From an uncultured Anaerolineae bacterium (GTDB taxonomy: Bacteria; Chloroflexota; Anaerolineae; Aggregatilineales; UBA3940): 64,000 bases of DNA. The notes below the pieces were generated by a model. That model did not search any database, was not told the origin of the DNA, and saw only the letters and a program-made list of their open reading frames with translations. Below, piece by piece: positions 1 through 64,000 of this stretch; the first letter of the stretch is position 1, and each line of letters opens with the position of its first letter. Position numbers and translations under genes: made by a program. The stretch lies in NCBI GenBank assembly GCA_964603985.1, contig CAZRXG010000001.1:10178-74177 (forward strand), written 5' to 3'.

Positions 1-683
1 CAGCCGCGCAGGATGCGCGCGTGCAGGTACAGCAGGTAGGTCAGCCAGGTGACGAGCGCCCAGATCTCCTTCGGGTCCCAGCTCCAGTAGTTGCCCCAGG
101 CGGCCTGGGCCCAGATCGCGCCGCTGAGCATGCCCAGGCTGAGCAGGGGAAAGCCGATCCCCACCGCGCGCCAGGCGTGGCTCTCCAGGTCACCCGGCGT
201 CTCCGGGGTATTGGCATGGGTGTGTGCGCCGCGCACCAGGTACAGCACGCCCAACCCCGTCGCGACCGCAAACGCGCCGTAAGCCAGCGCCAGGCTGGCA
301 ACGTGGATCTGCAGCCAGATGCTTTGCAGGGCCGGTGGCAGAGGCCGGGGAGATCGTGAGGATAACAGAGCATAGCCCACCAACACAAAGACGACCGGCG
401 CGCCCCCTTCGCCGACGGCCCGATCCCCCAGGCTCCACTCCAGGAGCATGGAGACGAGCGCCGCCGCCCAGGCGAAGCACAGCGAGAATTCGTAGCGCCC
501 GGCCAGCGGCCAGTGCCCGGCCTCCACCCCCCTACTGACCAGACTCCCGCTCAGCAGGCCCAGCCCAACCGCCGCCAGCCAGGGGCCGATCCCAGGCCGC
601 CGCCCGCGCAGCGCGAGGTATCCCACCGAGGCTGCCCCGAAGCAGGCCCAGCTCCCAATCGCCAGGATCAATGAGGCTGTCAT
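1..683 (-). CDS. ccsA: Cytochrome c biogenesis protein CcsA/ResC (System II), 5' part; ORF continues beyond the window start
   Basis: The third reverse frame is open from the ATG at 683 to the window edge, so it is absent from the ORF track. My translation starts MTASLILAIGSWACFGAASVGYLALRG and ends ...AIWAQAAWGNYWSWDPKEIWALVTWLTYLLYLHARILRG. That end carries the Trp-rich WGxYWxWDPKE heme-handling motif of CcsA. The ATG overlaps the resB stop (ATGA at 680-683). Confidence 0.85.
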   Translation of the reverse strand, partial: MTASLILAIGSWACFGAASVGYLALRGRRPGIGPWLAAVGLGLLSGSLVSRGVEAGHWPLAGRYEFSLCFAWAAALVSMLLEWSLGDRAVGEGGAPVVFVLVGYALLSSRSPRPLPPALQSIWLQIHVASLALAYGAFAVATGLGVLYLVRGAHTHANTPETPGDLESHAWRAVGIGFPLLSLGMLSGAIWAQAAWGNYWSWDPKEIWALVTWLTYLLYLHARILRG

Positions 684-1774
684 GGTAAGTCACCCCCCAG
701 GAGCGACTGCTCCAGGCGCTGCGCCGCTCGCCCGAAGCGCCGCGCAAAGCCGGGCTCCAGCCTGTTGGTGGTGCCCGCCATCCTGATAGCCCCGTCGGCG
801 TCGACGTGCACCCAGATCTGGTTGTGGGGGACGTAAAATGCCAGCATCAGTCCCACCAGGAGCGACAGCCCCGAAGCCACGGCCAGGGGGAAGCTTGGGT
901 CGTGCACGATCGTCAGCGTGACGGTGGGGCCAACTGCCGGGTCCCCCATGCCGCTGACCGAGTGCAGGTACAGCTTGGTGCTGCGATAGCGGAGCGGGTG
1001 GTTGACGCGCACCACCGCGTGTCCAGTCTCTCGCTCCCCCTCCAGCACGGTCACGGAGGCGCGGTAATCTCTGGGAGCGCCGTCCGGGTAGGCTTCTGCC
1101 TCAAAGCCGTCGTTGCGCAGTGCGAAGGTTGCGCTGTGGGCAACCGGAACCACCTCGCCGGGGGGCAGGCTGAGCGCCTCGACGCGCCAGGAGAGCGCCC
1201 CGCGCGCAGTAATCGCTGCCAGCAGCAGTAACAGTCCAACGTGGACGAACAGCGTCCCCAGCAGCCCAAAGCGGCCCCGCTCGGCGTAGAGGCGTACCAT
1301 GCCGCCGCCTTGCGCGTTGACGGGGCGCGCCGCGAAGCCGCTCCGTCGCAGCGCGCGGCGGGTGGTCTCCACCCCGGCCTCCTGCGATGCCGCTCCGAAC
1401 TGCGCCTGCTGCGGCAGCCGCCCAAACAACCTCTCGGAGATTTGCGTTCGCGGCCGGGCGAAAGCCTGCCACCTGGCCCCGATCCGGTTCAGCGTGCAGA
1501 CCAGCGTGCTGAGCGCCACCAGCCCCAGGGGGACATAGAACCAGACCGAGTGGAACACGTCGAACAGGCCCAGCGCACGGTAGAGGGCCGCCCGCGCGCC
1601 GAGTTTGTCGGCGGCGCGCGTCAGCCAGTCAGAGCGCAGAGCGGGGTCTGCGCGCGCGCCCGGCGGCATCTGAGGAAAAAGACTCCCCAGCAGGCAGACG
1701 ATCCCCAGCGCCACCAGCAGCCACACGGCCACCCGCATGCGTGTAAGAAGGGTCCACAGGCGCTTCAAAAGCAT
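680..1774 (-). CDS. resB: Cytochrome c biogenesis protein ResB/Ccs1 family (short, 364 aa)
   Basis: The N-terminus MLLKRLWTLLTRMRVAVWLLVALGIVCLLGSLFPQ is typical of ResB. There are further TM segments and a large extracytoplasmic loop. The gene is directly coupled to ccsA by a 4-nt overlap. Confidence 0.8.
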   Translation of the reverse strand: MLLKRLWTLLTRMRVAVWLLVALGIVCLLGSLFPQMPPGARADPALRSDWLTRAADKLGARAALYRALGLFDVFHSVWFYVPLGLVALSTLVCTLNRIGARWQAFARPRTQISERLFGRLPQQAQFGAASQEAGVETTRRALRRSGFAARPVNAQGGGMVRLYAERGRFGLLGTLFVHVGLLLLLAAITARGALSWRVEALSLPPGEVVPVAHSATFALRNDGFEAEAYPDGAPRDYRASVTVLEGERETGHAVVRVNHPLRYRSTKLYLHSVSGMGDPAVGPTVTLTIVHDPSFPLAVASGLSLLVGLMLAFYVPHNQIWVHVDADGAIRMAGTTNRLEPGFARRFGRAAQRLEQSLLGGDLP

Positions 1775-1998
1775 GTCCCCGATCTCCCGGTTTACTGGCG
1801 TTCTCTTGCGTCAAACAAGGGGGCGCGCGGCAGGGCTTCCCCCGTCGCAGCCCATCGCCGGACACATCCCCCTATCAAATGCCGTTTTAACCTTATTTTA
1901 GCACAAGATTAGGCACCTCCGGCCTGTGAACGGATGGGCACAGCGGCTAAAATGGCAGCGCTGAGCCGAACCGGCTGATCCGGTATGGGAGAGACTCG

Positions 1999-2601
1999 AT
2001 GCCTGCTTCCGCGCCTCAAGCGGCCAGAGAGGATTCAGACCGCGTTATCGTGTTGGGGGATGCCGCCCAGAGCGGAGTGTACCTCCTGCGCATCGCGGTG
2101 CACGAAGCGCTGGCGGTGGCTTTCGGGCGCTTCAGGCAGGGCCAGGTGATCGACGTACCTCCTGGGGAGTACGTCTACGTCGGCTCGGCGATGGCGGCCA
2201 GAGGCGCGGTGTCGCTGGCGCGGCGGCTGGTGCGCCACGCTACGCGAAGCGGTGACAGGAATCCGCATCCCATCCGGGTGGAGATGATCGAGGTCTTCGA
2301 GCAAATAGGCCTGGGGGAGGGCAGCCTGCTGCCCCGGCGTGCGAAGAAGCTCTTCTGGAACGTCGACTATATGCTGGATGCGGACGCGGTTGAGCTGAAG
2401 GGGATCATCGCCGTCCGGAGTCACGCGCCGCTGGAGGCGCAGTTGGGACAGTTGCTGGAGGATGATCCGCGCACGTTTGTGCTTGAGCGAGGGCTTGGCG
2501 CGCACGACACACCCGGCCGTACCCATATCCTGGGAGTGCAGGGGGGCGACCGGTGGTGGGCCGATCTGCTGGAGAGGGTCAGGGGCCTGGCTGCATTGTA
2601 G
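1999..2601 (+). CDS. DUF123 (GIY-YIG/Uri-like nuclease superfamily) domain protein, divergent
   Basis: The pattern GVYLLRI / GEYVYVGSA / RLVRH / LFWNVDYML / LGAHDTPGRTHIL parallels the DUF123 motifs as I remember them (G.Y.L, G.Y.YVGSA, RHl, WHIDYL, FG.SDC.C.SHL). GGGAGAG lies upstream of the ATG. Confidence 0.55.
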   Translation: MPASAPQAAREDSDRVIVLGDAAQSGVYLLRIAVHEALAVAFGRFRQGQVIDVPPGEYVYVGSAMAARGAVSLARRLVRHATRSGDRNPHPIRVEMIEVFEQIGLGEGSLLPRRAKKLFWNVDYMLDADAVELKGIIAVRSHAPLEAQLGQLLEDDPRTFVLERGLGAHDTPGRTHILGVQGGDRWWADLLERVRGLAAL

Positions 2602-2611
2602 ACGCACCAAA

Positions 2612-2640
2612 AAGCCCCAGACACAGGGCCCGGGGCTTTG
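2612..2640. terminator. Hairpin between convergent genes (possible bidirectional terminator)
   Basis: AAGCCCC (2612-2618) pairs with GGGGCTT (2632-2638). An A-run lies upstream and TTTG downstream. The hairpin sits between the DUF123 stop and the feoB stop. Confidence 0.45.
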
Positions 2641-2659
2641 CCGCGCGTTTAAGGTGCTC

Positions 2660-4093
2660 TCACACCAAATTGAACAACCGCGCGACGCCGGTCACCAGGA
2701 AGGTGGTCGCGAGGCCCATCACGACCGGCAGCAGGGTGGCAACCGTCGTCCACTTGAGGCTCTTGGTCTCCTGGTAGATGGTCAGGATGGTGGTGCTGCA
2801 CGGATTGTGCAGCAGACTGAAGAGCATCAGGTTAAGGCCGGTCAGCACCGTCCAGCCGCCCATCCCGATCAGTACGTTGGCCGTCTCGTTGAGCGTGTCA
2901 AACTCGACCATCACGCCCGGCGCACCGGCACTTCCGGCGATGGTCATGGTCAGCATCAGGACGGTCGGGATGACGATCTCGTTGGCCGGGATGGCGGCGA
3001 TATAGGCCAGCAGGATCACGCCGTTCAGCCCGAAGAAGAGGCCAACCGGGTCGAGCGCGCCGACCAGATGCTCGGCGAGGCTGGCACCACCCAGGTACAC
3101 GTTGCCCAGCAGCCAGATAATCGCGCCTGCCGGGGCCGCCATCACCATTGCCCGCCAAAGCACGATGATGGTGCGGTCGATGACGGAGGTGTAGAGCGTC
3201 TGCAGGATGCGCGGCGGGCGGTAGGGGGGAAGCTCAAGGCTGAACGTGGACGCCTCTCCCTTGAGCAGGGTCCTGGAGAGCGCCCACGACACGCCGAAGG
3301 TCATCAGGACGCCCAACACGGCGATCCCCAGCACAGCCAGCATCGAGGCCAAACCGGACAGTGCAGCCGGGACCAGCGCGCCAACGAAGATGGTGGCGAT
3401 CATGATCTGGGTCGGCCAGCGACCGTTGCACAGCGCGAAGTTGTTGGTGATGATGGCGATCAGGCGCTCGCGCGGGCTGTCGATGACGCGTGTGGCGACC
3501 ACTCCGGCGGCGTTGCAGCCGAAGCCCATTGCCATCGTCAGGGCCTGCTTGCCGTGCGCGCCAGCTTTGGCGAAGGCCCGGTCCAGGTTGAAGGCAATGC
3601 GGGGCAGGTAGCCGAAGTCTTCCAGCAGTGTGAACAGCGGGAAGAAGATCGCCATCGGGGGGAGCATCACGCTCACCACCCAGGCCAGCGCCAGGTAGAC
3701 GCCGTCGATCAGGAAGCCCGCCAGCCACCAGGGAGCCGACAGTGCCGCAAACACACTGTGCAGCGCGTTGTAAAGAGTGTCGAGCAGCAGGGTAGCCAGC
3801 AGCTGCGAGGGATAGTTGGCCCCGGTGATGGTGAGCCAGAGCACCATGCCCAGCATCAGGATCATGATCGGGAAGCCCCACACGCGGCTGGTCAGGAGCC
3901 GGTCGAGGGTGCGATCCAGGTCTATGCCGCTGCGCTCACCCTGGCGCGTCACGACGCGGTCGGCAATACCGGCAGCATCGGCGAAGATGGCCTCAATAAC
4001 CCGGTCGTGGTGGTTTCCTGCCCGACCGCGTAACGAAGCTGCCAGTTCTAGAACGTCTTCGGGGGTGGTGGCAGTCGTTGTCGGCTGGCTCAT
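2660..4093 (-). CDS. feoB: Ferrous iron transporter FeoB, membrane (permease) half
   Basis: 477 aa and polytopic. The sequence [27 protein letters not shown] matches the start of the FeoB membrane domain, followed by gate-motif-like repeats. The ATG overlaps the stop of the G-domain ORF (ATGA, 4090-4093). Confidence 0.85.
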
Positions 4094-4926
4094 GATGGAC
4101 TTTCCAACAGGATCATGTGCTGGGATTTGGGCGCATGCCCATCGTCCGGGGGCCCGGTGAGATCGGTCAGCTCACGGTGGCGCACGGCCTCGATCATGCG
4201 CTCGTCGCCGTCCAGAAGGCGCAGGGCAACCCAGCGTGCATTGGGCAGGCCGGGGAACACCGCTTCAAGCTGCGCGGCCAACTGGCTGACAGCCGTGTCG
4301 AAGTCCGGGTCGATGATGCGGGCATGGTGTGGTTTGGTGACGACCCTGCCCTCGGCCACTTCGCCGATAGCCTGGACAAGCTCCTGCATCCCCTCGCCCT
4401 CGCGGGCGATGGTCGGGACGACGGGCACGCCCAGCTCGCGCGCGAGGCGGCGGTGGTTGATGTCCAGCTTGTGGCGGTGGGCTTCGTCTATCAGGTTGAG
4501 ACACACGACAACCCTGTCCGTGATCTCCAGGATTTGCAGGACCAGGTTGAGGTTGCGCTCCAGCCGGGTCGCGTCAACGACCACGACGGTCACGTCCGGC
4601 TGGCCGAAGAGAATGAAGTTCCGCGCGATCTCCTCGTCCTCGCTGGTTGAAAGCAGCGAGTAAGTGCCGGGCAGGTCGATAAGCTTATATCGCTTGTCCC
4701 CGTAGGCGAAGCTGCCTTCGGCGCGGGTGACGGTCTTGCCCGGCCAGTTGCCGGTGTGCTGGCGCAGGCCGGTCAGCGCGTTAAAAACGGTGCTCTTGCC
4801 GGTGTTCGGGTTGCCTGCCAGCGCGATAACGTAGTCGAACTTGCCGGCTTTAACGCCCATCTGGACAAGCTGCGCGTGCGGGCAGCCTGCACAGCCTCCA
4901 TGAGGCAGGTTGGGTGCGTTGCTCAT
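4090..4926 (-). CDS. feoB: Ferrous iron transporter FeoB, N-terminal GTPase plus helical domain half
   Basis: G1 is [10 protein letters not shown]3 is DLPG and G4 is NLID. The ORF is 278 aa. It has an N-terminal extension [19 protein letters not shown] carrying a CxxC. It overlaps the feoA stop by 4 nt. Confidence 0.85.
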
Positions 4927-5204
4927 ATTGTCGCTTCCTTGTGTTCAGGTTTGATGCGGATCAGGCGGGCCTGATCGCGGCGCAGGGCGATGACCGATCC
5001 TCGGATGCGGTATGCGGTCGGGTCGCCCAGCGGACTGTCCATCTCCACGACGACGCGGGTGCCGGGCAGCAAGCCCAGGTCCATGAGGCGGCGGCGCTGA
5101 AGACCGTCCACCTCCAGGTCGGTGACGACCCCCGCCTCGCCGGGTTGAAGGTCGCAGAGAGAGCGTGTTTCTTGTGTATCGGTTACGGTTCTGGAAGTCC
5201 CCAT
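4923..5204 (-). CDS. feoA: FeoA family protein
   Basis: 93 aa. [18 protein letters not shown]...[48 protein letters not shown] is a typical FeoA SH3-like domain. It is the first gene of the feo operon. Confidence 0.85.
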
Positions 5205-5229
5205 AGAGTTTTGGTCACCATCCGTTCAA

Positions 5230-5249
5230 AATTTAGTTACACCTAAATT
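5230..5249 (-). promoter_or_regulatory. 20-bp palindrome (AATTTAG-N6-CTAAATT); candidate metalloregulator operator of the feo operon
   Basis: Perfect 7-nt arms at 5230-5236 and 5243-5249. The palindrome overlaps the -10 box and the predicted transcription start of the feoA promoter. It is an AT-rich patch in a GC-rich genome. Confidence 0.45.
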
Positions 5250-5275
5250 ATAGTTGAGGAGAAGCATGTTGTCAA
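5247..5275 (-). promoter_or_regulatory. Sigma-70-type promoter of feoA-feoB (TTGACA-N17-TATAAT)
   Basis: The reverse strand reads TTGACA (5275-5270), a 17-nt spacer, then TATAAT (5252-5247). Both hexamers are full consensus. The promoter lies about 45 nt upstream of the feoA ATG. Confidence 0.7.
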
Positions 5276-5293
5276 GTGTCATGGCAACAAAAA

Positions 5294-5314
5294 AGCGACC
5301 CGCACAGGGTCGCT
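5294..5314 (-). terminator. Intrinsic terminator downstream of the SWIM gene
   Basis: AGCGACCC (5294-5301) pairs with GGGTCGCT (5307-5314). On the reverse strand the stem is followed by TTTTTTGTTG. The plus side also has TTTCTTT, so it may be bidirectional. Confidence 0.6.
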
Positions 5315-5335
5315 TTCTTTGTATATGGGTAGGAG

Positions 5336-5575
5336 TTAGCTTACCGGTTCGGGGATCATGCCTTCCAGGATGCGTTCCAGGGCCATGGTGTGGCTGCAAA
5401 CCTGGCGTGTCTGGAAGAAGTCACAGTCACATTGCCACTTGCCTTCTGTGAAGTGGACGGTGTGCTGATTGTTTTCTCCCTCAATGGTGACGGTGAACTG
5501 ATTAAATGTAATGCGGTCCCGTTCCTCGGCATAGCGCCGTGCTTTCTCGATCTTACCGATCATGCCATAGTCCAT
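5336..5575 (-). CDS. Small SWIM-type zinc-finger protein
   Basis: 79 aa. WQCDCDFFQTRQVCSHTMAL fits the SWIM CxCxnCxH signature. Confidence 0.7.
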   Translation of the reverse strand: MDYGMIGKIEKARRYAEERDRITFNQFTVTIEGENNQHTVHFTEGKWQCDCDFFQTRQVCSHTMALERILEGMIPEPVS

Positions 5576-5641
5576 ACTTTGGTATCTCCTTCGTAGGTCT
5601 AATAAGGCACGAGGCCAGTCAGCGAACGGTCAATAAGCACA

Positions 5642-5671
5642 AAGCACGCAGGCTATCCATCCTGCGTGCTT
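5642..5671 (-). terminator. Hairpin downstream of the DMT transporter gene
   Basis: AAGCACGCAGG (5642-5652) pairs with CCTGCGTGCTT (5661-5671), an 11-bp stem. It lies about 150 nt past the stop at 5822. The U-tract is only moderate. Confidence 0.45.
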
Positions 5672-5821
5672 ACTGTGTGCCAGACATCACTATGTGTGTA
5701 ACTCTGCTCATACTGGCAGTATAGGCCAAAGGCGATGTGGAGTCAACCTTGGCCCCCTGCCGGTAGCCTACGCCTGCCATACGATTTCCCGTATGGCCCC
5801 CCGCAACCGGCGCAGGCGGGA

Positions 5822-6760
5822 TCAGGGGGCCAGCTCGGAGGGGGCCTTCGCCGCGACGCTCGTGCGGGCGGGCCTGCGATTCACCAGCGCGATCCCCGCC
5901 ACGATCAGGGCGAAGCCTGCCAGCAAGTGCCGGTTCAGAGGCTCGTCCAGGATCAACGCGCCCAGCGCGACGCCAAACACGGGAACGACGTAGGTGACGA
6001 GCGTGGCCCGGGTGGCCCCCCAGGCTCGCAGAATGTAGAAATACAAAAGATAAGCCAGGCACGTGCCCAGCAAGCCCAGCCACAGCAGAGCAAAAACGCT
6101 CTTCCCACTCATCGCGAGCCGGATGGGGGTCTCGAACAGCAGGGTGCCGAGCAGGGCGAACAGGAAAGCGCCGCTGACCTGGAAGGCGGCCAGGATCATC
6201 GGCTCGAAGCCGCGCAGCCACCTGCGGATGAGCACCGCCGACAGCGCGTAGCAGAACGCCGCCGCCACGACGGCCAGTTGCCCCCGCACGACCGGCCAGT
6301 CCAGGTTGCCGCCCGTGCCGGGCAGAAGCCCCCGCAAATCACGGCTGAAGATCAGCGCCACACCCACAAACCCGGTCACCAGCCCGCCCAACCGCAGCCA
6401 GGTGAAGCGCTCGTCCTGGAGCAGGAAGTGGGCGATCACCAGTGAGAAGAGAGGCACGCTGGAATTGAGCACCGAGGCCACGCCGCTCTCGATGGTCGTC
6501 TCGCCCCAGGTGATCAGCACAAAGGGCAGGGTTATGTTCAGAAATCCCATCCCCATAGCCAGGAGGATGGTGCCCGGTTCGCGGGGGAGGCGCGGCCTCG
6601 AAAGCCCCAGGATCACCCACAGACCGGCGGCGGCCAGCCCCAGCCGGACGGTGACCAGCGTGAAGGGTGTCAGGTCGCCAACGGCGATCTTGATGAACAG
6701 GAAGGACGCCCCCCATATCGCGCTGAGCAGACTGAACGCGCCCCATTCTTTGGACTTCAT
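5822..6760 (-). CDS. EamA/DMT superfamily transporter
   Basis: 312 aa with about ten hydrophobic segments. The N-terminus MKSKEWGAFSLLSAIWGASFLFIKIAV is typical of EamA-domain proteins. Confidence 0.8.
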   Translation of the reverse strand: MKSKEWGAFSLLSAIWGASFLFIKIAVGDLTPFTLVTVRLGLAAAGLWVILGLSRPRLPREPGTILLAMGMGFLNITLPFVLITWGETTIESGVASVLNSSVPLFSLVIAHFLLQDERFTWLRLGGLVTGFVGVALIFSRDLRGLLPGTGGNLDWPVVRGQLAVVAAAFCYALSAVLIRRWLRGFEPMILAAFQVSGAFLFALLGTLLFETPIRLAMSGKSVFALLWLGLLGTCLAYLLYFYILRAWGATRATLVTYVVPVFGVALGALILDEPLNRHLLAGFALIVAGIALVNRRPARTSVAAKAPSELAP

Positions 6761-7036
6761 GCTCCGTTATCTTCTCCTCGGTCGGTGTAAAGCCGGATTA
6801 TACCACTTTGTCAGGGGCGGCGGTTGATTGGGAAGCAGCCGCATACTCCTACGCAGATAGTCTTGGCTCAGGGGATGCGCTTCGACTTTATCTGCGAGCA
6901 TCCCAAAACCAATGGGATAGGTTATGGAAGGCTTGCCAATCAGGCATATATCAGGCGGACTAAGTTGCCGACCGTAGAGTTGTCTCCACCAACTGCTGTT
7001 GTGGCAAGGCCGACGCACAGTATGCTGTTACGGGCA

Positions 7037-7972
7037 TTAGGGTACGAGTTGTTGCGTGGCGAAACTGTATATCCACTGCTTGTCGTTCTCGTCAAGTAAC
7101 GCTAATTCGTCGGGAACATTCCAACTCACGTCACCGAATGTAGGCTTCTCAGATTCCAACAGAAGTGTCTGTTTGAGTTCGGGTAAATCAAGGCGTACCA
7201 CATATGACTCGCCAGACAGAGGGCAGTAGGATGCGAATTGTACATAGACCAGTGCTCGGCTATCTGGCGACCAAGCAATGGGACCTGTGTCAGCTTCTGC
7301 TACTGCCGGGACACGGGCAATTTCGCCATCGTTGATATTCCAGATCACCAGTTCTCGCCCTTGCCACGTTGCTACTTTCCTCCCGTCTGGTGAGCGAAGG
7401 CCTATGCCGAGATACTCCTTGTTCAGGGAAGCCACATCCAGACGGACGATGGGAGGTTCCCAATACCCGCATCCATCGGGGACGCCTTCACGATACCTGG
7501 TATAGTAAAAGTAATGGCCATTCGGCGACCAAAACAGACCAGCCAGCCCGGCAGCGCCCAGACCGCCACAGTATTGTAACTGGTCATCGGCTATTCTCTC
7601 GTCTCCACTGGTAACTTGTACCAATTTGAGTTGCTCGTAAGCGTTCTCATTCACCCCGCCAGTCCTGACACACTCGTAAATGACGATTTCAGCCCGCCAC
7701 TTGCCATCAGGTGAAGGATAAGACTCGTAAAGTCTTGGCTCCTGAATAGCAACGACCGTAGCGGCAATGTCAACTGTCGCGGTAGGTGTTTCCGTGATTC
7801 TTGTCGGAGTGGCTGTCGCTGAGGCCGTTGGTGTCAGAGTGGCGGTCGACGTGGTGGTTGAAGTTGCAACAGGCAGCGGCGTCGCCCTCGCTGGAGGTGT
7901 CGCAACTGACGCAGGCGTGCAGGAAACCAGAAGGAAAGCAAACGGGGCAAGCCAGATAACTCCTGCTTTCAT
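7037..7972 (-). CDS. Lipoprotein with PD40/TolB-like beta-propeller repeats
   Basis: An internal ATG at 7972 gives MKAGVIWLAPFAFLLVSC (signal peptide plus lipobox). A T/A/P-rich linker follows, then repeats SPDGKWRA, WSPNGHYFYY, RSPDGRKVATW and WSPDSRALVYV. The ORF-track start at 8101 adds 43 aa of non-signal sequence. Confidence 0.7.
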   Translation of the reverse strand: MKAGVIWLAPFAFLLVSCTPASVATPPARATPLPVATSTTTSTATLTPTASATATPTRITETPTATVDIAATVVAIQEPRLYESYPSPDGKWRAEIVIYECVRTGGVNENAYEQLKLVQVTSGDERIADDQLQYCGGLGAAGLAGLFWSPNGHYFYYTRYREGVPDGCGYWEPPIVRLDVASLNKEYLGIGLRSPDGRKVATWQGRELVIWNINDGEIARVPAVAEADTGPIAWSPDSRALVYVQFASYCPLSGESYVVRLDLPELKQTLLLESEKPTFGDVSWNVPDELALLDENDKQWIYSFATQQLVP

Positions 7973-8282
7973 CGCGCCATACCACATCAACAGAATTTCA
8001 GCATATGTGGCAAGAGCTTGTACGAGCATCTTTGAGGTTGACGGTAACTTACCCCGGCCACCATAGACACTATAGTTCCAAATGCCCTGCGGGTCAAACA
8101 CATACTGAAGGCCGCGCTTGAGGTTGTTGCTGGCCCTGATCCTGATCTGGCAGGACTTACGCAGTTGGGCGCGAATTGCGCCTTACAAGGGGCTGGAGCC
8201 GCCTTGCCTGAGTGCTGAACCGCGTAACTCCTAACATTATCAAGAGAGAGAACCATCCCCGTTCAGGTAACATTATTTTGAT

Positions 8283-8310
8283 TTGCCAGGCGACAAGTCT
8301 CAACTATAAT
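8283..8310 (+). promoter_or_regulatory. Sigma-70-type promoter (TTGCCA-N16-TATAAT)
   Basis: TTGCCA is at 8283-8288 and TATAAT at 8305-8310, about 45 nt upstream of the ATG at 8355. Confidence 0.5.
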
Positions 8311-8354
8311 GATGAAGATAGACCATATGTTCATATACCTTGGAGTTCGTGATC

Positions 8355-9371
8355 ATGGCATGGCAAGATCAACTAAGAGGGAATGCGCTCCAGTGGCTGT
8401 TAGAGGCCGATATGCCCGGCGTGCGTTACCTGGCCCTGCGTGACCTGTTGGACTATTCACCGGATGATCAGGAGCTGCGTGCTGCCCAATTGGCAGCGCA
8501 TACTGAGGGCCCCATTGCAACCATATTGGCCCAGATGGACGAGACAGGGTATTGGGTCGAACCCGGTCCGGGCTACAATCCCAAGTATCGGGCCACCGTT
8601 TGGTCAATCATAATGCTGGCTCAGTTAGGCGCGTCGGCAGTGCAGGATGAGCGGATTGCTCGTGCTTGCGCCTATGTGTTGGATCATGCGCTTACGGCGA
8701 ATGGGCAGTTTACGGCATCTGGCACCCCGTCTGGTACCGCAGATTGCCTGCAAGGTAACCTGTGCGCAGCTCTGCTCGATTTGGGATATGGCGATTCCCG
8801 CCTGGAAGCCGCTTTCGAATGGATGGCTCGCAGCGTGACTGGCGAAGGGGTGGCCCCGGTAGGAGAGCGGCAGGCGGAAATACGCTATTACGCGGGCAAG
8901 TGTGGCCCGGTGTTTGCTTGTGGCTCCAACAATAAGCTGCCCTGTGCCTGGGGAGCGGTCAAAGTGATGCTGGCCTTCAGCAAATGGCCCGTGGAACGCC
9001 GTACACCGGTGATCGAGCGCGCGATACAGCAGGGAGTGGAATTTCTGTTCAGCACAGATCCCGCAACCGCCGGTTATCCTACAGGATGGAGTGATAAACC
9101 AAGCGGCAACTGGTGGAAGTTTGGTTTTCCGGTGTTCTATGTCACCGACCTGTTGCAAAATGTTGAAGCCCTGGTTGCGCTGGGCTATGGCGATGATCCG
9201 CGACTGACAAACGCACTCACCATCATCCGTGAAAAACAAGATGCTCAGGGACGTTGGCCTTTGGAATATGATTACTCCGGCAAAACCTGGATCGACCTGG
9301 GTGTCAAGAAACAGCCCAACAAGTGGGTGACGTATAGGGCACTGCGGGTGTTAAAGGCGCTTGGCAGCTAG
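8355..9371 (+). CDS. Hypothetical protein, possibly a prenyltransferase/terpene-cyclase-like alpha/alpha-toroid repeat protein
   Basis: The ATG at 8355 is preceded by GGAG (8343-8346). The track start at 8340 is a TTG. Sequence style (QWLLEAD..., GYWV, repeated W/G/Y-rich helical hairpins, GRWPLEYDYSG) resembles the squalene-cyclase/prenyltransferase repeat fold. The function is not established. Confidence 0.4.
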   Translation: MAWQDQLRGNALQWLLEADMPGVRYLALRDLLDYSPDDQELRAAQLAAHTEGPIATILAQMDETGYWVEPGPGYNPKYRATVWSIIMLAQLGASAVQDERIARACAYVLDHALTANGQFTASGTPSGTADCLQGNLCAALLDLGYGDSRLEAAFEWMARSVTGEGVAPVGERQAEIRYYAGKCGPVFACGSNNKLPCAWGAVKVMLAFSKWPVERRTPVIERAIQQGVEFLFSTDPATAGYPTGWSDKPSGNWWKFGFPVFYVTDLLQNVEALVALGYGDDPRLTNALTIIREKQDAQGRWPLEYDYSGKTWIDLGVKKQPNKWVTYRALRVLKALGS

Positions 9372-9540
9372 GGGATGTTTAGAAGGACAACAGGCTCGGT
9401 GATTTGACATTGATCAGTCTGACTGAGAAGTGTTGACCGGCTGATCGTTGCCCTCTCCGAGCACAAGCCGGCTCATCCAGCGCTCGTAGACGCTCCGTAA
9501 GGGCTATATTTGTATGGTGACATACATGGAGGGAGATCGG

Positions 9541-10839
9541 ATGAGCGAACTTGGCGATGATCATGCTCCACCAAACATCAATAGCAGGTTCCGAAGTGGA
9601 GCCATTCAAGAGAAGCCGTTGAGGTGCCTTAGATTCCTGGCAGCCTTGCCGACTTGCATGGCTGTGCTTGTTATACTGGCTTCAGCCCTTACTGCCTGCG
9701 GTGAGGGGGTCGTGGTGTCCTCAAGCGAAGCAGCACCCACTATCACGGCTGCGCGCTCGCCATCGGCTCCTTCGACACCGACGGTGAAGCCTGAATCGAG
9801 TCCGGTTCCAACACGGCCCCCGACTTCGACGGTTGAAGCAGGTTCTGTTCTGGCAAGCCAGACACCAAGTCAGACATTAGCGCCAACGCCAGGCAATTGC
9901 GGCAGCGGGTTCCTCGTATTCTTAGCATGTGACGATACACTGGGTGGCGAGGCACAGACGGAGATATACCTTGCCTGTGCAGATGGGTCATTCGTCCAGA
10001 GGGTTGTATCCGTTCCGTACTCTGCAAGTTTCATGTCCGTTTCTCCTGATGGCCAGGAGATTGCACTCTCCTCAAACTACATTGTTCGTTGGTCTGGGGG
10101 CATCTACCTCACCGACCTGTTCGGCGGTAGTCTGACTGAACTCTACTCAGAGAGGAGGAGCGAGATCTGGGAGGTTGACTGGTCCTCTGATGCGGAATAC
10201 ATTGCATACCTCAAGACGAAGTCAACATATGCAGAGTACGTATGGCATATAGAAGTCATGCATTTGGACACTCAGACCATCTCTCAATTCGTAAGCCCGG
10301 AGGACATTGCAGCCGACTTTGAATGGGTTTTGGATACGCGAGAAATCTCAATCGCCGACTTTGACTGGTCCCCAGATGGGCAGAGGGTCGTGTTTACCGC
10401 CTGGATCATAGGTACAACCCAGACCTATGCCGTCTATGTTTCGGACGTTGAGTGTGACCAGTCCACGTATAAGTGTTCTGCTCGTAACCCACGCATGATA
10501 AGCGATGTAATCTATAATCCATCCTGGTCGCCTGATTCCTCACTGATCGTGAGCAGGACAACCGATCCAGAAACCAATACTCACGACTTCCTGCGTTTCT
10601 CAAACCTCGACGGTCAGGTGGTCCAGGAGATCGATCTTGACGCACTCCTGCCCGGTATTGAAGATGTGCACGATCCCGTCTGGTCCCCTGATGGGCGGCA
10701 GATCGCTTTCCTGGCAGAGCCTGACGAATCCGCTTCTGCATATGACGTGTTCGTGTTAACGCTGGATGATCTGTCACTGATTAACCTGACCTCCGATAGC
10801 AGGCATCAAGGTGGTGTTGAGTGGCTACCATTACCATAG
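9541..10839 (+). CDS. Secreted/lipoprotein with PD40/TolB-like beta-propeller repeats
   Basis: The ATG at 9541 is preceded by GGAGGGAG (9528-9535). There is a hydrophobic segment ending in LTAC (lipobox-like) and an S/T/P-rich linker. Repeats include SPDGQEIALS, WSPDGQRVVFTA, WSPDSSLIVS and WSPDGRQIAFLA. Confidence 0.7.
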   Translation: MSELGDDHAPPNINSRFRSGAIQEKPLRCLRFLAALPTCMAVLVILASALTACGEGVVVSSSEAAPTITAARSPSAPSTPTVKPESSPVPTRPPTSTVEAGSVLASQTPSQTLAPTPGNCGSGFLVFLACDDTLGGEAQTEIYLACADGSFVQRVVSVPYSASFMSVSPDGQEIALSSNYIVRWSGGIYLTDLFGGSLTELYSERRSEIWEVDWSSDAEYIAYLKTKSTYAEYVWHIEVMHLDTQTISQFVSPEDIAADFEWVLDTREISIADFDWSPDGQRVVFTAWIIGTTQTYAVYVSDVECDQSTYKCSARNPRMISDVIYNPSWSPDSSLIVSRTTDPETNTHDFLRFSNLDGQVVQEIDLDALLPGIEDVHDPVWSPDGRQIAFLAEPDESASAYDVFVLTLDDLSLINLTSDSRHQGGVEWLPLP

Positions 10840-10984
10840 TAGTCGTGTGTCTCAAGTCGCGCGCCGGTGGGGGTGAGGGCCGCCGGGGAGCAACCCTACC
10901 CCCCTCCCCGGCACAGCGCTGCTGTGCCACCCCTCCCCCACGCTGCGCGGATGGTCAACCTGCTGTTCTTGCCTCAGAAAAGTT

Positions 10985-12202
10985 TCAGGGAAGCAGCTCC
11001 CAGGACACCAGCGTTTCGAATACCACCTCGGCAGCCAGACGATGTCCCTCGACATTCCAGTGCGGATCGAGATCGTAGAACAAGGGGACACCCGCCTCAC
11101 GGAAGGGTTGCATCAAGTCTATTGTCGGGATCTGGAGGTCGTCCAGCATTTGCTTAACACGCTTGTCAGCAATGTCCTCTTCAATACATAGTTGATCCGG
11201 GTTTTCTGCCCGGTTTAGTACAACCTGCATTTGCTGAGGCTCAACCTCGATGTTGGCAGGAACAGTAAATACAACCAGTCTCGCGCCGGCTTGTATGACA
11301 GCCTGGTTCAGGCGAGAAAAGCTTTCCTCGGTAACTTCCCAGGCTTCCTCGTATTCATGGGTTGGATGACAGAGATAAGCACCTCGTGCCCCACCGGTCT
11401 CTGCTAAATTGTCTAATGACCGCTCAATCACATATGCGCGGTATACTCCATACAGCGCCGTTTCTTGCCAGATTGGATTGTTATACGCCTCAGCATAAGC
11501 GCGCTCGTAGTCAGGTCTTATTTCCTGCCACCCCCCGTTCTTCGCAACCAAATAGGGGCGGCTAAAAAAGTGGGGATCATTATCACCCCAAAAAGCATGG
11601 GAAATGGCATATGAGTTGTTATGCACATCGTTGTCGGCGTAGAAGGCTAACAGCACCAGATCCGGATCGTATTTAATCCCTTCCTCTATAAATGCCAGAT
11701 ATTCTTGATAAGTGCCGTAACCTGAAACCCCCAGGTTGATCACCTCAACCTCTTGATAGCCGGACTGGTGTGCGAGTCGTTCCAGTTGACGGGCCATCGA
11801 ATCTTCCAGTTCCACCTGATATGCTTCCATGAAAGAATCGCCCAGCAGGACAATTCGGTATACACCCTTGGGTTTGTCATAACTGTGTTCTACATCGCGC
11901 CAACCGTGTGAATTCACATTCACCTCGACGCGATATTCGGGGCGTTTACGGACCACCGATGCGTTGGGTTCCAGCCGCCACCCAAGTACTGGGTCGGGGA
12001 TGACATGTTTTTTTACCAGATTGGGTGGTGGGTACCAGATACGCAGTCCAATTTCAATCAGGGCGAGCATTGTGATGATTCCAATAAGGAGAAGTAGAAC
12101 ATTCTGACTAATGCGCTTTAAAGACATGGTTCCCTTGCCCCGGCGGGTCTTGCGCCGGGCGGTGTCGGTAGTTTTCTGGGCGGAGTCCCTTTCCTTGCCC
12201 AC
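10985..12202 (-). CDS. Membrane-anchored SGNH/AlgJ-AlgX-like (DHHW-type) hydrolase or O-acyltransferase
   Basis: The GTG start at 12202 has AAGGAGAG about 5 nt upstream. There is an N-terminal TM segment (NVLLLLIGIITMLALIEIG), a block I motif RIVLLGDSFMEAY, and a C-terminal DPHWNVEGHRLAAE that resembles the D-x-H-W motif of AlgJ/AlgX/DltD-type enzymes. Confidence 0.65.
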   Translation of the reverse strand: MGKERDSAQKTTDTARRKTRRGKGTMSLKRISQNVLLLLIGIITMLALIEIGLRIWYPPPNLVKKHVIPDPVLGWRLEPNASVVRKRPEYRVEVNVNSHGWRDVEHSYDKPKGVYRIVLLGDSFMEAYQVELEDSMARQLERLAHQSGYQEVEVINLGVSGYGTYQEYLAFIEEGIKYDPDLVLLAFYADNDVHNNSYAISHAFWGDNDPHFFSRPYLVAKNGGWQEIRPDYERAYAEAYNNPIWQETALYGVYRAYVIERSLDNLAETGGARGAYLCHPTHEYEEAWEVTEESFSRLNQAVIQAGARLVVFTVPANIEVEPQQMQVVLNRAENPDQLCIEEDIADKRVKQMLDDLQIPTIDLMQPFREAGVPLFYDLDPHWNVEGHRLAAEVVFETLVSWELLP

Positions 12203-12410
12203 TGGTCTCTCCTTGTTCTGGCTATGGGTGAGAAAATCTCCACAAGTTTACACTACGTTTTATCCGAGAGGTACTGAACCGCAATATTTTACCGACCTGA
12301 GAGCCGTCGGGCGGAATTTGGCGCATCTACATGTGAGAATGTACTGCGCGTCTTGGGAAGAGTGTAGTATCTGGCCCATCGCGGGCAGGCATTGCAGCTC
12401 TTCTGCGGAC

Positions 12411-12435
12411 GCTCGCTGGCAGGATTCGAACCTAC
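12411..12435 (-). other. tRNA 3'-end-like remnant (T arm plus acceptor 3' strand only); not a functional tRNA
   Basis: The reverse strand reads GTAGG-TTCGAAT-CCTGC-CAGCGAG-C, a well-formed T stem-loop plus 7-nt acceptor strand. The upstream sequence provides no matching 5' acceptor strand, D arm or anticodon arm. The fragment abuts direct-repeat copy 1. Confidence 0.4.
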
Positions 12436-12671
12436 GGCCAACCGGAGGAACGTCAGCCATATCAGTGATGGGTGACACTGGATTTACAGCCTGATCACTG
12501 GCATCCTAAATATACAACAGAGCGCCCAGGCGAGTCACCCGGACATCAACTGCCGCTTTGATCCCGCCTCCAGAAAAACCGTGTACAATGAGACAGGGCG
12601 ACGGCAATACACTGCACGGTGGTTTCTCCCCATCCAAGGCAGGGAAGCGAGTTCACAAACGCTTTCCACAA
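12431..12671. repeat. 241-bp direct repeat, copy 1
   Basis: 12431-12603 is identical to 15341-15513 (173/173). 12604-12671 versus 15514-15581 has 9 mismatches in 68 nt. The offset is 2910 bp. The repeat contains a -10-like TACAAT (12585-12590) and a conserved hairpin GGGAAGCG-N10-CGCTTTCC. Confidence 0.95.
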
Positions 12672-12793
12672 TGGTTGTGAGCATGACAGGGCCCTGGCGA
12701 GCGAGCTGGTATTCCTCCAATTACGTCAGCTTTGCTTCTGCTCACAACCGGACTACACTACGGCGAAAGTCGAGTGGATATGAGGATGTGAAG

Positions 12794-15187
12794 ATGCAGG
12801 GGCTCAAGCTGCTGCTTGTCGTCAGTGTTCTTCTCGCATACGCCTCGGTAGCTGGATGCGTGCCAGGAACAGCCCCATCTCCTACTGCTACGCCGGAACC
12901 ACCTGCTCCGACGGCAGTGGCACCTGGACCTGGGCAGACCATTGTCGTCAGCAGCACAGATGATGACGGCCCTGAAACATTGCGCCAGGCCCTGTTGGAC
13001 GCGCGGCCCGGCGATACCATCACCTTCGACCCTGCCGACTTTCCGCCCGATAATCCGGTTTCGATTGCCGTGACCAGCGAGTTACCCCAACTCACTCAGG
13101 GCCATGTGACGATTGATGCCAGCAACGCAGGCGTCATCCTGGACGGCAGCGAGGCGGGGGGAGAGTGGACACCCGGCCTGCGGATCACGTCGGAAGGCAA
13201 CACCGTGCGAGGTTTGCAGATCGTCCACTTTTCAGGTGCAGGTATAGTTCTAGAAAGCGGTGCGACCCATAACACGATTGGCGGCGACAGAGAAGTCGGC
13301 GCCGGCCCGCTGGGACAGGGTAACCTTAGCGGCGCGAACTCCGACGGCGTGGCCCTGTTCGGCGCATCGGACAACACCATCCTTGGGAATCTGATAGGAA
13401 CAGATGCCTCCGGCGTGAGCCCGCTGCCCAATCGCGGTCCCGGGGTAGTCCTGATGGACGGCGCTCAGGGGAACGTGATTGGCCCGCACAACCTCCTTGC
13501 CTTCAACGGCGATGTCGGCATTGACATCCGTACTTCGGACTCGACCGGCAACACGATCACTCAGAACAGCATTCACGACAGCAGGCTAGAAGCCATCAGG
13601 TTGCAGGCAGGGGGTGGCTTTGTCCCAACCCCGCCTATCATCGTCGAATTTGACCTGGGTACCGGCAGCGTGGTGGGTACCTCCTGTCCGTCTTGCGTGG
13701 TCGAGGTGTTTTCGGATGACGGGCATGATGGGGAGTTCTTCGAGGGGACCGCAACAGCCGACCAAAATGGGACGTTCGCACTCAGCACGGGATCGCCGCT
13801 CAGGGGGCCAGGTCTGACCGCCACCGCCACCGGCCCGGACGGCTCGACCGGTACCTTCTCAGCGCCCACGTCGGGTGAGCGTCAAGTCGTGGCATTTCAA
13901 GAGGGGAACATCCACCCCATAACCTACCTGCAGACCGCGCGCCCCGTAGAGCTCGCCCCTAATCTTATCGGGGATATGTTCCCACTGGACCGGCATCCAC
14001 TAACCTGTCAGCGGGCAGAGGAAGATTGGGCCTTTACACACGTGGACAATCTGGGCCTGAAATGGGTCCGGCTGTCTCTTGACCACATTGAGTTGGAAGC
14101 CGCCTGGAGCACAGGATACTATTCCCAGTTAGAGGTCAATTCGTGCCAGGATGAGATAGTCTCCTTGCTGGCCGATAACGGCGTTACCATCTTGTATACG
14201 CTCGTCTATTGGGATGAGGAGCTTCACGCTGAAAACTACCCCGACTATAGGCAAGAAGAAGAGGTACAGCGCTTTCTTGACTACACACGCTTGATCGTGA
14301 GCCATTTCAAAGGCCGCATCCAATACTATGAGATACTGAACGAGGCATACTTTTACGTGGACCTGGCCGACTACATCGACCTCATCAAGAGAGTGGTGCC
14401 GGTCATACACGAGGAAGACCCGGAGGCCAGAATCGTGGTAGGTGGGGCTTCCGATCTGCTCGCCCAGTATAATGTTGACTACCTGTTTGGCCTGTTGGAG
14501 TCAGACGTTATGCCGCTTGTGGATGGGATTGCGCTGCATCCCATGTACGGCAGTTCCCCGGATTATGACAACCTGAGGCAGTATTACTACGACTACCCGG
14601 CGTTTATTCGAAGCATCCAGGATACCGCGTCTGCAAACGGCTTCAGCGGAGAGTACTTTGCCGAGGAGATGTGCTGGCGCATGGCGTTCAATGTCAGCCC
14701 GTACGAGCCGCAGGTCTACTCCGAGACGGTAGCCGCCAAGTATTACGCACGCGGGATCGTGATCAACCGGGGGCTGGGTTTATACGCGGGTATCGGTGGA
14801 GAAAACTACGACACGGTCCCGGAAATCGTCTGGGTGGTCCAGAGCCTGACTGCCACCATGGCAGGCGCTGAGCCGACAGAAGGCCCGCCCATGCAGATTG
14901 AAAGTGAGGCCCCCAACATCCGAAGCTACTGGTTCTCGCTCAGCGACGGTGATCTCCTGCTCGCCCTGTGGACAGACGGTGTTGCAGTTGACGATGATCC
15001 CGGCATAGCATCGACCGTGACGATTCCAGACTTCACCGTTCAGGAAGTTACAGGCATTGACATCCTGCACGGCTTGAGGCAGCAAATCGTTACACTGCAC
15101 GAGGCTGGGGACCTCGTCATTCGTGACCTGCTGGTCAAAGACTACCCGGTATTCCTGCGGCTTAGCGGCATGCCTGTTTCGCCCTAG
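12794..15187 (+). CDS. Lipoprotein with an N-terminal right-handed beta-helix domain and a C-terminal clan GH-A-like (TIM-barrel) glycoside hydrolase domain
   Basis: The ATG at 12794 is preceded by GAGGA and gives MQGLKLLLVVSVLLAYASVAGC (signal plus lipobox). Beta-helix repeats include NTVRGLQIVH, NTIGG, NTILGNLIG, GNVIG and NTITQNSIH. Later YYEILNEAY supplies the Asn-Glu acid/base motif typical of clan GH-A. The track start at 12581 lies inside the repeat. Confidence 0.65.
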   Translation: MQGLKLLLVVSVLLAYASVAGCVPGTAPSPTATPEPPAPTAVAPGPGQTIVVSSTDDDGPETLRQALLDARPGDTITFDPADFPPDNPVSIAVTSELPQLTQGHVTIDASNAGVILDGSEAGGEWTPGLRITSEGNTVRGLQIVHFSGAGIVLESGATHNTIGGDREVGAGPLGQGNLSGANSDGVALFGASDNTILGNLIGTDASGVSPLPNRGPGVVLMDGAQGNVIGPHNLLAFNGDVGIDIRTSDSTGNTITQNSIHDSRLEAIRLQAGGGFVPTPPIIVEFDLGTGSVVGTSCPSCVVEVFSDDGHDGEFFEGTATADQNGTFALSTGSPLRGPGLTATATGPDGSTGTFSAPTSGERQVVAFQEGNIHPITYLQTARPVELAPNLIGDMFPLDRHPLTCQRAEEDWAFTHVDNLGLKWVRLSLDHIELEAAWSTGYYSQLEVNSCQDEIVSLLADNGVTILYTLVYWDEELHAENYPDYRQEEEVQRFLDYTRLIVSHFKGRIQYYEILNEAYFYVDLADYIDLIKRVVPVIHEEDPEARIVVGGASDLLAQYNVDYLFGLLESDVMPLVDGIALHPMYGSSPDYDNLRQYYYDYPAFIRSIQDTASANGFSGEYFAEEMCWRMAFNVSPYEPQVYSETVAAKYYARGIVINRGLGLYAGIGGENYDTVPEIVWVVQSLTATMAGAEPTEGPPMQIESEAPNIRSYWFSLSDGDLLLALWTDGVAVDDDPGIASTVTIPDFTVQEVTGIDILHGLRQQIVTLHEAGDLVIRDLLVKDYPVFLRLSGMPVSP

Positions 15188-15340
15188 AACCAGCAGCATA
15201 GCGGCAATTGGGTTCAACTTGACCGTACTTTGAATCCTGCCTCGATGGAGGGTCTTTTCAGGCCACCGGGCTGGCAGCGGACAGCACCCTGCTTCTTGGC
15301 TTGCCTGCCTTAATCGGCGAACTCCGGGAGGTAGATACCT

Positions 15341-15581
15341 CCTACGGCCAACCGGAGGAACGTCAGCCATATCAGTGATGGGTGACACTGGATTTACAGC
15401 CTGATCACTGGCATCCTAAATATACAACAGAGCGCCCAGGCGAGTCACCCGGACATCAACTGCCGCTTTGATCCCGCCTCCAGAAAAACCGTGTACAATG
15501 AGACAGGGCGACGTTGATACACTGCGCGATGGCTTTTCCCCATCCAAGGCAGGGAAGCGAATTCATAAACGCTTTCCACAA
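15341..15581. repeat. 241-bp direct repeat, copy 2 (immediately upstream of sdhA)
   Basis: See copy 1. This copy ends 45 nt before the sdhA ATG (RBS GGAAGGAG). Confidence 0.95.
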
Positions 15582-15625
15582 AGCGCCTGACGGGCTATTC
15601 CTCTAAGTACCCGGGAAGGAGTGAC

Positions 15626-17419
15626 ATGTCAACCGAAACACTTACTCACGATGTCATCATTATTGGCGCCGGACTGGCGGGCACCTGGGCGGCCATGACC
15701 GCCAGTAAGGAAGGCGTTGAAGACGTGGCCGTCATATCCAAGATCCACCCGCTGCGCTCACACAGCAGTGCGGCCCAGGGGGGCATCGCGGCGGCACTGA
15801 ACAACATACGTCCGGTGGCCGACACCGGCCCGCGCGGCCCGCTGGAGCAGATCCCGCCGGGCGATGACCCGGTCGATAGCTGGGAGCTGCACATGTTCGA
15901 CACCGTCAAGGGGTCGGACTGGCTGGGTGACCAGGACGCCATCGAGATCATGGTCAAGGATGCGATTGAGATCGTCTTTGAATACGAGCACATGGGATGT
16001 GTGTTCAGCCGGACGCCCGATGGGCGTATCGCCCAGAGGCGCTTTGGCGGGCACAGTGCCCCGCGTGCGAACTACGCAGCCGACTGGACCGGTCACGTGC
16101 TGCTGCACACCATTCACGAGCAGGCGCTGAGACACGGCGTCAGGTTCTACAGTGAGTGGTACGCCATGGACCTGATCGTCGAGGACAACATCTGCCGTGG
16201 TATCGTGGCGATGGACATCCTGACCGGTGAGATCCACACCATGCGGGCCAAGGCGGTGATGTTCGCCACCGGTGGCTACGGGCGGGCCTTCAGGATCACG
16301 TCGAATGCCTTCGCCAACACCGGCGACGGCGTGGCAATTGCCTACAGTGCCGGTGTCCCGTTGATGGACATGGAGTTCGTTCAGTTCCACCCGACGGGCG
16401 TGTACAAGCATGGCATTCTGATGAGCGAAGCCTGCCGGGGTGAGGGTGGATATCTGGTCAACAACCTGGGCGAGCGCTTCATGGAGAATTACGCGCCCGA
16501 CCGGATGGAGCTGGCCCCGCGTGACTTGGTCAGCCGCTCAGAGCAGACGGAGATCGATGAGGGGCGGGGCATCGGGGCGGACGGAGAGGGCATCTACCTG
16601 GACATGCGACACCTGGGCCGTGACAAGATCCTGGCACGCGTCCCCCAGGTGCGCGAGATCGGCCTGAAGTTCGCCGGGGTTGACATCATCGACGACCCGG
16701 CGCCCATCCAGCCGACGGCCCATTACAGCATGGGCGGTATCCCCGCCAACGCCAGCGGCCAGGTGATCGCCGACGCGGAGGGCACGCCCGTCACCGGCCT
16801 CTTTGCAGCGGGCGAGTGCTCGTGCATCTCGGTGCACGGGGCGAACCGCCTGGGCACCAACAGCCTGCTCGACGCGTCGGTGTTTGGCCGCCGGACGGGC
16901 CGCGCGATGGCGGAGTTTATCAAGGGCGGGGCCGAGCTGCATCCCGTGAGCGGCGACCCGGCGGGGCGCAACCGCGAGCACATCGAGCGCATGATGGGCA
17001 ATGGCGGCAGCGAGTCGGTGGAGCAGATCGCTCAGGAGCTGAAGTCGGCCATGACCGCCAATTGTGGCATCTTCCGAGATGACGGGAAGCTGCAAATTGC
17101 GCTGAAGGACGTCCGGCAGCTACAGGAGCGCTTCCAGAGTGCCACGATCATGGACAAGGACAGCCGCTTTAACACCGACGTGCTGGCGGCGCTGGAGACC
17201 GAACACCTGCTGACCTTCAGCGAGGTGATCGTGGTTGGGGCGTTGGCCCGCACCGAGAGCCGGGGCGCGCACTGGCGCACCGACCACCCCACACGCGACG
17301 ACGAAAACTGGCTCAAGCACACGCTGGCCCACAGGGACAAGGACGGCAAGCCCGTTCTGAACTACAAAGACGTGACCATCGACTGGGACAGGTACCCACC
17401 CCAGGAGCGGAAATACTAA
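15626..17419 (+). CDS. sdhA: Succinate dehydrogenase/fumarate reductase flavoprotein subunit
   Basis: The FAD fold begins [28 protein letters not shown] contains the His used for covalent FAD. HPTG, the RGEGG region and the C-terminal [12 protein letters not shown] are all typical of SdhA/FrdA. Confidence 0.93.
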
Positions 17420-17440
17420 GGCTCGGAGGAGACATGCACC

Positions 17441-19003
17441 ATGTCAAATAACGGTTCCAAACGAACGGCGACTGTGCGCATTCAGCGCTTCAACCCCGAC
17501 ACCGACAAAGAGCCGCACTTTCAGGAGTACGAGGTGCAGATGACGCAGGGGATGACCATCCTGGACGCGCTGCACCTGATCAAGACCGAGCAGGACGGGA
17601 GCGTGACTTACCGGCGCTCGTGCCGACACGGCATCTGTGGAAGCTGCGGCATGAACATCAATGGCGTGAACATGCTGGCCTGCGAGAACCAGCTCAAGGA
17701 TCACCTGGATGACAATGGGGGCATCACGATTCGGCCCCTGTCCTACGTGCCGGTTATCAAAGACCTGGTGGTTGACCAGGGCAGCTTCTGGGATCAATAC
17801 CGGTTGGTGCGGCCCTGGGTGATCCCACCGGAAGAGGTTCCGGAGAAGGAGTTCCGCATCAGCCCGGAGGAAGTGGCGGGATACAACAGCGCCGAGCGGT
17901 GCATCATGTGTGGCATCTGCTACTCGGCCTGCCCGGTCATCAACGTGGATAAAGGCTTCGTTGGGCCGCATGCCATGCTCAAGGCGTTTTTGCGGGTGTC
18001 GGACTCGCGGGACAGTGACACAGACGAACACATGGCTGACATCGCGACGGTGTGGGATTGCACCACCTGCTACCTGTGCTGCTCCGAGTGTCCCAAGGAT
18101 CTAGACCCTGGCATGGTATCCTCGACGCTGCGTAGCATGCTGGTCGAAGATGGCAAGGTGCCGCGCCCCGTTGGGCTGGCGCTGACCAGCACGTTCCGCA
18201 ATAACAACCCGTTTGAGATGCCGCACGACGACCGGCTGGTGTGGGCGGATGGCCTGCCACTGAGCAATGCGCTGGAGGAAGAGGTCGATGCGCTGTACTT
18301 CGTATGCTGCATGGCTTGCTATGACCCGCGCGCCCAGAAGACGGCGCAGGCGATGGTCAGGGCGATGGAGGCGGTGGGGGTCAGGTTGGGCACGTTGGGC
18401 AGCGAGGAGGCGTGCTGTGGCAGCGAGATGCGGCGTATAGGAGAGATGGGGTTGTTTGAGATGATGGTCGAGGAGCGCAGTGAGACGCTGGCCGCCGTGC
18501 AGACGCGTCAGGTGCTCACTCTCTCGCCGCACTGCTTCGACGTGTACGGCAACCACTACGATGGTCTTGATCACAGCGTGGAGCACTACAGCCAGTACGT
18601 CGCCCGCCTGATCGAAGAGGGGCGGTTGAGCTTCGCGGGCAGGCTCGACAAGAAGGTCACCTATCACGACCCTTGCTACCTGGGCATCCAGAACAAGGTC
18701 TTCGACGAGCCGCGCGCCGTCATCCAGAGCATCCCCGGCGTGGAGCTGGTCGAGATGGGGCGCAGCCGTGAGAACAGCCTGTGCTGTGGGGGCGGAGGGG
18801 GGCGAATGTGGTATGAGGGGACAGACCCCGATGCGCACATGGCACACGAGCGCGTGCGCGAGGCGCTTGGCACGGGGGCGGAGATCATCGCGACTGCCTG
18901 CCCCTTCTGTTTGAACATGCTCGATGATGCCGTCAAGACTCTCGGCCTGGACGATCAGATCGAGGTGCGGGACATCATGGAGCTGGTCGTCGAGGCGCTC
19001 TAG
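17441..19003 (+). CDS. sdhB: SdhB-type iron-sulfur subunit fused to two C-terminal CCG (HdrD/GlpC/SdhE-like cysteine-rich) domains; TfrB-like
   Basis: 2Fe-2S site: CRHGICGSCGMNINGVNMLAC. Ferredoxin-type motifs: CIMCGICYSACP and CTTCYLCCSECP (all four Cys present). These are followed by YFVCCMACYDP...EEACCGSE and YHDPCYLG...NSLCCGGGGG...ACPFCLNML, which are two CCG domains. Total length is 520 aa. Confidence 0.85.
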   Translation: MSNNGSKRTATVRIQRFNPDTDKEPHFQEYEVQMTQGMTILDALHLIKTEQDGSVTYRRSCRHGICGSCGMNINGVNMLACENQLKDHLDDNGGITIRPLSYVPVIKDLVVDQGSFWDQYRLVRPWVIPPEEVPEKEFRISPEEVAGYNSAERCIMCGICYSACPVINVDKGFVGPHAMLKAFLRVSDSRDSDTDEHMADIATVWDCTTCYLCCSECPKDLDPGMVSSTLRSMLVEDGKVPRPVGLALTSTFRNNNPFEMPHDDRLVWADGLPLSNALEEEVDALYFVCCMACYDPRAQKTAQAMVRAMEAVGVRLGTLGSEEACCGSEMRRIGEMGLFEMMVEERSETLAAVQTRQVLTLSPHCFDVYGNHYDGLDHSVEHYSQYVARLIEEGRLSFAGRLDKKVTYHDPCYLGIQNKVFDEPRAVIQSIPGVELVEMGRSRENSLCCGGGGGRMWYEGTDPDAHMAHERVREALGTGAEIIATACPFCLNMLDDAVKTLGLDDQIEVRDIMELVVEAL

Positions 19004-19024
19004 CTGAGTGGAGGATAGAGAACC

Positions 19025-19900
19025 ATGCAAGACCTGACCGATGCATTTGTCGAACTGGTGCGCCGCGCGGCGACGGACCTCCCGCCTGACATGGAGGCGG
19101 CGCTCGGAGAAGCCAAGGCGCGCGAAGAGCCAGGCTCGGCTGCCGAGGGTGCGTTGGACACCCTGCTGAAGAACGTCGAAGTGGCGCGGGCGAACTCGAC
19201 GCCGATTTGCCAGGACACGGGAACGCCGATCTTCGAGATTCGCCACCCGCCTGGTTGGTCGACGCTTGCGCTGGCCGAGCAGATCCGGAAGGCGGCGGCC
19301 ATCGCGACCGAGCGGGCTTACCTGCGACCGAACGCGGTTGACAGCCTGACGGGCAAGAACAGTGGCGATAACACCGGCATTGACTTCCCGACGATGCACT
19401 TCCACGAGTGGGAGGAGGACCACCTGCATGTCGACCTGCTGCTCAAGGGTGGTGGCTGTGAGAACGTCTCGACGCAGTACAAGCTGCCCGATGTCGGTCT
19501 GAAAGCGGGGCGTGACCTGGACGGCGTGCGCCGGGTGGTGCTGGATGCCGTATACCAGGCACAGGGGAAGGGCTGTTCGCCGGGGGTGCTGGGCGTCGCC
19601 ATCGGCGGTGACCGGGGAACGTCCTACATCAAGGCCAAGCAGCAATTGCTCCGCCCGTTGGAGGACAGGAATCCCGATGGAGAACTGGCCGCGCTGGAGG
19701 AGCAGATTTACGAGGAGGCGAATGAACTGGGCATCGGCCCGATGGGCTTTGGTGGGAAGACGACCGTGCTGGGCGTCAAAGTTGGTGCGCAGCACAGGCT
19801 GCCGGCCTGTTACTTCGTCTCAATCGCATACATGTGCTGGGCCAATCGGCGGGCCGGCATGGACGTAAATGCCGATGGGGAGGTGCGTTATGCATCATAA
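19025..19900 (+). CDS. Fe-S-type hydro-lyase, class I fumarate hydratase (or tartrate dehydratase) alpha subunit
   Basis: 291 aa. ICQDTGTPIF and GGGCENVS are typical of the FumA/TtdA N-terminal family. The gene follows sdhAB by 21 nt. Confidence 0.85.
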   Translation: MQDLTDAFVELVRRAATDLPPDMEAALGEAKAREEPGSAAEGALDTLLKNVEVARANSTPICQDTGTPIFEIRHPPGWSTLALAEQIRKAAAIATERAYLRPNAVDSLTGKNSGDNTGIDFPTMHFHEWEEDHLHVDLLLKGGGCENVSTQYKLPDVGLKAGRDLDGVRRVVLDAVYQAQGKGCSPGVLGVAIGGDRGTSYIKAKQQLLRPLEDRNPDGELAALEEQIYEEANELGIGPMGFGGKTTVLGVKVGAQHRLPACYFVSIAYMCWANRRAGMDVNADGEVRYAS

Positions 19901-20513
19901 GTTGACCGTTCCGATCCCGGATGAGGATATCCGCGCGCTCAAGGTGGGCGACACGGTCAGCCTGAATGGGACGATCATGACGGGGCGCGACGCGGCACAC
20001 AAGTACATGATTGAGCACTTCATCCGCAACGTTGCCGCGACAGCGCCGGAGGATGAGGAGTTATATGCCGAACTCAGGAGGCTGCTGGACGGTGGCGTGA
20101 TCTACCACTGTGGGCCGGTCGTCAGGAAGCACGATGATGGCAGCTACTCGTTCGTCGCAGCCGGGCCGACGACCAGCATCCGGGAGGAGGTTTACCAGCC
20201 TGAGGTGATCGAGCACTTCAACCTGAAGGGGGTGATCGGCAAGGGTGGCATGGGGCCGAACACGCTCAGAGCCTGCCAGGAGCAGCCTGCCGTCTACCTG
20301 CACGCCATCGGTGGGGCGGCCAGCCTGATCGCCGAGTCGGTGAAGGAGGTGGAGGCCGTCCACAAACTGGAGTTCGGCGTGCCGGAGGCGATGTGGGTGA
20401 TCCGGGTGGAGGACTTCCCGTTGGTGGTGACGATGGACAGTCATGGGCAGAGCATCCATGAGACGGTACAGCAGGCGTCGGAGGAGAAGCTGGCGGCCTT
20501 GTTGGGCGTGTAG
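19890..20513 (+). CDS. Fe-S-type hydro-lyase, class I fumarate hydratase beta subunit
   Basis: The ATG at 19890 is preceded by GGGGAGGTG (19877-19885) and overlaps the alpha stop by 11 nt. GTIMTGRDAAHK and GKGGMG are typical of the beta (C-terminal) family. The track start at 19869 is less likely. Confidence 0.85.
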   Translation: MHHKLTVPIPDEDIRALKVGDTVSLNGTIMTGRDAAHKYMIEHFIRNVAATAPEDEELYAELRRLLDGGVIYHCGPVVRKHDDGSYSFVAAGPTTSIREEVYQPEVIEHFNLKGVIGKGGMGPNTLRACQEQPAVYLHAIGGAASLIAESVKEVEAVHKLEFGVPEAMWVIRVEDFPLVVTMDSHGQSIHETVQQASEEKLAALLGV

Positions 20514-20537
20514 CCCCGTTGACCGAAGTGGGTAGTT

Positions 20538-20572
20538 AGGCCGTCGCCGGAGGGAGGGTGGCGGCCTTTTTT
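20538..20572 (+). terminator. Intrinsic terminator of the sdh-fum operon
   Basis: AGGCCGTCGCC (20538-20548) pairs with GGTGGCGGCCT (20557-20567), giving 11 bp including two G-U pairs, followed by TTTTTT. Confidence 0.7.
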
Positions 20573-20599
20573 GTCGCTGCGCGCGGATGCTGCCATACT

Positions 20600-21496
20600 A
20601 TGGACATGATCCCGTCACCGGCCATCTCTATTCTGCTGACCGCCTACCGCGAGGCGGCGACCGTCGGTGTGGCGCTGGAAGCTTTGCTGCCGCAAGTTGA
20701 AGACCTCGCCGCAGAGGTGATCGTCGTCTGCCCGGATGAGGAGACGGCGCGCGCTGCTGCCTCTTACCCCGGCGTGAGGGTGCTGCGCGACCCTGGCAGG
20801 GGAAAGCCCGCCGCCCTGAACATGGGGTTGGGCGAGGCGGGAGGCGAGATCGTCGTCATGACGGATGGTGACGTGTACGTCGGGCCGGACGCGCTGGTGG
20901 CGCTGTTGGCCCCCTTCGATGATCCGCAGACCGGGGCGGTGAGTGGCAGGCCGATCTCGATCAGTCCCAGGGACACGGTGTTGGGTTACTGGTCGCACTT
21001 GCTGACTGAGGCGGGCGCGCACGTCGAGCGCCAGACGCGTGATGCGGCAGGCCGCTTTCTGGTGTGTTCGGGATACCTGTACGCGATCCGGGCAGGGCTG
21101 GTTGAGCGCATCCCGGAGGATGCGCTGGCGGAGGATGCGGTCGTCTCGCACCTGATCGGGGGGCAGGGGTATCGGGTTCGTTACGCGCCGGGGGCGGAGG
21201 TGTTCGTCAAGTATCCGCAGACTTATGCCGATTGGTTGGCCCAGAAGGTGCGCAGTGCAGGCGGGTACGCACAGCCGGTCATTGTGAGGTCGCCGCTGCG
21301 GATGCGGAGCTTCCGGCACGAAGCCGCTGCAGGGACGTGGCGTGCGATCCGCTACGCGCGCAGTCCCCGTGAATTGGTCTGGACGCTGGCGTTGATGGTT
21401 GCCCGGCTGCACCTGTGGATGCTGATCTTGTGGCGGGTGCGGGTGCGGCGCAGGCCGTTGGGTGAGCTTTGGAAGCGGGTGGAGAGCACCAAGTGA
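20600..21496 (+). CDS. Family 2 glycosyltransferase with a C-terminal membrane segment
   Basis: ISILLTAYREAATVGVALEALL, the acceptor-loop DGD in MTDGDVYVG, and a C-terminal hydrophobic WTLALMVARLHLWMLILW. The start is set to the ATG at 20600 because the track start at 20558 lies inside the upstream terminator. Confidence 0.75.
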   Translation: MDMIPSPAISILLTAYREAATVGVALEALLPQVEDLAAEVIVVCPDEETARAAASYPGVRVLRDPGRGKPAALNMGLGEAGGEIVVMTDGDVYVGPDALVALLAPFDDPQTGAVSGRPISISPRDTVLGYWSHLLTEAGAHVERQTRDAAGRFLVCSGYLYAIRAGLVERIPEDALAEDAVVSHLIGGQGYRVRYAPGAEVFVKYPQTYADWLAQKVRSAGGYAQPVIVRSPLRMRSFRHEAAAGTWRAIRYARSPRELVWTLALMVARLHLWMLILWRVRVRRRPLGELWKRVESTK

Positions 21497-21539
21497 GTGC
21501 TATAGTCTTTTCCGACAAACAGAGTGAGGGTATAAACAC

Positions 21540-22574
21540 ATGACACGCGCGCTGGTCACAGGCAGCACGGGCTTTGTGGGCGCGAATCTGGTAGCGGCGC
21601 TCAGTGAGCGCGGTATCGAGGTGGTGGGTTTGAGGCGCACGACCTCGCCCGACGATGCCATCGCCGGGTTGGAGGTCACGCCGGTGGTGGGTGACCTGCT
21701 CGACCTGGAATCGCTGCGCGCCGCGATGGATGGGATCGATTGGGTTTTCCACGTGGCTGCCGTCGCCGATTACTGGCGCGTCCCCAAAGACCTGATCTAC
21801 AGGGTCAACGTCGAGGGGACGCGCAACGTTTTGCAGGCGGCTCACGAGGCGAGAGTCAAACGCTTCGTGCTGACCGGCTCGACGGCGGCGTTGGGGATCC
21901 CCGCGTCCAAAGATGCGCTGATGGACGAGCGCAGCCGGTTCAACCTCAGGCCGGATGATTTTCCCTATGGTTACAGCAAGCACCTGGCCGAAGAGGCGTT
22001 GGGGGAGTTCGTCGAGAAGGGCTTACATGGCGTCAGTGTTCTGCCCTCGGCGGTGATGGGGCCGCGTGACCTGAAGTTCAACGCGGGAGAGCTGATCGTC
22101 CAGGCGCTTAAACCGACCCTGCCGGTCATCCCCGTACCGCGCGGTGGTGTTAACTACATCGACGTGCGGGATTGCGTGGTGGGGCACATCGCGGCGGTGG
22201 AGAAGGGCAGGCCGGGGGATCGCTACGTGCTGGCAGGGAACAACCTCACCCATCGTGAGACGATAGAGACCGTCAACCGGGCGCTCGGCACCGCGCTGGG
22301 GGTGATACAGATCCCGCGCCAGACATTGCCGCTGATGGGGGCGCTGGTCGCGCTGGTGCGCGGGTTGGGGGTTCAACTGCCGGTTGACCGGGGGCGGGTG
22401 ATGTTGAGCGGGCAGTTCATGTATTACGACAACACCAGGGCCGTTTGTGAGCTGGGGTTGGAAGTGCGGCCCTTTGTCGAGAGTGTCCGAGATGCCTATC
22501 GATGGTATGCAGAAAACGACTACCTGGAAAGGCACAGGCTCCCCCCGGCGCCGATCTCGCCGACGGTGGCTTGA
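21540..22574 (+). CDS. Extended SDR, NAD-dependent epimerase/dehydratase/reductase family
   Basis: ALVTGSTGFVGANLV (Rossmann fold) and YGYSK (YxxxK). 344 aa. Confidence 0.8.
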   Translation: MTRALVTGSTGFVGANLVAALSERGIEVVGLRRTTSPDDAIAGLEVTPVVGDLLDLESLRAAMDGIDWVFHVAAVADYWRVPKDLIYRVNVEGTRNVLQAAHEARVKRFVLTGSTAALGIPASKDALMDERSRFNLRPDDFPYGYSKHLAEEALGEFVEKGLHGVSVLPSAVMGPRDLKFNAGELIVQALKPTLPVIPVPRGGVNYIDVRDCVVGHIAAVEKGRPGDRYVLAGNNLTHRETIETVNRALGTALGVIQIPRQTLPLMGALVALVRGLGVQLPVDRGRVMLSGQFMYYDNTRAVCELGLEVRPFVESVRDAYRWYAENDYLERHRLPPAPISPTVA

Positions 22575-22656
22575 AGCAGCTTGAGGCCAGCCAGTGTCGC
22601 GGCCAGCCCATTCGTGCTAAGATTAGGTAAAGCCAAATTAGTAAGATCCTGGCGCG

Positions 22657-23163
22657 ATGATCACAAATATCGAGGAGTTCATCAAGCACTTTCACGGGCA
22701 GCGGCGGCGCACCCAATGGATCGTGGATGCCGTCCCGCCTGAAAAGGCTGATTGGCGTCCCTGGCCCGGCGAAGACTCCCCCGCCGAGATCATCCGGCGC
22801 ATAGCCGCCGGTCACCTGATGTACGCCACCGCGGTGGCCCACGACTACTGGGCGGTTGACGATTACGAAGTGGCTGCCACCACGTGGGAGGAGTCCCTGA
22901 AATACTTCCACGAGAAGACGGAGGAGGCGCTTGACCTGCTGCGCGCCCTCCCGGACTCGGTGCTCCAGCAGAAGCGGCGCAGACCCGATGAGAACATAAG
23001 GGTGGCCGCCTGGCGTTACCTGATGACGATGCTGGAGCACGAGATTTATTATCGCTCGCAATTGGGCAGCTACCTGATGCTGCTCAACGTGCGGCGACCG
23101 AAGATGGGAGGCGTCACCATAGAGGCGGTGAGGGAAGCCTTAAACAGCAGGCAGACTTTGTGA
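22657..23163 (+). CDS. DinB-family (four-helix-bundle) protein
   Basis: 168 aa. IEEFIKHFHGQRRRT...AGHLMYAT...LEHEIYYRSQL shows the spaced His pattern typical of DinB_2-like proteins. Confidence 0.6.
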   Translation: MITNIEEFIKHFHGQRRRTQWIVDAVPPEKADWRPWPGEDSPAEIIRRIAAGHLMYATAVAHDYWAVDDYEVAATTWEESLKYFHEKTEEALDLLRALPDSVLQQKRRRPDENIRVAAWRYLMTMLEHEIYYRSQLGSYLMLLNVRRPKMGGVTIEAVREALNSRQTL

Positions 23164-23187
23164 AAAAGAGGAGCAGAAAGGCGAGTT

Positions 23188-23628
23188 ATGGCAGACGAAC
23201 CGAGATTTGACCGGGCGGCTATCCTGCGTACATCGGCGATTATCATCGGCGGCGCGGCGCTTTTTGGGTTCCTTGTGCCGCTGGCGGGCGTATTCATCGC
23301 TCCCTGGAACACACGGAATGTCTCAGGCAGCGAGATCTACCGCTGGGCGTACTGGGCGATAGCCTGGGCGCTCACCATCTGGCAGGCGTCCTGGATGATC
23401 CGCGAGGTTCACGAGCGGATCATCGACGACATGATCGTGACCGCCATCATCGTCGCCGTCGTGCTTGTTATTGTGAAGTTCGTCATCTGGATCGTCTACG
23501 ATCCGAGGATCAACTGGGACCCGGTCACCCTCGGCGACCGGCTGGGGCCTATCACGGCGATTGACGCAGGAGGGGCCTTGATGTTGATCGTCGTAGCCCT
23601 GATCGGCGCGCGCATCAACAGATACTGA
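23188..23628 (+). CDS. Hypothetical integral membrane protein
   Basis: 146 aa with four hydrophobic segments. AGGAGCAGAAAGG lies upstream. Confidence 0.55.
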   Translation: MADEPRFDRAAILRTSAIIIGGAALFGFLVPLAGVFIAPWNTRNVSGSEIYRWAYWAIAWALTIWQASWMIREVHERIIDDMIVTAIIVAVVLVIVKFVIWIVYDPRINWDPVTLGDRLGPITAIDAGGALMLIVVALIGARINRY

Positions 23629-23637
23629 AAAAGTAAA

Positions 23638-23665
23638 CAGGGGCGAGTCTTTGAACCCGCCCCTG
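23638..23665. terminator. Hairpin between convergent genes (terminator for the reverse-strand response regulator, possibly bidirectional)
   Basis: CAGGGGCG (23638-23645) pairs with CGCCCCTG (23658-23665). On the reverse strand the stem is followed by TTTACTTTTTC. Confidence 0.55.
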
Positions 23666-23669
23666 CCAT

Positions 23670-24137
23670 TCAGTCTCCCTGTGTCTCGGCCCGGCCACCG
23701 TTTTTGAGGGGGTTTTTGTCCAGGGCCTCCGGGATGACAACGGCGACCATCTGCCCGATGTCAAGCTCTCCTTTGTTGAGCACGCCCACGACCGGCCAGG
23801 TGCTGAGTCGTTCCTGATCGATCTCCTCAAGCACCTTGGCCGTCGCGACCAGAACGCGAACGGGCTTGGTATCCATCTTCTCGCGGATGTGTTTCAACAG
23901 GCCAAATCCGTCGAGACGTGGCATCATCAGATCAAGCAGGATTAAATCGGGGATACCTGCCGCCAGCTTCTCGACGGCTTCCATGCCATCCTTGGCGGTC
24001 TCGGTGGTGTGCCCGGCCATTCTCAGGGTGATGTTAAACAGCTCTCGCACATCGGGTTCGTCGTCCACTACCAGAATACTAGCCACGGGTGCCTTCCTCA
24101 AGATCGAAGTTTCTTTCTCTGATAGCCTACAAACCAA
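23670..24137 (-). CDS. Stand-alone response regulator receiver (CheY-like) protein
   Basis: ILVVDDEPDVRELF...DLILLDLMMPRLDGF...VLVATAK. No DNA-binding output domain is evident. Confidence 0.8.
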   Translation of the reverse strand: MVCRLSEKETSILRKAPVASILVVDDEPDVRELFNITLRMAGHTTETAKDGMEAVEKLAAGIPDLILLDLMMPRLDGFGLLKHIREKMDTKPVRVLVATAKVLEEIDQERLSTWPVVGVLNKGELDIGQMVAVVIPEALDKNPLKNGGRAETQGD

Positions 24138-24201
24138 CTATAAACTATCAGAGGTGAAACTGCCACAGTAATTTTGGCCTATTCTGCCCCGAACCCGCGA
24201 G

Positions 24202-24759
24202 TCAGTCGTCTGTAAAGACCGGCAGGTGCCCCAGGGTGATGATCTCCTGCCACTCGTTGGGGTCACCCTCGGTGAAGAGCGCCGCCTGAGCCACGACCTC
24301 GCCGCCCGCTTTGTCGATGATCGACCGCATGCCTTTGAGGGTGCTGCCGGTCGAGATCACGTCATCGAGTAGAATCACACGCCCGTCCTTGATCAGCCCC
24401 TGGTCTTTCTGATCCAGATAAAGGGTCTGGGGTTCGCCGGTTGTGATCGACACCGTTTGAGCCTGCAACGCGTCGCCCATGTAGGTCTTGTAACTCTTGC
24501 GTAGAACGACCCAGGGCATTCCCATTTCCACCGCCACGGCGTAGACGAGCGGTATGCTCTTCGCCTCGGCGGTAACGAGCACGTCGCCGCCTTTGTCTTG
24601 CAGTTGCCGGGCCAGTTCCCGGGCCGTCTGCTGGACCAATTCGGTGTCCCCCAGGATGTTCACGATGGCAATCTGCACCCCCGGTGCAACCTCGCACAGA
24701 GGTAGATCTCGCTTCAGTCCGGCTATCTCAACTGGATAGACCTCGCGCTGGTTCTCCAT
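24202..24759 (-). CDS. Type I phosphoribosyltransferase (Apt/Xpt-like purine PRTase)
   Basis: The PRPP-binding motif is RVILLDDVISTGSTL. 185 aa. Confidence 0.7.
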   Translation of the reverse strand: MENQREVYPVEIAGLKRDLPLCEVAPGVQIAIVNILGDTELVQQTARELARQLQDKGGDVLVTAEAKSIPLVYAVAVEMGMPWVVLRKSYKTYMGDALQAQTVSITTGEPQTLYLDQKDQGLIKDGRVILLDDVISTGSTLKGMRSIIDKAGGEVVAQAALFTEGDPNEWQEIITLGHLPVFTDD

Positions 24760-24958
24760 GAACAGATTCTCCTTGTCGTAGACGCTCTGTCGGCGGTCAT
24801 ACTCACTTTATCCAGCATGCGATTCTACTACAAACTGCGGCATCTGTTAAACGTGGCAGGGGAAATGGGTGACCTCTAGAAGTATGAGAATGGGTGGGGT
24901 ACAATCAGACCATCCGGGCTACCCGAACCTATCAAGAAAGAGAAGCGCAGTGAGCATA

Positions 24959-25252
24959 ATGGACAAAGTCTGGCAGGTCTACATCGGCGACTCGTGGGTT
25001 GGCACCCTCACCCCCACCGGCTCGGACGACGACTGGTACTACGCAGACTTTAGCGAGGGTGATGCCTGGGGGAACTTCGCGCCCTGGTTCCAGCAGGCGG
25101 TCGAAGCCCATCTGGCGGGCGACGAGGCCGCCTGGCAGAACGTGTACTCTCAGCTAACGGCCATGGGGCTGATCCTCAGCGCCGACGACGGTGAGACGTA
25201 CAGTAACCCGACGCTGCACATCGACGGGGTCAGCGCGTGGTTTGTCGTGTAG
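24959..25252 (+). CDS. Hypothetical small acidic protein
   Basis: The ATG at 24959 gives MDKVWQVYIGDSWVGTL..., 97 aa. The upstream part of the track ORF (GTG at 24869) looks non-coding. I recognise no motif. Confidence 0.4.
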   Translation: MDKVWQVYIGDSWVGTLTPTGSDDDWYYADFSEGDAWGNFAPWFQQAVEAHLAGDEAAWQNVYSQLTAMGLILSADDGETYSNPTLHIDGVSAWFVV

Positions 25253-25258
25253 CCGCTT

Positions 25259-27127
25259 ATGACCGTCGCCGCGCCGCACATCCAGGAGATCCTCGATAAC
25301 CTGCCCGCCAGCCCTGGCGTCTACTTAATGAAGGATGACGAGGGGGCGATCATTTACGTGGGCAAGGCGGTCAACCTGCGCAGCCGGGTGCGCTCGTACT
25401 TCCAGCCAAGCGCGCTGCGTGACCGCCTCAGCAAGGCCGCGCGGTTGGCCGAGCGAGTGGTGGACATCGAGTTCATCGTGGTTGATACGGAACTTGAGGC
25501 GCTGCTGACGGAGATCAACCTGATCAAGGCGCACAAGCCGCACTTCAACGTGCGCTTGAAGGATGACAAACGCTACCCGTACATCAAGGTGCACTGGGGC
25601 GAGGCGTTCCCCAAAGTGACGGTCACACGGCGAATGGTCAACGATGGGTCGCGCTACTTCGGGCCGTACACGAGCACGGCGGTGGTTTACCAGACGCTCA
25701 GCGTGCTGCGCAAGGCGTTCCCCTACCTGACATGCAACCGGGAGATCATGGGTGAGGACGAGCGAGCATGTCTATACTACGACATCAAGCTGTGCAGCGG
25801 CCCGTGCATCGGGGCGGCCAGCCAGGACGAATACCGGGCGATGATCCGGGGGTTGATGGACTTCTTGCAGGGGCGCTCGGACGTGATCATGGAGCAGATC
25901 CGGGAGCGGATGCAGGCGGCCTCGGAGCGATTGGAATTCGAGCGGGCGGCGCGGCTGCGCGACCAACTACAGGCGATGGAGCAGATCGTGCAGCGGCAGA
26001 AGGTCGTGTCGGCGGTGGACGTCAATCAGGACGTGATCGCGTTCGCACGGGAAGAGAATGACGCGTGCGTGCAGATCTTCTTTATCCGGTCGGGGAAGAT
26101 CATCGGGCGGGAGCACTACGTGCTGGAAGGGACAGCCGAGGAGAAAGGCGCGGAGATCGTCAGCGGGTTCATCAAACAGTTCTACAACAAGGCGGCGGAG
26201 ATCCCGCCGGAGGTGCTGCTGCCGCACGAGGTTGAGGAGGCGCGGATCATTGAGAGCTGGCTGCGCAACAAGCGCGGTCACAAGGTGGCGCTGAGAGTGC
26301 CGCGCCGGGGCCAGAAGCGGGAACTGGTCAGGATGGCGACGGAGAACGCGGCGGAGACGCTGGCGATGCTGCGCGCGCAGTGGCAGGCGGACACACACAG
26401 ACAGGAAACCGCGTTGAACGAGATCCAGGAGGCGCTGGGCCTGGCCGCGCCGCCTAATCGCATTGAGTGCTACGACGTGAGCAACACGCAGGGGACGGCG
26501 ATCTCGGCGAGCCGGGTGGTGTTCGTGAAGGGCGTGCCGCGCAAGAGCGAATACCGCAAGTTCAACATCCGCAGCGTGGTGGGGCGTCCGGACGATTACG
26601 CCTCGATGCGGGAGGCGCTGGAGCGGCGATTCAGGCGGTGGCAGGATGCGCAGGATCAGAAGGTGGCCCCAGGGCAGCGGGTTGATCCGACGTGGAGCTT
26701 GCTGCCGGACCTGCTGATCGTGGATGGGGGGAAGGGACAGCTTGGCGTCGCGGTGGAGGTGCTGGAGAGGTACGGGCTGGGTGAACAGGTGTCGGTGATG
26801 GGACTGGCCAAGCAGCACGAGGAGCTGTTCGTACCGGGGCGCAGTAAGCCGGTAGCCCTGCCGCGCCGCTCGCAGGGGTTGTACCTGTTGCAGCGCATCC
26901 GGGATGAGGCGCACCGCTTTGCGATCACGCAGCACCGCAGGCGGCGTGCAAAACTGGGCATCGCCTCGCGGCTGGACGCCATCCTGGGCGTCGGCCCGGC
27001 GCGGCGTAAGGCGCTGCTGGCGGCATTCGGATCGATAGAGGGCATCCGCGCGGCAAGTGAGGCGGAGATTGCGGCGGTGCCGGGCATCGGCGAGCAACTG
27101 GCGGCGGTCATCAAAGAGGAATTGTAG
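25259..27127 (+). CDS. uvrC: Excinuclease ABC subunit C
   Basis: The GIY-YIG N-terminus reads GVYLMKDDEGAIIYVGKAVNLRSRVRSYF. The UVR domain has FERAARLRDQL. The C-terminus carries RNase H-like and (HhH)2 regions. 622 aa. Confidence 0.93.
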   Translation: MTVAAPHIQEILDNLPASPGVYLMKDDEGAIIYVGKAVNLRSRVRSYFQPSALRDRLSKAARLAERVVDIEFIVVDTELEALLTEINLIKAHKPHFNVRLKDDKRYPYIKVHWGEAFPKVTVTRRMVNDGSRYFGPYTSTAVVYQTLSVLRKAFPYLTCNREIMGEDERACLYYDIKLCSGPCIGAASQDEYRAMIRGLMDFLQGRSDVIMEQIRERMQAASERLEFERAARLRDQLQAMEQIVQRQKVVSAVDVNQDVIAFAREENDACVQIFFIRSGKIIGREHYVLEGTAEEKGAEIVSGFIKQFYNKAAEIPPEVLLPHEVEEARIIESWLRNKRGHKVALRVPRRGQKRELVRMATENAAETLAMLRAQWQADTHRQETALNEIQEALGLAAPPNRIECYDVSNTQGTAISASRVVFVKGVPRKSEYRKFNIRSVVGRPDDYASMREALERRFRRWQDAQDQKVAPGQRVDPTWSLLPDLLIVDGGKGQLGVAVEVLERYGLGEQVSVMGLAKQHEELFVPGRSKPVALPRRSQGLYLLQRIRDEAHRFAITQHRRRRAKLGIASRLDAILGVGPARRKALLAAFGSIEGIRAASEAEIAAVPGIGEQLAAVIKEEL

Positions 27128-27160
27128 CCGCATGCCGGGTGGTCGGGTAAACTCCCCTTC

Positions 27161-27493
27161 ATGGTCAAATTGATGGTCCTCTTCCGGGCAAGTGCGCGGT
27201 TGGCAGAGTATGATGAGCGCTACAATGACTTCCTGATGAAGCTGGAGGCGCTGCCGGGCATACGCAGGAAGGCGGTCGACGTGGTGTACTCCGGGCCGGG
27301 AGGCGTGACGCCCTACCGCGCGGTGATCGAGGTACTGTTCGATGACAGGGCGGCACTCGAAGCGGCGTTGACATCGCAGGAGGGCGTTGAGGCGGGGCAG
27401 CTCCTGCTGGACTTCGCCGGGCCGGATGCGGTGATCCTGTTCGCCGACGCGATGGAAGAGAGCTTCGAGGACGAGAGCGCCGACCGAGCCTGA
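27161..27493 (+). CDS. EthD-family (dimeric alpha/beta barrel) protein
   Basis: 110 aa. MVKLMVLFR...YDERYNDFLMKLEALPG...PYRAVIEVLFDDRAALEAALTSQEG matches the TIGR02118/EthD-like pattern as I remember it. Confidence 0.55.
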   Translation: MVKLMVLFRASARLAEYDERYNDFLMKLEALPGIRRKAVDVVYSGPGGVTPYRAVIEVLFDDRAALEAALTSQEGVEAGQLLLDFAGPDAVILFADAMEESFEDESADRA

Positions 27494-27527
27494 TAACCCT
27501 CCCTGATCGAAAGGCTCTGCGGGCAAC

Positions 27528-30500
27528 ATGCAGACTCTCTGGTCACGCTTCAGCCGATCCACAGCGGCTCGAATTCTGGCCCCGGTGGTGGTGATCGGCT
27601 GCCTGATGCTGACGGCGGCCCACCCCTTCACGTTTGGGGCGATGCCGGACACACACGATGGGCTGCTGCACTTTTACCGGTTGGTGGCGCTGGATCATGC
27701 CGTGCAGCACGGTGACGTATGGCCGCGCTACGCACCGGGGTTGGTGTTCGGCTACGGGGCACCGATCTTCAACTACTATGCGCCGCTCTCGCTGTACCCG
27801 TTTGAACTGCTGCACCTGCTGGGTTTGCGCTTCCTGGACGCCTTTCTGATCGGGCTGATCGGCCTCGCGTTCGCCGGGGCGGTGGGGGCGTACCGGTTGG
27901 GCAAAGTGTGGGCCGGGCGCGAAGGGCCGGTGTGGGAGGGGCAGACGGCGGGGATCGCGACGGCGGTGGCGTATGCTTACGCACCCTACACCCTCTACAA
28001 CTCGCCGCGGCGGGGGGCGGTGGCGGAGTTCGCCGCGCTGGCGCTGCTTCCCTGGGTACTGTGGGCCTTCTGGCGGCTGGCGACGCATGGGCGGCAGCGT
28101 GACCTGGTGCTGGCGGTTGCGCTGCTCGGCCTGTTCATCCCGCTGCATAACATCACCACGCTGCATGGAGCGGTGCTGTTGGCGATTTACAGCATGCTGC
28201 TGTGGTGGATTGGGGACGATCCGCCGCGCACGTTTGTGCGGTTGGCGCTGGCGGGCGTGCTGGCGGTGGGGGTGACGACGTTCTTTTGGCTGCCGGCGCT
28301 GGGCGAGACGGGCTACGTGCAGCTTGAACGCGCGACAGGCCCGGCGTCGGCGGATTTTCACAACAATTTTCACTCACTGGCCGAGACTCTCGCGCTGCCG
28401 ATGACCGCCGACCTGACACAGATCCACCCGCCGGTGCCGCGCCCGCTGGGCTGGCCGCAGATCGTGCTGGGGGTGGTAGGGTTGGCGCTGATCGCCTGGC
28501 GCGGGGTGGGCACCAATGAGGGCAGGCGGTTGCGCGGCTGGTTGGCGTTGGCCGCCGGTCTGGTGGTGATACTGATCTTTCTGACCACGCGGGCGTCGAC
28601 CTGGGTGTGGGAGACCGTGCCGTTGATGCATTACACGCAGCTTCCATGGCGCATGTTGGGGCTGGCAAGCCTGCTGCTGGCGGTCCTGGCCGGGGCGGGC
28701 GTGATGCTGGTTGGGCGGTGGATTCCCCGGCAGGATGGGCGCATGGTGTGGGTGGGATTGTGCCTGGCGACGATGATGGTTTACGCCATCCCGTGGTTGT
28801 ACGGGCTTTACCTGCCCGAACCGCGCGCAGAGAGCATCGTTGATGCGCAGAATTTCGAGCGGGAGACGGGTTGGCTGGCGACCTCGTCGCTGTGGGAGTA
28901 CCTGCCGCGCTGGACGCTGGAACTGCCGGATGAGAACCGGCTGACCGGGCTGTACGCGCAGGGCGATGTGATCCCCAGGTTGCAGCCTGCGCCGGGCGTG
29001 AGCGTGGATGAGGCAAAGTGGGGAGTGACCGGTGCCACCCTTAAGGTGAGGGTTGAAGAGAAGACGACGCTGATCTTCGACTGGCTTTACTTCCCAGGCT
29101 GGTGGGCGAGGCTGGATGGGGAAGTGGTCGCCATTGCCCCGACGCAGCCGCAGGGTTTCGTGGGCGTCGAGGTCCCGGCGGGGGAGCACAGGCTGGAATT
29201 GGGCTTCGGGCCGACGGTGCTGCGGCTGGTGGCGATGATCGTGAGTGGGGTTTTTCTGTTGGGGTTGGTGGGGGTTTTGTTTGTGCGCCCGCTGTGGCGG
29301 TCGGGCGGAGAAACGAAGCCCGGCGGCGATCTTCATCCACCATATGTGGGAGGAGGAACCGCAGATGTAGGCGGTGATGAGAAAATGGCCCCCATCGCCC
29401 GGCCCAGGCTGCGGGGTTGGTGGGTGTTTTTGGTCGCGGCGGTGGTGGGTGTGCTGCTGTTCGCGGGGAAGGTGTTCCTGCTCGACAACCTGGAGACGCC
29501 GATCAAGCGGGCGCGCTTCGCGCATGGGGTGGAGGACGGGTTGCAGACGCCCGTCCTGGCGAGCTTTGGGAAAGAGATCACGCTGCTGGGTTTCGACCTG
29601 GGCCGGGCGGAGGTCACGTCGGGGCGCTCGACCGCGCTGGCGCTGTACTGGCAGTTGGCCGGGGAGATGGTCGAGGAGGATTATTCGACGGTGGTTTACC
29701 TGCGTGATGCGGCGGGCAACGTGATCGCGCAGACCGGGTCGCAGCATCCCGGTGATTGGCCGACGAGCGACTGGGTGCCCGGCTTTTACGTGCAGGAGAG
29801 GCTGGCGCTGGACGTGCCAGCCGCGACCCCGCCCGGCCAGTATGCGATCCACGTGGCGCTGTATTCGCACCTGGCAAAACGCAACCTGGACACATTTGAC
29901 GCAGGGGGGAATCCGCTGGGCGTGACAGTTGAGATCGGCAGGTTGGAGGTAACACGCCCGCGCCGCCCGGCCCGGCTCGACAACCTGGACACGGGCGGGC
30001 AGATCAACGCACACCTGACGGATGACGTGACATTGATCGGCGTGAACCCACCGCCGGCGAGCAGCGAGGTTGGCCTGCCGTTCCCGGTGGTGTGGTACTG
30101 GCGGGCGTGGTCGCAGCCAGAAGAGGCGTATGGGGCGCGGCTGCTGTGGCTGGAGGGTGAAGAGGTCGCTGCCGCGTCGCCGGTGATCGTGCCGACGACC
30201 GGTTATCCCAGCGACCGGTGGGCCAGGCACGACGTGTGGAGAGGCGTCCACCGGGTGCATGTCCCCGGCAGGCTGGAAGCGGGTAAGTACGACGTGGCGG
30301 TGCAATTGACCGACGCGGGTGGTGAGCCGGTTGGGGAGTGGGTGGTTATCGGCACGATGACGGTCAGCACGCCGCCGCGCACGTTCAACGCGCCGGAGAT
30401 GGGTGTGCTGGCAGATGTGGCCTGGGAGAATGGGCTCCGGCTGCGGGGCTACGACCTGCCGGAGGAACAGGTGACACAGGGGGATGGGTTGGATCTGACC

Positions 30501-30809
30501 TTGTATTGGCAGCCTGAAGAGGAGATCGGCACCAGCCTGACGGTTTTTGTGCACCTGTTTGATGGAGAGGGGCACATCGTAGCACAGCAGGATCAGATCC
30601 CGGTCGGCGGCACGCGCCCGACGACGGGTTGGGCACCCGGTGAGGTGATCGGCGACCCGTACAGGCTGTTTGTGGGGATGGGCGTGCCGCCAGGCGAGTA
30701 CCGGGTGCGGGTCGGGTGGTACGATGCCAGGACGGGCGAGCGTGTCAGGCTGGTGGACGGAAGTGACTACTGGTTGCTGCCGCAGACCGTGTGCGTAGGG
30801 GGATCGTAG
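27528..30809 (+). CDS. Large polytopic membrane protein with a GT-C-like (PTPS-related/YfhO/ArnT-like) N-terminal domain and three C-terminal tandem repeats of about 125 aa
   Basis: 1093 aa. The N-terminal motif is PDTHDGLLHFYRLVALDHAVQHGDVWPRY...GAPIFNYYAPL, followed by more than 10 TM segments. Two additional TM segments lie near residues 561-587 and 631-650. The three homologous modules are nt 29559-29951, 30003-30368 and 30411-30797. Confidence 0.7.
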   Translation: MQTLWSRFSRSTAARILAPVVVIGCLMLTAAHPFTFGAMPDTHDGLLHFYRLVALDHAVQHGDVWPRYAPGLVFGYGAPIFNYYAPLSLYPFELLHLLGLRFLDAFLIGLIGLAFAGAVGAYRLGKVWAGREGPVWEGQTAGIATAVAYAYAPYTLYNSPRRGAVAEFAALALLPWVLWAFWRLATHGRQRDLVLAVALLGLFIPLHNITTLHGAVLLAIYSMLLWWIGDDPPRTFVRLALAGVLAVGVTTFFWLPALGETGYVQLERATGPASADFHNNFHSLAETLALPMTADLTQIHPPVPRPLGWPQIVLGVVGLALIAWRGVGTNEGRRLRGWLALAAGLVVILIFLTTRASTWVWETVPLMHYTQLPWRMLGLASLLLAVLAGAGVMLVGRWIPRQDGRMVWVGLCLATMMVYAIPWLYGLYLPEPRAESIVDAQNFERETGWLATSSLWEYLPRWTLELPDENRLTGLYAQGDVIPRLQPAPGVSVDEAKWGVTGATLKVRVEEKTTLIFDWLYFPGWWARLDGEVVAIAPTQPQGFVGVEVPAGEHRLELGFGPTVLRLVAMIVSGVFLLGLVGVLFVRPLWRSGGETKPGGDLHPPYVGGGTADVGGDEKMAPIARPRLRGWWVFLVAAVVGVLLFAGKVFLLDNLETPIKRARFAHGVEDGLQTPVLASFGKEITLLGFDLGRAEVTSGRSTALALYWQLAGEMVEEDYSTVVYLRDAAGNVIAQTGSQHPGDWPTSDWVPGFYVQERLALDVPAATPPGQYAIHVALYSHLAKRNLDTFDAGGNPLGVTVEIGRLEVTRPRRPARLDNLDTGGQINAHLTDDVTLIGVNPPPASSEVGLPFPVVWYWRAWSQPEEAYGARLLWLEGEEVAAASPVIVPTTGYPSDRWARHDVWRGVHRVHVPGRLEAGKYDVAVQLTDAGGEPVGEWVVIGTMTVSTPPRTFNAPEMGVLADVAWENGLRLRGYDLPEEQVTQGDGLDLTLYWQPEEEIGTSLTVFVHLFDGEGHIVAQQDQIPVGGTRPTTGWAPGEVIGDPYRLFVGMGVPPGEYRVRVGWYDARTGERVRLVDGSDYWLLPQTVCVGGS

Positions 30810-30840
30810 AGAACCGCCGATAGCGCACGGCGGGGCGGCG

Positions 30841-32289
30841 TCAGGTCAGTACGTGCGGTTCGTCGTCGGAGGTGTCGTCGGTCTGGCGCTTGCTGCGGCG
30901 GCGCATGTTGTGAGCCTTTGCTTCCAGGTCGCGGAAGAAGTCGGTCTCGACAATCGCGTCGACCTGCTGCTGGCGCTTGGCGGCGTCAACCTTGATGCGT
31001 AGCTGCTGCACCTCTTTTTTGAGGCGCTGCTCGCGGGTGTAGACCTCGCGGGCCATGCGCCGGAAAACGCGGGCGAGCTGGCCCAATTCATCTCCACGGT
31101 CGGTGACAGTGTCTAGCGATTCGACCACGAACTCCCCGGCTTCGACTGAGGTCGCTGCGTGGGTAATAGCCAGAATGGGCCGGATGATCCAGCGTGCGAT
31201 GACCAGCCCCAGGAGTGCCGCCATCACCAGGACGAACGCCCCCAGCAGGGCGGTGGAATGGACGTTGTCGTAGATGGGGCCCATGAAGTCCGCTTCGGGG
31301 ATGATGACGACGATGAGCCAGTCGGGTGATTGGCCGTCCTGGAGGGGCGTTACCTGGAGGAAGTGGCGTTTGCCCCCCATCCTGGCGATGAACTGCCGTT
31401 CGCCGTCGACCCGGTCGAAGCTGCCGAACTCGTCAAGCAGATAGCGGGCTGCGTCGTGGATCAGTGGCTCGCTGCTGTCGGTGGCTTTGAGGCGCTGTTG
31501 TTCGCCCTCGATGACGACGTAAGGTGGCTCCGAGGCGGAGCTGGCGACGATCTCGCCGGACTGCTCGATGATGAACGCCTGCCCGGACTGGCTGATCTCC
31601 AGACTGTGCAGGAAGTCGCTGATCTGGGCCAGGGAAAGCTCGATGCCCAGGACTCCCTGGAGAGCGCCCACCTCGTCGTAGACGGGCATGACAGAGGTAA
31701 TGATGAGGATGGGACGGGAGATGTCGGGGTAGATGGGACTCCAGGTTGAGGAACCGGCCTCGACGGCGGCCTGGTACCAGGGGCGGACGCGGGGGTCAAA
31801 GTCGACGCTGTCGAGTAACTGGGCGGGGTTGTGCTGATCGTCGAGGCGGTAAATGTCCATCTTGGGAGCGGTAGACTCGTTCAGCTCCCAGAGGACGAGC
31901 GACCCGTCCACCTCGCGCTGGATGCCCATGAAGGTGCCCTGTTCGCTGCCGAAGTAGATGAAGGGCACCGACTCGGTCAACTGAACCTGTTGTAAGAAGT
32001 AGTGCTCCAACTCCTCGGCGTCCGATAGATCCAGGTTGCCGGTGCGGACGGCGGCGACGTTCACCTGGTGCAGGAGATGAGACGTGCCCAGGAAGGTGCG
32101 GGTGTGCTCTTCGATGCGGGCGGTGGTCTCGCGGCCCAGGCGGGTGGCGAGTTCTTCGACGGCCTGCTTGCCGCTGCGAAAGGCCAGCCAGCCCGTCAGT
32201 CCGACGGTGGCGACGATGAGGGCGATGAAAAGCGCGGGAATCGCGTGGCGGATCGAAATGGAAGGACGGCGGTCAGAGTTCGCGGCCAT
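30841..32289 (-). CDS. Membrane sensor-like protein: dCache, TM and HAMP followed by a short coiled coil, with no recognisable output domain
   Basis: The ATG at 32289 is preceded by AGGGAGGGGGA. TM1 is AIPALFIALIVATVGLTGWLAF. The Cache region includes FDPRVRPWYQAAV...WSPIYPD...GVLGIELSL. HAMP reads RPILAITHAATSVEAGEF...GDELGQLARVFRRMAREV. The protein ends after QQLRIKVDAAKRQQQVDAIVETDFFRDLEAKA. Confidence 0.75.
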   Translation of the reverse strand: MAANSDRRPSISIRHAIPALFIALIVATVGLTGWLAFRSGKQAVEELATRLGRETTARIEEHTRTFLGTSHLLHQVNVAAVRTGNLDLSDAEELEHYFLQQVQLTESVPFIYFGSEQGTFMGIQREVDGSLVLWELNESTAPKMDIYRLDDQHNPAQLLDSVDFDPRVRPWYQAAVEAGSSTWSPIYPDISRPILIITSVMPVYDEVGALQGVLGIELSLAQISDFLHSLEISQSGQAFIIEQSGEIVASSASEPPYVVIEGEQQRLKATDSSEPLIHDAARYLLDEFGSFDRVDGERQFIARMGGKRHFLQVTPLQDGQSPDWLIVVIIPEADFMGPIYDNVHSTALLGAFVLVMAALLGLVIARWIIRPILAITHAATSVEAGEFVVESLDTVTDRGDELGQLARVFRRMAREVYTREQRLKKEVQQLRIKVDAAKRQQQVDAIVETDFFRDLEAKAHNMRRRSKRQTDDTSDDEPHVLT

Positions 32290-32405
32290 TTCCCCCTCCC
32301 TGATCGGTGCAACAGAGTACCGCACCGATGTTACCCGGACACAACGTAATTGTAGCCCACTTGATCCCACCCTGGCGAAACCGCCAGCGGTGCGCCCGGT
32401 CTGGA

Positions 32406-33533
32406 CTATTGGCCGGACAGTTCGGCGTACAGCTCGATGGCGCGGGCGGACAGATTATCCCATGACAGATGCCTGGCGTGCAGGTGGGCGGCCTGACCCA
32501 TCCTGGCGCGGCGGTCGGTGTCGCTCAGAATGGCAACCAGTGCATCGGCGGTGGCTGCCGGATCGTTCTGAGGGACGAGCAGGCCGGTCTCGCCGTCGAT
32601 GATGGCCTCCATCGCGCCGCAGTTGAGGGTGCCGATGGAGGGCGTACCGGCTGCGGCGGCCTCCAGAAAGACGAACCCCAACCCCTCGAAGCTGCTGCCC
32701 TGGTTGACCGAGGGCAGGATGAACACGTCGGCGTGCCGGTACCAGGCGGTGAGCGCGCCGTAGGGTGGAAGTTGGCCCAGGAAGTGCACGCTCCCGGTGA
32801 TGCCCAGCTCGTCGGCGCGGTGGCGCAGGCGTTCAACGTACTCCGGAGCAGCAGCCAGACTGCCAGCCATGGCATAGTGTAGACCAGGAATATGCTCGCG
32901 CGCCAGAGCGATAGCCTCCAGAGCGATGTGCTGGCCCTTGCGCGGCTTGACGCCGCCGACGCTCAGGGCGACCGGCTCGCGCCCGATCCAGGAAGGCAGT
33001 TCGGCCTCGACCGGCCCCTCGAAGCGCTCCGGGTGGACGCCGCCGGGCAGCACCTCGACGCGGGGAAGGCTGACCAGACGGGTCATCCAGTCGTGGGTGA
33101 ATCCGCTGATGCTGAGGATCGCGTCGGCGGCACGGAAGGCGGGAGCGAATACGGCGCGGGTCGCCGGGTTTTCGAGGGGACGGATGGCCCAGGTGCCGAA
33201 CACGGAGAGCACGTAGGCCACATCGTGGGGGCGGGCGAGTGCCACGAGGGGGGCGTAAAGCTCGACGATGCAGTGGACGACATCGCAGGAGGTGAGGATG
33301 CGGCGCAGGCGGGGCGCGCGGAGCAGGGTGCGAGGGGTGGTCAGGCGGGCGGCGAACAAAGGAGGCAGGATGGGGTGGTGCTCGACATCAAACAGGGAGG
33401 GATCGACATCGGGATTGGCGGTGACGAGCACCGGCTCGATGCCACGAGAGCGCGCGCCTAGTGCTACCTCGACGGTGTAGCGGCCCCAGCCGTCGATGCT
33501 GAGGGCCTGGGTTGAGACGTAACAGACGCGCAA
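32406..33533 (-). CDS. Family 4 glycosyltransferase
   Basis: The start is reassigned to the TTG at 33533, with GAGGAG 6 nt upstream, giving (M)RVCYVSTQALSIDGWGRY. The C-terminal EGLGFVFLEAAAAGTPSIG is a GT4 (Glycos_transf_1) signature. The 457-aa track ORF overlaps the upstream gene. Confidence 0.8.
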   Translation of the reverse strand: MRVCYVSTQALSIDGWGRYTVEVALGARSRGIEPVLVTANPDVDPSLFDVEHHPILPPLFAARLTTPRTLLRAPRLRRILTSCDVVHCIVELYAPLVALARPHDVAYVLSVFGTWAIRPLENPATRAVFAPAFRAADAILSISGFTHDWMTRLVSLPRVEVLPGGVHPERFEGPVEAELPSWIGREPVALSVGGVKPRKGQHIALEAIALAREHIPGLHYAMAGSLAAAPEYVERLRHRADELGITGSVHFLGQLPPYGALTAWYRHADVFILPSVNQGSSFEGLGFVFLEAAAAGTPSIGTLNCGAMEAIIDGETGLLVPQNDPAATADALVAILSDTDRRARMGQAAHLHARHLSWDNLSARAIELYAELSGQ

Positions 33534-33543
33534 GGTTGTCTCC

Positions 33544-34782
33544 TCAGTCGGGCCGATCAAGTGCGTCCCGGATGAAATCGAGAATTTGGCGGGCGCGGGT
33601 GTCCCAGGTGTAGTGTAGCACGTCGTGGGCAGCATGCGCTGCCAGCCGCCGACCCAGGGCGGGATCGTCGCGCAGGCGGCGCAGGGCGTCTGTAAGTGCG
33701 GCGACATCGCCGGGGGGCACGAGCAGGCCGTTCTCGGCGTGGTGGATGACCTCGGCGGTGGTGGGCAGGTTGGAGGCAATGAGTGGGCTGCCGGAGGCCA
33801 TGTACTCGAAGAGCTTCATGGGGGAGGTGTAGTAGGCATAGAACTCGGACCAGGGGGAGGGCATGACGCACACGTCGAAGGCACGCAGGTAGCCGGGCAC
33901 GTCGGTGGGGGGGACGTGGCCGGGATAGAGTACGAAATCGGGGGGAAGCCCGCCGTTCTGGAGTGAGATGCGTAGTCCGGTGACGTACTCGGCGGGGCTG
34001 CCGACCAGGGCCAGCCTAACCGGTTGGCCGGGCTCGCCAGCCAGCGACGAGGCGGCAGCGGCGAGCAGATCCAGGCCGCGGGCCATGCGCTCCAGCCCGC
34101 CGTAGAAGCGGCCCGCGTAGCCGACGATGAAAGCGTCGAGAGGCCAGCCAAAGCGCCGTCGCCAGTGGGCACGGTCGCCCTGGATGGCGAAGCGGGCGGG
34201 GCGGACGCCGTCGTGGGCGACGATGATGCGGGTGGGAGGGGGTGACAGTGCAGCATAGCGGTGGTGAAGCTGCCCGGTGATCACGATGAAACCGCCGATC
34301 CGCGTGGCAAGCCCCTCACGCAGGCGCAGGCCGAGGCGGGACGCGGGGAAGGTATGGGCTTCGAAGAAGGCGCGGCGCGCACGGTGGGGCCACAGGGTGG
34401 CGACCAGCAGCAGGGAGAGGGGATCGCGGGAGTAGAGGATAGCGTCGCGGTGGCGGGTGAGGTGGATAAGCAGTGAGGCGTTGTAGGTGGCGGTCTGGAG
34501 GGCGGCGGCGATCTGCTCGGCGGGCAGCCGCAGGCGACCCGGCAGACGCCTCGCCAGCGGGAAGAGGTCGAGGCAGGGAAGACGAACGGCGGAGAAGAGA
34601 CGCTCGATGCCGTAGTAGCTCCAGATATCGCCGGTGCGCAGGGCGGGTGGGTTGCGGCGGTTGGCGTAGAGAAGGGTCACGTCGGCACCCGCGCTGGCGA
34701 AAGCCTCGCACATCTGGACGATCTGGTAGGGATGGGCCTTCTCGCTGGGGATGCGGGCGTTGGCGGCGTAGAGCAGCTTCAC
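33544..34782 (-). CDS. Family 4 glycosyltransferase
   Basis: MKLLYAANARIPSEKAHPYQIVQMCEAF at the N-terminus and FEYMASGSPLIASNLP near the C-terminus. A 4-nt overlap links it to the upstream gene. Confidence 0.8.
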   Translation of the reverse strand: MKLLYAANARIPSEKAHPYQIVQMCEAFASAGADVTLLYANRRNPPALRTGDIWSYYGIERLFSAVRLPCLDLFPLARRLPGRLRLPAEQIAAALQTATYNASLLIHLTRHRDAILYSRDPLSLLLVATLWPHRARRAFFEAHTFPASRLGLRLREGLATRIGGFIVITGQLHHRYAALSPPPTRIIVAHDGVRPARFAIQGDRAHWRRRFGWPLDAFIVGYAGRFYGGLERMARGLDLLAAAASSLAGEPGQPVRLALVGSPAEYVTGLRISLQNGGLPPDFVLYPGHVPPTDVPGYLRAFDVCVMPSPWSEFYAYYTSPMKLFEYMASGSPLIASNLPTTAEVIHHAENGLLVPPGDVAALTDALRRLRDDPALGRRLAAHAAHDVLHYTWDTRARQILDFIRDALDRPD

Positions 34783-35867
34783 TTCTGGAGTGCCTCCAGC
34801 AGCCGTTGGCCCAGAGCGGCCTCGTTGAATCCGATCCGTGTGCGGGTGCGGCCGGCCTGTCTAAGCCGGTCACACAGATCGGGGTCGTCAATCAGGCTGG
34901 TAATGGCCTCGGCCAATGCCTTTGCGTCACCCGGTGGGACGGCCAGCAGGTGCTCGCCGGGCATGAATGCGTCACGCAGGGCGGGTGTATCGGCGGTGAT
35001 GAGGGGTTTGCCTAACGCGAGCGTCTGGTAGACCTTGTTGGGCACAACGCGGGAGGCCTTCGCAGAGGTTCCGAAGACGCCCAGGCAGACATCGGCGCGG
35101 GCGACCAGGCCCGGCAGCGCGGTGGGGGTGACAGGCTCACGGAAGGCGACGTGCTCAAGTTTCAGATCGGCGGCAAGCTTCTGAGCGGCGGGATAGGTCT
35201 GGCCGCGGCCAATCAGCTCAAAATGTATGTCGGCCCGCTTGCGCAGGTGGTGAGCGGCCCGCAGGATAGTCTCGACGCCGTGTAGGGGGATGTACGTGCC
35301 GTAGAACAGAACCAGCATGCCGGGCAGGCCATGGGAGGCAGGCGGCGTCTCGAACCACTCCTGGGGTGCACCGACCGGGATGACAACACTCCTGCTGGGC
35401 GAGATGCCGAAGGTGTGGACGAAGTAGTCGCGGTGCTGGGCGGTGTCGAAGAGAGCCAGGTCGGCGAGGCGGATCGCGAGCCAGTCGGCGAACCAGTAGC
35501 GGAGCGCGTTGGGTGAGCGTGGGTGGGCCGTCGCGCGGTCGTGGACAGCGGAATCGTAGAGTGAGGTGAAGGCGTCGACGATCAGGCGCTTGTGGTGGCG
35601 GTGCGCCATCCACCAGGCGAAGGGAGCGAGCGTCTGGTTGAACTCGGCGAGCAGGATCACATCACCCCAGGCAGCTATCGCGGCATACTGCTGTCTCAGA
35701 GAGCGCATGCGGGCCACTGTTTTGAGCGTGGGGGAGACGCGGCAGTCAACGACGGTCGCGCCCTGGCGGGTCAGCCCCCGGCGTAGGACCTGGTTACGCG
35801 GGTAGGCTGGATCGTAGGCTCCAAGATAGCAGACGCGGGGCCGGTATCCCTGCTCTTCCTGGCTCAT
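34779..35867 (-). CDS. Glycosyltransferase (GT1/GT4-like, GT-B fold)
   Basis: RVCYLGAYDPAYPRNQVLRRGLTRQGATVVDC at the N-terminus and VVPNKVYQTLALGKPLITADTPALRD at the C-terminus. A 4-nt overlap links it to the upstream gene. Confidence 0.7.
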   Translation of the reverse strand: MSQEEQGYRPRVCYLGAYDPAYPRNQVLRRGLTRQGATVVDCRVSPTLKTVARMRSLRQQYAAIAAWGDVILLAEFNQTLAPFAWWMAHRHHKRLIVDAFTSLYDSAVHDRATAHPRSPNALRYWFADWLAIRLADLALFDTAQHRDYFVHTFGISPSRSVVIPVGAPQEWFETPPASHGLPGMLVLFYGTYIPLHGVETILRAAHHLRKRADIHFELIGRGQTYPAAQKLAADLKLEHVAFREPVTPTALPGLVARADVCLGVFGTSAKASRVVPNKVYQTLALGKPLITADTPALRDAFMPGEHLLAVPPGDAKALAEAITSLIDDPDLCDRLRQAGRTRTRIGFNEAALGQRLLEALQK

Positions 35868-36946
35868 GACGCGGCAACCTCCTCCAAAACGCCCACCAGC
35901 CGGTCGATGAAGCCGCCAAGATCGTGATGGGGGCGCATGTGCTGATACAGGCGCTCGCCGAGCGCGGCCCGCTCCTCCGGCGGGCTTTGGAGCACCCCGG
36001 CCAGCCGGTCGGCGAGCAGACCGGGGTCAAGTTCACGGCACCACAGTGCCCCGGCGTCGTCGCCCAGGAGAGGCAGGAAAGTCTGGTTGTGCACGACGAC
36101 GGGGACCCCGCCGGCCATGCTCTCAAGCACGGCCTTGTCTGCGCCGCCGGTGGGGCACAGGTTGACGGTCACGGTGGCGCGGTGGTAGAGGGCGGGGATC
36201 TGGTGATGAGGCACGACCCCCAGGAAGTCAACGTGCCCGGCAACTCCGTGCTCGCGGGCCAGGGCGCGGAGCTTTTCGGCGTAAGCTCCGCCGTGCTCCG
36301 GCGTTGGGCCGCCGGCGATGGCGACACGCACGTCTTCGAAGTCGGGGCGGGTGGCGAGGCGCGCGGCGGCCTCGATCAGGACTTCGTAGTGCTTGATGGG
36401 TGAGAGGCGGCCCACGGCGAGGATCAGGCGCTCCCGCTCCGCAGCGGGGCGGCCACCGGCGGGGGGACGGAAACGGGATGAGTCGATGCCGTGCCCCAGA
36501 ACGGTCAGCTTGTGGCTGGGCAGGGTGAAGCTCTCAGGCGAAGCGGTCACGACGCGGTCAACCAGGGCGTGGACGAGGCGCAGCTCAAGGGTGATCTGGC
36601 GGTGGGTGTACCACTGCACCGTTGGCACGCCGAACAGTTTCGCCCAGGGCGCGGCAATGAGCGTGAAGCGCGGGATCATGTGGCCGAACAGCACGTCGGC
36701 GCGCAGGAGATGGGGCACGACGGCACGCTCAAACTCGAACAGCTCGCGCAGGCGGCCATAGCCGCGTTCTTTGCCCATTGAGGAGATGGTGACGTTGGGA
36801 GGCAGGTCGTATTGGCCCATCTCCAGGCAGATAACGTCGAGGCGCTCGACGTGCTGGTGGCGGGCCAGCCTGTCGATCCAGGCGTGGATGAAGGCGGTCA
36901 GCCAGCCGTGCTGATCGACCTGGGGGGTGAGCATCAGAACGCGCAT
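35864..36946 (-). CDS. Family 4 glycosyltransferase
   Basis: MRVLMLTPQVDQHGW at the N-terminus and DKAVLESMAGGVPVVV near the C-terminus. The ATG shares 1 nt with the upstream stop (TGATG). Confidence 0.8.
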   Translation of the reverse strand: MRVLMLTPQVDQHGWLTAFIHAWIDRLARHQHVERLDVICLEMGQYDLPPNVTISSMGKERGYGRLRELFEFERAVVPHLLRADVLFGHMIPRFTLIAAPWAKLFGVPTVQWYTHRQITLELRLVHALVDRVVTASPESFTLPSHKLTVLGHGIDSSRFRPPAGGRPAAERERLILAVGRLSPIKHYEVLIEAAARLATRPDFEDVRVAIAGGPTPEHGGAYAEKLRALAREHGVAGHVDFLGVVPHHQIPALYHRATVTVNLCPTGGADKAVLESMAGGVPVVVHNQTFLPLLGDDAGALWCRELDPGLLADRLAGVLQSPPEERAALGERLYQHMRPHHDLGGFIDRLVGVLEEVAAS

Positions 36947-38142
36947 CAGAGCTGCCCCTTAAAGGATGCAGTGTGCCGCCAGGAATCGATGATGGCTTGA
37001 AGGGTGCGGTCACGGTCGAATCGCTGCCGGACGTGAGCCTGCCCGGCCCGGCCCATCGCGGTGGCGTGGGGGGGGTCGTCGAGCAGGGCAATAACCCCGG
37101 TGGCCAGAGCGGCGGGATCTTCCAATTCGCACAGCAGGCCGGTCTGGCCGTCGAGCACCACCTCCTGAGCGCCCGCCGTGCGGGTGGCGACGACCGGTCT
37201 GGCGCACGAGGCCGCCTCGACCAGCACCAGGCCGAAGCCCTCGTAGGCTGAACTGTGCACGTACACTGTACACAGACGGTAGTAAACGGGCAACTCCTCG
37301 TGTTCGACCTGCCCGGCGAAGCGCACAACCTCGTCGAGGCCGAGCCGGGCGACCTGGGCGGGCACAGCGGGGTAGGAGGAAAAGTCGCCGACGAGGAGAA
37401 GACAGGCATCAGGATGATCCTGGTGCACACGGGTGAAGGCGTCGATCAGCAGGGGGACACGCTTGACGGGGGCGGGCCGACCGATCCAGAGCAGAACGGG
37501 CGCGGTGGGTGGGATACCAAGCCGCTCGCGGAGGGCTTCCCCCTCACCGGGCGGGCCTTCGGGGGTGAAGCGCTCCAGGCGGGCGGGGACGGGCACGACA
37601 GAAATCCGGTCGGGGGGGAGGCCGCGCGTGAGGTACCCGTCACGCTCGGCGTGGTTGACGACGCGGCACACGTCGGCGTGGCGCAGCACCCACCGGCCCA
37701 GGTGGTTGAAAACGGCGTGCCGGAGGGGGCGCTCGGCGAGCCAGTAAGGGTTGTCGAAGAAGCTGCTGTGATTTTGGACGTGAAGGGGGATACCGAAGCG
37801 CCGCCGCAGCCAGACGCCCGGCAGGCCGGTGGAGAAGGGATCCTGGGTGGTGATCAGGTTGATGGGATGGTCGTGGCAGATGGCGCGGCCAATGCGGCAG
37901 GCGTCCTGGATGAAGCCGATCCGGGTGGTGGAGCGGGTGGGGTAGATGGTGAGGTGGGGGCTTAAAGCGGTGACAGACAGATCGCGGGTGTGGGGCGAAT
38001 AAACCAGCATGTGCAGGTGTGCCACGCGCCCGGCGTATTCCAGATGGCGCTCACGCACATCGCCCCAGCCTGTGAGCACCTCGTCGCCGAGGGCGATCAT
38101 CAGGACGTGCAGGGCGCTGGCGGAGGGCCATGCGGCGGACAT
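36946..38142 (-). CDS. Family 4 glycosyltransferase
   Basis: The start is set to the ATG at 38142 (MSAAWPSASALHVLMIALGD), 1 nt after the stop of the dehydrogenase gene. EGFGLVLVEAASCARPVVATRTAG is a GT4 signature. Confidence 0.8.
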   Translation of the reverse strand: MSAAWPSASALHVLMIALGDEVLTGWGDVRERHLEYAGRVAHLHMLVYSPHTRDLSVTALSPHLTIYPTRSTTRIGFIQDACRIGRAICHDHPINLITTQDPFSTGLPGVWLRRRFGIPLHVQNHSSFFDNPYWLAERPLRHAVFNHLGRWVLRHADVCRVVNHAERDGYLTRGLPPDRISVVPVPARLERFTPEGPPGEGEALRERLGIPPTAPVLLWIGRPAPVKRVPLLIDAFTRVHQDHPDACLLLVGDFSSYPAVPAQVARLGLDEVVRFAGQVEHEELPVYYRLCTVYVHSSAYEGFGLVLVEAASCARPVVATRTAGAQEVVLDGQTGLLCELEDPAALATGVIALLDDPPHATAMGRAGQAHVRQRFDRDRTLQAIIDSWRHTASFKGQL

Positions 38143-38143
38143 G

Positions 38144-39454
38144 TTACAGACGAACGATAGTTGCCCTGGGCGATTGGACGTTCTTGAGTGCGTTGCGCGA
38201 GTCGATGATAAGCCGTGCCTGTTCGGTGATCCATGCCCAGTCAAAACACGAGTGATCGGTGACGATTGTGACACAATCGACCGCGTTAAGAAGCTCGTCG
38301 CTCAGATCGACCGACTGCATGTCCAGGCCCTCGTGGTGCAGGTCGGAGACGTAGGGATCGTGGTAGACAACCTCGGCGCCGCGTTCCTGGAGGAGCCGGA
38401 TCACGTCCAGCGCAGGGCTTTCGCGCAGGTCGTTGATATCGCGCTTGTAGGCCACGCCCAGTACCAGGATCCGGGATCCTTTGACCGCCTTCTGCTTTTC
38501 GTTGAGAGCGTCGATGACCTTGCCGACGACGTAGACCGGCATATTGCTGTTGATCTCGGAGGCCAGCTCGATGAAGCGGGCGTTGTAGTTGAGGGCCTTG
38601 AGCTTCCAACTCAGGTAGAGGGGGTCGATGGGGATGCAGTGCCCGCCGAGGCCGGGGCCGGGGTAGAAGGTGGTGAAGCCGAAGGGCTTGGAGCTGGCGG
38701 CGTCGATGACCTCCCAGATGTTGACGTCGAGCTTGTCACACATGACGGCCATCTCGTTGACCAGGCCGATGTTGACGGCGCGGAAGGTGTTTTCGAGCAG
38801 CTTGACCATCTCGGCGGTGCGGGTGGAGGAGACGGGGACAACCTGGTCGATCACCTTGCTGTAGAGGGCCTGGCCGACCTCGAGGCAGGCAGGCGTCACG
38901 CCGCCGATGACCTTGGGCGTGTTGCGCACACTGAAGTGCTCGTTGCCGGGGTCGATGCGCTCCGGTGAGAAGCAGATGAAGACGTCCTGGCCGACTTCAA
39001 AGCCGTTCTGAGTCAGGCGGGGGACGATCAGCTCGTCGGTGGTGCCGGGGTAGGTGGTGCTCTCCAGGATGATCAGGTGGCCGGGATGGCTGTAGCGGGC
39101 GATCTCGGTGGCGGCGGCGATGATGTAGCTCATGTCGGGATCTTTGGTCTTGCGCAGGGGCGTGGGCACGCAAATGCTGATAGCGTCGACCTCTTTGAGG
39201 ACGCTGTAGTCGGTGGTGGCAGACAGGCTGCCTTCGGCGACGAGACCGGACATGTCCTCGGTCGGCACGTCGGCGATGTAGCTGATGCCCTCGTTGATCA
39301 TGGCAACTTTCTTTGAGTCAACCTCCACGCCGATGACCTTGTAGCCTTCCCTGGCAAACTCCACAGCCAGCGGCAGGCCGACGTAGCCCAGGCCGATCAC
39401 ACTGATAACCGCCTCACGCCGCTCGATTTTTCCCAACAGCGTGTTTTTTGTCAC
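38144..39454 (-). CDS. Nucleotide-sugar 6-dehydrogenase (UDP-glucose/UDP-ManNAc/UDP-GlcNAc dehydrogenase family)
   Basis: ISVIGLGYVGLPLAVEFA (NAD fold) and the catalytic-Cys motif GGHCIPIDPLY. 436 aa. Substrate cannot be assigned by eye. Confidence 0.85.
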   Translation of the reverse strand: MTKNTLLGKIERREAVISVIGLGYVGLPLAVEFAREGYKVIGVEVDSKKVAMINEGISYIADVPTEDMSGLVAEGSLSATTDYSVLKEVDAISICVPTPLRKTKDPDMSYIIAAATEIARYSHPGHLIILESTTYPGTTDELIVPRLTQNGFEVGQDVFICFSPERIDPGNEHFSVRNTPKVIGGVTPACLEVGQALYSKVIDQVVPVSSTRTAEMVKLLENTFRAVNIGLVNEMAVMCDKLDVNIWEVIDAASSKPFGFTTFYPGPGLGGHCIPIDPLYLSWKLKALNYNARFIELASEINSNMPVYVVGKVIDALNEKQKAVKGSRILVLGVAYKRDINDLRESPALDVIRLLQERGAEVVYHDPYVSDLHHEGLDMQSVDLSDELLNAVDCVTIVTDHSCFDWAWITEQARLIIDSRNALKNVQSPRATIVRL

Positions 39455-39499
39455 TTCAAAACCTCTTTCTATGCATGATTTGGTGTTGGGGAGATGATA

Positions 39500-40489
39500 T
39501 CACTGCTGCCGCAAGTACAGGTCAGCGTGCTCGCGGAAGTAGGTGACGATTTCCTGGAGTGTCTGGGCAAGGCTCTTCTCCGGCTGCCAGCCGATCACGC
39601 GCTCGATCTTGCTGATGTCGGGCATACGACGGCGCATGTCTTCGAAGCCGGTTTCGTACGCCTCATGGTAGGGAACCAGCACGATCTCGGAATCGCTGTC
39701 CGTCAGGGTCTTGACCTTGGCAGCCAGGTCGATGATCCTGATCTCTTCCTGGGTGCCAACGTTGAAGACCTCGCCCACCGCCTCCTGGCAGTCAAGCAGG
39801 CCGATCAAGGCGCGCACCACATCGCTGACGCTGGCGAAGCAGCGGCTTTGCTGGCCGTCGCCGTAGACCTGGATTGGCTCGCCGGCCAGGGCCCACTGCA
39901 CGAAGCGGGGGATGACCATACCATAGCGACCTCGCTGGCGCGGCCCGACGGTGTTGAACAGGCGGAAAATGACGACCGGCAACCCGGTCTCTTTGTAGTA
40001 GGCCAGTGCCAGGAATTCGTCGAGAGCCTTGCTGGTCGAGTAGCTCCAGCGGCTCTTGGTGGTCGGCCCCAGGACGCGGTCATTATCCTCGCTGAAGACA
40101 GGGTGGTTGCTTTTACCGTAGATCTCCGAGGTGGAGGCGAGCAGGACTTTTCTGCGGTAGCGGCGGGCGGTCTGGAGGACGATGTCTGTGCCGCGCACGT
40201 TGGTCTCAATGGTGTGAATGGGACTGCGGACGATCAGGTCAACGCCAACGGCAGCCGCCAGATGGTAGATAACGTCGCACTCGCTGACCAGGCGATCCAT
40301 CACGGCCATATTGGTGATGGTCTCAATGGCAAAGTGGAAACGGGGGTCGCCTGTGAGGTGCTCGATGTTCTCAAAGCGACCCGTCGATAGGTTGTCGATG
40401 ATGGTGACTTCGTGACCCTCGCCGAGCAGGGCTTCGGAAAGGTGGCTGCCGATGAAGCCCGCCCCCCCTGTGATAAGCACTCTTGTCAT
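39500..40489 (-). CDS. Extended SDR nucleotide-sugar epimerase/dehydratase/decarboxylase (UXS/ArnA-C-like)
   Basis: RVLITGGAGFIGSHL, STSEIYGKS and YSTSK (YxxxK). 329 aa. It is the first gene of the glycan operon. Confidence 0.8.
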   Translation of the reverse strand: MTRVLITGGAGFIGSHLSEALLGEGHEVTIIDNLSTGRFENIEHLTGDPRFHFAIETITNMAVMDRLVSECDVIYHLAAAVGVDLIVRSPIHTIETNVRGTDIVLQTARRYRRKVLLASTSEIYGKSNHPVFSEDNDRVLGPTTKSRWSYSTSKALDEFLALAYYKETGLPVVIFRLFNTVGPRQRGRYGMVIPRFVQWALAGEPIQVYGDGQQSRCFASVSDVVRALIGLLDCQEAVGEVFNVGTQEEIRIIDLAAKVKTLTDSDSEIVLVPYHEAYETGFEDMRRRMPDISKIERVIGWQPEKSLAQTLQEIVTYFREHADLYLRQQ

Positions 40490-40598
40490 ACTGGTAAGAC
40501 ATCCTCGATGATAAACTGCCGGTCACCCAGGGCAGCACAGCGGGGCCGATTGTAGCAGGGGCGGGGTCTTCTGTCCACACGCCCAAACGGCGACTTCC

Positions 40599-41084
40599 CT
40601 ACGTGCGGAGCAGGCGCAGGAGCGCCGCAGCACGCTCACCGGAGGCAGTGAGGACGAACTCGCGGTCGTCGCCGCCCAGGTCGCGGATCTCGACCCACAG
40701 GCGGGCGGCGGGGAGGATGCCCCGGATGCGCTCAGGCCACTCGATCACGACGACGCCCGCGCCGTCGAGGAGGTCCTCAAGGCCGGTAGCCCAGGCATCG
40801 GCCTCGTCCGCCAGGCGATAGCAATCGACGTGGTAGAAGCGCCGGGCGTCGTCGGGGTGATGGTACTCGTTGATCAGGGTGAAAGTGGGACTGGTGACCT
40901 GTTCGACCGCGCCCCAGCCCCGCGCCAGGCCGCGTGTCAAGCAGGTTTTACCCGCCCCCAGGCTGCCGGCCAGGCAGAGCACGTCACCTGGCTGGAGGTG
41001 TTGGCCGAGCTGCTGGCCGAGGCGCTCTGTCTCGGCGGGGGTGTGGGTGGTGAACTTCAAAGAAGTGGCGTTCTGGGCGGTCAT
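40599..41084 (-). CDS. tsaE: tRNA threonylcarbamoyladenosine biosynthesis ATPase TsaE (YjeE)
   Basis: GDVLCLAGSLGAGKTCLTRGLARGWG, SPTFTLINEY and HVDCYRL are the TsaE signature. Confidence 0.85.
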   Translation of the reverse strand: MTAQNATSLKFTTHTPAETERLGQQLGQHLQPGDVLCLAGSLGAGKTCLTRGLARGWGAVEQVTSPTFTLINEYHHPDDARRFYHVDCYRLADEADAWATGLEDLLDGAGVVVIEWPERIRGILPAARLWVEIRDLGGDDREFVLTASGERAAALLRLLRT

Positions 41085-41154
41085 GGTGGCCGGATTGTAG
41101 CGCAGCGGTCAGCGGTCAGCTAATCGGCGGGGCAGATGAATCCTGGCAGGGGGG

Positions 41155-41183
41155 TTGACAAGCCCTCCCAAATGTGATATTGT
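41155..41183 (+). promoter_or_regulatory. Sigma-70-type promoter of the ilv-leu leader (TTGACA-N17-TATTGT with TGn extension)
   Basis: TTGACA is at 41155-41160 and TATTGT at 41178-41183, with TG at 41175-41176. The promoter lies about 30 nt upstream of the leader-1 ATG. Confidence 0.65.
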
Positions 41184-41214
41184 GTTCCACAATGCGTAAA
41201 AGAGTATAGAGATC

Positions 41215-41310
41215 ATGCTGACACACTCAACCAACCACAACCTTCTTATTATTATCGTAGTTCTGCTTCTTGGCCTTATTAGCGGCCTGAAGCTAGACCC
41301 GGTTGGGTAG
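41215..41310 (+). CDS. Candidate attenuation leader peptide 1 (31 aa, Leu/Ile/Val-rich)
   Basis: My translation is MLTHSTNHNLLIIIVVLLLGLISGLKLDPVG*, with 9 Leu, 4 Ile and 3 Val, including an uninterrupted run of 10. At 31 aa it is below the ORF-track size cutoff. The SD is weak. Confidence 0.6.
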   Translation: MLTHSTNHNLLIIIVVLLLGLISGLKLDPVG

Positions 41311-41341
41311 GTGGCAGAGCACGATACAGCGAAGTACACCC

Positions 41342-41374
41342 AGCGCCCCCCAACCGGGGGGCGCTTTCGCGTTT
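41342..41374 (+). terminator. Intrinsic terminator (attenuator 1)
   Basis: AGCGCCCCCC (41342-41351), loop AACC, then GGGGGGCGCT (41356-41365), followed by TTCGCGTTT. CCCGGTTGGG (41298-41307, the last leader codons) is complementary to CCCAACCGGG (41349-41358). That pairing would be a mutually exclusive antiterminator. Confidence 0.65.
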
Positions 41375-41381
41375 AGGAGTG

Positions 41382-41534
41382 ATGAGCGGAAAGTGTGAGA
41401 CGGAGTACAACGTGAATTACCAGACCAGCGCAGCCATTCTTATCATCGTTATTGTACATATTAGCCTCCTTATCCTTATTAAGGAGCGCACGGCGGCGGC
41501 TGCGCCGGTCGGGACAAGGCACACGGACAGGTAA
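41382..41534 (+). CDS. Candidate attenuation leader peptide 2 (50 aa, Ile/Leu/Val-rich core)
   Basis: My translation is MSGKCETEYNVNYQTSAAILIIVIVHISLLILIKERTAAAAPVGTRHTDR*. Residues 19-33 are 13/15 Ile/Leu/Val. AGGAG ends only 2 nt before the ATG, which is short spacing. Confidence 0.5.
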   Translation: MSGKCETEYNVNYQTSAAILIIVIVHISLLILIKERTAAAAPVGTRHTDR

Positions 41535-41570
41535 GTTAAGTGCAAAACCAACCGGAACTAAGAGCAAAAG

Positions 41571-41608
41571 GGAGCCGCCTCAAACCGAGAGCGGCTCCTT
41601 CAGTTTAA
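41571..41608 (+). terminator. Intrinsic terminator (attenuator 2)
   Basis: GGAGCCGC (41571-41578), a 12-nt loop, then GCGGCTCC (41591-41598), followed by TTCAGTTTAA. Confidence 0.65.
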
Positions 41609-41645
41609 TGGGATTTTCACCCGGCTAACCGAGAGGAGAAACACC

Positions 41646-41855
41646 ATGTTTGGAGAGGAATATTTCGCGGGGTTCAAGATGACCGATCCTGAGGAAGCAC
41701 CCTTCCCGACAGGGCCCTGGGCTAATGCCTGGCACCCCGTCTGGGAGCGCCCTGACGGCCAGACGCCGATGGGACAGCGCAAGGACAGCAAGGCCCGTGA
41801 GGATGCAGCCATGCCGTCTGAGAGTGACTCAGATCTCAACGAACCGATGGACTGA
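41646..41855 (+). CDS. Hypothetical 69-aa acidic protein immediately upstream of ilvD
   Basis: A strong SD (GAGAGGAGAAACACC) precedes the ATG. The stop lies 4 nt before the ilvD ATG at 41860. I recognise no motif. Confidence 0.45.
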
Positions 41856-41859
41856 TACA

Positions 41860-43578
41860 ATGAGTAGTTCAGCTCAGGCCGGGACGGCTTCCTCGGTTTC
41901 AACACGCCCTATGCGGTCGGATCGGATCAAAGCAGGCGCGGAACGCGCCCCACATCGTGCGCTCCTTAAAGCGACAGGCGTCCGCGATGAGGACATGGGC
42001 AAGCCTTTTGTGGCAGTGGTCAATTCCTACATCGATATTGTGCCGGGCCACGTCCATCTCCAGGCGCTGGGCCAGGTCGTCAAGGAGGCGGTACGGGCGG
42101 CGGGGGCGGTGCCGTTCGAGTTCAACACCATCGGCGTGGGCGACGGCATTGCGATGGGCCATGAAGGGATGAAGTTCTCTCTGCCCAGCCGGGAGCTGAT
42201 CGCGGACTGCGTCGAGACGATGGTCGCCGCGCACGTCTTCGATGCAATGATCTGCATCCCCAACTGCGACAAGATCATCCCCGGTATGCTGATGGCGGCC
42301 ATGCGGTTGGACATCCCAACCATCTTCGTGAGCGGTGGGCCGATGCCTGCCGGGAAGACGCCGGATGGCCGCGCGGTGGACTTGATCAGCGTGTTTGAGG
42401 GCGTCGGGGCGTACAGGGCGGGGAAGATTGACGCCGACGAGTTGAAGATTCTGGAGGACTCCAGTTGTCCCTCGTGCGGATCGTGCAGTGGGCTGTTCAC
42501 TGCCAACAGCATGAACTGCATCATGGAGGCGCTAGGCCTGGCGCTGCCCTACAATGGGACGGCGCTGGCCGAGACCGATGAGCGGCGCGCGCTCGCCGAG
42601 CGGGCCGCCCGGCAGCTCGTGAGCTTGCTTGAGGCAGACCTCACACCTCGCCAGATCGCCACGCTTGAAGCCTTCGATGATGCCTTTGCGCTTGACATGG
42701 CGATGGGCGGCAGCACGAACACCGTGCTGCACCTCTTGGCCGTCGCGCACGAAGCCGGGATCGACTATGACCTGCACCGGGTCAACCAGATCGCCGAGCG
42801 TGTCCCGCACCTGTGCAAGATCAGCCCGGCCTCGCACTGGCACATGGAAGACCTGCACCGCGCAGGCGGCATCCCCGCACTGCTGAACGAATTGAACAGC
42901 GATGGCAATACGCTGCACCTGGATCGCCCGACCGTCACCGGCAAGACGTTTGGCGAAAGCGTTGCGTCCGCACAGGTGCAGGATCGTGAGGTCATCCTGC
43001 CTTATTCGGCTCCCCACTCTGCAACAGGTGGGCTGTCGATCCTGTTCGGCAACCTCGCGCCGGAGGGGGCGGTGGTCAAGACGGGCGCGGTTGATGCGAA
43101 CATGCGCCAGCATCGCGGGCCGGCCCGCATCTATGAGAGCCAGGACGAAGCGCTGCGTGGTATCTACGATGGGGAAGTGCAGTCCGGTGAGGTGGTTGTG
43201 ATCCGCTACGAAGGCCCGGCGGGCGGCCCCGGCATGCAGGAGATGCTCAGCCCAACCAGCGCCATTATGGGAATGGGGCTGGGGGACGAGGTCGCGTTGA
43301 TCACAGATGGACGCTTTTCGGGTGGGACACGCGGCGCGTGCATCGGGCACGTCAGCCCGGAGGCGGCGGCGCGCGGACCCATCGCGGCCTTGCAGCCGGG
43401 GGACATGATTGAAATCGACCTGGATGGGCGGGCGCTGAACGTGCAGCTTAGTGACGAGGAGATTCGGGCGCGGCTGGACGCGCTGCCATCCTTCGAACCT
43501 GGGGTGAGCAGCAAATGGCTGCGCCGTTATTCGAGAATGGTAACCAGCGCTTCGACAGGGGCGGTTCTCATCGACTAA
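41860..43578 (+). CDS. ilvD: Dihydroxy-acid dehydratase
   Basis: [23 protein letters not shown]..., CDKIIPG, and the C-terminal [22 protein letters not shown]. The start is either 41860 or 41911. The track start at 41725 overlaps the small ORF and is unlikely. Confidence 0.9.
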
Positions 43579-43694
43579 ACGCCAACCTGCCCAAGCGTAG
43601 GGGCGACGGCGTCGGAGGTTGCCAAGCGTCGCCCACCTGAGCCGTGACGTGCATGCACAGCGTCAAGCGGCCCTAAACTGAGGAGGAGGAGACA

Positions 43695-45401
43695 ATGGAG
43701 TTAACCGGTGCCCAGATCTTATGGGAGACCCTGGCGCGTGAGGGCGTCGAAGCAGTGTTCGGCTACCCCGGCGGCGCAACGCTCCCCACTTACGATGCAA
43801 TGCTCAGCTACTCAATCCGGCACGTGCTCGTCCGCCACGAGCAGGGCGCAGCCCACGCGGCGGATGGTTACGCCCGCGCCTCCGGCAAAGTCGGTGTGGC
43901 GATGGCGACCTCCGGGCCGGGTGGGACCAACCTGGTAACGGGCATTGCGACGGCCATGATGGACTCTTCCCCCGTCGTCTGTATCACCGGGCAGGTCGGG
44001 AGCGGGGCCATCGGCAGCGATGCTTTCCAGGAGACGGACATCACCGGCGTCACTCTGCCGATCACCAAACACAATTACCTGATTACCCGTGCTGAGGATA
44101 TCGGCCCCTCCCTGCGCGAGGCATTCCACATCGCACGGAGCGGGCGGCCCGGCCCGGTGCTGCTTGACATTACCAAAGACGCACAGAATGGAGTAGCCGA
44201 CTGGGAGCCGGATGACACCCCGGTTCGTCTCCCCGGCTACCAGCCCGACCGGCGCGCCCTGCCGGAGGACTTCGAGCGGGCGGTCGAGCTGATTAACAGC
44301 GCGAAGTGCCCGGTTATCCTGGGCGGGCATGGCATCATCATGTCGGGCGCGGAGCAGGTCTTCAGGCAGTTCGTCGAGAAGACCAATATCCCCGTCGCGA
44401 TGACCCTGCTCGGTCTGGGCGGCTTCCCGGCCAGTCACCCGCTCAACCTGGGCATGATGGGCATGCACGGTGAGGCGTGGGTCAACACAGCGATCCAGGA
44501 GGCGGACCTGCTGCTGGCCTTCGGGATGCGCTTCGATGACCGCGTGACCGGCACCCTCAGCACTTATGCCCCCAGCGCGCGCAAGATTCACATCGACATC
44601 GATCCATCCGAGATCAATAAGATCGTCCACGTGGATGTTGGTATCGTCGGCGATTTGAGGGAGACATTGGAGGAGTTGCTGCCCGTTGTCGAGGCGGTTA
44701 GCCGGGATGACTGGCTGGCACACATCGATGAATTGAAAGGCGACTCCGCCGTGCGCGACATCCAGCAGCTTCCAGATGATGGTCACCTTTACGCCGCGCA
44801 CGTCATTAACGACCTGTGGCGCTACACCGATGGGAATGCACTGCTCGTCACCGACGTGGGCCAGAACCAGATGTGGGCGGCCCAGTACTACCGGCACGAG
44901 CGATCCCGCACGCTGATCACCTCAGGCGGGCTGGGCACGATGGGCTTCGCACTGCCGGCCTCCATTGGGGCCAGGGTCGCCAGGCCGGATGATGAGGTGT
45001 GGGTGATCGCCGGGGATGGCGGCTTCCAGATGACGGCGGCGGAGCTTTCTACCTGTGCCCAGGAGGGGTTCAAGATCAACATCGCAGTCATCAACAATGG
45101 ATATCTGGGCATGGTGCGCCAGTGGCAGGAGTTCTTCTACGAGCGCCGCTACGCCGCCACGCCGATGCGCGGGCCGGACTTCGTGAAACTGGCTGAGGCG
45201 CATAGATTGACGGGGCTGTGCTGCACCACACGCGGCGAGATTGAGGCGGTGGTCCGGCAGGCACGCGAGACCGAGGGCACGGTCGTGATCGACTTCCGGG
45301 TCGAGAAAGAGGACTCGGTGTACCCGATGGTGCCCGCCGGTGCTGCCCTGCATGCGATGATCCGCCGTCCCGTCCTGATTCCCGAAAAGGTTGATGATTG
45401 A
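43695..45401 (+). CDS. ilvB: Acetolactate synthase (AHAS) large subunit
   Basis: MELTGAQILWETLAREGVEAVFGYPGG and the ThDP motif GGLGTMGFALPASIGA...GDGGFQM...NNGYLGMVRQWQ. GAGGAGGAGG lies upstream. Confidence 0.93.
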   Translation: MELTGAQILWETLAREGVEAVFGYPGGATLPTYDAMLSYSIRHVLVRHEQGAAHAADGYARASGKVGVAMATSGPGGTNLVTGIATAMMDSSPVVCITGQVGSGAIGSDAFQETDITGVTLPITKHNYLITRAEDIGPSLREAFHIARSGRPGPVLLDITKDAQNGVADWEPDDTPVRLPGYQPDRRALPEDFERAVELINSAKCPVILGGHGIIMSGAEQVFRQFVEKTNIPVAMTLLGLGGFPASHPLNLGMMGMHGEAWVNTAIQEADLLLAFGMRFDDRVTGTLSTYAPSARKIHIDIDPSEINKIVHVDVGIVGDLRETLEELLPVVEAVSRDDWLAHIDELKGDSAVRDIQQLPDDGHLYAAHVINDLWRYTDGNALLVTDVGQNQMWAAQYYRHERSRTLITSGGLGTMGFALPASIGARVARPDDEVWVIAGDGGFQMTAAELSTCAQEGFKINIAVINNGYLGMVRQWQEFFYERRYAATPMRGPDFVKLAEAHRLTGLCCTTRGEIEAVVRQARETEGTVVIDFRVEKEDSVYPMVPAGAALHAMIRRPVLIPEKVDD

Positions 45402-45476
45402 TTTCCGAAAGAGAAAATTCCGGGGGGGAGCACAGTGTGCTGCGCTTCTCCATAGCCAGCAGAGCGGAGGATGCAA

Positions 45477-46049
45477 ATGTCTGACAACAACGGTCGATAC
45501 GAAGGGCAAGAGCTTCAAACCTTTGTCGTGTACGTTGAGGATAAGCCCGGCGTCCTGAACCGCGTGGCGTCGCTTTTCCGCCGCCGTGCGTTCAACATCG
45601 CCTCGCTGACCGTCGGGCACACCGAGCGGCCCGGGGTCTCGCGCATGACAATCGTCGTCGAGGCGGATGACATGGTAGCCAGCCGAATTGAGGCTAACCT
45701 GTACAAGCTGATCAACGTACTGTACGTGGAGAATCTCACGGCGCAGCCCTCCGTCGTGCGCGACCTGGCCTTGATCAAGGTAGAGGCCACGTCGGAGACT
45801 CGCCACCAAGTCATCCAGATCACCGATGTGTTCCGGGCGCGCGTGGTCGATGTTGCAACCGACTCGGTGATCGTGGAGGTCACCGGCACAGCAGACAAGA
45901 TCGATGGCATCGTCGAGGTGCTGCGCCCCTACGGGATCATCGAGATGGTGCGCACCGGCATTGTGGCGATGAACCGCCGCTCGAACATACTCGCTGCCAG
46001 CCAGGGTTTCGTCATGGCGGGTGTGCCTGAGGGTGTTGCGGCGGACTAG
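45477..46049 (+). CDS. ilvN: Acetolactate synthase small (regulatory, ACT-domain) subunit
   Basis: VYVEDKPGVLNRVASLFRRRAFNIASLTVGHTERPGVSRMTIVV. The ATG at 45477 has GGAGG 6 nt upstream. The ATG at 45471 directly abuts that GGAGG. Confidence 0.9.
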   Translation: MSDNNGRYEGQELQTFVVYVEDKPGVLNRVASLFRRRAFNIASLTVGHTERPGVSRMTIVVEADDMVASRIEANLYKLINVLYVENLTAQPSVVRDLALIKVEATSETRHQVIQITDVFRARVVDVATDSVIVEVTGTADKIDGIVEVLRPYGIIEMVRTGIVAMNRRSNILAASQGFVMAGVPEGVAAD

Positions 46050-46177
46050 GTGCAACCGTGAAAAGCGTGGACGTTGAGCTTAGGCTCTCCCGTCCAGATA
46101 TATCGGGCGCGCGCCGGGACGCACATCCGGCGTGCTGACTGCCCAATCAGAATTACACCAGACAAGGATGTGGAGGA

Positions 46178-47191
46178 ATGGCAACCATTTACTACGACAA
46201 AGATGCAGACCTTGACCTTATCCGTGCGAAGAAAGTCGCCGTCGTCGGCTATGGCTCACAAGGGCATGCCCACGCGCTGAATCTTGCCGACAGCGGTGTG
46301 GAGGTGTGTGTCGGCCTGCGGGAAGGCAGCAAGAGTTGGTCCAAGGCCGAGGAGGAGGGGCTGGATGTGAGGACTGTTGCCGAGGCCGCTGCCTGGGGTG
46401 ACGTGATCATCATGCTGGTGCCGGACACTGCCGCGCCCGCCACCTATGCCGAGCACGTCGCTCCGCACCTCGCCGAGGGCAAGACGTTGATGTTCGCGCA
46501 TGGCTTCAACATCCGTTACGAGACGGTCGAGCCTCCGGAGAACGTCGACGTGAGCATGGTCGCGCCTAAAGCGCCTGGGCACCGCGTCCGTGAATTGTTC
46601 GTCGAGGGGGGCGGTACGCCCGCGCTGTTGGCGGTACACCAGGATGCCAGCGGCCAGGCTCAAGAGGTTGCTCTTGCCTATGCCAGTGCCATCGGCTGCG
46701 GGCGGGCCGGGGTGCTGCTCACCACGTTTGCCGAGGAGACCGAGACCGATCTCTTCGGTGAGCAGGCCGTCCTGTGCGGCGGTGTGACGGCGCTGATCAA
46801 GGCCGGGTTCGAGACACTCGTCAAGGCGGGTTACCAGCCAGAGCTGGCCTACTTTGAGTGCCTGCATGAACTGAAGTTGATCGTTGACCTCATGTACCAG
46901 GGTGGTCTGAACTACATGCGCTACTCGGTCAGTGACACGGCGGAGCACGGCGATTACACCGCCGGGCCGCGTCTCATCACCGAGGAGACGGTGGGCGAGA
47001 TGCAGAATCTCCTCGCCGATATTCAGGATGGGACTTATGCCCGCAAATGGATTGAGGAGAACGAGAAGGGCCGCCCCTGGTTTAACGCGGCCCGCAAGCG
47101 GGAGCAGGAGCACCTGATCGAAAAGGTCGGGGCTGAGCTACGAGAGATGATGCCCTTCCTCAACCCGGTCACGATTAAGCCGGGCGAATAG
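46178..47191 (+). CDS. ilvC: Ketol-acid reductoisomerase
   Basis: [36 protein letters not shown]. The SD is GTGGAGGA. Confidence 0.95.
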
Positions 47192-47236
47192 GGGCGCTTT
47201 CAACTCTCTACTATCGACTTTAGCCTTTAACACATT

Positions 47237-48913
47237 ATGGGAGCAAATCACATGGTAGACCGGCCAGATGACAGCTACGTGACCATCTTCGACACAACCC
47301 TGCGGGACGGTGAGCAGTCGCCCGGCGCGACGATGACCTCCGCCGAAAAGCTTGAGGTGGCGCGCGCCCTTGCCCGGCTCGGCGTGGATGTGATCGAGGC
47401 CGGTTTCCCGGCGGCATCGCCCGACGATTTCGAGGCGGTGCGCCGCATCGCCGTCGAGGTGGGCAACCACCGCGCGCTCGACCGCGAGCCGCCGGTCATC
47501 TGCGGGCTGGCACGTGCTACCAGGGGGGACATCGACGCCGCGTGGGGGGCCATCCAGGGTGCCGCCCGGCCCCGTATTCACACCTTCCTTGCCACGTCCC
47601 CGATCCACATGAAGCACAAGCTGCGCATGGATCCGGAGGAGGTCGTTGAGCAGGTGATCGAGATGGTCTCCTACGCCCGCAGCCTGTGCCCGGACGTGGA
47701 GTTCAGCCCGGAGGACGCCGGGCGCAGTGACCCGGAGTTCCTGTACGTCGTGCTGGGCGAAGCGATCAAGGCCGGGGCGACAACCCTTAACATCCCTGAC
47801 ACGGTGGGCTACACCACGCCGGATGAGTTCGGGGCGCTGATCGCCGGGATCATGGCGAACACGCCGGGCATTGAAAACGCGGTTGTGTCGGTACACTGTC
47901 ATGATGATCTGGGTCTCGCCACCGCAAACACGCTGGCCGGGATCAGAGCCGGGGCGCGCCAGGCGGAGGTCACGATCAACGGGATCGGCGAGCGGGCTGG
48001 CAACACCTCGCTTGAGGAGGTCGTGATGGCGCTGCGCACGCGCCGCCCGGTTTTCGGCCTGGAGACGGGGCTTGACACCACCCAGATCGCGCGGGTCAGC
48101 CGGATGGTGAGCAACTATACCGGCATCCCCGTCCAGCCGAACAAGGCCATCGTCGGGGCGAACGCCTTCGCGCACGAGGCGGGCATTCACCAGGATGGGA
48201 TTCTCAAGCACCAGGAAACGTACGAGATCATGCGTCCGGAGACGGTCGGTCTGACGCAGTCGCAGTTGGTGCTGGGTAAACACTCAGGCCGCCACGCGCT
48301 GCGGGCCAGGCTCGCCGAGCTGGGCTACGACTTCTCCGACGACGACCTGGGCAAGGTCTTCGACCGCTTCAAGAAGCTGGCCGACAAGAAAAAGACCATC
48401 ACCGATGCCGACCTCGAAGCCCTGATGACCGACGAGATTTACCAGCCGTGCGAAGTGTTCGCGATGGAGGGATTGCAGGTCGCCTGTGGGACGATGGGCA
48501 TGCCGACCGCGACCGTCCGGCTGCGTGGCCCGGATGGGGAGATGCGCACTCAGGCCGCCGTCGGGACCGGGCCAGTGCACGCGGCGTACACGGCGATTGA
48601 CCAGGTCGTTGGTATCCCGGCGACTTTGCTGGAGTTCGCCGTCAACGCGGTGACCGAGGGCATTGATGCCCTGGGAGAAGTGACCGTCCGCATCCAGTAT
48701 GCCAATGGCAGCCAGGACATGCTGGTCAATCCGCAGCATGGGACCACAACCAGCCGCACCTTCGGCGGGCACGGTGCGGACACGGACATCATCGTCGCCA
48801 GCGCGAAGGCTTATCTCGCTGCGCTGAACAAGATGCTGGTCGCTTACGGGTACCAGAATGGGGCGGAAGAAAAGCCCGCCGAAGTCGCCGTTCAGCAGAC
48901 GACTGCCGGGTAG
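47237..48913 (+). CDS. leuA: 2-isopropylmalate synthase
   Basis: [32 protein letters not shown], and a C-terminal LeuA dimerisation/regulatory domain. 558 aa. Confidence 0.9.
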
Positions 48914-48935
48914 CCGGGTGAAAGAGGACAAGACG

Positions 48936-50384
48936 ATGACACCCTCACCAACCGGCGACACCCGGCCCCGCACGCTCTTGGAGAAAGTGTGGGCTGACCA
49001 CGTCGTCCTTCAGGAGCCGGACTCGCCAGCCGTGCTGTACATCGACCTGCACCTGGTGCATGAAGTCACCTCGCCTCAGGCCTTCGCCGGGCTGCGTGCC
49101 CGTAGTTTGACCGTCCGCCGCCCGGATAGAACCGTCGCGACGATGGATCACTCCACGCCGACCACGCCGCCGGACGTTCCGATTGCCGACCCGATGGCGA
49201 TGATGCAGCTCAAGCAGCTTGAGGAAAATTGCCGCCAGTTTGGCGTTCCGCTGTATGGGCAGGGATCGGATAAACGGGGCATCGTGCACGTGATCGGGCC
49301 GGAGCTGGGTCTTACCCAACCCGGCATGACCATCGTCTGTGGGGACAGCCACACCGCGACGCATGGTGCGTTTGGGGCTTTGGCGTTCGGCATTGGCACG
49401 AGCGAGGTCGAGCACGTGCTCGCAACCCAGTGTCTGCTCCAACACAGGCCCAAGACCTTTGAAGTTCGCGTTGATGGACGGTTAGGGCCGGGCGTCTCGG
49501 CTAAGGACATCATCCTCCGTCTGATCGCAACCATCGGGATTGGTGGTGGAACCGGGCATGTCGTCGAGTACCGGGGTGAGACAATAGAGGCGCTCTCCAT
49601 GGAAGAGCGTATGACGATCTGCAACATGTCCATCGAAGGCGGCGCGCGGGCGGGCATGGTCGCGCCCGACGATACGACCTTTGAGTATCTCGCCGGGCGG
49701 GAGTTCGCGCCAAGGGGTGAGGCGTGGGATAGGGCCGTCAGGCGCTGGAGGAGCCTGCCAACTGATGATGGTGCGAGCTTCGACAGGTCCATCGCGCTCG
49801 ACGTGTCGGCGCTTGAGCCGATGATCACCTATGGCACCAACCCCGGCATGGGGATGCCGGTCACCGGTCGCGTTCCTGACCCGGTTGAGATCGCCGACTC
49901 GGTGGAAAAGACATCGCTTGAGAAGGCACTGGCTTATATGGATTTACAGCCCGGACAGCCGCTGCTGGGGCACAAGGTGGACGTGGTCTTCATTGGCTCC
50001 TGCACCAACTCGCGTCTCTCCGACCTGCGCCTCGCCGCCGGTGTATTCAAAGGACGCAGGGTTGCCGATGGTGTGCGCACTCTGGTCGTGCCCGGCTCCC
50101 AGCCGATCAAGCGGCAGGCTGAGGCCGAGGGGCTTGATCGCATCTTTAAGGAGGCGGGAGCCGAGTGGCGTGAGGCGGGCTGCTCGATGTGCATTGCCAT
50201 GAACGGTGACCAGCTTGAGCCGGGCCAGTACGCGGTCAGCACGAGCAATCGCAACTTTGAGGGGCGGCAGGGTAAAGGCGGGCGCACGTTCCTGGCCTCG
50301 CCGCTCACGGCGGCGGCGGCAGCCGTCACCGGGGAAGTGGCCGACGTCCGCGAACTGGTGGACTCGAAGATCATTATCTGCTGA
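48936..50384 (+). CDS. leuC: 3-isopropylmalate dehydratase large subunit
   Basis: The ATG at 48936 is preceded by [25 protein letters not shown] and GSCTNSR are aconitase-family motifs. Confidence 0.92.
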
Positions 50385-50409
50385 CGGGGGCGAATGCGTC
50401 GCCCCCGTG

Positions 50410-50447
50410 ACCGGGCCTGTGGAGGCACACCACGCCCGGTTTTGTTT
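50410..50447 (+). terminator. Terminator-like hairpin inside the operon (leuC-leuD spacer)
   Basis: ACCGGGC (50410-50416) pairs with GCCCGGT (50434-50440), followed by TTTGTTTAT. A second hairpin precedes it: GGGGGCGA/TCGCCCCC at 50386-50406. Confidence 0.35.
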
Positions 50448-50488
50448 ATGCGCTACTTGTACAAACGGCAGTTTGAGGAGGAGATTTC

Positions 50489-51115
50489 GTGGCACAGTTT
50501 ACGACGCTGACATCGCGGGTAGTCCCACTCCCCGTGGACAACATTGACACCGACCAGATCATCCCGGCGCGGTTCCTGAAAGTCACCGATAAAGAGGGGC
50601 TGGGCAAGGTGCTGTTCTGCGACTGGCGGTATGAAGAGACCGTTCCTACCGTCAGCGCAGCAGAAAACGCCACACCCAATCCGGAGTTCGTGCTGAACGA
50701 CACACGGTATCAGGGTGCGCAAATCCTGCTGGTGGGGGATAACTTCGGGTGCGGGTCCTCGCGCGAGCACGCCCCCTGGGCGCTCGTCAGCTATGGGTTC
50801 CGGGCGGTCATCTCGACCTCGTTTGCCGATATCTTTCGCAACAATGCCCTGAAGAACGGCCTGCTGCCGCTGATGGTGGACGAGGAAACCCACGCCGACC
50901 TGCTCGACCTGGTCGAGGAGACGACAGAGGCGGCGCTGACCATCGACCTGGAAGCACAGACCGTCAAGCTGCCCGGCGGGCGCACTGTGCTCTTCCCCAT
51001 CGACCCCTTTGCCAGAAGCTGCCTGTTGAAAGGCGTTGACCAGCTTGGCTACCTGCTCTCGTTTGAGGAGGAGATCAGAGTTTACGAGGAGGCCCATGAT
51101 GTCGCGACTGCTTAA
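50489..51115 (+). CDS. leuD: 3-isopropylmalate dehydratase small subunit
   Basis: The GTG start has GAGGAGGAG upstream. [17 protein letters not shown] and [17 protein letters not shown] are present. Confidence 0.92.
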
Positions 51116-52721
51116 GGGGGATAATGTCATTCAGGTGTATGACACCACTCTCCGTGATGGTACTCAACGCGAGGGGATTTCGCTCTCCTGCGATGATAAG
51201 GTGCGTATCGCCCGGCGGCTCGACCGGCTTGGCGTGACGTTCATCGAGGGTGGGTGGCCGGGATCCAACCCCAAGGACATTGAGTTCTTCGAGCGTGCCC
51301 GTGACATGGAATGGGAACACGCGCTCGTTGCGGCGTTTGGCTCGACCTGCCGAGTCGGCACCCAGCCGGAGGACGACGCCAACATCCGCGCCCTGCTAGA
51401 CGCGCAGACGCCGGTTTGTACGGTGGTCGGCAAGACCTGGACGCTGCACGTCGCCGACGTGCTGCGCACCACGCCGGGCGAGAATCTGCGCCTCATCGAG
51501 GAGAGCCTGGCCTACCTCGTGAGCCAGAACCGCCGTGTGATCTACGATGCCGAACACTTCTTCGATGGCTACAAGGCCGACCCGGTCTATGCGGTCAAGA
51601 CGCTCAAAGCGGCGATCTGGGGCGGGGCGGAGCTGGTCGTGCTGTGCGATACCAACGGCGGTTCGCTGCCCTGGGAGGTCGAGGCGATCTGCCGGGCGGT
51701 CGGTGAGGAGATCGACCACCCCTTCGGCCTCCACGCGCATAACGACGGCGAGTGCGGTGTGGCGAACACACTCGCGGCGGTGCAGGCCGGAGCGGTTCAC
51801 ATCCAGGGCACGATCAACGGCTACGGCGAGCGCTGCGGCAATGCCAACCTCTGCGCGATCCTGCCCGACCTGGAGATTAAGATGGGCTATCGCTGCCTGC
51901 CCGAAGGCGGCCTGGCCCAGTTGTTTGACGTTGCGCACTTCGTGGCGGAGGTTGCCAACCTCTCTCCCGACGAGCACATGGCTTACGTTGGGCGCAGCGC
52001 TTTCGCGCACAAGGGCGGCATTCACGTCGCTGCCATGCGCCGCAATGTGGACTCCTATCAGCACGTCGACCCGACGCTGGTCGGCAACACCATGCGGGTC
52101 GTTGTCAGCGAGCTTTCGGGGCGCGGCAACCTGAAGAGCAAGGCGGAGGAGTTTGGCCTGAATGCGGAAAACGGCGCGGACATGGCAGGCGTGCTCGAAG
52201 AGATCAAGGAGCTGGAGGCACGCGGGTTCTCCTTCGAGGCGGCGGAGGCCTCGGTGGTGATGATGCTCAAGCGGCAGATGCCGGATTACACCCCACCCTT
52301 TGAGCTGGTCGACTACACCGTTTACGTCGAGCGTCGCGAGGGGCGGGGAATGGTGACCGAGGCAACCGTCAAGATGATGGTCAACGGCGAGATGCTGCAC
52401 ACCGCTTCCGAGGGCAACGGGCCGGTGCATGCGCTGGACAACGCGCTGCGCAAAGCGCTCCTGCCGATCTATCCACCGCTCGCCAGCTTCCAGCTTGTGG
52501 ATTACAAGGTGCGTATCCTCGACGGGCAGAATGGCACTGCCGCCACCACGCGCGTGCTGATCGACACCCAGAATGCGCACGAACGGTGGAGCACAGTTGG
52601 GGCGTCAACCAACATCATCGAGGCGTCCTGGCGGGCGTTGGCCGACAGCATCGAGTACGGGCTGCTGCTGCACAAGGAGGAGTTCGCCCCGGCGGCGGTG
52701 CGGGCGGGAGCCAGCTCGTAG
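51096..52721 (+). CDS. cimA: LeuA-family paralogue of the citramalate synthase type (CimA-like)
   Basis: [54 protein letters not shown] matches the LeuA_rel/citramalate synthase subfamily pattern as I remember it. The ATG is at 51096 or 51099 after GAGGAGG, overlapping leuD by about 20 nt. Confidence 0.75.
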
Positions 52722-52768
52722 GGGGCAGGGGGCACTCTGTCCGTACCTTGCATGAGGAAAACACGTAG

Positions 52769-53842
52769 ATGACACAGGCAAAGATCATTCTTCTCCCCGG
52801 CGACGGCATCGGCCCGGAGGTTGTCGCGGAAGGCGTAAAAGTTCTTGAGGCTGTCGCGGAGAGGTACGGGCACGATTTCACCTTCGAGAAGCACTTGATG
52901 GGTGGTTGCGCCATCGACGAGTATGGCACAGCGCTCACCGATGAGACGCTTAAAGCGTGCCGCGCCGCCGGCGCTATCCTGCTCGGTGCGGTTGGTGGGC
53001 CGAAGTGGGACGATCCTCTTGCGCCGGTGCGTCCGGAGCAGGGGCTGCTCAAACTGCGTTACGAGCTGGGGCTGTTTGCCAACCTCCGCCCGGTAAAGGT
53101 GTTCCCCCAGTTGTTTGCCTCTTCGCCCCTGCGCCCGGATCGCCTGGACGGGGTGGATATCCTGGTCGTGCGTGAACTGACGGGCGGCATCTACTTCGGG
53201 GAGCCGAGCCTGCGTGAAGAGGTCAATGGGGACATCCGCGCGGTCAGCACAATGGCCTACACCGATGCCGAGATCAGGCGTGTGGTGCGGCTGGCCTTCA
53301 GGCTGGCCCAGGGGCGGCGCAGCAGGGTAACCTCGGTTGACAAGGCGAACGTGCTGGAGGTCTCCCGGCTGTGGCGGCAGGTGGCGCAGGAGGTGGCCGA
53401 CCAGTTCCCGGAAGTTGAGTTCGAGAATCAGCTTGTCGATGCAACGGCGATGCGGCTCATTCAGTGGCCGGCTGCCTTTGACGTGATTGTGACCGGCAAC
53501 ATGTTTGGCGACATCCTGACCGATGAGGCGTCGGTGCTGGCCGGGTCGCTGGGGATGCTGCCCAGCGCGTCATTGGGTGAGGGAAGGTTGGGCCTGTATG
53601 AGCCGATTCACGGCTCGGCGCCGGACATCGCCGGGAAGGGCATCGCCAACCCGATTGGCACGATCCTCAGCACGGCCATGCTGCTGCGCAGCTCGCTGGA
53701 TCTGGAGGATGAGGCGCGCGCGGTCGAGGGGGCAGTTGAGCAGGCGCTCGGCTCCGGAGCGCGGACGGCTGACCTGGGCGGCGATGCCGTCCTTTCGACT
53801 GCTGAAATGGGCGACGCGATATGTGAGCATCTGACAGGGTAG
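52769..53842 (+). CDS. leuB: 3-isopropylmalate dehydrogenase
   Basis: [29 protein letters not shown] and [14 protein letters not shown]. Confidence 0.93.
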
Positions 53843-53849
53843 CAGGGTA

Positions 53850-53899
53850 AGTGAGCAGCGCGCTGCGATATCGCCCGCTGCTCACTCTTTTATCCTTTT
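53850..53899 (+). terminator. Intrinsic terminator of the ilv-leu operon
   Basis: AGTGAGCAGCG (53850-53860) pairs with CGCTGCTCACT (53876-53886), followed by CTTTTATCCTTTT. Confidence 0.7.
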
Positions 53900-53930
53900 C
53901 GCCTGGCTCACGGTCGATGAATTGACCGGG

Positions 53931-55322
53931 TTATGTCCTCGGTGTGGGGGGAATGTCCTGGTGTACGGCATCCTCGCCGACGTATTCCCCGCCGGTGCCG
54001 TTCACAACCTGTCCGTGAGGCCACCGCTGTAAGGCATTCGGCAGAAGGGATGAGCGCACGACGACGCAGGCAACCTTGTAGCGCCGCTCGTCGATAAGAC
54101 GCAGACCTTCCATCAGCCCTTCCTGACGCAGAAATTCCAATGGGCCAAATTCGTCGATGATCAGCAGGTCGCTGGCAGAGACATCGCCCAAGACGCGATC
54201 CCCCCAGGCCATCACCTCAGGGTCGAACTGCCACTGTGTAGTCACCAATTCGGCTGTTCTGCCCGCACGCAACTCTGCCAGTCTGCGGCGCTCGTTGGTC
54301 CCCAGATCGATCAGGTCAATGGCCGATTTGTGCCCATCTTCGAATACGGCCGGAGAGAGCACCCCCCTGACGGTTAGACCCTTCTCGCGGGCGTGTTTTA
54401 CCAGTTGGGCACACCAGGTAGTTTTTCCCATGCCGCTCAGACCGGTAACCAGAACGAGTTGAGGGGTATGTTCGCTGTTGTTGAATATCATGCTCAACGA
54501 AGAGTCCGGTCGCCTCAGAGACTCCGGGGACACCAGCAGGGGACGTCGAGGCAGAATAGCACGTGGGGTGTTCTTTCCGCTTGCCTGTTCGTAGATCACT
54601 TCTGTTCGCATGCCGTAGGCCGACGAGAGCAGCGGCTCGGTGAGTGTCTCCTGTGGGGTTCCGTAGGCCATCACATGCCCCTGTTTCAGCAGCAGCACGT
54701 GGTCGGCATAGGACAGTGCGTTATTGGGGGCGTGGGATGAAATGATAAACGAAAGCCCCTGCCGGGCCAGTTGATCGACCACCTCAAGGACCCGGTGCTG
54801 GTTGCTCAGGTCGAGGTGGGCCGAAGGCTCGTCCATCAGCAGAAAGTCGCATCTTTGTGCCAATCCTCTGGCGATCAAAACAAGCTGGCGCTCGCCCCCG
54901 CTGATTTCTGTATAGGGACGATTCTGAAGGTCAGATAGGCCCACGCTCTCCAGGGCTTCATTGGCAATGGCGTAGTCGTCGCGCGTCGGCCCTCCAAACA
55001 ACCCCAGATGGGGAGCCCGGCCCATCAGCACCATTTCACGGACGGTGTAGGCGAAAGCCGGGATGTGAACCTGGGGGATCAGCCCTACCTGGCGCGCTCT
55101 TTCCCCCGGCGTGTACAGATGGATGTCTTCTCCATTGAGCAGCACCCGTCCCTGAGCGGGCTTGCGAATCCCGGCCAGGCAGGAGAGAAGCGTTGTCTTT
55201 CCGCTGCCATTGCGGCCCAGCACATACAGGGTTTGGCCCGCCTCCAGCTTGAGCGATACATTGTGCAGGACCGGCTCCCCAGGGAGATAGGCGTAACTCA
55301 GGTGCTGTGCCTCCAGGTGCAT
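53931..55322 (-). CDS. ABC importer ATPase (FecE/BtuD-like) fused to a C-terminal THEP1/NTPase_1-like P-loop domain
   Basis: The N-terminal half has GRNGSGKTTLL, ISGGERQLVLIARGL and LLMDEPSAHLD. The C-terminal ~170 aa has a second P-loop LVLVTGLSGMGKTTW and a Walker B-like DLLIIDEFGPLEF. The ATG at 55322 follows GGTGGTGA. GTG at 55331 is the alternative start. Confidence 0.8.
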   Translation of the reverse strand: MHLEAQHLSYAYLPGEPVLHNVSLKLEAGQTLYVLGRNGSGKTTLLSCLAGIRKPAQGRVLLNGEDIHLYTPGERARQVGLIPQVHIPAFAYTVREMVLMGRAPHLGLFGGPTRDDYAIANEALESVGLSDLQNRPYTEISGGERQLVLIARGLAQRCDFLLMDEPSAHLDLSNQHRVLEVVDQLARQGLSFIISSHAPNNALSYADHVLLLKQGHVMAYGTPQETLTEPLLSSAYGMRTEVIYEQASGKNTPRAILPRRPLLVSPESLRRPDSSLSMIFNNSEHTPQLVLVTGLSGMGKTTWCAQLVKHAREKGLTVRGVLSPAVFEDGHKSAIDLIDLGTNERRRLAELRAGRTAELVTTQWQFDPEVMAWGDRVLGDVSASDLLIIDEFGPLEFLRQEGLMEGLRLIDERRYKVACVVVRSSLLPNALQRWPHGQVVNGTGGEYVGEDAVHQDIPPTPRT

Positions 55323-55324
55323 GC

Positions 55325-56407
55325 TCACCACCCTGTCCGGTTACGGCGCAAGAGTACGATCAGCAGCGGCACGCCGATCAGCCCGGTCAGCACACCCAGC
55401 GGGACTTCCCCAGGCAGCAGCGTGCGTGCCACGTTGTCAATTAACAGCATGAAGGCTGCTCCCAGGCTCAGGGAGGCCGGAATCAGGCGTTTGTGGTCCG
55501 GCCCAACCACGATCCGCCCCGCATGGGGCATCACCAGCCCCACCCAGCCGATCACGCCGCTTACCGAAACGGCGATAGCGGTCATCAGCGTTGCGCAGAC
55601 GATGATCGCCAGCTTCAGCCGCACGGGATTAATCCCCAGCGCGGCGGCTTCGTCGTCTCCTAACGATAGGATGTTCAGCCGCCAGCGGATCAGCCACAGG
55701 AAGGCCGAGCCTGCTACGGTAATGGCCGATAAGCCGGGAATGTTGCGCCACGTCACGCTCGTCAGGCTGCCCAACAGCCAGAAGGTGATGGCGGGCAGCG
55801 TGTCGAGCGGGTCGGCGACGTACTTCAGAAGCGATGTCAGGGAGCCAAAGAGCGAGCCAACCAGGATGCCCATCAGGGTCAGGATCAGTATGGGGGTGCT
55901 CTTGTACAGGCGGCTGCCGAAAAACGCCAGCGAGACGGCCAGCAGGCCGAACAGGAACGCCGACAATTGAACCTGCCAGGGACGGCCCAGCAGCAGGAGC
56001 GCAAGCGCCGCACCAAACCCGGCCCCCGACGTGACGCCCAGGATATTCGAATCGACTAGCGGGTTCTTGAAGATACCCTGAAATGCGGTGCCGGTGCTGC
56101 CCAGGCTGGCCCCGATCAAGAGCGCAGCCAGAGCACGCGGCAGACGCACCCGGAGGATCAATAGCTGAGCGGCATCTGGAACGTCGACGGCCAGATCGGG
56201 AAACAGGGGGGAGAGCAAAACCCGCCCCACATCCACCAGCCCGATCTCATAGCGCCCCAGCGCCAGCGCCAGGAAGAACAAAACGAGCGGCAGGGCTAAC
56301 AACAACCAATCAGTCCAGTAGTGCTGGATGAAGGTTAGCCCTGCCGGTGAGCCGTCACTCGATCTTGCAGAGCGCGGCAACTTCTTCGGCTTGGATAGCG
56401 TAGCCAT
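55325..56407 (-). CDS. FecCD/BtuC-family ABC importer permease
   Basis: GVIGWVGLVMPHAGRIVVGPDHKRLIPASL...PLGVLTGLIGVPLLIVLL. All plausible in-frame starts (TTG 56455, ATG 56407, TTG 56380) lie inside the 3' end of the binding-protein gene, so the start is uncertain. Confidence 0.8.
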   Translation of the reverse strand: MATLSKPKKLPRSARSSDGSPAGLTFIQHYWTDWLLLALPLVLFFLALALGRYEIGLVDVGRVLLSPLFPDLAVDVPDAAQLLILRVRLPRALAALLIGASLGSTGTAFQGIFKNPLVDSNILGVTSGAGFGAALALLLLGRPWQVQLSAFLFGLLAVSLAFFGSRLYKSTPILILTLMGILVGSLFGSLTSLLKYVADPLDTLPAITFWLLGSLTSVTWRNIPGLSAITVAGSAFLWLIRWRLNILSLGDDEAAALGINPVRLKLAIIVCATLMTAIAVSVSGVIGWVGLVMPHAGRIVVGPDHKRLIPASLSLGAAFMLLIDNVARTLLPGEVPLGVLTGLIGVPLLIVLLRRNRTGW

Positions 56408-57785
56408 AGAATGTGTTGTAGAAGTACTCTGTTTCCGTTGCGCAGTCCAGCTCAACTAGGTCTGGATAAAGACGCTGTGCCATCCAGATGATACCTAAAA
56501 CCGAGTCGGGTGCGGGGGTATCCCAGGGCGCAACCAGCTTAGGCATCCGGTATACGCGTCCGGCCTGCACGGCATCCAGGATTTGCCATTCTGGGCTTTC
56601 GGTAATGGCTTCGACGCTGGCTCCACCGTAGGGCGGCACGATGATCACCTCTGGGTTCCAGATCGCTATTTGCTCCAGGTTAACGTCGTTCCAATAGCCG
56701 CTTAGCTCGGCGCTGGCCGAGATGCCGCCAGCCGCCTCGATAATGGCCGTCTGGTACATGTCACCGCTGGCGACCCGCAGCGGCTCGGTGCCGGTGAACA
56801 GCACACGCACACGCTCCTCATCCGAAAGCGCGGCGGTCTGCTCCACGACAGCCTTAAACACGGAATCGTAGTAAGCCACCCATGCCTCAGCCTGCGCGGT
56901 GGTATTGGGACCGAACAACTGACCGGACAGCAACATTGCTTCTTTGAGCCGCTCAGGGGTCTCGGCATCAAACAGGAAAACCGGGATACCCAATTCGGCG
57001 GCCACGTCGATCCACTGCGTTCGGGCACTGGCGGCAATCAAGTCAGTTTCCAGGGCGACTGCCTCCTCGGCGTTGAACTCTTGCTGGGTGAAATGCTCTT
57101 CGCCCATGATCTCCTGATACTGGGGGTCGATGCGCTCCATCGCGGCTGCCCCCGCAGGGTCGCGCGCGCCCAGGTAGCTCGCTGCCACCAGACGATCTCC
57201 TGCCCCAACCCCATATATCAGGAAGGTTGTGGGGCCATGTGCACTGATCACATGCCGTACCGGCTGGGGGACCTCAACGGTGTTGCCCGCCTGGTCAGTC
57301 AACGTGACGACAGCGGGCAGCATACCTTCGTCTATCAAGACCTGCTGCCCGTCAGGTGAGATGGCAAAAGCAGCGAAATCCGCCGCGTCGGTTGAATCAC
57401 TGACGGTTAGCAGTGCCGCTTCCGGCAGGAAGTATACCGGAGAAGCGGAAGAATCGGCGACAGTCCCTTCTGAGGTAGTCGCAACCAGATCGGCGTCGGC
57501 ATCGACAAAGGCCGGCTGCTCGCCATCGAAGAGTGAGGTGTAAAGCGCGGCAACGGCCGGTTGCAGCTCAGGCTCAGCCTGGATGGTAAACCGGGCAGTG
57601 CCGGTTGGCTCAGGTTCTTCGGTAGGTGTGAGGGCCTCTTCTGTGGGGGGTGCTGCCTGCTCCACAGGAGCGGCACTCTCCTCGGTTGATACAGGTTCTT
57701 CGGTCGCCGCCGTTGGTGCACAGGCGGCACCCAGTACTGCGATCAGCAGCAATAAGAGATATCTCAATCTGCGACTGAGCTCCAT
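56355..57785 (-). CDS. Lipoprotein: periplasmic binding protein of the BtuF/FhuD (PBP type 2) class with an extra ~170-aa N-terminal region
   Basis: The ATG at 57785 follows AAGGAGG and gives MELSRRLRYLLLLLIAVLGAAC (lipobox). An acidic T/E/P linker and an extra region (FTIQAEPELQPAVAALYTSLF...) come next. The canonical domain then starts VTLTDQAGNTVEVPQPVRHVISAHGPTTFLIYGVGAGDRLV. Confidence 0.75.
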   Translation of the reverse strand: MELSRRLRYLLLLLIAVLGAACAPTAATEEPVSTEESAAPVEQAAPPTEEALTPTEEPEPTGTARFTIQAEPELQPAVAALYTSLFDGEQPAFVDADADLVATTSEGTVADSSASPVYFLPEAALLTVSDSTDAADFAAFAISPDGQQVLIDEGMLPAVVTLTDQAGNTVEVPQPVRHVISAHGPTTFLIYGVGAGDRLVAASYLGARDPAGAAAMERIDPQYQEIMGEEHFTQQEFNAEEAVALETDLIAASARTQWIDVAAELGIPVFLFDAETPERLKEAMLLSGQLFGPNTTAQAEAWVAYYDSVFKAVVEQTAALSDEERVRVLFTGTEPLRVASGDMYQTAIIEAAGGISASAELSGYWNDVNLEQIAIWNPEVIIVPPYGGASVEAITESPEWQILDAVQAGRVYRMPKLVAPWDTPAPDSVLGIIWMAQRLYPDLVELDCATETEYFYNTFYGYAIQAEEVAALCKIE

Positions 57786-58068
57786 TATGCCTCCTTGGCT
57801 CATTGGGATAGTCTATTTACAACGCACATATTCACATTCAGAATAGTACGCTGTGCCGGGCGGAAAGTCAAGGTTTGGGAACCTTCAGGGCCGTCTACAT
57901 GCACGAATGATACATTTGCCACCTCTGGTTGATTGGTATGTACGGAGGAAAGTGGAGCACCCATGGTGACCGTGCTCAGGGAGAGAGCCGCCGGGGGAGA
58001 AAGTCGTGCCCGGCCTCGAACGCGCTGCAACACTTTAGTGACTCAACTGCATAGTGTCTAAATCTATC

Positions 58069-58095
58069 CTTCACACTTTCTGAACAACTTTTCGT
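58069..58095 (+). promoter_or_regulatory. Recurring motif, site A (CTTCACAC-TTTCTGAAC-AACTTTTCGT)
   Basis: 16/17 identical to site C over CTTCACAnTTTCTGAAC. Identical to site B over TCTGAACAACTTT(T)CGT apart from one missing T. It starts 120 nt upstream of the Yip1 ATG. Confidence 0.35.
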
Positions 58096-58188
58096 TAACC
58101 TAGAGCGGGATCAGGTGCTTATACCCTTCTCTGCCGGGCGACCCGCTTTAAACTCCTGAATGACCGACGCAAATCGGAGTCGAACACT

Positions 58189-59028
58189 ATGCATACACTC
58201 TCAGACCAGTTAGCGGAGCAGGGGACAGAACCAATATCGGTTGGCACCGAAGAGCGTCCCTCCCTCTCGCCCTTGCATGTGTTAAGAGGCACACTCTTTC
58301 GTCCGCGCGCCACCTTCGAGACGATGCGTCACGCCAGGCGAACGCACTGGTGGTTGGTTCTTATCCTCATGCTTGCCGCTACCACGCTGCTTTCATATGC
58401 CACAGTCACAGTGCGAATGAACATGTTCCGGGGGGCTGCGTTCCCGGAAGGCTTCACACCTCCAGACCAGGCTCAGATGCCCGAAGGTGCGGAGGTGCAG
58501 TCCGCCGGGGCGTCAAGCTCAGTGACCTCCATTCTCCTTCCCGCCGCCACAGGAGTAGCGGGGGCGTTCTTCGGCTACCTGATCAGCTCAGTGGTGATTT
58601 TTGGCATGAGCCTCGTGATGGGTGGCAAGGCTGAATTCAAGCAAGTTTTCCCCGTGGCGGTCTGGGCTACCCTGCCGCTGGTGGTGCGCAAATTAGTTCA
58701 CGCCACCGTTACTCTGGTGACCGGCAAGACGATTGTGGCAGGCTTCAGTGGGGTGCTTACAATGGCCGAGGCGGCTTCCGTGCCGTTTCTTTACACCTTG
58801 CTTGGACAGTTCGATGTCTACCTGGTCTGGAGCCTGCTGCTGCTGGGGATTGGGACGGCGGTGACATCGAAGCTGAGCAGGGGCAAGAGCGCCGCTGTGG
58901 TGCTGACCTATCTGGCGGTCGCAGCGGGTCTTTTGCTGGCGTCGAATTGGGCCAACAGCGTCTTAGCGGATCTGTTTGGCACGAATCTGGGCATGCCCGG
59001 AATGATGGGGCCGATGCGCAGGAGATAA
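58189..59028 (+). CDS. Yip1-domain integral membrane protein
   Basis: 279 aa. The cytoplasmic N-terminus has LHVLRGTLFRPRATFETM, followed by five hydrophobic segments. This layout is typical of bacterial YIP1/DUF1282 proteins. Confidence 0.6.
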   Translation: MHTLSDQLAEQGTEPISVGTEERPSLSPLHVLRGTLFRPRATFETMRHARRTHWWLVLILMLAATTLLSYATVTVRMNMFRGAAFPEGFTPPDQAQMPEGAEVQSAGASSSVTSILLPAATGVAGAFFGYLISSVVIFGMSLVMGGKAEFKQVFPVAVWATLPLVVRKLVHATVTLVTGKTIVAGFSGVLTMAEAASVPFLYTLLGQFDVYLVWSLLLLGIGTAVTSKLSRGKSAAVVLTYLAVAAGLLLASNWANSVLADLFGTNLGMPGMMGPMRRR

Positions 59029-59035
59029 GCCCCAC

Positions 59036-59731
59036 ATGGCCTTAATTGCAATCAGCGGGCTGAGACGCTACTACCTGATGGGAAACACGATTGTAAAAGC
59101 CATCGATGGCGTTGATCTGACCATCGACGAAGGTGAGTTCCTGTGTTTGATGGGCCCCAGTGGGTCGGGCAAAAGCACACTGCTTAACCTGTTGGGCGGA
59201 TTGGACAGCCCTGACGAGGGAAGTATTGCCGTTGGCGGTCGGGAGATAACCAAACTGGATGAAAATGGCCTGGCAGCTTATCGCCAGAAGCAGATCGGAT
59301 TTGTCTTCCAGTCGTACAACCTGATCCCGACCATGACGGCTCTTCAGAACGTTGAATACCCCATGATTTTCTCAGGCGTTTCTCGACAGGCCAGGCGGGA
59401 AAGGGCAGTTCGCCTGTTAACCGAGGTGGGGCTTGGGGATCGCCTGGATCACAAGCCCACCGAGATGTCCGGTGGGCAGCAGCAGCGGGTTGCCGTTGCG
59501 CGCAGCATGGTTAACCAACCGATGATTCTGCTCGGCGATGAGCCAACAGGCAATCTTGACACCAGGACGGGCGAGGAGATCCTTAACCTGTTCGCGCGTC
59601 TTAACCAGGGTGGGGAGACCCTCGTAGTAGTCACCCACGACGCGCGGATTGCCAAATACGCGACCCGGACCATCCACATGCTTGATGGGCACATCGTCTC
59701 AGATAACAATCGATCACTTCAGGAGTTATAG
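59036..59731 (+). CDS. ABC transporter ATP-binding protein (MacB/LolD/FtsE-like)
   Basis: GPSGSGKSTLLNLLGGLD, MSGGQQQRVAVARS and LLGDEPTGNLD. Confidence 0.9.
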   Translation: MALIAISGLRRYYLMGNTIVKAIDGVDLTIDEGEFLCLMGPSGSGKSTLLNLLGGLDSPDEGSIAVGGREITKLDENGLAAYRQKQIGFVFQSYNLIPTMTALQNVEYPMIFSGVSRQARRERAVRLLTEVGLGDRLDHKPTEMSGGQQQRVAVARSMVNQPMILLGDEPTGNLDTRTGEEILNLFARLNQGGETLVVVTHDARIAKYATRTIHMLDGHIVSDNNRSLQEL

Positions 59732-59735
59732 CATC

Positions 59736-61457
59736 ATGGATAGACGTGCGCGCATTGCACTCCTCTCACTGATCGTGTTGGCGCTCTGTGTCGTCTCAAC
59801 CGCAAGTTTTCTGATATCTCCACCGGAGGTCTATGCCGGGGTTGCCGCGCAGAATACCTGCCCCAACCCGGGTCTCGGGGCAGTTACGATTACAGGCATC
59901 GACCCTTCCTCGATCTGGAATACGTCGGCCACCACAATAATGGTGTTTGGGACCGGCTTTGACGCCGGGGCGGTCGTGGTTCTGGAAGGCTACAGTGCGT
60001 TGAACACCACGACCGTCGACGCCACCCTGCTCACGGCGGAAGTCCCGGCAGGCATACCGGGGAGTAGAAATGGGAAAAGGTATGATGTCACCGTCTACAA
60101 TCAAACCAATCCGCAGACAGACTGTGACATACTCCCAAATGGTCTGAGGGTATACACCAAATCCACGCCTGGGCCGACAGACACACCTGAGCCGACCGGC
60201 ACGCCTGTGCCCACCGATTTTGTGCGTCCCTCCCTCATCGTTCAGTCGTATGGTGCCAGCTCGACGGTGCTTTCGCCCGGTCAGGACATCGACTTTGAAA
60301 TGACGCTGCAAAACCTGGGACAGGTAAAGGCCACCAATATTATCGTCACGTTTCTCTCGGGTGATCTGATCCCTCGTGTAACCGGGGGGGTTCACTCCAT
60401 ACCCGACCTGTCCCCTCAGCAGTCCTACCGTTTCTTCCAACCTCTGCGGGTGGACAGCAGTCTATGGGACTATGAAGCCATTCTCGAAGTGGAAGCCAGT
60501 TATACAGACCAATATGGTAATGACTACTCCGAAACCTTTGATCTGAGCTTCCCGATTTATCTGGCTGCTTCGACGGCCACACCGACTGCCACGCTCAGTG
60601 TGCGTCCAGACGTGATCATCGAGGCCTATGAAACAGAGCCTGATATGCTGACGGCTGGGAACACCCTCCAGTTGGACCTCGACGTGGTAAACGTCAGTCC
60701 TGAGATGGCCCGTCAGATCATTATCCGGCTTAATCTAACCGACACAAGCCTGGAAACGCTGGCACCTTTGAGCAGCAGCAATGAGCGATACATCGACCAG
60801 CTTGATACAGGGGCCAGGACTCGTGTGACCTACAATCTGGCCGTTAATGGCGATGCAGAGGCCGGGCTGGTGCCCGTCGAGTTTGAAATATCGTATATCG
60901 ACAACTACAACGTGCAGTACACCGAGACAGAGACCATTAGTCTGCGCATTGATACAATCCCGCTTTTCTACATCAGCCTGTTCAATCCAGTCCCAGATGT
61001 CATCAACGTAGGCGACTCCTTCGAGATTCCCATTCAGGTGATCAACATTGGTCAGCACTCGATCAACGTGAATACCGTCGAGGTGATCAGCGATCAACTG
61101 GAAATTACGGATGGCTTGCTCTTTATCGGCGAGCTTGACAGCGGCACATCAGGCTCCCTGGTCGCGCAGGCGAAGGCGTTGGAACCGGGTGCGGCGACGG
61201 TGGAGGTGCATGTCAATTACCTGGATGCTTTCCAGCAGCCCCGAGTGTACATCCAGGACTTAACGTTTGAGGTGCAGGGCGAAACGGCGCAAGAGGCCCA
61301 GGCAGAAGCCGAGGGCATGGGGGGAGCCAACCAGCAGTGGGGGGCAGCCCAGGAAATGACGGTGTGGCAGCGGATCAAGCAGGCATTGTTAGGCTTCTTC
61401 GGCCTGGCCGTGCAGAGCCAGGGCGGCGGTGCTCGCGGCATGATGCCCAGTGGATGA
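59736..61457 (+). CDS. Secreted surface protein with an IPT/TIG-like domain and three CARDB-like domains (COG1361-type), plus a C-terminal hydrophobic tail
   Basis: The ATG at 59736 has AGGAG 10 nt upstream. The signal peptide is MDRRARIALLSLIVLALCVV. ITGIDPSS...IMVFGTGF is IPT-like. The repeated pattern LIVQSYGASSTVLSPGQDIDFEMTLQNLG / VIIEAYETEPDMLTAGNTLQLDLDVVNVS / PDVINVGDSFEIPIQVINIG is CARDB-like. Confidence 0.7.
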   Translation: MDRRARIALLSLIVLALCVVSTASFLISPPEVYAGVAAQNTCPNPGLGAVTITGIDPSSIWNTSATTIMVFGTGFDAGAVVVLEGYSALNTTTVDATLLTAEVPAGIPGSRNGKRYDVTVYNQTNPQTDCDILPNGLRVYTKSTPGPTDTPEPTGTPVPTDFVRPSLIVQSYGASSTVLSPGQDIDFEMTLQNLGQVKATNIIVTFLSGDLIPRVTGGVHSIPDLSPQQSYRFFQPLRVDSSLWDYEAILEVEASYTDQYGNDYSETFDLSFPIYLAASTATPTATLSVRPDVIIEAYETEPDMLTAGNTLQLDLDVVNVSPEMARQIIIRLNLTDTSLETLAPLSSSNERYIDQLDTGARTRVTYNLAVNGDAEAGLVPVEFEISYIDNYNVQYTETETISLRIDTIPLFYISLFNPVPDVINVGDSFEIPIQVINIGQHSINVNTVEVISDQLEITDGLLFIGELDSGTSGSLVAQAKALEPGAATVEVHVNYLDAFQQPRVYIQDLTFEVQGETAQEAQAEAEGMGGANQQWGAAQEMTVWQRIKQALLGFFGLAVQSQGGGARGMMPSG

Positions 61458-61472
61458 GGTGGAAGGCCAGCC

Positions 61473-62804
61473 ATGAACTTTAGAGACCTGATGTCACTGG
61501 TCGTTGCCAATCTAAACCGCATGCGGGGCCGTGTGATCATGACCATGATGGGCGTCGTCATCGGTACGGCAGCGATCGTGATCTTGATCTCGCTGGCATC
61601 AGGGCTACAGGCCAGCACAGTGGAAAACTTCGAGCAGTTTGGCACCCTGAACCAGATCACCGTCTTTTCCGGTTCGCGCTTTGGAGGGGACTCGTCTGAG
61701 GAGGGCCTCACACCGGCGGTAATCAATGAACTCGAGGAGATCGACGGCGTCGTCGCGGTGACCCCCGAGGAGCAGTTCAGCGGCCAAGCCACGCTGAAGT
61801 ACAACCGGCTGGAGGGTTTTGCCAGCATATATGGCATTGACCCCCAGGCGATACCCGACCTTGGCTTCGAGGTGGCAGAAGGTGCTGCGACGCTCGGCTC
61901 CGGCATGGTGATCGTCGGCTCCGGGGTTGGCAGCAGCTTTAGCGAGTCCGGCTCATCTTCGAGGGGAGGCCCCCGCGGACCGGGAGGCGGCTTTTTCGGG
62001 CCGGGAGGCTCGCCCAATTCAGATTCAGACTCCGATACGGAGACGCTTGACTTATACGGCCAGACGCTCCAGTTAGAAATGAGACGAATGAATGAGAACG
62101 AACAGGAGACACGCACCATACGCCTGTTTGTGGCCGGGGTGCTGGAGTCTACAGGCGGTAACCAGGATTACAGTGTCTATGTGTCCTTGAAGGACCTGGA
62201 AGGTATGTTGGCATGGGCACAGGACGAACGTCCGAACTGGCTCCAGGATGGCTACTCGCAGGTGATCGTGATTGCCGAGCAGGACGCAGAGACAACGCTT
62301 GAGGTCACGGAGGAGATAACCGACCGGGGGTATTTCACCATGTCAACCACGTCGGTTGTCGAAAGCCTGAACAGCACCTATCTGCTGATCGAGGCCGTGC
62401 TGGGCGGGGTGGCTTCCATTGCGTTGTTCGTGGCAGCAATCGGGATCGCCAACACCATGATTATGTCGGTATTGGAGCGCACCCGCGAAATTGGCCTGAT
62501 GAAGGCGGTGGGCGCACGTAATCGGGACGTGATGGCCGTGTTCATCACAGAGGCAGGTGTCATCGGTCTGATGGGCGGGGTCGTGGGCGTTGTAATCGGC
62601 ATAGCAATTGCACAGCTTATTGGTGCTATTGCAGGCAGCGCGATGGCAACTCAGGGCACCGAAGCAACCACCGTTGTTTCCACGCCGCTGTGGCTTCCTG
62701 TTTTTGCCATCATCTTTTCGGTGGTGATCGGACTGGGAGCCGGCATCTACCCGGCTTTCCGGGCTGTACAACTGGACCCGGTGCAAGCACTGAAATACGA
62801 GTGA
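61473..62804 (+). CDS. MacB/FtsX-type ABC transporter permease with a Gly/Ser/Asp-rich insertion in the extracytoplasmic domain
   Basis: The N-terminus is MNFRDLMSLVVANLNRMRGRVIMTMMGVVIGTAAIV. The C-terminal FtsX domain includes REIGLMKAVGARNRDVMAVFITEAGVIGLMGG. The insertion reads SSSRGGPRGPGGGFFGPGGSPNSDSDSDTE. Confidence 0.85.
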   Translation: MNFRDLMSLVVANLNRMRGRVIMTMMGVVIGTAAIVILISLASGLQASTVENFEQFGTLNQITVFSGSRFGGDSSEEGLTPAVINELEEIDGVVAVTPEEQFSGQATLKYNRLEGFASIYGIDPQAIPDLGFEVAEGAATLGSGMVIVGSGVGSSFSESGSSSRGGPRGPGGGFFGPGGSPNSDSDSDTETLDLYGQTLQLEMRRMNENEQETRTIRLFVAGVLESTGGNQDYSVYVSLKDLEGMLAWAQDERPNWLQDGYSQVIVIAEQDAETTLEVTEEITDRGYFTMSTTSVVESLNSTYLLIEAVLGGVASIALFVAAIGIANTMIMSVLERTREIGLMKAVGARNRDVMAVFITEAGVIGLMGGVVGVVIGIAIAQLIGAIAGSAMATQGTEATTVVSTPLWLPVFAIIFSVVIGLGAGIYPAFRAVQLDPVQALKYE

Positions 62805-62808
62805 AACC

Positions 62809-63522
62809 ATGAGGATCAAAAAAGTGAAAGGAATGAATATGCGTACGAAATGTTTCGCTTTGTTTATCACCTCGATCATGCTGATTGGCATGCTGGCGGG
62901 CTGTACCTCGAAACAGGCGGGGACTGCACCCCCTGAGGGCGATGCAGCCGCACAACAAGAAGCCGCACAGCAAGCTGAACCAGCAAGCCCTGGCACTCCC
63001 CCTGCTGGCGGTGGTGGGCCTGGCTTTCCTGCCAATGACACATTTATGAGCGTCAACCAACTGGCCCTGGGCACACTGTACTTGCAGGGGACGGAGCACC
63101 CCATCATGGCGGATCAGGCATCGGTGCTGCTGCCCCTCTGGGAGCAGTTGAACACACTGTGGGAGGGCGAAGATGTAGATCAGGCGCAGATCGAGGACGT
63201 GCTGTCTCAGATCAATGGCGCGATGACGACAGAGCAGACAACCTTGCTCTCAGACCTTTCCTGGGAAGACCTGGCCGCCTGGGCGCAGGATGAGGGGTAC
63301 ATGGCCGGCTTCAGGGGCGGCCAACCAGGCGAAGGTGGGGGTGGGCCTCCTCAGATGAGCGAGGAAGAGCTTGCAACGGCACAGGCGGCTCGCGCTCAGG
63401 GCACACCTCCCGAAGGAGCACGGGGGGAGGGCGGGCCCCCCGAAGGAGGACCGGGGCAACGTCCTGGAATAGCCACAATTGACGCGGTTATTACAATGCT
63501 TGAAGGCATTGTCAACGGCTAA
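62809..63522 (+). CDS. Hypothetical lipoprotein with low-complexity G/P/E/Q regions
   Basis: Signal plus lipobox: FALFITSIMLIGMLAGC. The likely start is the ATG at 62839 (AGGA 7 nt upstream) rather than 62809. A helical core has an LTxxQ-like MTTEQ. Confidence 0.6.
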   Translation: MRIKKVKGMNMRTKCFALFITSIMLIGMLAGCTSKQAGTAPPEGDAAAQQEAAQQAEPASPGTPPAGGGGPGFPANDTFMSVNQLALGTLYLQGTEHPIMADQASVLLPLWEQLNTLWEGEDVDQAQIEDVLSQINGAMTTEQTTLLSDLSWEDLAAWAQDEGYMAGFRGGQPGEGGGGPPQMSEEELATAQAARAQGTPPEGARGEGGPPEGGPGQRPGIATIDAVITMLEGIVNG

Positions 63523-63551
63523 TCCTGCGTCATCAGCATGCGCCGGGCCGG

Positions 63552-63573
63552 GGGAGTCTCAACTCCCGTTTTT
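63552..63573 (+). terminator. Intrinsic terminator of the Yip1-ABC cluster
   Basis: GGGAGT (63552-63557), loop CTCA, ACTCCC (63562-63567), then GTTTTT. Confidence 0.65.
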
Positions 63574-63589
63574 ACAAATCTCAAATCAA

Positions 63590-63617
63590 TTCTACAGAAT
63601 GTCTGAACAACTTTCGT
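63590..63617 (+). promoter_or_regulatory. Recurring motif, site B (TTCTACAGAATG-TCTGAACAACTTTCGT)
   Basis: It shares TCTGAACAACTTT(T)CGT with site A (58079-58095). It starts about 100 nt upstream of a strong terminator hairpin. Confidence 0.3.
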
Positions 63618-63692
63618 GTATGGTCAGGATAGCTACGTTCAACCGGCGTGTTGGTCCTTCTGAGCGACAAGGAGGGAACGTATACGAAAGAC

Positions 63693-63726
63693 GGAGGGGA
63701 AGATGTTCTTATCTTCCCCTCCTTTT
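63693..63726 (+). terminator. Strong orphan intrinsic terminator/attenuator hairpin
   Basis: GGAGGGGAAGAT (63693-63704), loop GTTCTT, ATCTTCCCCTCC (63711-63722), then TTTT. This is a 12-bp perfect stem, and no annotated CDS ends just upstream. Confidence 0.65.
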
Positions 63727-63789
63727 GTGGGCAGGCGAGAACCCCCGGCGGGCTGCTCGGCGTGGATCTAAAAAACATCTCAATCATCT

Positions 63790-63806
63790 CTTCACAATTT
63801 CTGAAC
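63790..63806 (+). promoter_or_regulatory. Recurring motif, site C (CTTCACAA-TTTCTGAAC)
   Basis: 16/17 identical to site A. It ends 40 nt upstream of the putative response-regulator ATG. Confidence 0.3.
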
Positions 63807-63845
63807 CGTTATCTTGTATTTTCTGGACAGTGAAGGTCGACCAAC

Positions 63846-64000
63846 ATGCCGGTAGCTACGAGTGTGGAAAAGACAAAGTCGGCTACAGACAACAGCAGTA
63901 TAATGGATGTCAGTCCGTTGGGGCGGTCACACTTCGATTGGATGGACCGGTTCAGGAAGGTAGAGCGTCAAGTGGCTAAATGTGTTCTTGTAGTCGACGA
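63846..64000 (+). CDS. Possible response regulator, 5' fragment (runs off the window end)
   Basis: The frame is open from the ATG at 63846 to the edge. My translation is MPVATSVEKTKSATDNSSIMDVSPLGRSHFDWMDRFRKVERQVAKCVLVVDD. The terminal CVLVVDD resembles the start of a receiver domain. That is very limited evidence. Confidence 0.35.
   Translation, partial: MPVATSVEKTKSATDNSSIMDVSPLGRSHFDWMDRFRKVERQVAKCVLVVD

Follow-up and report, generated by a model that had tools for sequence, protein, structure and literature searches.

The operon ilvD-ilvB-ilvN-ilvC-leuA-leuC-leuD-cimA-leuB, nine genes at 41911-53842 of the window (the whole 64-kb stretch of DNA analysed), raises the question of how the synthesis of branched-chain amino acids (BCAA) is controlled in its host. 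A sequence-only reading of this DNA had placed two tandem leader peptides rich in Ile, Leu and Val (ILV), each with its own terminator, between tsaE and ilvD, and had interpreted them as classical ribosome-mediated attenuators. The layout was confirmed, with a promoter, two ILV-rich small ORFs and two GC-rich, T-tailed hairpins in front of the nine genes, and with a divergent tsaE as the upstream neighbor. All features described below are on the forward strand. The start of ilvD is ATG 41911, or possibly 41860; the deposited protein P0002 (555 aa; IlvD) matches the start at 41911.

A sigma-70-type promoter was found at 41155-41183, exactly where it had been read: TTGACA (41155-41160), a 17-nt spacer and TATTGT (41178-41183), with the TG of an extended -10 element at 41175-41176. 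It agrees with the consensus at 10 of 12 positions. Four promoter-like sites were present in the 2-kb region, and 0.5 were expected. In the close relative L099, both hexamers and the TG are unchanged and the spacer carries one substitution. A TGnTAnnnT motif was also observed about 30-36 nt 5' of ORF1 in L001, L091, L092 and L094.

The first leader ORF (41215-41310) encodes 31 residues, MLTHSTNHNLLIIIVVLLLGLISGLKLDPVG, of which 16 are ILV (9 L, 4 I and 3 V), including one uninterrupted run of 10, in agreement with the original description. Its ILV codons are located at 41242-41280, and it has no clear Shine-Dalgarno sequence. The second leader ORF lies at 41382-41534, and its ILV codons, ILIIVIVHISLLILI (41436-41480), specify 13 ILV residues among the 15 at positions 19-33. 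The frame and the run of ORF2 were as claimed, but the proposed start at ATG 41382 was not upheld. AGGAG is only 2 nt from this ATG, which is lost in L099, a relative so close that the two IlvD proteins cluster together at 90% identity. The in-frame GTG 41412 has GGAG 6 nt upstream, and GTG starts homologous to it occur in L091, L092 and L094, suggesting that GTG 41412 is the more likely start. The peptide would have 40 residues from this GTG and 50 from the ATG, and the ILV run is identical with either start codon.

The ILV content of these ORFs was compared with the rest of the window. Among ORFs of at most 80 aa in all six frames, only five have at least 8 ILV residues in 10; two of them are in the leader, and only ORF1 reaches 10 in 10. 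Of 37,012 ten-residue windows taken from long open stretches, 16 reach 8 in 10 and none reaches 10 in 10. The leader codons are the minor ones of the genome (CTT, ATT and GTT). CTT accounts for 8 of the 13 Leu codons in the leaders of the window versus 11% in the operon genes (p = 1.7e-5), ATT for 7 of the 11 Ile codons versus 23% (p = 0.005), and GTT plus GTA for 5 of the 7 Val codons versus 19% (p = 0.004). In close relatives, the ILV character is preserved by synonymous or ILV-to-ILV changes.

Both predicted terminators were found as described. Terminator 1 (41342-41374) consists of a 10-bp stem (41342-41351 with 41356-41365), the loop AACC and the T-rich tail TTCGCGTTTA, and the predicted energy of its hairpin (41342-41365) is -23.2 kcal/mol. 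In terminator 2 (41571-41608), GGAGCCGC (41571-41578) pairs with GCGGCTCC (41591-41598) around an inner 3-bp helix, followed by the tail TTCAGTTTAAT; its hairpin (41571-41598, tail TTCAGTTTAA) has a predicted energy of -20.1 kcal/mol. A standard terminator scan of 40500-42500 reported no site, because of the breaks in the T tails (TTTCGCGTTT and TTCAGTTTAAT) and the bulge in hairpin 2. Our own relaxed scan for a hairpin with a T tail found only 14 comparable sites on both strands of the 64-kb window, two of them within 260 nt here.

The two-unit leader was observed in 13 distinct related loci, whose genome or metagenome titles name Anaerolineae or Chloroflexi. These are all the distinct relatives for which the leader region was available (roughly at least 700 nt upstream of ilvD). 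The host of the window was itself assigned to the Anaerolineae/Chloroflexota from the titles of related records. ILV-rich homologues of ORF1 with the motifs LLLGLI(S/G) and PVG were found in 12 other loci, and the tandem layout is also present in the close relatives L099 and L088 (the L088 sequence is cut within ORF1). Persistence of the hairpins after loss of the peptide ORFs, which had been named as evidence against attenuation, was not seen, and both ORFs with their ILV runs are kept in all 13 loci. Nearly every one of the hairpins in these loci is followed by a T-rich tail, and both hairpins show compensatory changes: 96% of cells were paired for terminator 1 and 98% for terminator 2, with five pairs changed on both sides in each, and scores as high were reached by none of 500 shuffles in either case. 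Single-unit versions were found in the more distant Chloroflexota L002, L003 and L061 and in other phyla (L007, L009, L017 and L072).

An attenuator also needs an alternative to its terminator. In unit 1, the proposed 5' strand of the antiterminator (region 2), CCCGGTTGGG at 41298-41307, extends to 1 nt before the ORF1 stop codon, and its exact reverse complement is the terminator apex CCCAACCGGG at 41349-41358, the proposed 3' strand; likewise, CCGGTTGGG at the stop codon is complementary to the conserved apex CCCAACCGG of hairpin 1. This perfect 10-bp pairing had been pointed out in the sequence-only reading, and folding gave it as the lowest-energy state of the nascent RNA at the stage when the 3' arm of the terminator is still to be transcribed. 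The predicted fold of the full-length unit contains the terminator and a 1:2 helix rather than the antiterminator. At equilibrium the terminator form is more stable by about 10 kcal/mol (-46.1 versus -36.2), and therefore antitermination would need kinetic trapping. Region 1 of the 1:2 helix is CCAACC (41231-41236), just 5' of the ILV run, which in the minimum-energy fold of the full, ribosome-free leader pairs with GGTTGG of region 2. A CCAACC-like region 1 is also present in L089, L091, L093 and L094; region 1 was recognizable in only about half of the loci, and the covariation of this pairing was not significant (p = 0.08). Another predicted hairpin, CTTCTTGGCC...GGCCTGAAG (41263-41296), covers the last Leu and Ile codons of ORF1. 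Its outer CTTC/GAAG helix is retained with wobble changes, and its inner helix is changed from GGCC/GGCC to GGGC/GCCC in L093. It is possibly a pause hairpin.

Region 2 of unit 1 is conserved in 13 of 13 loci. Across the loci, 90% of cells of the antiterminator were paired and both strands were conserved, with one compensatory cell (L082, CCGATTGGG/CCCAATCGG) and one U-U mismatch within the helix (L095). A test of cognate versus non-cognate duplexes gave no signal for this antiterminator (p = 0.64), since both strands are almost invariant. In L094 and L095, region 2 sits 2 nt past the stop codon, with the third base as its first position; its retention 3' of the stop codon indicates that it is conserved as an RNA element and not as peptide. 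In each of the 13 loci, whether before or after the stop codon, it is within or overlaps the stretch that a terminating ribosome would be expected to cover.

These observations bear on whether the small ORFs simply encode hydrophobic membrane peptides, such as toxins or small membrane proteins, with the hairpins just ending their transcripts. The peptides do look like single transmembrane helices. But their cores consist of I, L and V almost exclusively, to the point that the ORF1 run was unmatched in the 37,012 windows, the peptide sequences diverge freely except in ILV content, and rare codons are used. The conserved PVG codons are retained even when they fall outside the ORF, the surrounding RNA forms covarying alternative helices, and similar ILV-rich ORFs lie directly 5' of ilvD in unrelated phyla. 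We consider this explanation extremely unlikely.

The alternative pairings of unit 2 turned out to be strong, in contrast to the single weak pairing first noticed. Region 1, GACCAGCGCAGCC (41423-41435), is directly 5' of the ILV run and forms a 13-nt 1:2 helix with 41498-41510, in which the single mismatch is repaired by A41427G in L088. Region 2, GGCGGCGGCTGCGCCGGTCGG (41492-41512), contains GGCGGCT at 41495-41501 (one base off the earlier estimate), which pairs with AGCCGCC (41573-41579) in the terminator arm, and CCGGTCGG (41505-41512), which pairs with CCAACCGG (41548-41555) in folds of the nascent RNA. Together these form the predicted two-helix antiterminator, with a core of only 7-8 bp in the window. 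The block GGCGGCTGC.CCGGT of region 2 is conserved in the closer relatives. Cognate strands paired better than non-cognate strands both for the anti-antiterminator (1:2; -16.7 versus -13.5 kcal/mol) and for the antiterminator involving the 5' arm and loop of the terminator (2:3; -20.3 versus -16.2 kcal/mol), with a permutation p of 5e-5 in each case. The terminator loops of unit 2 vary between loci, and region 2 varies along with them. Because the end of region 2 is 21-50 nt upstream of the stop codon, a terminating ribosome would leave it unmasked, and the model for unit 2 relies on the 1:2 helix re-forming. A pairing site like CCAACCGG is also visible by eye in L091, L092 and L094.

Could only one of the units work as an attenuator, while the other is a duplicate in decay or serves an ordinary structural role? 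The unit 1 antiterminator of the window lacks covariation support, the unit 2 antiterminator core in the window is short, and a single unit suffices in the more distant relatives. On the other hand, both ORFs, both hairpins and both region 2 segments are kept in 13 of 13 lineages despite extensive divergence, compensatory changes were found in both hairpins, and a decaying copy would not be expected to keep its ILV run, minor codons and terminator everywhere. A single working unit is hence very unlikely in our judgment. Clustered codons for the end products are present in both short ORFs, and an intrinsic terminator is predicted between ORF and structural genes in both units. A 2:3 antiterminator exclusive with the terminator was found, with significant covariation in unit 2 only; an anti-antiterminator is supported through unit 2, and in unit 1 the corresponding helix can form in the window and in about half of the loci (p = 0.08). 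Judged by its sequence and conservation, the tandem attenuator is a real feature, with a textbook mechanism for the single unit and a doubled layout that has rarely been described. The conserved structures in the 13 relatives support the core of the sequence-only reading, and we propose, with good confidence, that 41155-41610 is a transcribed ilv-leu leader with two complete ribosome-mediated transcription attenuators in series, which sense charged Ile, Leu and Val tRNAs.

In the proposed mechanism, each unit would consist of an ORF with minor ILV codons, region 1 upstream of the run or at its start, the GC-rich region 2 after the run, and the terminator (regions 3 and 4). With a good BCAA supply, the ribosome would reach the stop codon of ORF1 and cover region 2 located there, whereas in unit 2 it would pass region 2, which would re-pair behind it with region 1. 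In both units the terminator hairpin would then form, and transcription would end at about 41370 or 41605. If any of the ILV-tRNAs were scarce, the ribosome would stall in the run and keep region 1 off region 2; region 2 could then pair with the emerging 5' arm and loop of the terminator, allowing RNA polymerase to read through. Translation of the ORFs, stalling, efficient termination and the dependence on BCAA are expected under this model; the minor-codon bias and the synonymous or ILV-preserving substitutions of close relatives point only indirectly to translation and to read-through under tRNA limitation. Since a transcript must pass both checkpoints, read-through would be roughly the product of two probabilities, and two checkpoints in series may give lower basal expression and a sharper response. 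Such a multiplicative benefit is suggested by analogy with other serial leaders.

The two units could also divide the labor, unit 1 reporting mainly Leu and unit 2 mainly Ile (with Val), so that the tandem integrates several amino acids. The composition of the window itself fits this proposal, as had been remarked earlier: Leu predominates in the productive stall zone of unit 1 (9 L, 4 I and 3 V in the peptide), and Ile in that of unit 2 (7 I, 4 L and 4 V). Pooled over 12 non-redundant loci, the composition is the same in both units, with L:I:V of 76:46:43 (46/28/26%) in unit 1 and 97:66:53 (45/31/25%) in unit 2. The Leu or Ile bias of single loci swings either way, and all three amino acids occur in every leader. 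A Leu versus Ile specialization was thus rejected as a conserved property, and we give the division of labor only a small chance.

If both terminators work as proposed, a stable RNA of roughly 180-230 nt with a hairpin at its end would be released from each unit. The terminated RNAs or the peptides might also act in trans, which would give the duplication another role in addition to cis control. There is a reported precedent in rnTrpL and peTrpL of Sinorhizobium (PMC7298713). Alternative structures acting in cis fully account for the pattern of conservation, and a function in trans is highly improbable on present evidence.

The window was scanned with Rfam 15, leader models included, and no family matched at gathering score. 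The best match below threshold was Phe_leader (RF01859; 19.5 bits versus a threshold of 55, E = 1.4), a match owed to the terminator hairpin, and a permissive scan of the window gave chance-level matches only. The leaders of 19 related loci gave no match other than an unrelated small SRP RNA in L072. T-box or riboswitch control was dropped as a candidate, given the lack of an Rfam match and the ORF-centered covariation that explains the conservation.

Among the founding examples of gene regulation is leader-peptide attenuation, which has nearly always been described with one sensor per operon. In enterobacteria, ilvGMEDA (ilvL), ilvBN (ivbL) and leu (leuL) each have one leader-peptide attenuator. 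The units described here share with ilvL, ivbL and leuL Ile, Leu and Val codons clustered in a short ORF before BCAA biosynthetic genes, mutually exclusive 1:2, 2:3 and 3:4 helices with an intrinsic terminator, and a mixed-codon run that senses more than one amino acid. In contrast to these leaders, the unit here is duplicated in series, the antiterminator of unit 1 targets the apex and loop of the terminator, and there is no sequence similarity. The enterobacterial BCAA attenuators are the subject of Vitreschak et al. 2004, as cited in PMC10272879. Outside Proteobacteria, a leader peptide with a terminator also precedes an ilvD-first ilv-leu operon in Staphylococcus aureus, where the attenuator peptide is Leu-rich (PMC5794164), and in Listeria (PMC5864092), but those are single attenuators working with the CodY repressor, in another phylum and with another sequence. 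The actinobacterial ilvB leaders and the ilvB-II, ilvB-OMG and ilvB motifs (PMC1262725, PMC10272879, PMC11857589), found largely by comparative genomics, similarly have BCAA-codon-rich upstream ORFs overlapping terminator or antiterminator hairpins; unlike the present leader, they are single units upstream of ilvB with different RNA motifs, and none of these motifs was detected by Rfam in the window or in the 19 related loci. Single BCAA leader attenuators are thus already known in several phyla, also outside Proteobacteria, and it is the tandem layout alone that is unusual, as the sequence-only reading had held.

The only tandem or double leader-peptide attenuator found in the literature was that of the Salmonella mgtCBR leader, in which mgtM and mgtP are independent and additive and which its authors called a singular example (PMC3641672); the cross-phyla survey of Lopatovskaya et al. 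2010, possibly with Chloroflexi ilv cases, was outside the scope of this search. As in mgtCBR, two short ORFs are present in one 5' leader, each governing its own attenuator structure. The mgtCBR ORFs sense ATP and proline for a virulence and Mg2+ transport operon, whereas here both units carry the same ILV signal and canonical hairpin-plus-T terminators, and the pair is conserved across the clade. Tandem T-box leaders are also known, for example that of Bacillus subtilis thrZ. These and tandem riboswitches (PMC12452182) likewise place serial sensor-terminator modules in one 5' leader, which is thought to give tighter or more switch-like control, but their sensors are RNA aptamers or tRNA-binding RNAs, and here they would be translating ribosomes. 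The present leader is a clade-wide natural duplication, with two equivalent putative ribosome-based sensors in series, in a poorly studied phylum whose clade is known here only from metagenome-derived sequences, and could serve as a test case for such control by serial attenuators. It also offers a ready annotation for unannotated leaders in Anaerolineae genomes, and an RNA family model could be seeded from the 1:2, 2:3 and 3:4 helices of unit 2, whose covariation is sufficiently clear.

A conserved ORF of 69 aa with a strong ribosome-binding site, GAGAGGAG, was observed at 41646-41855, in the interval that separates terminator 2 from ilvD; it was absent from the sequence-only reading. In relatives, a second small ORF, with the C-terminal residues ALMDCYNG, terminates directly at the next start codon, and two unannotated, clade-specific small ORF families are flagged inside a biosynthetic leader. 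Instead of encoding ordinary small proteins, they could add another level of regulation as upstream ORFs, for instance through nascent peptides that act as sensors and are coupled to the translation of ilvD; together with the two serial ILV attenuators as a multiplicative, switch-like gate, they would make a three-layer device. We regard this as speculative, with a small though not negligible chance of being right. The 69-aa ORF belongs to no Pfam or NCBIfam family. Its homologues were limited to one match in a word-indexed search and three representatives in an exhaustive phmmer search, and it carries the motif GPWANAWHP.

The gap between tsaE (40599-41084, minus strand), the divergent neighbour of the leader, and ilvD (given as 560 bp) houses a promoter, two ORFs rich in Ile, Leu and Val (ILV), two hairpins and a 69-aa ORF. 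A good sigma-70-type promoter was found on the plus strand (TTGACA at 41155-41160, a 17-nt spacer and TGaTATTGT ending at 41183), followed on the same strand by ORF1 (41215-41310, 31 aa), hairpin 1 (41342-41365, a 10-bp GC stem with the tail TTCGCGTTTA), ORF2 (41382-41534) and hairpin 2 (41571-41598, tail TTCAGTTTAA). Each ORF and its hairpin are referred to as one unit. The 69-aa ORF (41646-41855, plus strand) lies between hairpin 2 and ilvD. It has a strong ribosome-binding site and was overlooked in the inventory of the sequence-only reading, whose details of the sequence were all borne out except for one coordinate: the GGCGGCT segment is present, but at 41495-41501. An NCBIfam scan named the downstream genes as ilvD, ilvB, ilvN, ilvC, leuA, leuC, leuD, cimA and leuB, and since the gene after leuB is convergent, the operon consists of nine genes, as had been proposed.

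ORFs of at most 80 aa with a stretch of at least 8/10 ILV residues were rare, with only five in the six frames of the 64-kb window. ORF1 and ORF2 were among them, and ORF1 alone reached 10/10. Of 37,012 ten-residue windows from long open stretches, real membrane proteins included, 16 reached 8/10 and none 10/10. The other three small frames (23395-23628 and 8118-8234 on the plus strand, 55555-55325 on the minus strand) look like membrane-protein parts or out-of-frame stretches. No leader-type terminator hairpin follows any of these three; a hairpin near the first, at 23637-23666, is on the opposite strand. The ILV codons of both leader ORFs are minor codons of the genome: CTT makes up 8/13 of the leader Leu codons vs 11% in the operon genes (p = 1.7e-5), ATT 7/11 of the Ile codons vs 23% (p = 0.005), and GTT plus GTA 5/7 of the Val codons vs 19% (p = 0.004). 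The ATG of ORF2 at 41382 has AGGAG just 2 nt upstream, and is replaced by AAG and GTG in the close relatives L099 and L088, respectively. An in-frame GTG at 41412, with GGAG 6 nt upstream, is kept in the window and in both of these loci, and aligns with GTG starts in the related loci L091, L092 and L094. We take 41412 to be the probable main start; the peptide would then be 40 aa long. The ILV run is identical from either start.

Regions upstream of ilvD were collected by a genome scan, by a scan of metagenomes with the 69-aa ORF as seed, and from contigs of IlvD proteins 79-84% identical to that of the window; the third route also took L099, a member of the window IlvD's own 90%-identity cluster. 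The best IlvD matches were in records titled Anaerolineae, Anaerolineaceae or Chloroflexi. The two-unit leader was found in 13 distinct loci (the window, L001, L082, L085, L086, L089, L091-L095, L097 and L098), with L083, L090 and L096 set aside as duplicates. L099 and L088 also have it, L088 being truncated at the 5' side inside ORF1. The order is the same in each tandem locus: an ILV-rich ORF and a hairpin with a T tail, then another such ORF and another such hairpin. Comparison of these upstream regions, a check suggested earlier, showed that the ORFs and hairpins are kept together in the 13 loci.

The tandem was present in all relatives that had sufficient upstream sequence and an IlvD identity of at least roughly 75%, and one unit was present in the more distant Chloroflexota L002, L003 and L061 (70-73%). 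In other phyla, one ILV-rich ORF was found directly upstream of ilvD in L007, L009, L017 and L072, and L001 alone had two units among 75 phylogenetically spread genome loci scanned. Hence, a single attenuator is a widespread feature, and its duplication is the mark of one clade.

When both strands were scanned with relaxed settings for hairpins that have a T-rich tail and an energy of -14 kcal/mol or below, the window returned 14 sites, two of them in the leader, 230 nt apart. The hairpin arm alignments were trimmed, and pairs were counted and compared with 500 shuffles. Hairpin 1 had 96% of cells paired and hairpin 2 98%; in each, five pairs changed on both sides, and the observed covariation was reached by 0/500 shuffles. 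The terminator tails in most relatives are better than those of the window, typically TTTTCGTTT or TTTTTG. On this comparative evidence, both hairpins are real structures.

The complementarity proposed between the end of ORF1 (41298-41307) and hairpin 1 (41349-41358) held up, as RNA folding of the nascent transcript to 41358 gave this 10-bp antiterminator and both the segment and the apex are kept across the loci. The end of ORF1 holds nine bases, CCGGTTGGG, that were found in 13/13 loci and are complementary to the conserved hairpin 1 apex CCCAA(C/T)CGG. Even by itself, such conservation of a terminator loop is uncommon. The element codes for a C-terminal PVG in the window and four relatives and is followed by one to four more codons in six other loci, while in L094 and L095 the stop codon precedes it with two bases between. 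Since it is kept whatever the reading context, it is an element of the RNA. A ribosome at the stop codon, with its footprint of ~30 nt, would cover it wholly or in part in every locus. At the variable position of the helix, L082 has the compensatory pair CCGATTGGG with CCCAATCGG, L093 and L094 have G-U, and L095 has a U-U mismatch. Formal covariation of this antiterminator was not significant in the 13 loci, because both strands are almost invariant. In the folded full-length free RNA, GGTTGG paired with CCAACC at 41231-41236, which adjoins the 5' side of the ORF1 ILV run, and terminator 1 formed. At equilibrium the terminator form was ~10 kcal/mol more stable than the antiterminator form, and therefore read-through would depend on folding order. 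A CCAACC-like region was also found in L089, L091, L093 and L094, though not everywhere. The last Leu codons of ORF1 lie in another hairpin (41263-41296), which is conserved in the closer relatives and may serve as a pause site.

For unit 2, the alternative pairing had been called weak, but the comparative signal was strong. The hairpin 2 loop varies between loci (e.g., CTCAACCAACGG, TTCAATCGACAAGG, CCCAGGCATAGA, CTCAAGCGCAAG and CTCGCAGG), and a segment 10-30 nt past the ILV run (region 2) changes with it, so that pairing with the 5' arm (region 3) and loop stays possible. The mean energy of these duplexes was -20.3 kcal/mol for cognate vs -16.2 kcal/mol for non-cognate combinations (permutation p = 5e-5). 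A second partner of region 2 is a stretch that lies at the beginning of the run or immediately 5' of it (region 1), with -16.7 kcal/mol for cognate vs -13.5 kcal/mol for non-cognate duplexes (p = 5e-5). In the window, 41423-41435 (GACCAGCGCAGCC) pairs with 41498-41510 in the minimum-energy fold, and A41427G in L088 mends the single mismatch of this helix. The antiterminator pairs GGCGGCT (41495-41501) with AGCCGCC (41573-41579), and RNA folding extended it with CCGGTCGG (41505-41512) paired to CCAACCGG (41548-41555). The end of region 2 and the ORF2 stop codon are 21-50 nt apart, and therefore region 2 is not masked by a terminating ribosome. Instead, stalling on the ILV run would place the ribosome between regions 1 and 2 and leave region 2 free for region 3, and once the ribosome had moved past, the helix of regions 1 and 2 would re-form.

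The tandem leader is real, and the comparison of relatives lends good support to the proposed attenuation mechanism, of which translation, stalling, termination and dependence on branched-chain amino acids are predicted parts. The leader is of the same functional type as the classical leader-peptide attenuators ilvL, ivbL and leuL of enterobacteria. Its novelty outside Proteobacteria had been overstated, since leader attenuators for branched-chain amino acids have been described in Actinobacteria (ilvB leaders and the ilvB-II, ilvB-OMG and ilvB motifs; PMC1262725, PMC10272879, PMC11857589), in the S. aureus ilvD leader (PMC5794164) and in Listeria (PMC5864092). No Rfam family covers the leader in the window or in any of 19 related loci. 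Our literature search for tandem leader ORFs returned only Salmonella mgtCBR; the survey of Lopatovskaya et al. (2010) might mention Chloroflexi attenuators. The mgtCBR leader, termed a "singular example" by its authors, differs in that its two ORFs sense different signals (PMC3641672). The kind of regulator is thus already known, and what is new is the serial duplication conserved across a clade.

The suggested division into a Leu leader and an Ile leader is specific to this genome, as the L:I:V counts over 12 non-redundant loci were 76:46:43 for unit 1 and 97:66:53 for unit 2, the same proportions. In our preferred reading, the units are two equivalent checkpoints placed one after the other. 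Tandem riboswitches and T-boxes suggest by analogy that read-through would equal the product of the probabilities at the two units, which would lower basal expression and steepen the response. Several unit 2 terminator loops resemble the unit 1 apex (CTCAATCGACGGAG vs CTCCCAACCGGGAG), and the single unit of L002 resembles unit 1 and that of L061 unit 2, which makes an old duplication likely.

The product of tsaE makes the t6A37 modification, which is used by tRNAs for ANN codons, Ile included. The adjacency of tsaE to the leader is probably coincidental, because the upstream genes are unrelated in other relatives. L099 aligns to the window only from ~41140 onward, and its sequence further upstream is different. 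In S. aureus, t6A genes are reported to be linked to the ilv operon (PMC10452758). A promoter-like match (9/12 consensus positions) on the minus strand at 41230-41203 overlaps the ORF1 start and could drive tsaE. Another 9/12 match, on the plus strand at 41417-41446, falls among the AT-rich codons of the ORF2 ILV run, whose composition probably explains it.

The 69-aa ORF belongs to a family (65-98 aa) that shares the motif GPWANAWHP(S/V)W, has a strong ribosome-binding site and is found between terminator 2 and ilvD in most tandem-leader loci (L001 1983-2180, L082 731-973, L085 852-1052, L092 1037-1261, L093 2185-2481, L094 2254-2457 and L098 2025-2258). It had no Pfam or NCBIfam match, and its homologues were only one in a word-indexed search and three representatives in an exhaustive search. 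It is probably translated, because close relatives differ in the motif codons by synonymous changes. A second family in the same leader position, absent from the window, is marked by a PW(T/D)(D/E)W motif in the middle and by a conserved C-terminus, ALM(D/E/R)CYN(G/S) or LMRRY(N/Q/H)R (L091 2254-2460, L092 762-977, L093 1927-2184, L095 2280-2501, L089 2078-2317, L098 2255-2497, L001 2177-2491 and L085 931-1323). The order of the two families varies among loci. The second ends at or within ~40 nt of the next start codon (ilvD or the GPWANAW ORF), its conserved C-terminus being a few bases away in most loci, an arrangement that could reflect translational coupling or a regulatory upstream ORF. 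The deposited IlvD protein starts at 41911, and the annotated protein of several relatives is about 570 residues long. An in-frame ATG at 41860 (41860-41910, plus strand) would add 17 residues, and since most substitutions that L099 and L088 carry here are synonymous (5 vs 3), the longer form may be real.
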